DNA from: a virus
Lineage: Duplodnaviria > Heunggongvirae > Uroviricota > Caudoviricetes
IMG/VR virus record: IMGVR_UViG_2663763286_000014
Span: 1-7,603 of that record
Reading direction: 5' to 3' (one strand)
Length of the DNA stretch: 7,603 nt
Of the stretch, positions 1-7,603 are shown one piece after another. The notes below the pieces were generated by a model. The model ran no database searches, was not told the origin of the DNA, and saw only the letters and a list, made by a program, of their open reading frames with translations. The translations under genes were made by a program, and so were the position numbers. Position 1 is the first letter of the stretch. The number at the start of each line of letters is the position of its first letter.

Positions 1-327
1 TCATTTTTTCCAGAGGCGGTCGAACTCCGCCTTCGCAAAATAAGCGGAAGCCTGGCGAAGGATATCGTTACTGCGGCGCAGTTCACGATTTTCACGTTCC
101 AGCTCTTTCAGACGCTGACGTTCAGCGGTGGTGAGTCCACCATCACCACTCCCGGTATCCCGCTCATGCTGACGAACCCACACACGCAGAGTCTCTGGTG
201 TACAGCCAATCTTTGGGGCAATGGAACAAATTGCCGCCCATTGTGAGTCATATTCGCCCTGACTTTCCAGAACCATACGAACTGCCCGTTGACGGACCTC
301 GGGGGAAAAACGTGTATTTTTAGTCAT
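1..327 (-). CDS. IS3-family transposase OrfA (HTH DNA-binding subunit, 108 aa)
   Basis: Complete [25 protein letters not shown]...[36 protein letters not shown], with the N-terminal HTH and C-terminal leucine-zipper-like region typical of IS3-family OrfA (recognised as IS629/IS1203-type). SD AGAGG lies 8 nt upstream of the ATG at 327. The ORF ends WKK-stop over an A-rich run (GGAAAAAATGA) at the window edge. Confidence 0.9.
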
Positions 328-381
328 CCTGTTTACCTCTTTCTCAGGGAGTTTAGTCTCCAGGATTTCCGGGGCGGTTCA
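1..381 (-). mobile_element. Left end of an IS3-family insertion sequence (IS629/IS1203-like); the rest of the element lies beyond the window start
   Basis: Reverse complement of 328-381 reads TGAACCGCCCCGGAAATCCTGGAGACTAAACTCCCTGAGAAAGAGGTAAACAG, a typical IS3-family terminus (5'-TGA...) that matches the IS629 left end as I recall it, with about one difference. It is followed directly by an OrfA-type transposase gene. The element/host junction is at 381/382. Confidence 0.85.
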
Positions 382-806
382 GTACAACCAGCATGATCTT
401 CTATGAGCATCTTCAGCCACGAGTTCTCCTCCGCCAGCGTCACGCGACTGGCCTCCAGTTCTGCTACGCGCTGTTTTGCAGCATCCAGTTCAATCGACAA
501 TTTTTCCAACTGCTCTTTATGCTTTTTATATTCCTGATATGCGTGCCAAGACTGACCTTTGCGCACACTATCAGTGATATCAGCAACCTGCTCTGGTGTT
601 AGCGTGGTCAGTGGCTGTGCTGGGAAAATAAGCACTTTCCCGGAATCCCAATCAAAACCAGCATGAATTGACTGAACCTCAACTGAAGGTGTTGAACCAA
701 TGCTGCCAGGCGAATGAACAACGATCGTTACATCCATATCGCGACGATGGCTGTGGTTGTTGGACAAAATACGATTCACCAACTCAGAAAATTTGGAGAA
801 TTTCAT
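382..806 (-). pseudogene. Phage hypothetical protein (coiled-coil C-terminal part), 3' end truncated by the IS insertion
   Basis: ORF 333-806 starts at the ATG at 806 (SD TGAGG, 6-nt spacer) and reads without a stop across the IS junction at 381; the last ~16 codons ([16 protein letters not shown]) are IS-encoded. The native C-terminus is therefore missing. The native part (~141 aa) has a heptad-like stretch, KEQLEKLSIELDAAKQRVAELEASRVTLAEEN. Confidence 0.6.
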
Positions 807-814
807 GCGGAGCC

Positions 815-1225
815 TCAGTATGTAAAATAGACAGTTGCCACGCCGTTATAGTGATCAAACGATACGGCATTTACTTCGTAGCTGGCAGGGAGCTTCGATC
901 CGAGAACGTATCCGGGCCACGTTTTCCATGGAATTTCTCTGCGCTCACTATCGCCATATACCGTACATCCCAGAGAGCCTACAGCTTCATTAGAACGCGT
1001 GCCGCACGTTATGAATCCCAGATTTTGCTTACTGCTCTTAATGGTGATTGGGTGAACGCTGGCTGATGCATTAGCAGCACGCTGTGCCTGTTGGTTTGCG
1101 ATATTCGCAGAGTTCGCAGCAGCTACAGCAGCCGTAGTCGCGGCGGTAGAGGCTACAATAGCTGCTGAAGCATGCACTTGTTGGATATTCACCAACAATG
1201 CCGCGACAAAAATCATCTTCTTCAC
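815..1225 (-). CDS. Secreted/periplasmic protein with signal peptide and Ala-rich low-complexity linker (136 aa)
   Basis: N-terminus MKKMIFVAALLVNIQQVHA-SAA is a classic Sec signal peptide with an AxA cleavage site and no lipobox cysteine. It is followed by an Ala/Asn/Gln-rich linker, then a ~70-aa domain with two Cys. The start overlaps the upstream stop in an ATGA arrangement (1222-1225), indicating translational coupling. Confidence 0.7.
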   Translation of the reverse strand: MKKMIFVAALLVNIQQVHASAAIVASTAATTAAVAAANSANIANQQAQRAANASASVHPITIKSSKQNLGFITCGTRSNEAVGSLGCTVYGDSERREIPWKTWPGYVLGSKLPASYEVNAVSFDHYNGVATVYFTY

Positions 1226-1572
1226 TTGTCAGCTCCTTTGCGAATCTGTTCCGCCCATTCTTCAAGGGATTTCTCCGCATATTCACCGGACAGGCCATCA
1301 ATCGGGTACGGTTCATTAGCCAACTCTTCTTTCGCTGACAGAATCATGCGTGTAACGTCGAAAACTTCACGCAAAGACTTATTGATAAATCCGTGATTGA
1401 AAGCAGCAGCAAGACGGCTTGCGGTATAGTTAATACCCTCGTTGCGAGCCTCAGCACGTACTTCATCGAATTTACGCACCAGATACTCAGCATTTGTTTC
1501 ATTCACTTTCAGATCTCGCGGTACACATTTCCCGCGAAGAAACCCTTCCATTTCGAAAACATTCATGCGCAT
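1222..1572 (-). CDS. Hypothetical phage protein (116 aa; possibly YfdS-like)
   Basis: ORF MRMNVFEMEGFLRGKCVPRD...; charged, helical-looking sequence. The ATG at 1572 has GGAG 8 nt upstream; an alternative ATG at 1566 forms an ATGA overlap with the stop of the upstream HD-domain gene. Tightly packed within the leftward operon. Confidence 0.7.
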   Translation of the reverse strand: MRMNVFEMEGFLRGKCVPRDLKVNETNAEYLVRKFDEVRAEARNEGINYTASRLAAAFNHGFINKSLREVFDVTRMILSAKEELANEPYPIDGLSGEYAEKSLEEWAEQIRKGADK

Positions 1573-2099
1573 TTGCGTAACTCCGATAACTCGTTAAAAC
1601 GTTCCATAAACATCCCATAGGCATGGCCTGGCGACAGTGGAATAACTTTGAACATCTCTGTTGCCGGGATACCTTCCAGTACAGGCCAGAAAGAGCCATC
1701 ATCAAGCCCGAGATCGCGGCGTTCGGTTGCCAGCATAATGAGATCGGCATATTTCACTGGCGTGCTCATAACAGGAGGTAACCCGTATTTCTCACGGATT
1801 ACGGCGTCTATTTTTTCTTCCATCTGTTTATAGTCAGGAAGAAGGCGTTTCAGTGGCGCGGGGATGTCCTGACAATACGCTTCTGTTGCATCATGCATTA
1901 ACGCTTCAAAAGCAAACTCCTCCGGAACCAGTTTGCTGCAAAGCACCGCATGTTGGGCGACGCTGTAGAAGTGTGAAAGATGACCGGCAAAGCGACAGAT
2001 ATTTGAAAGGGAAACTGCGATATCGTTAATCACGATGTCGTCTTTATTTATCCTGTCATAATAAAAATGCTTCCCGGAAAAAGTTTTAATAAATGACAT
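1563..2099 (-). CDS. yfdR: HD-domain phosphohydrolase (YfdR-like 5'-deoxynucleotidase family, 178 aa)
   Basis: Contains H...H (HFYSVAQHAV) and HD (LMHDATEAY) metal-binding motifs characteristic of the HD superfamily. Start chosen at the internal ATG at 2099 (MSFIKTF...) because it has GGAG with a 6-nt spacer; the longer 199-aa extension to 2162 has no RBS. Length and neighbours (274-aa and 120-aa genes) match my memory of the CPS-53 yfdP-yfdQ-yfdR block; the symbol is from memory, not a search. Confidence 0.8.
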   Translation of the reverse strand: MSFIKTFSGKHFYYDRINKDDIVINDIAVSLSNICRFAGHLSHFYSVAQHAVLCSKLVPEEFAFEALMHDATEAYCQDIPAPLKRLLPDYKQMEEKIDAVIREKYGLPPVMSTPVKYADLIMLATERRDLGLDDGSFWPVLEGIPATEMFKVIPLSPGHAYGMFMERFNELSELRKCA

Positions 2100-2227
2100 T
2101 TTGTTCTCCACTTTATATGCGCTGCACCGCGCTGAATTTTGGTTAAAGAAAACCCTCGCCATCAGGCGATTATTGAGTTAATTACGTTTCCATAAATGCC
2201 CCCGCAGGGGCATTTGCAGTAATGAAA

Positions 2228-3052
2228 TCAGGCGGTGAAAGTACCAATAAAGGTTTCTACTTTGCTGTCTTTGAATTTCTCAACAAGCAGATCACGAAAT
2301 TCGTTAGCCATTTCTTCCTGCATCGCTTCCAGCTGAATAATGCGCAGAACCAGTACAGGACGATCGCCAGTGATAATGCTGAGGCGTAATTTAAACGGAC
2401 GTTCTTTCAGGCCTTCAAACGGAACGCATTTAAATTCAAATGCCACTGGCATAATGTCTTTGGTTTTCGCTTCGACAGACTCCATCAGAGAGCGTTTGCC
2501 GCTGAAGTCATTGTCTTCAAAATCAGCGGTCTGGTTTGCTTCAATTGTGATTTTACGGACTGCCGCAGCCGCTTTGGTTGCCTGAATGGTGTCACCATTA
2601 GCATCAAAGCCCACAAGGTAGTCGGCCCAGTCTTCAATCCATTCTGCCAGTGACTTCTGGGAGTTACGCTCGCCATTAACAGACAACAGAGCAGAAAACG
2701 GTGCTGTCTTTTTCAGTTTGAGGGTGGCGGTGTTATCTGCGTGACCTGGTTCATCAATAGTACCCAGGTTAAGCACACTGACGGCTCGCATATTATCGGC
2801 ATCGATAAAGCAGCGGGTGCCTTCATCTGCAAGATCTTTAGAATAACGGGTAAAGTCATCGATGCTGGCAGTGGAAAGCGCACCACGGAAACGGAAGCGA
2901 TTTAAATTAAATTTTTCCAGATCATGAATGCGGAAATTCTCAGGCAATGCCACAGCATCGGCACCAATCTTACTGATAATTTCATTAACACCCTGAGCAG
3001 AAATAAGGGCATGGATTTGATTAATTGCGGTTGCGTCTAAGTTCTGAGACAT
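2228..3052 (-). CDS. yfdQ: Hypothetical phage protein, YfdQ-like (DUF2303-type, 274 aa)
   Basis: Long uninterrupted ORF with protein-like composition. Strong SD (GTGAGGA, 6-nt spacer) before the ATG at 3052. Same length as K-12 YfdQ as I recall it, and sits next to the HD-domain gene; function unknown. Confidence 0.8.
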
Positions 3053-3117
3053 AATAAGTCCTCACTATATAAAGATATTCAGTGATGAGATAAATAATCA
3101 GTTAATTAAGAACGATA

Positions 3118-3480
3118 TTAATGACCTGCTGCGCGGAGTTTTCCGTCAGGTTCACCGGCAAGAGTCAGTAATTGTCCCTGGTCTTCCTGCAGAATAGTCA
3201 GGCGACCACCGCGATTGACATACATCGGTGTTTCGGTGGTGTCTTCTTCGGAAATTTTCCCGCGGTTAGTCGGGCGAACATATGAGAGTTTGTGTTTGAT
3301 TTTCACACGGTTCTCATCAAATGGTTCGATTTCCAGGTTGAGCGAGACCTTACCTTTGGTTTTCGTGTTCATCACACCGGAAGCGACTTCACTGAGAACA
3401 GCGCCGATTTTGGTTTCAAATACGCCGCCGTCCAGCTCCCCGATAAATGCCTGCACATCAGTACTGCGTTCGCTAGCCAT
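3118..3480 (-). CDS. Hypothetical phage protein, YfdP-like (120 aa)
   Basis: ORF MASERSTDVQAFIGELDGGVFETKIGAVLSEVASGVM... starts at the ATG at 3480 with strong SD GAGGAG (7-nt spacer). The ORF-track extension to 3798 (226 aa) upstream of this ATG looks like non-coding sequence (Arg/Cys/Leu-rich, GC-rich, no RBS). Confidence 0.8.
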   Translation of the reverse strand: MASERSTDVQAFIGELDGGVFETKIGAVLSEVASGVMNTKTKGKVSLNLEIEPFDENRVKIKHKLSYVRPTNRGKISEEDTTETPMYVNRGGRLTILQEDQGQLLTLAGEPDGKLRAAGH

Positions 3481-3917
3481 TTTGCTGCTCCTCATCATAT
3501 CGACCCTGCAAGGTCGGTTGGTTTCTCCACAAAACAGAGAAGAACACCTGCGGTGACAGCCGCCCGGATGGATTGGGTTATGAGCCCGTCGTCCGGTGAT
3601 GCTCTTCTCTGTTTTGTAAAAAGAGCGGTACCAGCCGGAAGCAAGGGTACAAACTGGTACCGCCAGGACTACACACAGCATAAAGTTGTGGTGCCGGGTG
3701 CCTCCCGGTGCCTGGCGAAGGTTGCACACCAGGCGGGTGGGTATCCACAGAAGGTCGACTGTCAGCCTCAACCTTAACCCGCGTGCGCTGAGCCGCATTC
3801 ACCACAACGCTAAGGATTCTCTCTGGTTGAAAATACTTAGCTGTTATGTGCCTGTCTTTTCACCACTTCAGGCTCGGTGGTATCCTTTTAAGCCCGTATA
3901 CATAAAAGGAAAATCAA
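3481..3917. other. GC-rich structured non-coding island (candidate regulatory RNA/processing region) between the yfdP-like gene and an 81-aa gene
   Basis: No protein-like ORF in any frame. Perfect 15-bp inverted repeat (3529-3543 ACAAAACAGAGAAGA / 3603-3617 TCTTCTCTGTTTTGT) enclosing ~59 nt. 10-bp GC-rich stem 3625-3634/3654-3663 built on three GGTAC(C) units. Tandem 10-mers CCGGGTGCCT/CCCGGTGCCT at 3694-3713. Confidence 0.35.
3611..3663 (-). terminator. Candidate intrinsic terminator for leftward transcription
   Basis: On the minus strand: stem GCGGUACCAG, 19-nt loop, CUGGUACCGC, followed immediately by UCUUUUUAC. The loop is long for a canonical terminator, and the palindromic GGTACC units allow alternative pairings. 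Confidence 0.3.
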
Positions 3918-4163
3918 ATGACTTTTGATGAAAAAGAACTTGATAATGCAATTAATAAAATCATCGTAACGTCGCTCTTTTCCTGTCTCAGCGACACTCA
4001 GCAGAAACAGTTCTACGAATCGGCTTTCAACATGATCGAGCGTTGTTGTTTCTGCGATGCCTACGAGTTACCTGAAAAAATCAGGAAACAGTTGGCTGAT
4101 GCTCTTCGAGTGCGACTTTCTGACCAATTTTCTGAAATGTGCTCTCCGAATTTGGACAAATAG
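3918..4163 (+). CDS. Small Cys-containing hypothetical protein (81 aa), rightward gene embedded in the leftward early region
   Basis: ATG at 3918 preceded by AAGGA (7-nt spacer). Protein-like helical composition with an ERCCFCDAYELPEK motif. More AT-rich than its surroundings. Overlaps the 3' end of the convergent minus-strand gene by 83 nt. Confidence 0.55.
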   Translation: MTFDEKELDNAINKIIVTSLFSCLSDTQQKQFYESAFNMIERCCFCDAYELPEKIRKQLADALRVRLSDQFSEMCSPNLDK

Positions 4164-4356
4164 AAAAAGGCCATTTCCATTCAGGGTCTGATGGAAATAC
4201 TTCAGCCTGTTCCAAAGCACGGCGTAAAGAGAACACAACTCCAGCCATAATCTGATGTTTCCCATTGGCCCAGCTATCGCCGCTCTGATCTACATGGGCG
4301 GCTATGTCGTATGACCAAACGACTTCACCACTATTGTTTAAAATCTGGACTTTCAT
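4081..4356 (-). CDS. Hypothetical protein, first gene downstream of the pL-like promoter (91 aa from ATG 4356; alternative ATG at 4377)
   Basis: ATG at 4356 has SD AGGTG with a 7-nt spacer; the upstream ATG at 4377 has no SD. Protein-like sequence MKVQILNNSGEVVWSYDIAAHVDQSGDSWANGKHQIMAG... Not Arg-rich, so not an obvious lambda-N-type antiterminator. Confidence 0.55.
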   Translation of the reverse strand: MKVQILNNSGEVVWSYDIAAHVDQSGDSWANGKHQIMAGVVFSLRRALEQAEVFPSDPEWKWPFSICPNSESTFQKIGQKVALEEHQPTVS

Positions 4357-4471
4357 TTCATACACCTGCTTTAACATGAGTGCCTAGTGGCACAACATGA
4401 CTCAACGAATCATCCTGGACTTCATATGCCCCAGGCGGCTACTTCGTGGGCGTCCTGCCTGTTCGTTACTG

Positions 4472-4523
4472 CAACATCTTTAAGTTGTAATCTAGTTGTT
4501 GTTTTGGTTGTTGTCAACAACTT
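4472..4523. promoter_or_regulatory. Left operator region (OL-like): two operator-like elements overlapping pL
   Basis: Element 1, CAACATCTTTAAGTTG (4472-4487), and element 2, TTGTCAACAACTT (4511-4523), each have a near-identical copy in the pR region (CAACATCTAAAAGTTG at 5450-5465; TTATCAACAACTT at 5498-5510). Both are built from inverted CAAC/GTTG half-sites. Confidence 0.5.
4489..4517 (-). promoter_or_regulatory. pL-like early leftward promoter (-35 TTGACA, 17-bp spacer, -10 TAGATT)
   Basis: On the minus strand, the perfect -35 hexamer TTGACA (4517..4512) and TAGATT (4494..4489) are separated by 17 bp. Overlaps the operator-like elements shared with the pR region. Confidence 0.6.
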
Positions 4524-4579
4524 TATGTGGTTTTGACGGATGTGAAATGAGGGCAAGGGTTATCAAAAAAGGAGGTTGT

Positions 4580-4684
4580 ATGGACGATGCGCTTTTAATT
4601 ACACAATGGACACTTTCCTTCCGTGATTGGAAACTCTCAAATCACGGGAGGAAGATTGAAAAGGCGGGTAATAATGGTAACTAA
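4580..4684 (+). CDS. Possible small ORF (34 aa) with strong SD, convergent with the repressor gene; uncertain
   Basis: AGGAGGT at 4570-4576 then ATG at 4580 (short 3-4 nt spacer). Peptide MDDALLITQWTLSFRDWKLSNHGRKIEKAGNNGN. The ORF encloses a 14-bp hairpin (4615-4628/4640-4653). Could instead be a non-coding structured element. Confidence 0.25.
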   Translation: MDDALLITQWTLSFRDWKLSNHGRKIEKAGNNGN

Positions 4685-4711
4685 ATTTCTGAAGGAATGT
4701 TTTTTGATGCA

Positions 4712-5398
4712 TTACCAAGTGCGCGATGACCAGAATACTCTACCTATAACGTGAATTCTGGAACGCCTATCTTCGAAGGTGAGTATTTCATCTGGATACT
4801 CATCTTTATTGAAACTTCTTAGAATCAGACCACCGTCAGGTAAATTGATCAATATTTTAACTCTAAGTAATACGCCATCACGTATAGCATAAAGATCCCC
4901 ATCACGAATAGGAACTGTTTGGGAAACATCAACAGCAACAAAATCTCCATTGTTAAGTACAGGTAGTAAACTATTACCCCAAATTTTTACGATCTTTGCA
5001 TTGGAGACACATACACCAGCTTTTCTTAAATCAATCCTTCTTAGCGGGAACCAGTCTACAGTTGATTCAACTATTTCAGCCAAACATCCATTACCCGCTG
5101 ATAACTCGACATCTAGGACAGGAATGTTTGCAAAAATGTCAGGATCTAATGTTGTACTTTCAGCCTCCTTTACAACAAGGTCTGGGAAAGACGCGTTATC
5201 CTCAATGCCCAATTGCAACCACTTTTGAGAAACCCCTAACACTTTAGCAATCTCTTTAATTTTCCGAGGCTGTTGAGTTTCTCCATTCTCGATTTTTGCT
5301 ACGGATTGTTGTGAAAGCCCAATTTTTTCAGCTAGTTGCGCCTGACTCATTCCTGCTTTTTCTCTTTCGCTTTTTAGTCTTTCTGCCAATGTTTTCAC
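4712..5398 (-). CDS. CI-like prophage repressor: N-terminal HTH (XRE family) plus C-terminal S24 LexA-like autopeptidase (228 aa)
   Basis: HTH region MSQAQLAEKIGLSQQSVAKIENGE. Putative Ala-Gly cleavage site (LSAGNG). Ser nucleophile in GNSLLP and Lys in LLRVKIL, as in LexA/lambda CI. GTG start at 5398 with SD GAGGGGG (7-nt spacer). Divergent from the cro-like gene. Confidence 0.92.
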   Translation of the reverse strand: MKTLAERLKSEREKAGMSQAQLAEKIGLSQQSVAKIENGETQQPRKIKEIAKVLGVSQKWLQLGIEDNASFPDLVVKEAESTTLDPDIFANIPVLDVELSAGNGCLAEIVESTVDWFPLRRIDLRKAGVCVSNAKIVKIWGNSLLPVLNNGDFVAVDVSQTVPIRDGDLYAIRDGVLLRVKILINLPDGGLILRSFNKDEYPDEILTFEDRRSRIHVIGRVFWSSRTW

Positions 5399-5449
5399 AA
5401 CATATCCCCCTCGTTTTTATTGAGGTTACAACTTTATGTTTTAGCTTTC

Positions 5450-5510
5450 CAACATCTAAAAGTTGTGATAAAAGTTGTTGTAGTTGTATAATCGAAGTTA
5501 TCAACAACTT
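5450..5510. promoter_or_regulatory. Right operator region (OR-like) between the repressor and cro-like genes
   Basis: Copies of both operator-like elements (CAACATCTAAAAGTTG at 5450-5465 and TTATCAACAACTT at 5498-5510) flank and overlap the pR -35/-10; additional AAGTTGT/ACAACTT half-sites at 5426-5436 and 5471-5486. Confidence 0.5.
5463..5492 (+). promoter_or_regulatory. pR-like early rightward promoter (-35 TTGTGA, 18-bp spacer, -10 TATAAT)
   Basis: Perfect -10 TATAAT at 5487-5492 and -35 TTGTGA at 5463-5468, about 45 bp upstream of the cro-like start; SD AGGAG at 5524-5528. Confidence 0.6.
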
Positions 5511-5535
5511 TACTACTTACAGATAGGAGAAAGCT

Positions 5536-5784
5536 ATGACACCTGAGCAATTAGCCTTATCAGAGGCAATCGCTCTGGCTGGTGGTCAATCAGAATTGGC
5601 TCGGAAGCTCACAGCCAGCAGTGGTCGTTTAGTAAAGCAACAACATGTCTGGAACTGGTTGAACAGAGAAAAGCGTCCCCCTGCAAAGCTCTCGATATTC
5701 ATTGAAATGACCACTGGCGTATCAAAAGAAAAATTACGTCCAGATATTTTTCAAAAGATTAAAGACTTATCAGATGGAAAGTAA
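5536..5784 (+). CDS. Cro-like/YdaS-family HTH regulator (82 aa)
   Basis: ATG at 5536 with AGGAG 7 nt upstream. Small HTH protein (GGQSELARKLTASSGRLVKQQHVWNW). First gene of the rightward operon, divergent from the CI-like repressor. Confidence 0.85.
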   Translation: MTPEQLALSEAIALAGGQSELARKLTASSGRLVKQQHVWNWLNREKRPPAKLSIFIEMTTGVSKEKLRPDIFQKIKDLSDGK

Positions 5785-5806
5785 CCACAGTTTTAAGGAG
5801 ATAGCC

Positions 5807-6358
5807 GTGGGTAAGCATCACTGGAAAGTAGAAAAACAGCCTGAGTGGTACGTGAAAGCTGTCAGAAAAACTATCGCGGCGTTGCCGGGTGGTTACGCTG
5901 AAGCAGCTGAGTGGCTGGATGTAACAGAGAACGCTTTATTCAACCGCCTTCGTGCCGATGGTGATCAGTTTTTTCCGTTGGGATGGGCAATGGTTTTACA
6001 GCGTGCGGCTAGTACACATTACATTGCGGATGCTGTCGCACAGTCTGCTGGTGGGGTGTTTGTATCACTTCCTGAAATTGAGGAAGTAGAGAACGCTGAT
6101 ATCAACCAACGTCTACTGGAAGTCATTGAACAGATCGGGAGTTACTCAAAGCAGATTCGTTCGGCAATCGAAGATGGGGTAGTGGAGCCACATGAACAGA
6201 CAGCAATTAATGATGAGTTGTATCTGTCAATTTCGAAGCTCCAGGAGCATGCAGCACTGTTCTACAAAATCTTCTGCGCTTCAGAAAAGAGTGACGCCCG
6301 CGAGTGTGCAGCTCCGGGCGTCGTGGCGTTTTGTGTCCGTGGAGAAACTAACGCATGA
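5807..6358 (+). CDS. CII-like phage regulatory protein (CP76/YmfL-like); 183 aa from GTG 5807, or 194 aa if started at ATG 5774
   Basis: GTG at 5807 has a strong SD AAGGAG (6-nt spacer); the ATG at 5774 lies inside the cro-like gene's 3' end and has no SD. The stop TGA (6356-6358) overlaps the next gene's ATG (6355-6357), an ATGA coupling. Confidence 0.8.
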
Positions 6359-6693
6359 ACAGTTTAACAACACTCTACCGTCGTTCGCAACTGATTGCGC
6401 TTCCTGTACCGGGTGGAAAAGCGAAGGTGGAGTATTGCTATGCAGTGAATGTACCAGGTGACAGGGAAATTGTAACCCACAGCTTTGCAGAGTGGGCTGT
6501 GGGTGATTTCAACCGGCAGAAGGAGACAGTCCTTTGCGACAAGTTAACCGCTGGTTCAAAGATCACTACGGAGTGCCCGTCAGAGTCATTCGTTGGGAGC
6601 CGGAAACACAACGGGTTATCTACCTCCGTGAAGGCTATGAACATGAATGCTTCAGTCCGCTCGAACAGTTTCGTCGTAAATTCAGGGAAATAG
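6355..6693 (+). CDS. ymfM: YmfM-like protein (112 aa); e14 YmfM has been reported as an SOS-inducible cell-division inhibitor
   Basis: ATGA-coupled to the upstream gene and ends 9 nt before the O-like gene's RBS; length matches e14 YmfM as I recall it (112 aa). The N-terminal half is protein-like; the C-terminal half is Ser/Asn-rich low complexity and is overlapped by an alternative-frame ORF. Symbol from memory and context, tentative. Confidence 0.6.
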
Positions 6694-6702
6694 AGGTCGG
6701 TC

Positions 6703-7603
6703 ATGAGCCTGTTAATGACATCCCAGCCCATTGTGATAAATCGTGATCTTGCATGCCGTATTGGTCTGAATGAGGCAATTGTGTTGCAGCAGCTTCATTA
6801 CTGGCTGAATGAAACGAATTCAGGCACTGAGCATGGCGGAATTCGCTGGGTTTATAACACGACAGAACAGTGGCTGGAGCAGTTTCCGTTCTGGTCAGAG
6901 TCCACTCTGAAACGCACATTTGCAAGCCTGAAATCACTTGGGGTTTTGCGTCGCGAGCAACTCAATAAATCGAAGCGTGACATGACCAATTTCTACACGA
7001 TCAACTATGAAAGTGAGCTTTTAGAAGAGGTCAAAGTGAACGAATCCATCAGGTCAAAATGCACTTCTCCATCGGGTCAAAGTGACCTGATGGATGGGCG
7101 CAAAATGACACGATCCATTGGTTCAAAACGACACGCTGTCATCGGGTCAAAATGGCCCAATGATCTTACAGAGAATACAACAGAGATTACTACAGAGAAT
7201 AAAACCTCTTCTCGTCCGGACGCTTCGCAACCGGACACGCAAACGGCTGAACAGGAGTTTTTAACTCGCCATCCTGATGCGGTTGTATTCAGCCCTAAAA
7301 AGCGCCAGTGGGGAACGCAGGATGATTTGACCTGCGCACAGTGGCTCTGGAAAAAAATCATCGCCCTGTACGAGCAGGCCGCCGAATGTGACGGCGAGGT
7401 GGTTCGTCCCAAAGAACCGAACTGGACAGCCTGGGCAAACGAAATTCGCCTGATGTGTGTGCAGGATGGTCGTACCCACAAACAAATCTGCGAGATGTAC
7501 AGCCGCGTCAGCCGCGATCCGTTCTGGTGCCGTAACGTGCTCAGCCCGTCGAAGTTGCGGGAAAAATGGGATGAGCTTTCCCTGCGCTTATCGCCGTCCG
7601 TCA
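6703..7603 (+). CDS. Lambda-O-like replication initiation protein (replisome organiser), 5' partial; runs off the window end
   Basis: ATG at 6703 with GAGG 6 nt upstream; open frame to 7603 with no stop (checked codon by codon). N-terminal domain MSLLMTSQPIVINRDLACRIGLNEAIVLQQLHYWLNETNSG...WSESTLKRTFASLKSLGVLRREQ is typical of phage replication-initiator N-terminal domains. Origin iterons and an AT-rich tract are embedded in the linker, as in lambda O. Confidence 0.85.
   Translation, partial: MSLLMTSQPIVINRDLACRIGLNEAIVLQQLHYWLNETNSGTEHGGIRWVYNTTEQWLEQFPFWSESTLKRTFASLKSLGVLRREQLNKSKRDMTNFYTINYESELLEEVKVNESIRSKCTSPSGQSDLMDGRKMTRSIGSKRHAVIGSKWPNDLTENTTEITTENKTSSRPDASQPDTQTAEQEFLTRHPDAVVFSPKKRQWGTQDDLTCAQWLWKKIIALYEQAAECDGEVVRPKEPNWTAWANEIRLMCVQDGRTHKQICEMYSRVSRDPFWCRNVLSPSKLREKWDELSLRLSPSV
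7028..7158 (+). repeat. Replication-origin iterons (4-5 copies, core GGTCAAARTG) inside the O-like gene
   Basis: TCCATCAGGTCAAAATGCAC (7045-7064), TCCATCGGGTCAAAGTGACC (7068-7087), TCCATTGGTTCAAAACGACAC (7114-7134), GTCATCGGGTCAAAATGGCCC (7138-7158), plus a partial copy AGAGGTCAAAGTGAACG at 7027-7043. Followed by an AT-rich tract with ACAGAGAAT/ACAGAGATT repeats (7162-7205). Confidence 0.6.

Follow-up and report, generated by a model that had tools for sequence, protein, structure and literature searches.

The insertion sequences IS629, IS1203 and IS3411 are isoforms within the IS3 family, and we take their group to be the IS51 group. Lambdoid prophages integrated in the 5' end of dusA form a second described system, one that Farrugia et al. 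reportedly covered in 2015 in connection with dusA-associated integrases. IS629 sub-types are 4-5% apart in sequence (Rump et al., PMC3271280). Target duplications made by IS629 measure 3-4 bp, and in four O157:H7 genomes 62% of the IS629 copies were located in prophages or prophage-like elements (PMC3271280). In O157 strains, excision of IS629 is described as promoted by an IS-excision enhancer (PMC9943667).

We analyzed a 7603-bp stretch of prophage DNA (the window), which is the entire contig JXWD01000091.1 of the draft assembly GCA_000948825.1. We are highly confident that a single 1310-bp IS629 transposed into codon 142/143 of a 227-codon accessory gene in a dusA-integrated lambdoid prophage, with a 3-bp duplication of the target. 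The element is the IS629 isoform that is multi-copy in O157:H7-type E. coli, and its target is a gene of the leftward early operon that points the same way as the IS. The gene now exists as two chimeric ORFs, one coding for 142 native residues and a 15-residue IS tail, and the other for a 20-residue IS-derived leader, a threonine and 85 further residues. This is an ordinary, already known kind of event, in which a known element entered its preferred type of target. Like other members of the IS629 group in prophages of enterohaemorrhagic E. coli, the element combines inverted repeats, a 3-bp target duplication and a prophage location. It also shares with them the orfA/orfB organization; the length of 1310 bp, the -1 frameshift and the full ALIL pseudoknot were read on identical reference copies and would be expected here. 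The insertion site alone is strain-specific; mechanistically, nothing differs.

The left (orfA-proximal) 381 bp of the IS629-type element occupy positions 1..381 of the window on the minus strand, and the contig ends inside the element. All 381 bases (381/381, 100%) are identical to IS copies of O157:H7 strains, in which the matching element occurs at up to 39 places per record among the genomes listed. A sequence-only reading of this DNA had proposed an IS3-family element, and this identity places it in the IS629/IS1203 isoform group. In the O157:H7 genomes, the annotation of the matching element gives an IS3-family transposase, a programmed frameshift and an ALIL pseudoknot. Because a short-read assembler is unable to resolve a multi-copy repeat, the window stops 381 bp into the IS. 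A full reference copy (L005) is 1310 bp long and carries TGAACCGCCCCGG... terminal repeats on both ends, in agreement with the earlier placement of the IS terminus at position 381. The left terminal inverted repeat lies at 357..381 and reads TGAACCGCCCCGGAAATCCTGGAGA on the minus strand; in the full copy, 22 of its first 25 positions match the right repeat. Read from window position 381, the minus strand begins TGAACCGCCCCGGAAATCC..., and the right IS end, found on a second contig of the same assembly (JXWD01000028.1, or L006), closes with ...GGGGCGGTTCA at position 161. The termini are thus of the IS3 type, with imperfect inverted repeats and 5'-TG ... CA-3' ends. For the copy in the source strain, 381 bp and 161 bp are seen on the two contigs and the central ~770 bp are unassembled; copies with identical ends elsewhere measure 1310 bp.

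The coding content of the element also follows the IS3 pattern. orfA is complete at 1..327 on the minus strand in the ORF listing (108 aa) and codes for a transposase N-terminal domain with a helix-turn-helix (Pfam HTH_Tnp_1, E=1.4e-12); the NCBIfam IS3 transposase model was matched across model positions 1-86. The 296-aa orfB product, with its rve/DDE domains (rve E=7.5e-27), was read on L005. The helix-turn-helix of orfA and the DDE domain of orfB are thus both found, with the rve match seen only on this identical reference copy, and the last 38 codons of orfB in the source strain are visible on L006. Rfam identified the ALIL frameshift-stimulating pseudoknot (RF01497) at full length on L005 (1430-1546, 121.5 bits). 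Position 1501 of L005 corresponds to position 1 of the window, and the first 46 nt of the pseudoknot therefore lie at 1..46 on the minus strand, with the other 71 nt past the contig end. An Rfam scan of the window, in which these 46 nt of ALIL are present, returned nothing at the gathering score.

We compared the element with other isoforms. The IS segment in the window is ~95.5-95.8% identical to Shigella and IS1203-family copies, and this ~4-5% divergence fits the 4-5% reported between IS629 sub-types (PMC3271280). In the Shigella sonnei copy the repeat reads ...CCCCGGGAATCC; in the window, and likewise in an IS1203-family copy from E. coli, it reads ...CCCCGGAAATCC. The difference falls at repeat position 14, where the Shigella sonnei copy has GGG and the other two have GGA. 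It accounts for the earlier remark that the terminus is about one base off IS629, and it is normal isoform variation rather than damage.

The native 5' part of the interrupted gene lies at 382..806 on the minus strand. It matches the chromosomal prophage of E. coli OkiPb01717 (L001) at 100%, and in that prophage the gene is uninterrupted (L001:5744-6427, 227 aa) and its start is annotated at the same place. This identity of 100% covers window positions 380-1300. Along the coding strand, the match to the intact gene spans 427 nt, made up of 425 phage nt and 2 coincidental nt; the latter are window positions 381-380, where the TG of the IS end equals the phage sequence. The junction codon, ACT, consists of two phage nt and one IS nt and still codes for the native Thr142. 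Beyond it come 15 residues encoded purely by the IS, and then TAA at 335-333. Comparison of the ORF listing with the intact relative thus defines a 157-aa chimeric ORF at 333..806 on the minus strand, with 142 native residues and a 15-residue IS-encoded tail. The sequence-only reading described an IS in a leftward early gene of a lambdoid prophage that truncates the gene and adds an IS-encoded tail, and in this it was right. It had counted 16 IS-encoded codons before the stop; the tail and stop are as described, but the new residues number 15, and the remaining codon is the junction codon for the native threonine. Likewise, the insertion was placed at the 3' end of the gene, and it does lie in the 3' third, but at codon 142 of 227 (~63% along) rather than at the very end. 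The C-terminal 85 aa of the 227-aa protein are absent from the chimeric ORF.

The chimeric 157-aa protein occurs on one contig only in an exact-sequence look-up. The junction was found in 0 of 5,426 complete E. coli genomes, and none of the phage records searched for the region covers it. The insertion site is strain-specific. Searches of Pfam and NCBIfam with the chimeric protein returned no family, and three intact homologues searched against Pfam at E<=0.01 gave only a sub-threshold Phage_scaffold match, in one of them (L004). The interrupted gene belongs to PHROGs 6026 and 368, both families of unknown function. We also compared its product to the Ead/Ea22-like early-left proteins. The two share their location, and PHROG 368 is common to the interrupted protein and its Ea22-like neighbour. 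Some homologues carry the UniRef name 'Ead/Ea22-like family protein', and a central coiled-coil-like stretch in the interrupted protein can be recognized by eye from the sequence. In contrast to the neighbour, which matches Pfam PF13935 (Ead_Ea22) at E=1.2e-40, the interrupted protein has neither a PF13935 nor an NCBIfam match. We expect the truncated product to be inactive or altered. As the gene belongs to the variable accessory genes of the early-left region and its function is unknown, the insertion probably has little consequence.

The gene order in the window is that of a lambdoid early region. Five leftward early genes lie upstream of the interrupted gene, at 815..3480 on the minus strand, and code for 136-aa and 116-aa hypothetical proteins, a YfdR-like 5'-deoxynucleotidase, YfdQ/DUF2303 and YfdP. 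All called genes from 333 to 3480 are on the minus strand. A gene for a cI-like repressor with HTH and Peptidase_S24 domains (4712..5398, minus strand) and a divergent Cro/YdaS-like gene (5536..5784, plus strand) together mark the immunity region and show in which direction early-left transcription runs. The interrupted gene lies leftward of this immunity region and is co-oriented with that transcription, as in a lambdoid early-left operon. Relatives carry lambda-like late genes. When the lost C-terminal module was compared with the neighbouring 116-aa protein for signs of paralogy, only a weak 25-residue match appeared (E=0.026).

An additional observation in this region concerns a possible structured RNA. 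Window positions 3616-3838 on the minus strand gave a full-length, near-threshold Rfam match to STnc100 (RF02076; 46.5 bits, gathering score 47, E=1.9e-08). The match falls in a gene-free and relatively GC-rich (0.53-0.56) stretch within the leftward early region, with the yfdP-like gene on one side and the small ORFs below the repressor on the other. It is overlapped by a 226-aa mechanical ORF (3118-3798), whose part upstream of the YfdP start is probably spurious.

We located the other side of the insertion by predicting the proteins that would span the far-side junction for no duplication and for duplications of 2-5 bp, and looking each up by exact sequence. An IS-internal start exists only in the no-duplication and 3-bp cases; the 2-, 4- and 5-bp cases share two short internal-start candidates. 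The only prediction present in the collection was the 106-aa protein for a 3-bp duplication, which was found exactly and consists of MIWQPEFTDKILSRKPGAVH + T + native residues 143-227, that is, a 20-aa IS-derived leader, a threonine and the C-terminal 85 aa. It is encoded at the very start of contig JXWD01000028.1, in the same assembly as the window (GCA_000948825.1). Absent from the collection were both predictions for no duplication (111 and 105 aa), the product of an alternative start in the 3-bp case (112 aa) and the short internal-start ORFs (50 and 39 aa) to which the 2-, 4- and 5-bp cases were limited. These three duplication lengths were excluded because of the junction reconstruction, the look-up giving only the two short candidates.

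The nucleotide sequence of the second contig agreed with this result. The first 161 bp of JXWD01000028.1 are the final part of the IS and contain one mismatch relative to the reference copy. After the right inverted repeat come TAC and then TGCTGTCTGCCC..., which is the missing 3' part of the gene (TGCTGTC...). Ahead of the IS, the coding strand of the window reads ...GGTTGTAC. TAC is therefore present on both IS flanks and marks a 3-bp target-site duplication at window positions 382..384 (GTA on the plus strand, TAC on the coding strand). Removing the IS together with exactly 3 bp makes the sequence identical to OkiPb01717 across the junction, and removing 2 or 4 bp fails to do so. The short direct duplication typical of IS629 is therefore present, at 3 bp. 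These results show a simple (primary) IS629 transposition with a 3-bp target duplication and no loss of phage DNA. Alignment to intact homologues and inspection of the other IS flank, both suggested by the sequence-only reading, recovered the original C-terminus (85 aa), the target duplication and the remainder of the gene on JXWD01000028.1. Neither of the findings that it named as contrary evidence appeared: intact homologues are 227 aa long rather than ending at the junction, and the terminus has IS3-family repeats.

The right end of the IS has a coding property of its own. At L006:103-423, a frame that starts at an ATG 59 nt from the IS629 end overlaps the end of orfB and stays open through the inverted repeat. 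The 3-bp duplication puts this frame in frame with the gene remnant, and the result is called as the 106-aa chimeric ORF.

The left arm of the prophage continues beyond the gene remnant on JXWD01000028.1. It contains genes for an Ead_Ea22 protein, a 62-aa ORF, a dATP/dGTP pyrophosphohydrolase-DUF551 protein and a 3'-5' exonuclease, and next a gene for a 93-aa PrtN-family protein (PF11112) whose match among the PHROGs is family 1300, 'excisionase' (E=3.6e-39). Beyond it lie two small ORFs and a gene with a Panacea domain, and the contig also carries the host genes yjbL/M-like, zur, yjbJ, dinF, lexA, dgkA and plsB. Collinearity of this arm with OkiPb01717, at 97-98%, extends through the excisionase-like gene, the dusA remnant (an annotated 105-bp dusA 5' remnant in OkiPb01717) and the host genes; the exception is a ~0.7-kb mosaic stretch inside the Ea22-like gene. 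The best overall relative of the window is the prophage of FDAARGOS_1058 (92% coverage at 97.7%). Both related strains have a lambda-like prophage with a tyrosine integrase at the far end, adjoining intact dusA.

These features match those of dusA lambdoid prophages. As in that group, a 105-bp dusA 5' remnant next to yjbL/M and zur forms the end of the left arm, and the early-left region contains yfdP/Q/R-like genes, Ea22-like modules, an exonuclease and a small PrtN-type DNA-binding protein. The tyrosine integrase beside intact dusA at the other end is taken from the relatives. The interrupted gene lies upstream of the excisionase-like gene and, on the prophage map of the relatives, far from the integrase. 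The earlier expectation of an integrase leftward of the interrupted gene does not agree with the two related prophages, in which it sits at the opposite end. We infer that the excision functions of the prophage are structurally unaffected.

A recombination module damaged by an IS, as the sequence-only reading had imagined, is found in the OkiPb01717 prophage and not in that of the window. The dusA-proximal integrase of OkiPb01717 is annotated as truncated (L007:37422-42440; NZ_AP042706.1 5074296-5079314), and beyond it come an IS3-family element carrying an ALIL pseudoknot and an ISCro1 (IS66-family) element.

We considered other explanations for an IS at this position. One is that a deletion or rearrangement adjacent to the insertion removed or separated int/xis and trapped the prophage. 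The window by itself ends in IS sequence and would be compatible with such a loss, and IS629 is associated with deletions in O157 (PMC9943667). Against it, the other flank starts with the exact continuation of the gene after the 3-bp duplication. The Ea22-like gene, the pyrophosphohydrolase/DUF551 and exonuclease genes, the PrtN/phrog_1300 gene, the cargo genes, the dusA remnant and the host genes are all present and collinear with OkiPb01717, and the relatives have their integrase at the other prophage end. The idea of a trapped prophage, which the sequence-only reading had raised, is unsupported because the left-arm genes are all present and the integrase of relatives is at the opposite end; we regard a loss of this kind as highly improbable. 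The assumption that the gene is naturally about this length, with the IS merely abutting its end, has in its favor that members of this modular family differ in their C-termini and measure 177-310 aa among the matches listed. However, nucleotide-identical relatives run 85 codons further, the identical 227-aa protein is found on 501 contigs, and the missing 85 codons lie across the IS in the same genome. In a homology search with the intact protein, 227 aa was also the common length among the best 120 matches listed. The intact relatives and the recovered C-terminus rule this reading out, and its probability is negligible.

A third alternative accepts a simple insertion and adds a later event, namely homologous recombination between this element and a second IS629 copy, by which one flank was inverted or translocated and the two halves of the prophage came apart. 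The IS is multi-copy in related genomes, a draft assembly cannot resolve linkage across it, and an inversion between IS629 copies would leave both junctions intact. Yet both junctions are exactly those of the primary insertion, and no positive evidence points to recombination, so that this sequence of events seems very unlikely. Both contigs end inside the IS, and one contiguous copy linking the IS ends would be the simplest reading. The single IS629 insertion with a 3-bp duplication therefore remains our preferred explanation.

The insertion may influence the expression of neighboring genes. The event has placed a 1.3-kb IS between the promoter region of the early-left genes and the excisionase-like gene, which is ~2.5 kb further on. 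Because it is co-oriented with early-left transcription upstream of that gene, a polar effect on the excisionase-like gene is conceivable. A simple scan of the IS found two terminator-like sites, no more than chance (1.2 +/- 1.1 expected), and no promoter-like sites. The RNA fold across the junction showed no unusual structure (z = 0.56). The TAA of the chimeric ORF (335-333) is 5 nt upstream of the orfA ATG (327-325), just after the orfA Shine-Dalgarno (AAGAGG). Given this stop/start spacing and the shared orientation, ribosomes leaving the phage gene after SOS derepression could reinitiate on orfA. We consider it unlikely that the insertion geometry couples IS629 transposase expression to prophage induction in this way. 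On the other contig, the C-terminal module could be re-expressed from the IS-internal start of the 106-aa ORF.

IS629 insertion sites in prophages are strain-specific markers for subtyping O157-type E. coli, and the site described here has little significance beyond typing. It also illustrates a caution for draft genomes. When a draft contig ends in an IS, the assembly has broken at that point, and DNA that seems to be 'missing' has usually not been deleted but lies on another contig. At its right end, the window also breaks in a gene. Positions 6703-7603 on the plus strand hold a partial ORF of 300 residues that is homologous to a 330-aa hypothetical protein in FDAARGOS_1058, and this break is presumably due to another repeat common to the prophages of the strain.

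Close homologues of the interrupted gene and its neighbours (91-98% DNA identity) were also found on many circular records of ~85-110 kb annotated as plasmids, such as pTHO-010-4. The plasmid-borne homologues are flanked by Ea22-like, DUF551 and eaa genes. These circular records may be phage-plasmids that share a pool of accessory genes with chromosomal lambdoid prophages.

Follow-up and report, generated by a model that had tools for sequence, protein, structure and literature searches.

Organization of the early-left operon

The DNA analyzed here (the window) is a stretch of 7,603 nt belonging to a Caudoviricetes record (IMGVR_UViG_2663763286_000014). We have found in it a leftward early operon that begins at a promoter-like site (4517-4489), immediately downstream of a gene coding for a cI-like repressor, and that contains yfdP, yfdQ and yfdR, three genuine genes all located on the minus strand. 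Following the direction of transcription, the features are:

4712-5398, minus strand: cI-like repressor gene (HTH_3 and Peptidase_S24)
4470-4535, minus strand: OL/pL region, with a sigma-70-like promoter TTGACA-17-TAGATT at 4517-4489 overlapped by operator-like palindromes CAACAnCTTTAnGTTG
4081-4377, minus strand: first ORF of the leftward operon, 98 aa, phrog_3195 (function not assigned)
3616-3838, minus strand: STnc100-like structured RNA between pL and yfdP, ending in a GC hairpin and a U-run
3118-3480, minus strand: yfdP, 120 aa, phrog_204 (E=1e-49), 99% identical to K-12 YfdP
2228-3052, minus strand: yfdQ (DUF2303), 274 aa, acidic (pI 5.0), single-domain and of constant family length, 98.5% identical to K-12 YfdQ
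2100-2227, minus strand: yfdQ-yfdR spacer, 128 nt, with hairpins at 2194-2215 and 2156-2169, the latter followed by a T-rich tail (fold z=-3.1)
1563-2099, minus strand: yfdR, HD-domain phosphohydrolase of 178 aa, phrog_318 (E=8e-109), 96% identical to K-12 YfdR
1222-1572, minus strand: yfdS-like mosaic gene, 116 aa, matching K-12 YfdS over its first 42 residues only, its start overlapping the yfdR stop (ATGcgcATGA)
815-1225, minus strand: 136-aa ORF, GTG start in a GTGA overlap, signal-peptide-like N-terminus, phrog_8805
333-806, minus strand: 157-aa ORF, with the end of an IS3-family element in place of its own 3' end

The operator-like palindromes of pL are found again at the rightward promoter. 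The product of the 98-aa first ORF is not Arg-rich and therefore not N-like. The structured RNA covered the full Rfam model RF02076 with 46.5 bits (gathering score 47), an E of 8.5e-8 and a fold z of -4.2; a second STnc100 match, over the yfdQ-yfdR spacer, was weak (23 bits) and was taken as not significant. The IS3-family sequence extends from position 1 to about 393 and interrupts the leftward operon there. The 136-aa ORF is not homologous to YfdT. Two Chi sites are present in the window, compared with 0.18 expected. As for the start of yfdR, the longest ORF (from 2162) would code for 199 aa, but a GGAG Shine-Dalgarno precedes the ATG at 2099, which agrees with the K-12 annotation.

The preliminary description presented the three genes as translationally coupled, and this was not borne out by the spacing: the yfdP stop and the yfdQ start are separated by 65 nt and yfdQ and yfdR by 128 nt (medians across relatives, 52 and 103 nt). 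Short intergenic regions with ATGA overlaps do not exist among the three genes, and the part of that claim that stands is a sole ATGA overlap at the edge of the cassette, between the yfdR stop and the yfdS-like start (1563-1566), with a GTGA overlap next downstream (1222-1225). The yfdQ-yfdR spacer is possibly an internal terminator or attenuator. In a related phage record a terminator is annotated at some point within the matched yfdS-to-yfdP stretch.

Identity of the cassette

The family matches of the three proteins are well above chance (DUF2303 E=8e-92, phrog_204 E=1e-49, phrog_318 E=8e-109). YfdQ is a full-length member of PF10065, with 307.7 bits (cut-off 26.6) and an E of 8e-92 over model positions 2-269 of 269, and it also matched phrog_210 (E=7e-120). 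YfdP belongs to the PF27127/phrog_204 family, with a profile match over the whole protein (phrog_204 E=1.2e-49). All its close homologues have a precomputed PF27127 hit, and the lack of a Pfam hit for the window protein is due to the absence of PF27127 from the Pfam set scanned.

The window cassette is the already catalogued CPS-53-type yfdP-yfdQ-yfdR cluster of lambda-like prophages. In CPS-53 (KpLE1) of E. coli K-12, where it reads yfdP-yfdQ-yfdR-yfdS-yfdT (PMC4776307), order and spacing are the same, and identity with the window reaches 99, 98.5 and 96% for the first three proteins and 96.8% for the DNA (window positions 1466-3499). The two copies differ in that the window has the mosaic yfdS-like gene followed by an ORF that is no yfdT homologue, keeps its immunity region and pL, and is cut by the IS3-family element. 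The yfbR/yfdQ/yfdP cluster of phages LLS, ST64B and phiNP (PMC12315714) is made of the same three families at the same early-left position, in phages devoid of Rec genes; Chi sites are found in the window as well. Identity between the proteins of these phages and those described here is no more than about 57-67%. Being catalogued and partly studied, the cassette in the window adds no new type of element.

An obligate pair and an optional enzyme

The three genes had been described as a single unit. The distribution of the families does not agree with this, since the cassette is made of two separable parts, an obligate YfdP-YfdQ pair and an optional YfdR with its own, far wider distribution. In 79 of 79 species-level loci a YfdP homologue was found directly upstream of YfdQ, in the same orientation, and this was so too in all the distant Xanthomonas, Vibrio, Pseudomonas, Acinetobacter and Stx-phage representatives examined (E=1e-15 to 1e-53). 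YfdR is present in 61 of 80 loci, and also in 330 phage records, many of them from lytic phages of hosts without a recorded YfdQ match. The 2025 survey of PMC12315714, which has a panel of 325 phages, did not split the obligate pair from the optional YfdR.

The YfdQ family comprises 1815 clusters at 50% identity, of which the best 150 are mostly of 249-302 aa, with a few shorter fragments and no fusions. A stand-alone YfdQ of about 270 aa with a YfdP-family gene directly upstream is the empirical rule that we derive from these data, and the window follows it. A scan of viral contigs with the YfdQ alignment gave only loci 99-100% identical to the window, which are therefore not independent evidence and of no use for diversity. 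Plasmids contributed no more than 23 records, most of them either of chromosome size or phage-like, and none showed a leading-region context.

In the AF2 models, YfdP consists of a long helix followed by a sheet of three strands, and it has a conserved tail (residues 70-105) rich in acidic residues and Gly. The confidence of these models is moderate only (pLDDT 81 for YfdP and 77 for YfdQ). The PDB contains one YfdQ homologue, entry 9o7m ("YfdQ Protein", 36 chains), detected with E=1.4e-44 by the single sequence and 5.9e-87 by a profile. It was the only match in PDB profile searches with the YfdP and YfdQ alignments, and Foldseek of the YfdQ model against a PDB structure set without 9o7m gave nothing at E<0.001. 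The 9o7m protein, which matches one of a CP2/MET23-P3-like Xanthomonas phage, belongs to the same family and has the same length (274 aa) as the window YfdQ, with about 38% identity. The phage genomes closest to it have a YfdP homologue directly upstream, like in the window, and unlike the window continue after YfdQ with DUF1351-Erf-Exo-SSB and have no YfdR. A literature search found no paper on 9o7m, and no PDB entries related to the Erf, DUF1351 or major capsid proteins of the 9o7m-like phage were found, so that 9o7m is not part of any detectable virion or Rec-complex deposit. Judging from the number of chains in the entry, YfdQ would be a large oligomer.

YfdR and the initiation of host replication

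The claim of an intact HD active site was confirmed: H50, H69-D70, E73, D78 and D119 are aligned and invariant with respect to YfbR, and correspond to the reported catalytic positions of that enzyme (Zimmerman et al., 2008). YfdR also matched PDB 2gz4 (E=1.6e-13). The further proposal of a 5'-deoxynucleotidase holds in part. PHROG and PGAP annotate the protein as a dNMP phosphatase, but the scores against the YfbR family models, PF12917 (25.2 bits, cut-off 25.9) and NF003009 (21 bits, cut-off 122), fall below both cut-offs, so YfdR is a related HD protein and not a YfbR equivalog. E. coli YfbR (PF12917/NF003009) has in common with it the HD fold and the metal and catalytic residues, at 22% identity. 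The nucleotide affinity of YfdR is reported to be much lower than that of YfbR, as cited in PMC4776307, and, unlike YfbR so far as known, YfdR has DnaA-binding activity (PMC4776307).

The cassette had been considered of unknown function, which overlooks two studies, PMC4776307 on the binding of YfdR to DnaA and the inhibition by yfdQRS/T, and PMC12315714, which describes the cluster and judges a role in recombination unlikely. Other mentions of YfdR and YfdQ found in the literature were reference-list citations only. Purified K-12 YfdR binds domain I of DnaA in a Phe46-dependent manner and competes moderately with DiaA and DnaB (PMC4776307). Over all its 178 residues the window YfdR is 96% identical to that protein and is predicted to bind DnaA too. 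Multicopy yfdQ plus yfdR plus yfdS or yfdT blocks initiation at oriC; suppression of over-initiation requires both yfdQ and yfdR, together with yfdS or yfdT, while yfdP is dispensable (PMC4776307). The block was seen with multicopy plasmids only, deletion did not alter initiation, and an artefact of overexpression is conceded by the authors as a possibility; in pull-downs YfdQ, YfdS and YfdT did not bind stably to YfdR or DnaA (PMC4776307). Deletion of yfdQ leads to MMS and H2O2 sensitivity, according to work cited in PMC4776307, and overproduction of YfdQ is reported in the literature to set off the production of another phage. Like YfdR, lambda P and SirA of B. subtilis bind DnaA and block host initiation, with unrelated sequences. 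For SirA as for YfdR the site of contact is the Phe46/Phe49 patch in domain I, whereas lambda P, which doubles as the helicase loader of its phage, binds to domain III, YfdR being an HD enzyme (PMC4776307).

Gene neighborhood and recombination

It was correctly noticed that the cassette occupies the position where lambda, P22 or HK620 have their Rec module; no homologue of exo, bet, gam, erf, recT, sak4 or abc is present. A phmmer screen with the Rec proteins of lambda, P22, Rac, HK620 and CP2 covered 160 related loci (80 species-level and 80 viral) and found no homologue within 5-6 kb at either side of the pair, other than three SSB hits. In many of these loci xis-int lie within 2-5 genes downstream, so there the screen covered the whole operon. 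The ORFs of the window itself were screened by Pfam, PHROG and NCBIfam instead, and no SSB, nuclease, annealing protein or RecBCD inhibitor was recognized among them; thus, the window has no Rec module as defined in PMC12315714. The suggestions of a RecT/Erf/Sak fold in the 274-aa YfdQ and of a Gam-like fold in the 120-aa YfdP were checked on structure and did not hold, the predicted models resembling neither RecT, Erf or Rad52 in the first case nor Gam in the second, and the sequences showing no such similarity either. The cassette is without a recognizable strand-annealing protein or RecBCD inhibitor. Compared with the canonical lambdoid Rec module (SSB, exonuclease, annealing protein, RecBCD inhibitor), its position in the operon is the same and the pair is contiguous with the module in ArgO145 and CP2, with no similarity of sequence or fold to any of the four functions. 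By analogy, phage LLS would argue against inhibition of RecBCD by YfdP, since it carries the cluster and yet RecBCD enhances its growth (PMC12315714).

The gene orders found in other phages support a link of the pair to recombination or replication, since it adjoins Rec modules, SSB or DNA polymerase genes: Gam-RecT-Exo-SSB-YfdP-YfdQ in ArgO145, YfdP-YfdQ-DUF1351-Erf-Exo-SSB in CP2 and MET23-P3, DnaQ-like exonuclease-YfdP-YfdQ-SSB in Vibrio 24E30.2, DUF2800-DUF2815-YfdP-YfdQ-PolA in Acinetobacter 4316 and YfdP-YfdQ-SSB in Proteus and Hahella. The Rec module of ArgO145 was called "separate" from the cluster in PMC12315714; we find the pair directly adjoining its SSB gene. A Rv2179c-like DEDD exonuclease accompanies the pair in 16 of the 80 loci and appears in Vibrio and Pseudomonas phages too, and in one locus a DHH/DHHA1 phosphoesterase takes the place of YfdR. 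With a complete Rec module at its side in ArgO145 and in Xanthomonas CP2, the pair is no simple or disguised substitute for Rec.

Interpretation of the cassette

We propose, with a probability of roughly 0.45, that the window contains a CPS-53-type lambdoid early-left segment combining a YfdP-YfdQ complex involved in DNA transactions with a DnaA-binding YfdR that shuts off host initiation. The cassette would be transcribed from the repressor-controlled pL upon prophage induction. YfdP and YfdQ would act together as a complex on replication or recombination intermediates, possibly with SSB, both their mutual binding and the binding of DNA by either being predicted. Early after induction the cassette would shut off initiation at the host chromosome, making DnaB and the replisome available to the origin of the phage, and a weak dNMP phosphatase activity of YfdR may be a second function directed to the nucleotide pool. 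The near-identity to the tested K-12 proteins, the promoter and operator evidence, the pairing in 79 of 79 loci, the DNA-metabolism neighbors and the 36 chains of 9o7m support this model. Against it counts that yfdP, the invariant partner of yfdQ, is dispensable in the K-12 initiation assay. Besides, about one quarter of the loci have no YfdR, so the pair must have a core function other than the targeting of DnaA, and since the yfdS-like gene is mosaic and there is no yfdT homologue, the third K-12 component may be missing from the window. A tentative idea, which we consider possible but rather unlikely, is that YfdP-YfdQ forms a large oligomer of new fold and represents an unrecognized class of DNA-transaction complexes in phages, which would engage replication or recombination intermediates together with SSB and nucleases.

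The pair could also be an unrecognized recombination system, either an annealing or mediator complex or a helper of RecBCD or RecA, that replaces the Rec module in Rec-less, Chi-rich lambdoids. The absence of Rec homologues from the 80 species-level and 80 viral loci speaks for it, as do the SSB genes and exonucleases that are contiguous with the pair in several lineages, the MMS sensitivity of the yfdQ deletion, the excess of Chi sites in the window and the many chains of 9o7m, annealing proteins being typically large oligomers. The pair is found, however, beside complete Rec modules of two annealase families (RecT in ArgO145, Erf in CP2), and the anticorrelation with Rec genes could reflect block inheritance in one mosaic operon type. 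About 78% of lambdoid phages do have a Rec module, which favors a replacement, but phages of the LLS type depend on host RecBCD and Chi, and the authors judge a recombination role unlikely (PMC12315714); we share the view that it is unlikely.

Still less probable seems a nucleotide-directed or anti-defence module, in which YfdR, assisted by the 3'-5' exonuclease often encoded nearby, would break down dNMPs, oligonucleotides or signalling nucleotides and YfdP-YfdQ would be a defence inhibitor or sponge. Phage T5 encodes a pre-early 5'-deoxyribonucleotidase (Dmp), and YfdR has the intact YfbR-type site and the dNMP phosphatase name in PHROG and PGAP, although under the YfbR family cut-offs. The exchange of YfdR for a DHH/DHHA1 phosphoesterase, the DEDD exonuclease in one fifth of the loci (16/80), the wide presence of YfdR-like genes among lytic phages and the early-operon placement, typical of counter-defence genes, are in line with such a module; but the genes around the pair serve DNA transactions and are not known for anti-defence, and ligand binding or a defence phenotype of YfdP and YfdQ is purely hypothetical. 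PADLOC gave no match, which has little bearing on counter-defence as its models are of defence proteins. Least probable of all, we consider a cargo of benefit to the lysogen very improbable. Leaky expression from a (cryptic) prophage would here slow initiation and help the host to tolerate oxidative, acid or alkylation stress, as could be read from the H2O2 and MMS sensitivity of K-12 with yfdQ or yfdS deleted (cited in PMC4776307), from the increased hydroxyurea resistance with multicopy yfdQRS/T (PMC4776307) and from the persistence of the cassette in defective prophages, including the IS-interrupted one of the window. The deletion phenotypes are weak, though, the pair is conserved beside replication genes in lytic-looking Vibrio and Xanthomonas phages, and the genes, lying behind a pL under repressor control and one or more terminator-like structures, should be silent in a lysogen.

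Significance for phage biology

YfdP-YfdQ is an obligate pair of about 1,800 sequence clusters without recognizable fold relatives. Its genes belong to early operons, in temperate as well as lytic-looking phages that infect Escherichia, Vibrio, Pseudomonas, Acinetobacter and Xanthomonas, and always have genes for replication or recombination next to them. If the pair does form a new class of DNA-transaction complex, it would be the only contribution of their own that Rec-less, Chi-rich lambdoid phages make to recombination-dependent replication. YfdR is among the few phage-borne proteins known to bind domain I of DnaA, a rarity that makes it useful for the study of how phages take over host replication.

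Organization of the immunity and early-left region

The window (7.6 kb) comes from a lambdoid prophage, of which it covers the immunity and early-left region, with the following features:

4712-5398, minus: cI-like repressor gene (HTH_3 and Peptidase_S24)
plus strand, opposing the repressor gene: cro-like gene and CII/YmfL-like gene
4517-4489: leftward promoter-like site, TTGACA-17-TAGATT
4472-4534 (over the leftward promoter-like site) and 5428-5512 (over the rightward one): operator-like palindromes CAACAnCTTTAnGTTG, five copies in total
4377-4081: 98-aa ORF of the leftward operon
3838-3616, minus: STnc100-like structured RNA
3480-3118, minus: yfdP
3052-2228, minus: yfdQ
2099-1563, minus: yfdR
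1572-1222, minus: yfdS-like mosaic gene
1225-815, minus: 136-aa ORF
806-333, minus: 157-aa ORF, 3' end replaced by an IS3-family element

The leftward gene order runs from the operator/promoter-like region, and therefore the preliminary description was correct in calling it a pL operon. Because the IS3-family element breaks this operon at the 157-aa ORF (333-806), the prophage is probably defective. The end of the element, IS629/IS1203-like, covers positions 1-393 (end approximate) and includes the ALIL frameshift pseudoknot (1-46). A hairpin with 17-nt arms (4615-4653) is located immediately past the repressor gene. Antisense within the leftward operon, and overlapping the 3' end of the 98-aa ORF, is an 81-aa ORF (phrog_3311; 3918-4163, +), a position occupied by sieB-type exclusion genes in lambda, P22 and HK620. 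The 136-aa ORF (phrog_8805) has a GTG start overlapping the stop of the yfdS-like gene and a signal-peptide-like N-terminus; it is unrelated to K-12 YfdT and might represent a moron with a secreted or envelope product.

The structured RNA (3616-3838, -) matched RF02076 (STnc100, a prophage sRNA family) over its full length, with 46.5 bits, the gathering score being 47. Its structure is strong (z=-4.2), with a GC hairpin plus U-run at the end, and it lies between pL and yfdP, in a leftward operon without an N-like protein. Candidate roles are those of an sRNA gene, a leader/terminator or a cis-acting antitermination element. STnc100 has been related to the PasD sRNAs (2026 preprint).

The yfdP-yfdQ-yfdR cassette

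The cassette is an already catalogued, known element. YfdP, YfdQ and YfdR are 99, 98.5 and 96% identical to their counterparts in the K-12 cryptic prophage CPS-53 (DNA identity 96.8% across 1466-3499), and 145 deposited phage genomes, among them Stx-converting phages, SfV, mEp460 and Ayreon, contain the block with at least 90% identity; it is also present in many E. coli chromosomes. Zheng, Casjens, Smith and colleagues described a cluster of exactly these three genes in LLS, ST64B and phiNP, within the early-left operon (PMC12315714).

All three genes, first proposed from the sequence, are real, each with its own Shine-Dalgarno sequence and with profile matches: YfdP to phrog_204 (E=1e-49; the recent Pfam family PF27127 was found on its homologues), YfdQ to DUF2303 (E=8e-92), and YfdR to phrog_318 (E=8e-109) and the solved HD protein 2gz4 (E=1.6e-13). 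The HD site of YfdR is intact, as had been claimed, since H50, H69, D70, E73, D78 and D119 are invariant in the alignment with E. coli YfbR, at positions that we take to be its catalytic ones (Zimmerman et al. 2008). The translational coupling also described is absent: gaps of 65 nt (yfdP-yfdQ) and 128 nt (yfdQ-yfdR) separate the genes, the medians in relatives being 52 and 103 nt, and the sole ATGA overlap is that of yfdR with the next gene, at the extreme edge of the reported interval. The longer gap folds into a pair of hairpins (z=-3.1), of which one has a T-rich tail behind it.

A conserved pair and a separable third gene

We have compared 80 loci, one genome per species, from Enterobacterales, Vibrio, Photobacterium, Marinobacter, Hahella and pseudomonads, whose YfdQ shares 41-99% identity with that of the window. 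In all 79 with upstream DNA, a YfdP-profile match lay immediately upstream of YfdQ on the same strand. The small ORF 5' of YfdQ was also a YfdP homologue (E=1e-15 to 1e-53) in the distant phages examined, i.e., Xanthomonas CP2 and MET23-P3, ArgO145, Vibrio 24E30.2 and 1.232.O, Pseudomonas pAN and Acinetobacter 4316. YfdR followed YfdQ in only 61 of the 80 loci and is missing from ArgO145 and the Xanthomonas CP2-like phages, which carry a Rec module. Its slot directly 3' of YfdQ was taken by a DHH/DHHA1 phosphoesterase in one genome (locus L162:6353-7750, Phytopseudomonas) and by an SSB gene in two (L146:5887-6384, Proteus; L155:5866-6276, Hahella). YfdR is distributed much more widely than the pair (330 phage records), many records being lytic phages, with hosts without a recorded YfdQ match such as Caulobacter, Bacillus and Stenotrophomonas. 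The cassette is thus made of two units, the YfdP-YfdQ pair and YfdR.

At 50% identity the YfdQ family falls into 1815 clusters. Lengths among the best 150 are mostly 249-302 aa; a few are shorter fragments, and none is a fusion. The family's most conserved polar residues are E46, R56, T61, H104, Q132, E140, D141 and R166. A weak RNase H-like sub-match was found, but D84, in its first strand, is not conserved, and therefore a nuclease role is not proposed. PDB entry 9o7m, "YfdQ Protein", has 36 chains, all with a single sequence of 274 residues that shares 98.8% identity with a Xanthomonas phage MET23-P3 protein. It matched the window YfdQ with E=1.4e-44 and the family profile with E=5.9e-87. 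The chain count suggests, short of proof, that this homologue forms a large oligomer. Our literature search found no paper mentioning 9o7m, and no PDB deposits matched YfdP, Erf, DUF1351 or capsid proteins of the MET23-P3-like phage.

Association with recombination and replication genes

We searched around the pair by phmmer with lambda Exo/Bet/Gam, P22 Erf/Abc1/Abc2/Arf, Rac RecE/RecT, HK620 Sak4/SSB and CP2 Erf/Exo/SSB. Except for three SSB matches, no homologues were found within 5-6 kb in 160 loci, 80 of which are viral, near-identical to the window and not independent. Many of the genome loci have excisionase and integrase within two to five genes downstream (P-Q-R-xis-int in Proteus, P-Q-xis-int in another genome), so there the search covered the entire operon. 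Both results support the earlier remark that the cassette sits where Rec genes usually are. In other phages the pair directly abuts DNA-transaction genes, and a 3'-5' DEDD exonuclease is often nearby:

ArgO145 (Escherichia phage; locus L172:5991-9822): Kil-Gam-RecT-Exo-SSB-YfdP-YfdQ
Xanthomonas CP2, MET23-P3: YfdP-YfdQ-DUF1351-Erf-Exo-(Endo)-SSB
Vibrio 24E30.2: DnaQ-like exonuclease-YfdP-YfdQ-SSB
VvAW1: YfdP-YfdQ-x-SSB
Acinetobacter 4316: DUF2800-DUF2815-YfdP-YfdQ-PolA-clamp-VRR-NUC-helicase

YfdP-YfdQ thus accompanies replication and recombination genes and is not a positional stand-in for them. In ArgO145 the Rec module and the pair are contiguous, whereas the 2025 survey terms the module "separate" from the cluster (PMC12315714).

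Possible function of the cassette

Our preferred reading, to which we give a probability of about 0.45, is composite. Upon induction, pL transcription would pass the structured RNA and the terminator-like elements and the cassette would be expressed. Others have shown with near-identical proteins that YfdR binds DnaA domain I and that, jointly with YfdQ and another small protein, it blocks initiation at oriC; in a phage, DnaB and the replisome might then be diverted to the phage origin, and YfdP-YfdQ may act as a complex on intermediates of replication or recombination. Purified YfdR binds DnaA in a Phe46-dependent manner and competes moderately with DiaA and DnaB; gene deletion gave no initiation phenotype, and the authors concede that the block of initiation may be an overexpression artefact (PMC4776307). 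Overproduction of YfdQ led to production of another resident phage (Wood-laboratory preprint).

That the cassette is a hidden recombination system appears unlikely. About 22% of lambdoid phages are without any Rec module and Chi-rich instead (PMC12315714), and the window has two Chi sites (GCTGGTGG; 5578-5585 and 6047-6054, +) in the same orientation for 0.18 expected; the survey authors consider hidden recombination proteins unlikely since ArgO145 carries both cluster and Rec module (PMC12315714). A nucleotide-directed or anti-defence module, for which the intact HD site speaks, we regard as somewhat less likely still; the nucleotide affinity of YfdR is far below that of YfbR, according to others' work as cited in PMC4776307. 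Stress cargo of the lysogen is the least likely of these rivals; mild sensitivity to MMS and H2O2 was seen in yfdQ mutants, again in work of others as cited there (PMC4776307).

Overall, the preliminary observation was confirmed in part, for the genes, the pL operon and the HD site and not for the coupling, and its interpretation was supported in part. The interest left lies in the YfdP-YfdQ pair, without recognisable fold relatives, obligately paired and placed in a neighbourhood of DNA metabolism.

What the first reader, a model, noticed from the sequence alone, without database searches (positions are those of the whole stretch)
3481..3917. About 440 bp GC-rich, highly structured non-coding island inside the early-left operon
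Seen in sequence: no frame gives a protein-like ORF, yet the region carries (i) a perfect 15-bp inverted repeat (3529-3543 vs 3603-3617) enclosing ~59 nt, placed just upstream of the yfdP-like RBS on the leftward transcript; (ii) a 10-bp GC stem (3625-3634/3654-3663) built from three palindromic GGTAC(C) units that allow mutually exclusive pairings; (iii) tandem 10-mers CCGGGTGCCT/CCCGGTGCCT (3694-3713); (iv) a further GCCTGG...CCAGGC stem (3709-3732). Inference: this could be a structured RNA element, for example an RNase III processing site, a terminator/antiterminator switch or a phage sRNA. It could equally be a decayed remnant of a mobile element or gene. I could not match it to any RNA family from memory.
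Basis: partly seen in the sequence, partly recalled or inferred. Interest (0 to 1): 0.6.

Follow-up and report, generated by a model that had tools for sequence, protein, structure and literature searches.

The report
Prophage small-RNA locus related to DicF
The "non-coding island" is a conserved cluster of structured RNA modules on the leftward early transcript of a prophage. It is a relative of the E. coli dicF small-RNA locus, and it carries a 14-base stretch identical to the host small RNA RprA plus a tRNA-like hairpin.

Summary
Reading 5'->3' on that strand:

- **Hairpin:** 3841-3809.
- **Core (3808-3685):** a 124-nt pseudoknotted core of the Rfam STnc100 family. It scores 46.5 bits against a gathering threshold of 47.
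- **Linker (3684-3665):** its 14-mer UGCUGUGUGUAGUC is identical to the 5' part of processed E. coli RprA.
- **Terminator (3664-3616):** an intrinsic terminator resembling DicF's.
- **Three-way junction (3617-3529):** supported by covariation. Its tip is identical over 14 nt to the initiator-tRNA anticodon stem-loop.
- **Small hairpin (3518-3499):** sits just before the yfdP ribosome-binding site.

The only good minus-strand promoter lies about 650 nt upstream, at 4517-4489.

In K-12 prophage Qin, a helix of the same kind closes the region upstream of dicF, and a core of this type follows dicF. DicF is made experimentally as 190-nt (RNase III) and 53-nt (RNase E) forms.

The likeliest reading is therefore a DicF-style small RNA, processed and ended by termination, with an RprA-type seed. 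A purely cis-regulatory leader remains possible. A decayed gene is very unlikely. This is a new variant of known kinds, present in about a third of complete E. coli genomes.

The parts
4489..4517 (-). Candidate early-left promoter (pL): TTGACA-17-TAGATT, overlapped by the 15-bp palindrome GTTGTTGACAACAAC (4507-4521). It lies just downstream of the cI-like repressor gene.
   Evidence: Best minus-strand promoter-like site in 3600-5600, 10 of 12 matches. Sequence read, coordinates. Function is inferred.
4084..4377 (-). 98-aa ORF between the promoter and the RNA island. The island would be its 3' untranslated region.
   Evidence: Full-length match to phrog_3195, E = 2e-67. Corresponds to SfV orf33. 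It overlaps, convergently, a + strand ORF 3918-4160 (phrog_3311). Which of the two is real was not resolved.
3809..3841 (-). Hairpin P0 (GCUAAG...CUUAGC) immediately 5' of the core.
   Evidence: Inverted repeat I4 and fold. ST64B has a hairpin at the same place with a different sequence, GAUAAGAGUU/AACUCUUAUC.
3685..3808 (-). STnc100-family pseudoknotted core. Helices: P1 3800-3808/3685-3693; P2 3784-3797; P3 about 3776-3782/3733-3738; P5 3710-3734; P6 3694-3708. Pseudoknot: AAGGUUG 3769-3775 with the P5 loop CAACCUU 3718-3724.
   Evidence: Rfam RF02076, model positions 1-206 matched at 3616-3838(-), 46.5 bits (threshold 47), E = 8.5e-8. RNAalifold on 5 subtype members gives 31 pairs, 7 of them with compensatory changes. 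P1 and P5 covary across 42-43 clusters. Pseudoknot: cognate vs non-cognate p about 1e-12. Coordinates.
3665..3684 (-). Single-stranded linker and candidate seed. UGCUGUGUGUAGUC (3667-3680) is identical to E. coli RprA in the 5' part of its processed 47-nt form.
   Evidence: 14-nt exact match, 0/1000 shuffles reach the score. RprA sequence from PMC7311995 and K-12 rprA. The 14-mer is present with at most 2 mismatches in 17 of 24 related clusters, although their terminator stems and 5' inserts differ. Processed RprA: PMC9262595.
3616..3664 (-). Intrinsic terminator T1: 13-bp GGCGGUACCAG.../...CUGGUACCGCU stem and a CUCUUUUU tail, resembling the DicF terminator.
   Evidence: Fold. Alignment with K-12 DicF shares UGGCGGUA.CAGUUU...CCGC.CUUUUU. 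Rfam DicF scores 15.7 bits here and 25-30 bits in close relatives. ST64B, phiES15 and L094 have different stems at the same place, followed by U runs.
3529..3617 (-). T2, a three-way junction. It has a 20-bp stem (up to 25 with G-U pairs), arm A (3564-3596) tipped by GGG-CUCAUAA-CCC, and arm B (3550-3563). CGGGCUCAUAACCC (3575-3588) equals the initiator-tRNA anticodon stem-loop.
   Evidence: Fold z = -5.7. On 18 diverse sequences, 94.9% of cells are paired (36-51% when partners are slid). 9 pairs changed on both sides, against 3.8 +/- 1.2 in shuffles, 0/500. Identity to metZ. Relatives lie next to tRNA genes and fold as D-armless tRNA-like RNAs ending in RCCA. No Rfam hit in the window; ARAGORN is negative.
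3499..3518 (-). Small hairpin ACCGACC-UUGCAG-GGUCGAU between T2 and the yfdP Shine-Dalgarno sequence.
   Evidence: Fold. Relatives carry different stems with a similar (U/G)GCAG loop at the same place. In SfII it is the joint to the yfdR leader.
3118..3493 (-). Shine-Dalgarno GAGGAG (3488-3493) and yfdP (ATG at 3480), the first gene downstream of the island.
   Evidence: RefSeq annotation of a 99.8% identical locus; coordinates.

Best explanation
The island is a multi-module non-coding RNA locus. It is read on the minus strand as part of the repressor-controlled early-left transcript of an SfV/ST64B-type lambdoid prophage, and it is the counterpart of the dicF locus of prophage Qin.

Proposed sequence of events:
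1. Transcription starts at the candidate promoter at 4517-4489, runs through a 98-codon ORF and enters the island.
2. Most polymerases stop at terminator T1, giving a 3' end near 3616.
3. Cleavage at the base of the P0/P1 helices would give a long form of about 190-230 nt, made of the STnc100-type core, the linker and T1. This is RNase III-type cleavage, as for the 190-nt DicF.
4. RNase E-type cleavage in the AU-rich linker, near 3681-3684, would give a short form of about 65 nt. Its free 5' end would be UGCUGUGUGUAGUC on a terminator hairpin with a U-tail, which is the usual anatomy of an Hfq-dependent trans-acting small RNA.
5. Because that 14-mer is the one carried by processed RprA, the phage RNA probably acts on the partners of processed RprA, or competes for them.
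6. Read-through transcripts carry T2. Its long helix and tRNA-like top are the kind of structure cut by RNase III or RNase P, and cleavage there would separate the RNA part from the yfdP message.

Shown here: the helices, the pseudoknot, their covariation, the homologies and the synteny.
Inferred: transcription, termination, the processing sites, Hfq binding and the targets.
For: **Strand and structure.** Minus strand z = -7.8 against -3.8 for the plus strand.

**Core.**
- Full-length STnc100 match at E = 8.5e-8.
- Compensatory changes in P1, P3 and P5.
- P6 changes as CCGGG/CCCGG, CCUGG/CCAGG and GGUGG/CCACC, with a constant AGGCA loop.
- Pseudoknot partners match their own sequence far better than others: run 6.9 vs 5.1 nt, -10.4 vs -6.5 kcal/mol, p about 1e-12.

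**No promoter next to the core.** None was found in any of the 6 clusters of this subtype. Many late-region relatives do have TTGAC-N17/18-TAAATT ending 8 nt before the core. The only good minus-strand promoter is at 4517-4489.

**Qin (K-12).**
- DicF (76.7 bits) is followed at once by a core of this subtype (34.1 bits, E = 1e-5).
- DicF is preceded by a GGUUGUGG...CUGCAAC-closed domain.
- From P1 to the end of T1 the window element is 193 nt. The long DicF form is 190 nt.

**Experimental precedent.** DicF is processed from the polycistronic transcript, with the 190-nt 5' end made by RNase III and the 53-nt 5' end by RNase E (10.1101/2023.04.14.536235).

**Seed.**
- 14-nt identity to RprA.
- Kept in 17 of 24 clusters while stems and inserts vary.
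- Processed RprA, the last 47 nt, is active on its own (PMC9262595).

**T1.** Replaced by different hairpins followed by U runs at the same position in ST64B, phiES15 and L094.

**T2.** Covariation.

**Distribution.** Present with at least 80% coverage in 1814 of 5426 complete E. coli genomes.
Against: - No transcript data for this locus were examined, so ends, abundance and Hfq binding are unknown.
- Both family matches fall below the curated thresholds: STnc100 46.5 vs 47, DicF 15.7 vs 48. There is no RprA hit in the window.
- In the family as a whole the structured core is more conserved than the linker. That is the reverse of what is usual for seed-driven small RNAs and hints that the core has a job of its own.
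- The core lies 5' of the DicF-like module here but 3' of DicF in Qin, so the modules need not form one functional RNA.
- T1 has an unusually large loop (15-19 nt), and the simple terminator scan missed it.
- The papers I read do not show which targets the 14-mer of RprA contacts. The effect of processed RprA on narP is described as probably indirect.
Confidence: 0.6

Rival explanations
1. The island is a cis-acting leader or attenuator. The structured core, T1 and T2 would control how much early-left transcription or translation reaches yfdP-yfdT, xis and int, as nutL and the N leader do in lambda or put does in HK022. Any small RNAs would be by-products.
For: - Family members always sit at the head of operons that need terminator read-through or that encode toxic products. 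Examples: between Q antiterminator genes (PHROGs 753, 127, 943, 79) and holins or nanS-p, before kil in phiES15, before dicB in Qin, and before the tciA region in the P1-like phage RCS47.
- The core is more conserved than the linker.
- There is no room for a promoter between T2 and yfdP, so yfdP expression must pass T1 and T2.
- The module of T2, small hairpin and ribosome-binding site travels with the first gene of the operon in many phages.
Against: - mEp460, cdtI and Stx2c phages keep T1, T2 and yfdP but have no STnc100-type core. The core is therefore not needed for read-through there.
- Lambda and HK022 give no STnc100 match at E <= 1.
- The put RNA is a 70-nt, two-stem RNA with a triplex (PMC9378689), so this is not a put relative.
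- Conservation of a 14-nt single-stranded sequence shared with a trans-acting host small RNA is not explained by a cis role.
- The two roles are not exclusive: StxS and DicF are both by-products and regulators.
Confidence: 0.25
2. The island is an evolutionary remnant with no present function: decayed tRNA or tRNA-like genes and a late-leader fragment carried along by recombination.
For: - T2 contains an initiator-tRNA-like anticodon arm, and its relatives lie next to real tRNA genes.
- In one relative the slot closed by GUUGUGG/CCACAAC holds a sequence that passes the Rfam tRNA threshold (43.9 bits), yet ARAGORN rejects it.
- Modules are shuffled between phages.
- Some phages have lost the core.
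Against: - Helices are maintained by compensatory changes in distant hosts.
- Loop and junction sequences are nearly invariant while stems vary.
- The element is 95-99% conserved in most of the E. coli genomes that carry it.
Confidence: 0.1
3. The island is a recently frameshifted protein-coding gene, as NCBI's pipeline labels 3495-3805(-), or an N-terminal extension of yfdP (226-aa ORF 3118-3798).
For: RefSeq marks a 'frameshifted hypothetical protein' here. SfIV annotates the 226-aa extended yfdP.
Against: - Six records annotate six different ORFs on both strands, or none at all.
- ST64B differs by 1-nt indels inside the conserved core.
- The translations are low-complexity and rich in Arg, Pro and Cys.
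- Substitutions follow base-pairing, not codons.
Confidence: 0.03

Closest known systems
DicF locus of cryptic prophage Qin (dicBF operon), especially the 190-nt long form of DicF
   Same: - Position: the repressor-controlled early operon, after small ORFs and before the next genes.
- No promoter of its own.
- Same architecture: a structured domain closed by a GUUGUGG/CCACAAC-type helix, then a single-stranded stretch, then a terminator hairpin with UGGCGGUA.CAGUUU...CCGC.CUUUUU.
- Similar length: 193 nt here against 190 nt.
- A core of the same STnc100-like subtype is present in the locus.
- Experimentally, DicF is made by RNase III, RNase E and termination.
   Different: - The seed is different: UGCUGUGUGUAGUC against UUUCUGGUGACG, so ftsZ or manX targeting is not expected.
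- The Rfam DicF score is only 15.7 bits (threshold 48).
- The domain inside the closing helix is STnc100-like here and unrelated in Qin.
- In Qin the STnc100-like core lies after DicF, not before.
- Qin has no T2.
Rfam RF02076 STnc100 (with its relatives PasD and EcOnc27, prophage Hfq-binding small RNAs)
   Same: Full-length model match. It shares P1, P5, the invariant P6 and 3' strand ACCGGGAGGCACCCGGCACCA, the pseudoknot, and a linker followed by a terminator.
   Different: - The score is 0.5 bit under the threshold. The whole 'GAAUGCGGC' subtype scores 34-46 bits.
- P2 and P3 are organised differently.
- Typical members lie between Q and the lysis genes, with a promoter ending 8 nt before the core, so they are late-promoter leader RNAs. 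This one is promoter-less and in the early-left operon.
RprA, in particular its processed 47-nt form
   Same: The 14-nt identity UGCUGUGUGUAGUC lies at the 5' single-stranded end, directly before a terminator hairpin. Sister elements (phages Flotzy and phiES15) also share the RprA-like terminator and score 41 bits with the Rfam RprA model.
   Different: - No RprA model hit in the window.
- The rpoS-pairing part of RprA is absent (CCCCUGAGUGAAACAACGAAUU, recalled from memory, not checked here).
- The terminator is DicF-like.
- The locus is on a prophage, not at ydiK-ydiL, and nothing suggests Rcs control.
StxS and lambda 6S RNA (short RNAs made by termination downstream of an antitermination-controlled phage promoter)
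   Same: The logic is the same: a phage operon leader that ends at an early terminator yields an Hfq-binding RNA, which RNase E trims to a 3' fragment (PMC7547250).
   Different: No sequence relationship was shown. Lambda gives no STnc100 match. Those RNAs come from the late promoter, this one from the early-left operon.
tRNA and tRNA-like processing signals (compared here with initiator tRNA)
   Same: T2 is a junction of a closing stem and two arms. One arm carries a 7-nt CUCAUAA loop on GGG/CCC, identical over 14 nt to metZ. Class II relatives have a 6-bp acceptor-like stem and a 3' RCCA, and they follow real tRNA genes.
   Different: There is no D arm, a 20-25-bp closing stem in place of 7 bp, no CCA and no T-loop. 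ARAGORN and the Rfam tRNA model do not call it.

Membership tests
Rfam RF02076 STnc100 | Covariance-model score at or above the curated gathering threshold (47 bits) | tested here: not met
   46.5 bits, model positions 1-206 of 206, E = 8.5e-8. It misses by 0.5 bit. SfV scores 39.5, ST64B 35.1, phiES15 40.6, RCS47 38.3 and Qin 34.1.
Rfam RF02076 STnc100 | Closing helix P1, hairpin P5, and hairpin P6 with the conserved ACCGGGAGGCACCCGGCACCA | tested here: met
   Exact 21-mer at 3689-3709(-). The helices are supported by covariation.
Rfam RF02076 STnc100 | Pseudoknot between the segment after P2/P3 and the P5 loop. This is my own finding across the family and is not in the Rfam structure line. 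| tested here: met
   AAGGUUG/CAACCUU in the window, AAGGCUG/CAGCCUU in phiES15, CAGUUAA/UUAACUG in Qin. Cognate vs non-cognate p about 1e-12.
Rfam RF02076 STnc100 | Usual context: own promoter, between the Q antiterminator and the lysis or nanS-p genes | tested here: not met
   No promoter within 30 nt (best score 8 of 12, at an atypical distance). The element lies in the early-left operon.
Rfam RF02076 STnc100 | Expressed, Hfq-bound small RNA | not testable with these tools
   Only literature on other members is available: EcOnc27 and PasD.
Rfam RF00039 DicF | Covariance-model score at or above 48 bits | tested here: not met
   15.7 bits, E = 1.1, at 3623-3677(-). Relatives L275, L328 and L280 score 25.7-30.3 bits. 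K-12 DicF scores 76.7.
Rfam RF00039 DicF | Position inside the repressor-controlled early operon, without its own promoter, ending in an intrinsic terminator | tested here: met
Rfam RF00039 DicF | DicF 5' seed (UUUCUGGUGACG) | tested here: not met
   The alignment shows a different single-stranded sequence.
Rfam RF00034 RprA | Covariance-model score at or above 70 bits | tested here: not met
   No hit in the window at E <= 10. Sister elements score 41 bits.
Rfam RF00034 RprA | Conserved 3'-half sequence UGCUGUGUGUAGUC preceding the terminator | tested here: met
   14 of 14 identity, 0/1000 shuffles.
tRNA | Cloverleaf recognised by ARAGORN or by the Rfam tRNA model | tested here: not met
   ARAGORN finds 0 genes. 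No tRNA hit at E <= 1.
HK022 put antiterminator RNA | Sequence or structure relationship to putL/putR | tested here: not met
   The whole HK022 genome gives no STnc100-type hit. The put RNA is a 70-nt, two-stem RNA with a triplex. No put model exists in Rfam, so the comparison was made in one direction only.

The most novel reading that the evidence does not exclude
The locus may be a phage-borne mimic of host RNAs, with two decoy or mimic modules.

- **RprA mimic.** A DicF-scaffold small RNA carries the seed of processed RprA. On prophage derepression it would take over, or act as a sponge for, the processed-RprA regulon. It would also imply that RprA, DicF and these RNAs are one recombining lineage.
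- **Initiator-tRNA mimic.** A tRNA-like junction displays the initiator-tRNA anticodon stem-loop. It could bind a factor that recognises that arm, such as the 30S P site with IF3, MetRS, or an anticodon nuclease of the VapC type.
- **The core.** The STnc100-type pseudoknotted core, found from the K-12 dicF-dicB spacer to late-promoter leaders and P1-like phages, may be a tRNA-shaped functional RNA in its own right, placed at the head of antitermination-controlled or toxic operons.
Probability: 0.3. Interest if true: 0.75.

Novelty: new variant of a known kind. Interest (0 to 1): 0.55.

Why it matters
About a third of complete E. coli genomes carry this element, and it is annotated as nothing or as a broken hypothetical gene. 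If the main reading holds, several things follow.

- Many strains make, on prophage derepression, a small RNA with the seed of processed RprA. That would link prophage state to a host envelope-stress regulon.
- DicF, RprA and STnc100/PasD become parts of one modular, recombining system: a closing helix with exchangeable inserts, exchangeable seeds and exchangeable terminators.
- Three directly testable points arise for well-studied systems. The K-12 dicF-dicB spacer contains an STnc100-like pseudoknotted domain. Typical STnc100 RNAs are the late-promoter leader RNAs between Q and the lysis genes. The family has a conserved pseudoknot that is absent from the Rfam structure line shown in the cmscan alignment.
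- The tRNA-like junction with an initiator-type anticodon arm gives no Rfam match in the window.

Tried and rejected
1. **HK022 put-like antiterminator.** HK022 and lambda give no STnc100-type match, and the architecture of put differs.
2. **Lambda 6S RNA as a family member.** No match.
3. **Own promoter next to the core.** None in the six clusters of this subtype, and no convincing one on reading 3842-3930.
4. **Second STnc100 hit at 2056-2236(-).** It scores 23 bits and P1 is not matched. It is the yfdQ-yfdR spacer with a GCCCCUGCGGGGGC hairpin, so I treat it as chance.
5. **Real tRNA in T2 or in relatives.** ARAGORN is negative everywhere.
6. **RprA 5' half related to the STnc100 5' part** (GCAUGG.AAAUCCCC). 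Not significant: 37 of 1000 shuffles do as well.
7. **Target of the seed inside the window.** The only match to its complement is the seed's own antisense strand.
8. **Protein-coding reading.** Annotations are inconsistent.
10. **MAFFT alignments of the core** misplace P5 in the most divergent members. I therefore tested P5 and the pseudoknot without an alignment.
11. **K-12 CPS-53**, which also has yfdP, lacks the island.
Full report
**The observation.** The region has 55-58% G+C, against 38-49% in its flanks. The structure is strand-specific. The minus strand of 3481-3917 folds to -181.3 kcal/mol (z = -7.8), the plus strand to -163.9 kcal/mol (z = -3.8). Mechanical ORFs cross the region. However, RefSeq calls 3495-3805(-) a 'frameshifted hypothetical protein', SfV annotates nothing there, and four other phage records annotate different ORFs on both strands. 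Relatives also differ by single-base indels. The region is not coding.

**Context.** The window is the immunity and early-left region of an SfV/ST64B-type lambdoid prophage:
- cI-like repressor at 4712-5398(-), with a cro-type gene to its right.
- yfdP 3118-3480(-), yfdQ and yfdR further left.
- The best minus-strand promoter-like site is TTGACA-17-TAGATT at 4517-4489. It is overlapped by the palindrome GTTGTTGACAACAAC, just downstream of the repressor gene.
- A 98-codon ORF (phrog_3195) follows, and then the island.
- There is no promoter-like sequence next to the island, and no room for one between the island and yfdP.

The element occurs with at least 80% coverage in 1814 of 5426 complete E. 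coli genomes, mostly at 95-99% identity. It is also in phages SfV, SfII and SfIV, and in diverged form in Salmonella ST64B and 118970_sal3, Cronobacter phiES15, Klebsiella phages and P1-like phages. K-12 CPS-53, which also has yfdP, lacks it.

**Module 1, the core (3808-3685, minus strand).**
- Rfam's STnc100 model matches 3616-3838(-) over its full length, at 46.5 bits (threshold 47) and E = 8.5e-8.
- An exact-motif scan of viral contigs gave more than 120 loci, which reduce to 42 clusters at 92% identity.
- P1 covaries across these clusters. Pair 6 is GC 24 / AU 15, and pair 7 is UA 14 / CG 13 / UG 5. P5 is kept with many different sequences.
- The segment that follows P2/P3 is complementary to the loop of P5 in nearly every cluster, and the complementarity changes together. 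Examples: AAGGUUG/CAACCUU in the window, AAGGCUG/CAGCCUU in phiES15, CCAGUC/GACUGG, CUGGUG/CACCGG, GCCAGGUC/GACCUGGC.
- Cognate pairs beat non-cognate ones: 6.9 vs 5.1 nt and -10.4 vs -6.5 kcal/mol, p about 1e-12. This pseudoknot is not in the Rfam structure line shown.
- RNAalifold on five members of the window's subtype predicts 31 pairs, 7 of them with compensatory changes.
- P6 was invariant in the first sample only because I had searched with it. Other relatives show CCUGG/CCAGG (Qin) and GGUGG/CCACC, with the loop AGGCA unchanged.

**What typical STnc100 elements are.**
- In the sampled loci the upstream genes I scanned are Q antiterminators of four PHROG families. The downstream genes I scanned are holins of three families. 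Others I recognised by eye as nanS-p-type esterases and a lysozyme.
- About a third of these clusters have TTGAC-N17/18-TAAATT (or similar), with the -10 element ending 8-9 nt before GGUGAAU.
- They are therefore leader RNAs of the late promoter, ended by the first late terminator. This is the arrangement described for lambda 6S RNA and StxS (PMC7547250).
- Lambda itself and HK022 give no match. The put RNA of HK022 is a different, 70-nt RNA (PMC9378689).
- The literature treats STnc100 as a prophage small RNA of unknown function related to PasD. A copy overlapping the Hfq-bound EcOnc27 lies downstream of stx2B.
- The window's subtype starts GAAUGCGGC. It includes ST64B, phiES15, RCS47, Qin and three metagenomic clusters. 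It never has an adjacent promoter and always scores below the Rfam threshold.

**Module 2, linker and terminator T1 (3684-3616).**
- T1 is a 13-bp stem followed by CUCUUUUU.
- At the same position ST64B, phiES15 and L094 have unrelated GC-rich stems followed by U runs. This argues for a terminator.
- The stem and tail resemble DicF: UGGCGGUA.CAGUUU...CCGC.CUUUUU. Close relatives reach 25-30 bits with the DicF model, the window 15.7.
- The single-stranded stretch before the stem, UGCUGUGUGUAGUC (3667-3680), is identical to E. coli RprA (0/1000 shuffles).
- In RprA this stretch lies near the 5' end of the processed 47-nt form, which co-exists with full-length RprA and is active on its own (PMC9262595).
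- Phages Flotzy and phiES15 also share an RprA-like terminator (Rfam RprA 41 bits, threshold 70).
- The 14-mer is kept, with at most 2 mismatches, in 17 of 24 related clusters. Those clusters differ in terminator stems and in what lies inside the closing helix.
- mEp460-type phages keep T1 but have another single-stranded sequence and no core. Seeds and inserts are therefore exchangeable on a common scaffold.

**The link to dicF.** In K-12 Qin the sequence upstream of dicF is a domain closed by GGUUGUGG...CUGCAAC, homologous to the insert of clusters L275 and L284. DicF follows (76.7 bits). Immediately after its terminator lies a core of the window's subtype (34.1 bits, E = 1e-5), with its own P1, P5, P6 and pseudoknot, in the dicF-dicB spacer. 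Experimentally, DicF comes from the polycistronic transcript of the repressor-controlled promoter as two species. The 190-nt species has a 5' end made by RNase III, and the 53-nt species has a 5' end made by RNase E (10.1101/2023.04.14.536235). From the start of P1 to the end of T1 the window element is 193 nt. The island is thus the architectural counterpart of the long DicF form, with an STnc100-type insert and an RprA-type seed.

**Module 3, T2 (3617-3529).**
- On 18 diverse sequences, 94.9% of cells pair, against 36-51% with slid partners. Nine pairs change on both sides, against 3.8 +/- 1.2 in shuffles (0/500).
- Arm A ends in GGG-CUCAUAA-CCC. The 14-mer CGGGCUCAUAACCC equals the anticodon stem-loop of initiator tRNA metZ.
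- A second class of relatives lies directly after tRNA-Asn or tRNA-Arg genes, between Q-type genes and lysis genes, in Klebsiella phages. A Pantoea phage relative lies just before its lysis genes. The Klebsiella sequences fold as D-armless tRNA-like RNAs ending in RCCA.
- In one relative the slot closed by GUUGUGG/CCACAAC holds a 127-nt sequence that passes the Rfam tRNA threshold (43.9 bits) but not ARAGORN.
- T2 gives no Rfam match in the window.
- I take it to be a tRNA-derived structure. Its long helix is a plausible RNase III substrate, and its top might be recognised by tRNA-binding factors. This last part is inference only.

**Module 4.** A small hairpin (3518-3499) with a (U/G)GCAG loop precedes the Shine-Dalgarno sequence of yfdP. 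It is replaced by other stems with a similar loop in relatives, and it is the recombination joint in SfII.

**Weighing the readings.** The structural and evolutionary statements rest on tool results and are solid. The functional statement is an inference from anatomy and from experiments on homologous or analogous RNAs: a DicF-style small RNA, processed and ended by termination, that acts through an RprA-type seed. I give it 0.6.

The main rival is a cis-acting leader, at 0.25. In its favour, family members always stand at the head of operons that require read-through or that encode toxic products, and the core is more conserved than the linker. Against it, related phages keep T1, T2 and yfdP without the core. 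The two readings can both be true. Non-functional remnant (0.1) and broken gene (0.03) fit the covariation poorly.

**Novelty.** Each module has a known relative, so this is a new variant of known kinds rather than a new kind. I did not find the following in the papers I read or in the Rfam structure line:
- the pseudoknot;
- the identification of typical STnc100 RNAs as late-promoter leaders;
- the STnc100-like domain in the K-12 dicF-dicB spacer;
- the RprA seed on a DicF scaffold;
- the tRNA-like junction with an initiator-type anticodon arm.

Noticed in passing
window 1-46 (-): Match to the Rfam ALIL pseudoknot, the frameshift signal of IS3-family elements. It scores 49.2 bits (threshold 50), E = 1.5e-10, and is cut by the window edge. 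An insertion sequence probably abuts the left end of the prophage segment.
   Followed up: no
window 2056-2236 (-), yfdQ-yfdR spacer: Weak second STnc100 hit (23 bits) without P1. It contains a terminator-like hairpin AUGCCCCUGCGGGGGCAUUU after yfdQ. In phage SfII the island is joined directly to this yfdR leader, and yfdP-yfdQ are missing.
   Followed up: partly
window 3918-4160 (+) and 4084-4377 (-): Two ORFs that overlap convergently by about 80 nt. Each matches a PHROG family over its full length (phrog_3311 and phrog_3195). Different records annotate one or the other. A + strand terminator-like hairpin lies at 3862-3881.
   Followed up: partly
window 4489-4521 (-): Candidate early-left promoter TTGACA-17-TAGATT, with a 15-bp perfect palindrome GTTGTTGACAACAAC over the -35 element (a likely operator). 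ACAAC/GTTGT repeats lie around it.
   Followed up: partly
L366 2447-2587 (E. coli K-12 Qin, dicF-dicB spacer): The K-12 dicF-dicB intergenic region contains an STnc100-like pseudoknotted core of the window's subtype (34.1 bits, E = 1e-5). I saw no mention of it in the dicBF paper I read.
   Followed up: yes
L013, L015, L040, L045, L057 and other IMG/VR loci: Typical STnc100 elements sit between Q antiterminator genes and holin or nanS-p genes, with a lambda pR'-like promoter ending 8 nt before the core. Some contigs carry two copies 480-950 nt apart.
   Followed up: yes
L255 1508-1580, L257, L270, L287, L295, L299, L308 (Klebsiella-type phages): An unannotated D-armless tRNA-like RNA: a 6-bp acceptor-like stem, a CUCAUAA loop and a 3' RCCA. 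In most of these loci it directly follows a tRNA-type sequence, and in GZ7 and Chronis it lies between a Q-type gene and the lysis genes. ARAGORN does not call it.
   Followed up: partly
L346 1077-1203 (-); L328 1800-1925 (+): Sequences of 126-127 nt that pass the Rfam tRNA threshold (43.9 and 40 bits), although ARAGORN rejects them. In L346 the sequence lies exactly in the slot closed by GUUGUGG/CCACAAC, where the window has the STnc100-like core.
   Followed up: partly
L003 5232-5308 (+) (phage ST64B, rightward early region): An isrK match (64.3 bits, above threshold) overlapping a weak c4-a1b1 match. ST64B therefore carries a second known prophage small-RNA locus on the other side of the immunity region.
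   Followed up: no
L007 2504-2630 (+) (P1-like phage RCS47, between upl and the next gene): A core of the window's subtype whose P1 3' strand is followed directly by UUUUUU. Here the whole multi-branched core may itself serve as the terminator hairpin.
   Followed up: no

What the first reader, a model, noticed from the sequence alone, without database searches (positions are those of the whole stretch)
3918..4356. Convergent overlapping small-gene pair directly downstream of pL; possible moron insertion
The + strand 81-aa gene (3918-4163: good RBS, Cys-containing ERCCFCDAYELPEK motif, AT-rich codon usage) is oriented against the leftward early operon and overlaps the 3' end of the minus-strand gene 4081-4356 by 83 nt. 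An AT-rich 8-bp hairpin (ATTTCCAT...ATGGAAAT, ~4173-4199) follows its stop. Antisense placement inside an early operon and atypical composition are hallmarks of independently acquired moron genes, which often encode superinfection-exclusion or host-modulating proteins. The two genes would also regulate each other by convergent transcription.
Basis: partly seen in the sequence, partly recalled or inferred. Interest (0 to 1): 0.45.

Follow-up and report, generated by a model that had tools for sequence, protein, structure and literature searches.

The report
Convergent two-gene prophage cargo cassette
Both small genes are real and travel together as one mobile, tail-to-tail cassette of unknown function, sitting in a highly variable cargo slot next to the repressor of an SfV/e14-type E. 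coli prophage.

Summary
The + ORF 3918-4163 (81 aa) and the - ORF 4081-4356 (91 aa, SfV orf33) converge and overlap by 83 nt.

Both ORFs are real genes. Against a copy about 60% identical, synonymous sites are saturated and replacement sites are not (pS 0.74 / pN 0.23 and 0.82 / 0.18).

The overlap itself is not selected. The conserved core of Orf33 ends at the + gene's stop codon, and its tail is a variable read-on (omega about 1).

The "moron" reading is half right.
- The + gene carries its own conserved promoter-like element (TTCACC-N16-TGgTATCCT, 3859-3886).
- It always lies antisense to the flanking phage operon.
- It also occurs in the Q-to-lysis region.

But it was not acquired separately from orf33. 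The pair recurs in seven lineages and two genomic positions and has diverged in step (Mantel r 0.89, P 0.0008).

The same element precedes at least 20 unrelated small genes, including e14 ymfI. Nearly every one has its own convergent partner.

The hairpin, the Cys motif and the "atypical" composition do not stand up.

The protein functions remain unknown. Mutually exclusive expression through convergent transcription is inferred, not shown.

The parts
3849..3888 (+). Conserved promoter-like element for the rightward gene. It has a -35-like TTCACC (3859-3864), a 16-nt spacer and an extended -10 TGgTATCCT (3878-3886). A dyad ACCAC (3862-3866) / GTGGT (3877-3881) lies within it. The predicted transcription start is near 3890-3893.
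   Evidence: The block is 100% identical to L004, although the flanking coding DNA is only about 70% identical. The TTxACC / TGgTAnnCT pattern recurs upstream of every family member examined, and also of e14 ymfI and SfII_36. The exact 33-mer precedes at least 20 unrelated genes. The consensus promoter scan did not list it, at 8 of 12 hexamer matches.
3906..3910 (+). Shine-Dalgarno sequence AAGGA, 7 nt upstream of the ATG
   Evidence: Read from the sequence. AAGGAAA is kept in all alleles.
3918..4163 (+). 81-aa gene (PHROG 3311). It encodes a small acidic protein (pI about 4.5), predicted to form three helices.
   Evidence: pS 0.74 / pN 0.23 against L004. The other five frames give omega 0.39-3.3. 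HMMER finds homologues down to 28% identity. The ORF is intact in 164 of 168 extracted copies. It matches phrog_3311 at E 1.8e-54.
4159..4356 (-). Conserved core (residues 1-66) of the Orf33-like gene (PHROG 3195), the first ORF downstream of the pL candidate
   Evidence: pS 0.82 / pN 0.18 against L004. Homologues at 47-71% identity occur in six other lineages. It matches phrog_3195 at E 2e-67. It is annotated as SfV orf33 and WP_021563905.1.
4081..4158 (-). Unselected C-terminal read-on tail of Orf33, encoded antisense to the 3' end of the 81-aa gene. With the stop-codon region it makes up the 83-nt overlap 4081-4163.
   Evidence: Tail omega is about 1 (pS 0.41 / pN 0.40). In L004 against L095 the overlap shows 2 synonymous and 6 non-synonymous changes in the orf33 frame, but 5 and 3 in the + frame. 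The overlap varies from 83 to 197 nt between alleles, and its length fits chance given the + protein (P 0.24-0.70).
4173..4199 (.). It lies inside the orf33 coding sequence (codons F-P / W-K) and is not a conserved terminator.
   Evidence: Folding gives z -1.3 on the + strand and -2.5 on the - strand. Other alleles have no equivalent structure, with z from -1.8 to +2.4.
4404..4468 (-). Conserved right-hand linker, the leader of the pL transcript upstream of orf33. It forms the right boundary of the swappable cassette.
   Evidence: SfII, Kati, mEp460 and ST64B match only this stretch and the left flank. A related sequence lies between the tandem cassettes of L178.
4489..4517 (-). pL candidate, TTGACA-17-TAGATT, flanked by an inverted repeat (4473-4488 / 4517-4532) that may be operators
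   Evidence: Promoter scan gives 10 of 12 matches. The inverted repeat is I5.
3616..3838 (-). STnc100-like sRNA gene with an intrinsic terminator. It is the left neighbour of the slot and not part of the cassette.
   Evidence: Rfam RF02076 scores 46.5 bits against a gathering score of 47, E 8.5e-8. It is present next to the slot in SfII, Kati and L004, but absent beside the module in L175, L178 and L182.

Best explanation
The two ORFs are both real genes and together form one mobile two-gene cassette. The cassette sits in a hypervariable cargo slot of an SfV/e14-type lambdoid prophage, between the early-left promoter pL and an STnc100-like sRNA gene.

The rightward 81-aa gene is its own transcription unit. 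An invariant extended -10 promoter-like element (3859-3886) faces pL and is followed by a good ribosome-binding site. The leftward gene (Orf33, with a functional core of about 66 aa) is the first ORF of the repressor-controlled pL transcript.

No conserved terminator lies between the two genes. Each transcript must therefore run antisense through the other gene.

Inferred: expression is mutually exclusive. In the repressed prophage the + gene is on and orf33 is off. After induction, pL transcription turns orf33 on and silences the + gene by promoter occlusion or collision and by antisense RNA.

The 83-nt overlap of the reading frames is a by-product. Orf33 simply reads on past its conserved core until a stop codon occurs by chance.

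The two proteins have diverged in step and move together between genomic positions, so they most likely act on each other or on one target. An effector and its antidote is one possibility. That step is inference and the biochemical function is unknown.
For: Shown:
- Purifying selection acts in both frames.
- Selection within the overlap acts on the + frame only, and the tail length fits chance.
- The pair is present, tail to tail in the same phase, in seven lineages: window, L004, L095, L178, L182, L175 and L190/191. These lie next to cI-like repressors and, in L182, next to the holin genes.
- The identity matrices of the two proteins correlate (Mantel r 0.89, exact P 0.0008).
- The promoter-like element is conserved across alleles and is shared with unrelated cargo genes.
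- Almost every cargo gene has a convergent, 3'-overlapping partner.
- No conserved hairpin lies between the genes.
- The cassette is present in 541 of 5426 complete E. coli genomes.

By analogy, from the non-homologous e14 pair behind the same element:
- ymfI-ymfJ is listed as a convergent excludon from RNA-seq (PMC12288877).
- ymfJ is induced late in the SOS response (log2 4.8) and YmfJ protein is detected, while ymfI rises only 2.0 (PMC11002266).
- ymfJ, but not ymfI, is in the gene list given for the YmfT iModulon in PMC12132413.
- In ST64B an ncRNA and two genes downstream of CI are induced together with the lytic genes (PMC7067206).
Against: - There are no expression data for this cassette.
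- The promoter is only a reading of conserved sequence. Its hexamers match 8 of 12 positions and the consensus scan did not list it. The element could instead be conserved as a recombination linker.
- Co-divergence could simply reflect physical linkage.
- Some family members lack a detectable Orf33: L174 and L186/187 have none, and L185 has only a remnant. An O157-type lineage keeps the 81-aa gene with orf33 frameshifted. So the + gene can persist alone.
- Both AlphaFold models are poor (pLDDT 55 and 53.5).
- No homology to any characterised family was found.
Confidence: 0.6

Rival explanations
1. The 81-aa gene alone is a moron that was inserted independently, antisense, behind a pre-existing pL gene. 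It serves the lysogen, for example in superinfection exclusion, and has no functional tie to orf33.
For: - The gene has its own promoter-like element and lies antisense.
- Family members without Orf33 occur in the Q-holin region (L174) and in L186/187.
- The 81-aa gene is intact where orf33 is frameshifted.
Against: - Orf33 homologues accompany the gene in seven lineages, in identical phase, and also after relocation to the lysis region.
- The two proteins co-diverge.
- Related phages swap the pair as a whole, not the + gene alone.
- There is no terminator, and composition is not atypical.
Confidence: 0.15
2. The pair is a defence or toxin module with built-in self-immunity. One product is harmful to the cell or to infecting phages. 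The other, expressed in the opposite phase of the prophage life cycle, neutralises it. Convergent transcription enforces the switch.
For: - The pair co-diverges and is mobile.
- It sits in a hypervariable slot next to the repressor.
- Both proteins are small and acidic.
- orf33 is disrupted while the partner is kept in one widespread lineage.
- There is a precedent for prophage defence with cognate self-immunity: BstA/aba (PMC8585504).
Against: - No hit in PADLOC, Pfam or NCBIfam.
- There are no toxicity or defence data.
- Known protein toxin-antitoxin pairs are co-transcribed, not convergent.
- The e14 genes ymfI and ymfJ have no reported phenotype of this kind in the papers found.
Confidence: 0.22
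3. The two genes are functionally unrelated neighbours. They are inherited together only because their ends overlap and because conserved linkers on either side make the whole interval the unit of recombination.
For: - Homology breaks fall at the two linkers, after GGTGGTAT on the left and within the first 15 codons of orf33 or at about 4404 on the right.
- The overlap itself is unselected.
Against: - The pair stays together in a quite different context (L182, lysis region) that lacks the STnc100 flank.
- The same tail-to-tail pattern recurs in about 20 unrelated cassettes. That is hard to explain without a functional reason for the architecture.
Confidence: 0.2
4. The + ORF is not a gene. It would be an open frame antisense to a real gene or to non-coding leader sequence.
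For: - PGAP does not annotate it in RefSeq genomes.
- No family name exists.
Against: - Omega is about 0.08-0.15 in this frame only.
- Homologues exist down to 28% identity with conservative changes.
- The RBS and promoter element are conserved.
- Most of the ORF (3918-4080) is not overlapped by any conserved - strand frame.
Confidence: 0.02

Closest known systems
ymfI-ymfJ of cryptic prophage e14 (E. coli K-12)
   Same: - It occupies the same slot, between the STnc100-like region ('ymfH') and the cI-like repressor ymfK.
- The identical promoter element lies upstream of the + gene.
- The pair is convergent with a 63-nt 3' overlap.
- It is listed as a convergent excludon (PMC12288877).
- The - gene is induced with the prophage's early genes (PMC11002266).
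   Different: The proteins are not homologous to those here (BLASTP E > 0.1). Neither e14 protein has a known function either.
Morons of lambdoid phages (independent transcription units such as bor and lom; reviewed in PMC3594210)
   Same: - The + gene has its own promoter-like element.
- It lies antisense to the surrounding operon.
- Its presence varies between otherwise syntenic phages.
- Homologues occur in the Q-to-lysis moron region.
   Different: The mobile unit is two convergent genes. There is no terminator of its own. The partner gene is co-oriented with, and probably driven by, the phage operon.
Excludons and antisense control in phages (lambda OOP/cII, coliphage 186 face-to-face pR/pL)
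   Same: Transcription units converge and their transcripts must overlap. Transcriptional interference and antisense RNA are the expected outcome.
   Different: Both partners here encode conserved proteins, and the pair is not the immunity switch itself. Interference has not been measured.
Prophage defence with cognate self-immunity (BstA/aba, PMC8585504; P22 sieB/esc, from my own knowledge)
   Same: It is an accessory locus beside the prophage repressor. It follows the idea of a lysogen-phase function that the phage must neutralise during its own lytic growth.
   Different: There is no sequence or domain similarity. aba is a DNA element and esc an in-frame product, not a convergent gene. No defence phenotype is known for this cassette.
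STnc100 / PasD prophage sRNA family (RF02076; bioRxiv 10.64898/2026.05.13.724894)
   Same: The left neighbour (3616-3838, - strand) matches the family over its full length and ends in a terminator.
   Different: It scores just below the gathering threshold (46.5 against 47 bits). It is not linked to the cassette in other contexts.

Membership tests
Moron (independent prophage transcription unit) | Own promoter upstream of the gene | tested here: inconclusive
   A conserved TTxACC-N15/16-TGgTAnnCT element lies upstream of all family members. It matches only 8 of 12 hexamer positions and was not listed by the consensus scan. There is no transcription start-site data.
Moron (independent prophage transcription unit) | Own terminator downstream | tested here: not met
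   The hairpin at 4173-4199 has no U-tract, gives z -1.3, and is not conserved in other alleles.
Moron (independent prophage transcription unit) | Present or absent as a unit between otherwise syntenic phage genomes | tested here: not met
   This feature is not met for the + gene alone. SfII, Kati, e14 and ST64B replace or lack the whole pair between two conserved linkers. It is met only if the unit is the two-gene cassette.
Moron (independent prophage transcription unit) | Expressed from the repressed prophage | not testable with these tools
   No transcriptome of a lysogen carrying this cassette was available.
Excludon (overlapping convergent transcription units with mutually exclusive expression) | Convergent genes whose transcripts overlap | tested here: met
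   The coding regions themselves overlap by 83 nt and no conserved terminator lies between them.
Excludon (overlapping convergent transcription units with mutually exclusive expression) | Reciprocal expression of the two partners | not testable with these tools
   The only evidence is the analogous e14 pair: it is listed as an excludon, and ymfJ but not ymfI behaves like the prophage early genes (PMC12288877, PMC11002266, PMC12132413).
Type II toxin-antitoxin system | Two co-transcribed genes with recognisable toxin and antitoxin domains | tested here: not met
   The genes are convergent, not an operon. No Pfam, NCBIfam, PADLOC or PDB sequence match was found.
Type I toxin-antitoxin system | Small hydrophobic toxin peptide repressed by an antisense RNA | tested here: not met
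   Both products are acidic, with pI 4.4-6.7 across lineages. The models predict a helical protein and a beta-hairpin plus helices, and neither sequence has a long hydrophobic stretch. The antisense partner encodes a conserved protein.
STnc100 sRNA (RF02076), for the neighbouring element only | Score at or above the Rfam gathering threshold | tested here: not met
   46.5 bits against 47 bits, a narrow miss. E is 8.5e-8 and model positions 1-206 are all matched.
PHROG 3311 / PHROG 3195 (phage protein families of unknown function) | Full-length profile match | tested here: met
   E 1.8e-54 over positions 1-81 of 81, and E 2e-67 over positions 1-98 of 98.

The most novel reading that the evidence does not exclude
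The interval between pL and the STnc100-like gene of SfV/e14-type prophages may be a dedicated hypervariable locus. It holds at least 20 unrelated cassettes, each a rightward small gene behind one invariant promoter paired with a convergent, 3'-overlapping leftward gene fed by pL. These pairs would form an undescribed class of modules coupled to the lysogeny/lysis switch. One partner (a defence or host-modulating effector) would work in the prophage state. The other would be its phage-specific antidote or counterpart, switched on at induction. Convergent transcription would enforce the hand-over.
Probability: 0.2. Interest if true: 0.75.

Novelty: new variant of a known kind. Interest (0 to 1): 0.5.

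Why it matters
The cassette is present in about 10% of complete E. coli genomes, including O157:H7 strains, yet RefSeq annotation omits the 81-aa gene.

If the architecture works as inferred, it offers three things:
- a compact natural example of two protein genes kept mutually exclusive by convergent transcription and tied to the prophage switch;
- a portable promoter at a swap site holding at least 20 unrelated cargo genes, which would make this a place to look for new prophage accessory, defence or counter-defence functions;
- a testable role for the long-unexplained K-12 genes ymfI and ymfJ, which occupy the same slot.

Tried and rejected
- **Family and structure searches.** Pfam, NCBIfam, PADLOC and PDB sequence or profile searches gave nothing for either protein or their relatives.
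- **Structure prediction.** AlphaFold2 of the 81-aa protein (single sequence) and of Orf33 (7-row alignment) gave pLDDT 55 and 53.5. I did not run fold searches because such models give meaningless matches.
- **Species-representative genomes.** Two scans of this collection found no relative.
- **SOS control.** No LexA box beyond chance.
- **Terminator between the genes.** No conserved hairpin in either strand across six alleles. The SfV record's 'terminator' at about 3898-3930 folds at only -2.3 kcal/mol.
- **Selection for a dual-coding overlap.** Rejected by omega of about 1 in the tail and by a synonymous-codon simulation.
- **The Cys motif as a metal site.** Not conserved.
- **STnc100 as part of the module.** Rejected, because it is absent beside the pair in L175, L178 and L182.
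- **A second convergent pair in L182.** It is not homologous to the Kati pair.
- **Cargo proteins of the slot.** Pfam gave only two sub-threshold hits, a Zn ribbon and Lar.
- **Literature and expression data.** The SfV genome paper was not held. My attempt to place the cassette in EDL933 by coordinates hit another prophage region, so published EHEC RNA-seq and Ribo-seq data could not be tied to it.

Full report
**Context.** The window is the immunity and early-left region of an SfV / CPS-53 / e14-type lambdoid prophage of E. coli.
- It is 99% identical to chromosomal prophages, and 98.6% identical to phage SfV over 3700-4467.
- cI-like repressor: 4712-5398 (-).
- cro-like gene: 5536-5784 (+).
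- yfdP, yfdQ and yfdR lie to the left.
- An IS3 orfA with its ALIL frameshift pseudoknot lies at 1-327.
- The best pL candidate is TTGACA-17-TAGATT at 4517-4489 on the - strand, flanked by an inverted repeat.

**Observation.** The coordinates, the RBS, the 83-nt overlap and the inverted repeat are all as described.
- The - ORF is SfV orf33, annotated WP_021563905.1 in RefSeq.
- Its conserved start is MKVQ at 4356.
- The + ORF is annotated in some phage records but not by PGAP.
- Both ORFs are PHROG families of unknown function and have no Pfam domain.

**Are they genes?** A Rac-like prophage contig (L004) carries diverged copies of both ORFs, at about 60% amino-acid identity. I compared window and L004 by the Nei-Gojobori method.

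| Region | pS | pN | Note |
|---|---|---|---|
| + ORF | 0.74 | 0.23 | omega about 0.08; the other five frames give 0.39-3.3 |
| Orf33 residues 1-65 | 0.82 | 0.18 | |

A full HMMER scan found homologues of the 81-aa protein down to 28% identity, all 72-85 aa. Among 168 extracted copies (69 distinct sequences, not independent), the + ORF is intact in 164 and orf33 in 163. Both ORFs are therefore real protein-coding genes.

**The overlap.** The conserved core of Orf33 ends (WPFSI) exactly at the + gene's stop codon, in the same phase in every allele. Beyond that point:
- The tail runs at omega of about 1.
- Between the close alleles L004 and L095, the overlap shows 2 synonymous and 6 non-synonymous changes in the orf33 frame, against 5 and 3 in the + frame.
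- The overlap varies from 83 to 197 nt. A simulation that resamples synonymous codons of the + gene reproduces these lengths (P 0.24-0.70).

The reading-frame overlap is a by-product. What is conserved is the tail-to-tail abutment.

**The pair is the unit.** Orf33 homologues (47-71% identity) lie convergent to the + gene in several settings:
- L178-181 and L175-177, beside cI-like repressors;
- L190/191, a Salmonella Rac-like prophage;
- L182-184, next to the holin genes in the late region.

Across seven lineages the two identity matrices correlate (Mantel r 0.89, exact P 0.0008).

There are exceptions. L174 and L186/187 have the + gene without Orf33, and L185 has only a remnant. A widespread O157-type lineage has orf33 frameshifted but the 81-aa gene intact.

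**Promoter element and slot.** Window 3849-3888 is 100% identical to L004, although the neighbouring coding DNA is about 70% identical. I read it as TTCACC-N16-TGgTATCCT, with a dyad ACCAC...GTGGT.
- The hexamer and TG pattern recurs upstream of every family member.
- The dyad is kept with different loops and stem extensions: ACCACGC/GCGTGGT in L178 and ACCACA/TGTGGT in L182.
- The same element precedes e14 ymfI, SfII_36 and a Kati gene.

Nearly all of these have a convergent - ORF that overlaps their 3' end. Tandem cassettes exist in L043 and L178. The SfII-type cassette keeps the first 15 codons of orf33 as a scar. Homology therefore breaks at two linkers, one just after GGTGGTAT and one at about 4404-4468.

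Caveat: the consensus promoter scan did not list the element. It could be conserved as a recombination linker rather than as a promoter.

**Hairpin, motif, composition.**
- The hairpin at 4173-4199 is weak on the + strand, lacks a U-tract, lies inside the orf33 coding sequence and is not conserved.
- The CCxC motif is lost in distant homologues, and Y49 is private to this window.
- The + gene's GC content (40.7%) is like that of cI (39.4%).

**Expression, by analogy only.**
- e14 ymfI-ymfJ is listed as a convergent excludon (PMC12288877).
- ymfJ is strongly induced late in the SOS response and YmfJ protein is detected, while ymfI responds weakly (PMC11002266).
- ymfJ, but not ymfI, is in the YmfT iModulon list of PMC12132413.
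- In ST64B an ncRNA and two genes downstream of CI are induced with the lytic genes (PMC7067206).

**Function.** No homology to a characterised family was found. Structure models are poor.
- The 81-aa protein is predicted to form three helices.
- Orf33 is predicted as a beta-hairpin plus helices.
- Both proteins are acidic.

**Mechanism.** I propose an excludon-like cassette.
- The + gene is driven by its own promoter in the repressed prophage.
- orf33 is driven by pL after induction.
- Each transcript is antisense to the other gene.
- The two products probably act as a functional pair.

The architecture is shown. The regulation and the protein interplay are inferred.

**Comparison and novelty.** The closest known case is e14 ymfI-ymfJ, with the same slot, the same element and the same architecture but unrelated proteins. 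The cassette fits the moron concept only partly: it has its own promoter and variable presence, but it is a pair and has no terminator. It is neither a type I nor a type II toxin-antitoxin system. The genes were already catalogued as hypothetical proteins. The recurrent convergent-pair architecture behind one invariant element appears not to be described in the literature I could search.

Noticed in passing
window 3616-3838 (-): There is a full-length STnc100-like sRNA (RF02076) at 46.5 bits, just under the gathering score, ending in an intrinsic terminator. The ORFs called on it are probably not protein genes. These are window 3578-3805 and 3495-3644, PGAP's 'frameshifted hypothetical protein', and K-12 ymfH. 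The 226-aa ORF 3118-3798 is yfdP plus a spurious extension across this RNA.
   Followed up: partly
window 3851-3883 and loci L192-L310: The exact 33-nt element precedes at least 20 unrelated small genes in viral contigs. Nearly every one has a convergent, 3'-overlapping partner ORF. None has a Pfam family above threshold.
   Followed up: partly
L043 3441-4305; also L054, L056 and L178 2034-3439: Two cassettes lie in tandem, each with its own copy of the promoter element. The SfII-type cassette retains the first 15 codons of orf33 as a mini-ORF that ends 3 nt before its own - gene start.
   Followed up: partly
window 4404-4468: The leader of the pL transcript is conserved (82-89%) in SfII, Kati, mEp460, ST64B and others with different cargo. 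A related sequence lies between the tandem cassettes of L178. Its role is unknown.
   Followed up: no
window 1-327 (-): An IS3-family orfA is cut by the window edge, with the ALIL frameshift pseudoknot (RF01497, 49.2 bits) at 1-46. An insertion sequence has therefore interrupted the prophage's left arm.
   Followed up: no
window 2056-2236 (-): A second, weak STnc100-like match (23 bits, E 0.08) with a terminator-like 3' end lies between yfdQ and yfdR.
   Followed up: no
window 4615-4653: A 17-nt-arm inverted repeat (88% complementary, 5-nt loop) lies just downstream of the cI stop codon. It is probably the cI terminator.
   Followed up: no
L311-L315 (protein P0047): A widespread lineage, including 5.5-Mb genomes, has orf33 split by a frameshift into 54 and 55 aa while the 81-aa gene is intact.
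   Followed up: partly
L185 2773-2925 and 3533-3738; L182 5862-6045: Other regulatory RNAs lie close to family members in the Q-to-lysis region: a Sib antitoxin RNA (107 bits), STnc100 (71 bits), C4 antisense RNA and IsrK. HicAB and Fic/Phd modules are also nearby. This is a dense accessory-gene neighbourhood.
   Followed up: no
L186 781-1236 (protein P0055): The 151-aa gene call is an over-extension. The family's promoter-like element (TTAACC-N16-TGgTACTCT) lies inside it, and the true start is the MTFEQN methionine at codon 77.
   Followed up: yes

Follow-up and report, generated by a model that had tools for sequence, protein, structure and literature searches.

The stretch of DNA analyzed here, referred to as the window, comprises 7,603 nucleotides of a Caudoviricetes record (IMG/VR IMGVR_UViG_2663763286_000014). 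Its right-hand part carries ymfL, ymfM and a replication gene in series, and the 3' part of ymfM is overlapped by an ORF in another frame whose product matches the DUF4222 family. The features and their coordinates are collected in Table 1. Our best explanation, which as a whole we hold at a probability of roughly three in four, is that positions 6355-6746 contain a pair of protein-coding genes, both on one strand, that have 160 nt in common but are read in different frames. An earlier note on this DNA had described frame 1, the frame-3 stop, the AGGAG, the TTG, the 44-nt run into the next gene and the 70-aa peptide, and all of these positions proved to be exact.

Table 1. Features of the ymfM/DUF4222 locus in the window (positions count from the first nucleotide).
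Feature	Coordinates	Strand	Evidence or detail
ymfL (CII-like regulator)	5774..6358	+	Pfam Phage_CP76 E=4.7e-14; NCBIfam phage_reg_YmfL 168.8 bits
ymfM translation start (putative)	6341..6357	+	GGAG 6341-6344, 10-nt spacer, ATG 6355-6357 (sequence)
ymfM N-terminal domain, codons 1-57	6355..6525	+	part of frame 1 with amino-acid constraint
Full ymfM ORF, 112 aa, frame 1	6355..6693	+	ATG 6355, TAG 6691-6693
Frame-3 stop TGA, closing frame 3 upstream of the DUF4222 start	6504..6506	+	sequence
DUF4222 translation start (putative)	6521..6536	+	SD AGGAG 6521-6525, 8-nt spacer, TTG 6534-6536
DUF4222 gene, 70 aa, frame 3	6534..6746	+	Pfam PF13973; TGA 6744-6746
Dual-coding overlap, 160 nt (putative)	6534..6693	+	ymfM codons 61-112 are the +1 frame of DUF4222 codons 1-53
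ymfM stop/replication-gene SD	6691..6705	+	TAG 6691-6693, GAGG 6693-6696, ATG 6703-6705
Replication gene (O-like/primosomal)	6703..7603	+	ORF list; continues beyond the window end

The frame-1 ORF is the same gene as b1148 of the K-12 e14 prophage, with equal length, equal flanks (ymfL upstream, a replication gene downstream) and an identity of 97% at the amino-acid and 97.9% at the nucleotide level. The window differs from e14 in its DUF4222 protein, which has 70 rather than 59 residues, and in its replication gene. In phages the equivalent of the replication gene is labelled "primosomal protein" or "DNA replication protein O", and Phg_2220_C is found at this position in relatives. Of 5,426 complete E. 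coli genomes, 2,626 match the locus, and in 2,001 the match spans 80% or more of the query; live phages (SfII, SfIV, mEp460 and Klebsiella phages) carry it too. The allele in the window is closest to those of FDAARGOS_1058 and phage mEp460.

How the region is annotated depends on the pipeline, and every annotated record that was inspected lacks one member of the pair. PGAP calls frame 3 as a "DUF4222 domain-containing protein" (WP_001250270.1) and drops ymfM in those RefSeq E. coli genomes that were examined. The K-12 reference, where the product is named "cell division inhibitor YmfM", and four inspected phage records annotate ymfM and not DUF4222. A second, unannotated gene was one of two possibilities in the earlier note; the description as unannotated holds for K-12 and the four phage records but not for the PGAP-annotated genomes. 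A literature search, within its reach, found no description of a near-constant overlap of the DUF4222/ymfM type.

The frame-3 product matches Pfam PF13973 with 66.5 bits (E=1.5e-18), the curated gathering cut-off of the family being 27 bits, and its residues 2-53 cover profile positions 3-52 of 53. It also matches phrog_1343 (E=5.4e-34). The conserved residues Arg-6, Asp-10, Gly-13, Val-16, Ile-29, Arg-32, Gly-34, Tyr-35, Cys-39, Pro-42, Phe-46 and Phe-50 are all present. The product is a full-length member of both families without a family-level difference. NCBIfam holds no model for either YmfM or the DUF4222 protein. There are 145 homologues. The family extends over E. coli, Salmonella, Citrobacter, Klebsiella, Enterobacter and Kosakonia, and in some places DUF4222 is a stand-alone gene. 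Median pN/pS is 0.21 with pS saturated at 0.73, and differences are distributed over the three codon positions as 1749:1686:4570. An AlphaFold2 model shows a compact fold (pLDDT 78, core 87-90) that is predicted to be a small SH3/Tudor-like β-barrel. Among 66 unique genes the aligned start codon is ATG in 36, TTG in 26 and GTG in 4, with an SD-like purine run upstream of each. By these comparisons, frame 3 is a genuine DUF4222 gene, equipped in every relative with a putative SD and start of its own. The view that frame 3 is spurious and the annotated YmfM alone is real could point to the annotation of frame 1 alone, in the curated K-12 entry as in the four inspected phage records, and to the weak TTG start codon in E. 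coli. We regard it as already refuted by the Pfam score far above threshold and by the purifying selection in the overlap, which falls on frame 3; the confident fold prediction and the stand-alone genes speak against it as well.

A programmed frameshift could in principle join the N-terminal domain of YmfM to DUF4222 in one protein. Moving from frame 1 into frame 3 takes a -1 shift, and four database proteins of 102-119 aa (P0062, P0065, P0030 and P0054) are exactly such fusions. Each of these, however, comes from a single Logan (read-archive) or ENA contig and has a different junction, so that they fit indel variants or errors. Direct reading of the sequence agreed with the earlier note that there is no slippery heptamer near 6507-6535 (no X_XXY_YYZ motif), and an SD with ATG, GTG or TTG stands at one aligned DUF4222 codon everywhere. 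In relatives, the frame-3 stop precedes the DUF4222 start by 0-39 codons, and the two abut in L027, L021 and L007, where the gap of 0-1 codon leaves no room to shift. In the window, no frame-3 start codon was read between 6507 and 6533. A frameshift fusion was accordingly rejected as very improbable.

The ymfM product matches phrog_1170 over residues 1-112 (E=8.7e-69), and its N-terminal domain is matched by both phrog_20047 and phrog_1170. Over codons 1-57 the frame-1 pN/pS is 0.17-0.58, compared with about 1 for either other frame, and the differences fall on the three codon positions as 556:578:1081. On this pattern of substitution, the first ~57 codons of ymfM are real coding sequence, and the comparative data limit amino-acid constraint on frame 1 to them. 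The N-terminal domain belongs to a diverse family ("MNSL...") with variant N-termini of types A-D, each of the form MNSL...Q.R..P..G...F.Y; it occurs without DUF4222 in one relative (L011) and apart from DUF4222 in another (L282). In the AlphaFold2 model of YmfM, residues ~10-66 reach a pLDDT of 70-80 and residues 68-112 stay below 50, and a helix at residues 54-66 extends a few residues into the overlap. YmfM as modelled begins with a small folded domain of ~57-66 residues and continues as a Ser/Thr-rich extension of ~50 residues that is probably disordered. Model confidence and codon constraint agree with the earlier description of frame 1 as protein-like in its N-terminal half and of low complexity in its C-terminal half.

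In the overlap, the comparison across relatives gave the synonymous pattern of frame 3, as it gave that of frame 1 in the first ~57 codons. The ~53 codons of the ymfM tail over DUF4222 have a pN/pS of 1.44, as in the non-coding +2 frame. The pattern that the earlier note had set against a second gene, in which frame 3 decays and frame 1 is purified throughout, was reversed here: frame 3 is purified and frame 1 is only stop-free. Judged from these substitutions, DUF4222 sets the sequence of the overlap, and the ymfM extension is its +1 "shadow" without amino-acid constraint.

The ymfM frame is nonetheless kept open. In the first set, 110 of 111 unique related sequences have an ORF of 108-117 aa in which the +1 frame stays open for 52-57 codons over DUF4222; in a second set of 72 sequences, all long-overlap members do the same. 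The +2 frame over DUF4222 closes within 1-37 codons in both sets. By synonymous resampling, the chance of an open +1 frame is P=0.015-0.13 per cluster, and 15 of 15 clusters are open, although they share common descent and count as independent by virtue of saturated synonymous divergence. As an empirical baseline, 12.6% of 52-codon windows are open among 663 neighbouring ORFs. The choice of codons within DUF4222 points the same way. Before an A-initial codon, Val and Leu codons end in a purine in 0 cases versus a pyrimidine in 57; before C or T, where the context is safe, the counts are 17 and 17 (Fisher p=2e-9).

The 53-codon run-on might be considered a neutral accident that has met no stop so far, with only DUF4222 and the short N-terminal domain of ymfM of importance. 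The lack of amino-acid constraint in the tail would fit, as would the short forms of ymfM and the truncating variants that occur singly in nature, for example GTA at DUF4222 codon 4 in L043. We consider this improbable, as all 15-19 clusters are open despite saturated synonymous sites (pS 0.73) and stop-making synonymous codons are avoided only where frame 1 would close. Stops are also present where ymfM does not read through: three natural controls in which ymfM does not continue into DUF4222 (L282, L283 and L288) have internal stops in the +1 frame. Openness is imperfectly tied to the read-through architecture because two distant DUF4222 genes without read-through, L196 (P=0.015) and L197 (P=0.14), have an open +1 frame nonetheless. 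The ymfM frame over DUF4222 is held open by selection against stop codons. With a plausible and conserved initiation site for each frame and a selection signature on both frames in the overlap, as in a nested gene pair, both frames are coding on the comparative data. This bears out the suggestion that the two frames are genuinely overlapping. The other suggestion of the earlier note, that the 112-aa frame is over-extended, is a term that does not apply to its C terminus, since translation that begins at 6355 is bound to continue to 6693. The reported expression data for the locus consist of transcript induction only.

The junctions on either side of ymfM offer a possible reason for the open frame. 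Upstream, the TGA stop of ymfL (6356-6358) overlaps the ymfM ATG in an ATGA at 6355-6358, and the "GGAGAAACTAACGCATGAAC" junction at this translation start recurs in relatives. Downstream, the ymfM TAG is embedded in the replication-gene SD and is separated by 9 nt from the ATG at 6703. The arrangement TAGAGG or TAAAGG followed by ATG, with 9 nt from stop to ATG, is common to nearly all lineages. It is created by a rare ATA, TTA or CTA that 62 of 66 unique genes keep at DUF4222 codon 56, and this geometry of stop and SD is conserved. The upstream stops thus overlap or adjoin the downstream SD or start, in the position required for termination-reinitiation. Ribosomes starting at ymfM would be coupled to ymfL through the ATGA junction, would always cross DUF4222 and would terminate on the TAG within the replication-gene SD, whereas DUF4222 would be started independently from its own AGGAG-N8-TTG. 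We tentatively propose, at somewhat less than even odds, that the extension is held open for translational coupling in a relay from ymfL through ymfM to the replication gene, with DUF4222 nested inside. This rationale is weakened because translation of DUF4222, which ends near the start of the replication gene, could itself deliver ribosomes there: the DUF4222 stop lies 11-44 nt after the replication-gene ATG (44 nt in the window), or forms an ATGA overlap in some lineages.

The main alternative to coupling is that the tail serves YmfM itself and not ribosome delivery: the protein would require a long C-terminal extension, soluble and disordered, for its stability, as a spacer or in an avidity-type interaction. 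Across 19 cluster representatives, the tail is enriched in Ser/Thr (mean z +1.7) and lower in hydrophobicity (mean z -1.4) relative to open synonymous resamples, but this signal is confounded, since the bias may come from the preference for C-ending codons at the third position in DUF4222. The tightly kept length of the tail and the AlphaFold2 model, with its disordered residues 68-112 and its helix reaching into the overlap, are in line with a protein function. Against it stand the pN/pS of the tail, equal to that of the non-coding +2 frame, and natural family members without a tail, of 60-62 aa (L283 and L197), 73 aa (L282) and 78 aa (L011). A need for the tail itself seems to us possible but on the unlikely side.

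Other elements were also sought in and around the locus. Rfam gave no match in 5400-7603 at E<=1, and no internal promoter or terminator exceeded shuffle expectation, the sole promoter-like site being pR-like at 5463-5492. An antisense ORF of 97 aa (6438-6731) is open in relatives and was rejected; its openness, with a chance of 0.30, is unremarkable because only TTA, CTA and TCA codons of DUF4222 close that frame and Leu and Ser are few. A frame-3 ORF of 89 aa (6192-6461) across the ymfL/ymfM junction was rejected at a pN/pS of ~1 in the part tested (from 6355). For locus searching, the alignment of distant DUF4222 genes (A5) was too divergent; a scan with P0222 gave no matches, and those with P0223 fell mostly in the same long-overlap subfamily.

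Same-strand, out-of-frame embedded genes are known from phages, as in Rz/Rz1 of lambda and the nested genes of phiX174. As in those, a small gene with its own putative SD and start lies almost wholly inside a gene in another frame, and both are maintained. Unlike those, DUF4222 outruns the ymfM stop and ends within the gene that follows. In Rz/Rz1 both products are constrained in sequence and act jointly in lysis, whereas here DUF4222 alone is constrained and ymfM is only open. Translational relays with ATGA or stop-in-SD junctions occur in the trp operon, in ribosomal-protein operons and in MS2. The ymfL/ymfM ATGA and the ymfM stop in the replication-gene SD resemble these, and an equal stop-in-SD geometry is formed by the DUF4222 stop of the "tandem" relatives. 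The candidate relay ORF differs in that its path to the junction would lead through the whole of an independent gene in another frame. Overprinting, or C-terminal extension by loss of a stop codon, is an origin of new coding sequence in viruses. The ymfM tail, which is biased in composition, predicted to be disordered, unconstrained and missing in some members, would fit a young frame over an older folded gene, although the extension has already spread across several enterobacterial genera.

The identity of SfiC has been sought since 1983, and ymfM serves as a tool for producing filaments. The division-inhibitor report on e14 YmfM, to which the earlier note referred, does exist, with constructs that do not separate the frames: expression of the K-12 e14 ymfM segment (b1148) is reported to block formation of the FtsZ ring and to make cells filament (Ansari et al., bioRxiv 10.1101/2020.11.19.390815, preprint). 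The activity is not assigned to one frame because the K-12 segment used contains 53 of the 59 DUF4222 codons together with their SD. Both the pBAD-ymfM clone and the ymfM deletion of the preprint hit both genes. As read from the DNA, the published "ymfM" phenotype (SfiC) belongs to a segment that encodes both proteins. It is possible, though less likely than not, that SfiC activity is wholly or jointly that of the predicted DUF4222 barrel, and that the C-terminal half of ymfM is overprinted and open only for the hand-over of ribosomes to the replication gene.

For cell division in E. coli, this means that the "ymfM" DNA that has been cloned or deleted would encode two proteins and that SfiC has been mapped to a DNA segment and not to one of these proteins. 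The locus offers a clean natural case of an overlapped frame that is selected for openness and not for sequence, and overlapping genes of this open-but-unconstrained class would be missed by standard dN/dS screens.

The window covers the immunity and early-right region of an e14-like lambdoid prophage (see the table), in which the ymfM reading frame (frame 1, 6355–6693, 112 aa) precedes an O-like replication gene. The earlier note proposed a second gene in frame 3, opening after the stop at 6504–6506 with AGGAG at 6521–6525 and a TTG start at 6534, and encoding 70 aa up to 6746, 44 nt into the next gene. All of these coordinates are correct, and the second gene is borne out by a domain match, purifying selection and a conserved start. 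The frame-3 product matches Pfam DUF4222 with 66.5 bits (cut-off 27 bits, E=1.5e-18) and also phrog_1343. Homologues of 59–70 aa occur in Escherichia, Salmonella, Citrobacter, Klebsiella, Enterobacter, Kosakonia and others, and a profile search found more distant members (81 cluster representatives). Between 19 sequence clusters, the median pN/pS of the DUF4222 frame is 0.21, with synonymous sites saturated (pS 0.73) and differences distributed over the codon positions as 1749:1686:4570. Of 66 unique genes, 36 have ATG, 26 have TTG and 4 have GTG as the aligned start codon, and every one carries a Shine-Dalgarno-like purine run upstream. Frame 3 is a real gene.

Features of the window and of the K-12 locus (K-12 rows in K-12 coordinates)
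Feature	Position	Strand	Remark
IS3-family transposase OrfA-type HTH protein	1–327	-	Pfam HTH_Tnp_1, E=1.4e-12
Early-left genes	1563–3052	-	DUF2303 protein included
DUF2303 protein	2228–3052	-	E=8e-92
226-aa ORF	3118–3798	-	without Pfam match
S24-peptidase CI/LexA-like repressor	4712–5398	-	
YdaS/Cro-like gene	5536–5784		
CII-like ymfL	5774–6358		directly upstream of ymfM/DUF4222 region
89-aa ORF across ymfL/ymfM junction	6192–6461	+ (frame 3)	conserved-looking translation in relatives
Replication gene	start 6703		downstream of ymfM/DUF4222 region
K-12 ymfM	1203822–1204160		
K-12 DUF4222	1204001–1204180		TTG start; 59 codons

The DUF4222 protein has two C-terminal alleles, one of 59 aa ending in ...GHEH and one of 70 aa ending in ...PVNDIPAHCDKS, which accompany different replication genes. 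The window and K-12-type prophages cease to be similar at about 6708, right after the replication-gene ATG, and therefore a mosaic junction lies within the 3' end of DUF4222. For 44 nt, DUF4222 also overlaps the replication gene, which would make this a second dual-coding stretch. For each frame, a natural single-copy knock-out exists among the related loci: in L232, residue 6 of DUF4222 is followed by a nonsense codon, and L043 has a truncated ymfM frame. At the left window edge, the OrfA-type protein adjoins the early-left genes, where a weak YfbR-like HD-domain match (1563–2162, minus strand) scores 25.2 bits, slightly below its 25.9-bit cut-off. The first ~110 residues of the 226-aa ORF are Cys/Arg-rich and do not look protein-like, its C-terminal half resembles an ordinary phage protein, and its start is probably over-called.

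Frame 1 is also real, with ordinary-protein behavior limited to its first half, as the earlier note had observed. Over ymfM codons 1–52, the frame-1 pN/pS is 0.17–0.58, the other two frames are near 1, and half of the differences are at third positions (556:578:1081). AlphaFold2 gives pLDDT values of 70–80 for YmfM residues ~10–66 and below 50 for residues 68–112. The N-domain is part of a diverse family (MNSL...Q.R..P..G...F.Y...) that comprises several subtypes, and it is also found without a DUF4222 overlap. A 78-aa form abuts the replication gene directly in L011 (Entomohabitans), forms of 60–62 aa end at the DUF4222 start in L197 and L283, and in L282 a KilA-N/ANT gene lies between a 73-aa form and DUF4222. 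This arrangement with an inserted antirepressor-type gene is at L282:1501–2606, and the +1 frame of DUF4222 there has five stops.

The two frames therefore overlap genuinely and both are coding, one of the alternatives that had been raised. A −1 frameshift fusion was excluded, because there is no slippery heptamer at the site, as previously claimed, and because in relatives the stops of frame 3 directly adjoin the DUF4222 start. A few database proteins of 102–123 aa (P0062, P0065, P0030, P0054, P0150 and P0165) do fuse an upstream N-domain to DUF4222. They come from read-archive (Logan), ENA and JGI assemblies, the read-archive and ENA ones from single contigs, each with a different junction, and are probably indels or assembly errors. 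No Rfam family matched within 5400–7603 (E<=1), and no internal promoter or terminator was found beyond shuffle expectation. An antisense 97-aa ORF is sufficiently explained by chance (P=0.30). The 89-aa ORF was likewise rejected: over the portion tested (from 6355) it has a pN/pS of about 1, and the conservation it seems to show probably shadows the coding constraints on ymfL and ymfM.

Within the overlap, the pN/pS of the ymfM frame is 1.44, indistinguishable from the 1.53 of the non-coding +2 frame. The amino acids of the ymfM tail are merely the +1 reading of DUF4222. The frame itself is held open by selection. In a first set, the +1 frame is open in 110 of 111 unique related sequences, over 57–80 codons upstream and 52–57 codons downstream of the DUF4222 start (ORF 108–117 aa), and the +2 frame closes in 1–37 codons. 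The pattern recurs in a second set, of 72 unique sequences, except for three distant loci (L196–L198), of which only L198 has the long overlapping ORF. When DUF4222 synonymous codons were resampled with local codon usage, the chance of an open +1 frame was 1.5–13% per sequence, and as an empirical baseline 12.6% of 52-codon windows are open in 663 neighboring long ORFs; the observed frame is open in 15/15 clusters (<85% nucleotide identity). It is open because Val and Leu codons preceding an A-initial codon end in T or C and essentially never in G or A, whereas GTG and CTG are freely used before C or T. Among 19 cluster representatives, purine- versus pyrimidine-ending codons number 0 versus 57 before A and 17 versus 17 before C/T (Fisher p=2e-9). 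The sole GTA before an A-initial codon occurs in L043 (IMGVR_UViG_2563366891_000011), the one copy with a truncated ymfM frame; it is DUF4222 codon 4, where the change is silent, and creates TAA at ymfM codon 64.

In L282, L283 and L288, whose ymfM does not extend into DUF4222, the +1 frame has internal stops. L196 and L197 also lack the read-through, yet their +1 frame is open, so that the association, though strong, has exceptions. The open frame of these distant DUF4222 genes (L196:109–291 and L197:1501–1680; resampling P=0.015 and 0.14) could be left over from an earlier overlap or hint at another constraint on that frame.

The stop of ymfL and the start of ymfM share an ATGA (6355–6358), and the ymfM stop TAG (6691–6693) lies within the replication-gene Shine-Dalgarno sequence (GAGG), 9 nt upstream of the ATG. 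This TAGAGG/TAAAGG...ATG arrangement is present in nearly all lineages, owing to a conserved rare ATA, TTA or CTA at DUF4222 codon 56 (62/66 unique genes). In tandem relatives, it is the end of DUF4222 itself that adjoins the replication-gene ATG, at the same 9-nt spacing in L197 and, as is suggested, through an ATGA overlap in L283. From this stop and start geometry, we infer that the tail may serve a translational relay from ymfL through ymfM to the replication gene, which would be obliged to traverse the nested DUF4222 gene. The chief alternative is that YmfM requires a disordered, soluble extension; the tail is higher in Ser/Thr and lower in hydrophobicity than resampled open frames, but this composition may come from a preference for C-ending codons. 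The relay is the favored purpose.

Of the two genes, the inspected RefSeq/PGAP genomes annotate only the "DUF4222 domain-containing protein"; the 176 nt 3' of ymfL are empty. The curated K-12 record has only "cell division inhibitor YmfM", and the inspected GenBank records of phages Kati, mEp460, SfII and LLS have only the frame-1 ORF. The frame-3 gene, described earlier as unannotated, is thus missing from the K-12 and phage records but present in RefSeq/PGAP. PHROGs places the two proteins in unrelated families, and no link between DUF4222 and ymfM was found in the literature searched. The pair has gone unrecognized because each annotation pipeline retains one member.

SfiC, the cell division inhibitor activity of e14, was assigned to YmfM using "the open reading frame" of ymfM in pBAD24 and a ymfM deletion (Ansari et al., bioRxiv 10.1101/2020.11.19.390815). 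By the K-12 coordinates, the clone contains the DUF4222 Shine-Dalgarno sequence and 53 of the 59 codons, which is the entire Pfam domain. If the deletion removed the bulk of the ORF, as in a Keio-type design, the DUF4222 start is gone too. The published experiments therefore cannot tell which protein is SfiC.

Nested genes on one strand are a classic feature of phages. What is new here is that one partner of the overlap is constrained solely to stay open, that the gene pair has been overlooked, and that the case undermines the assignment of a named E. coli division inhibitor at the protein level.
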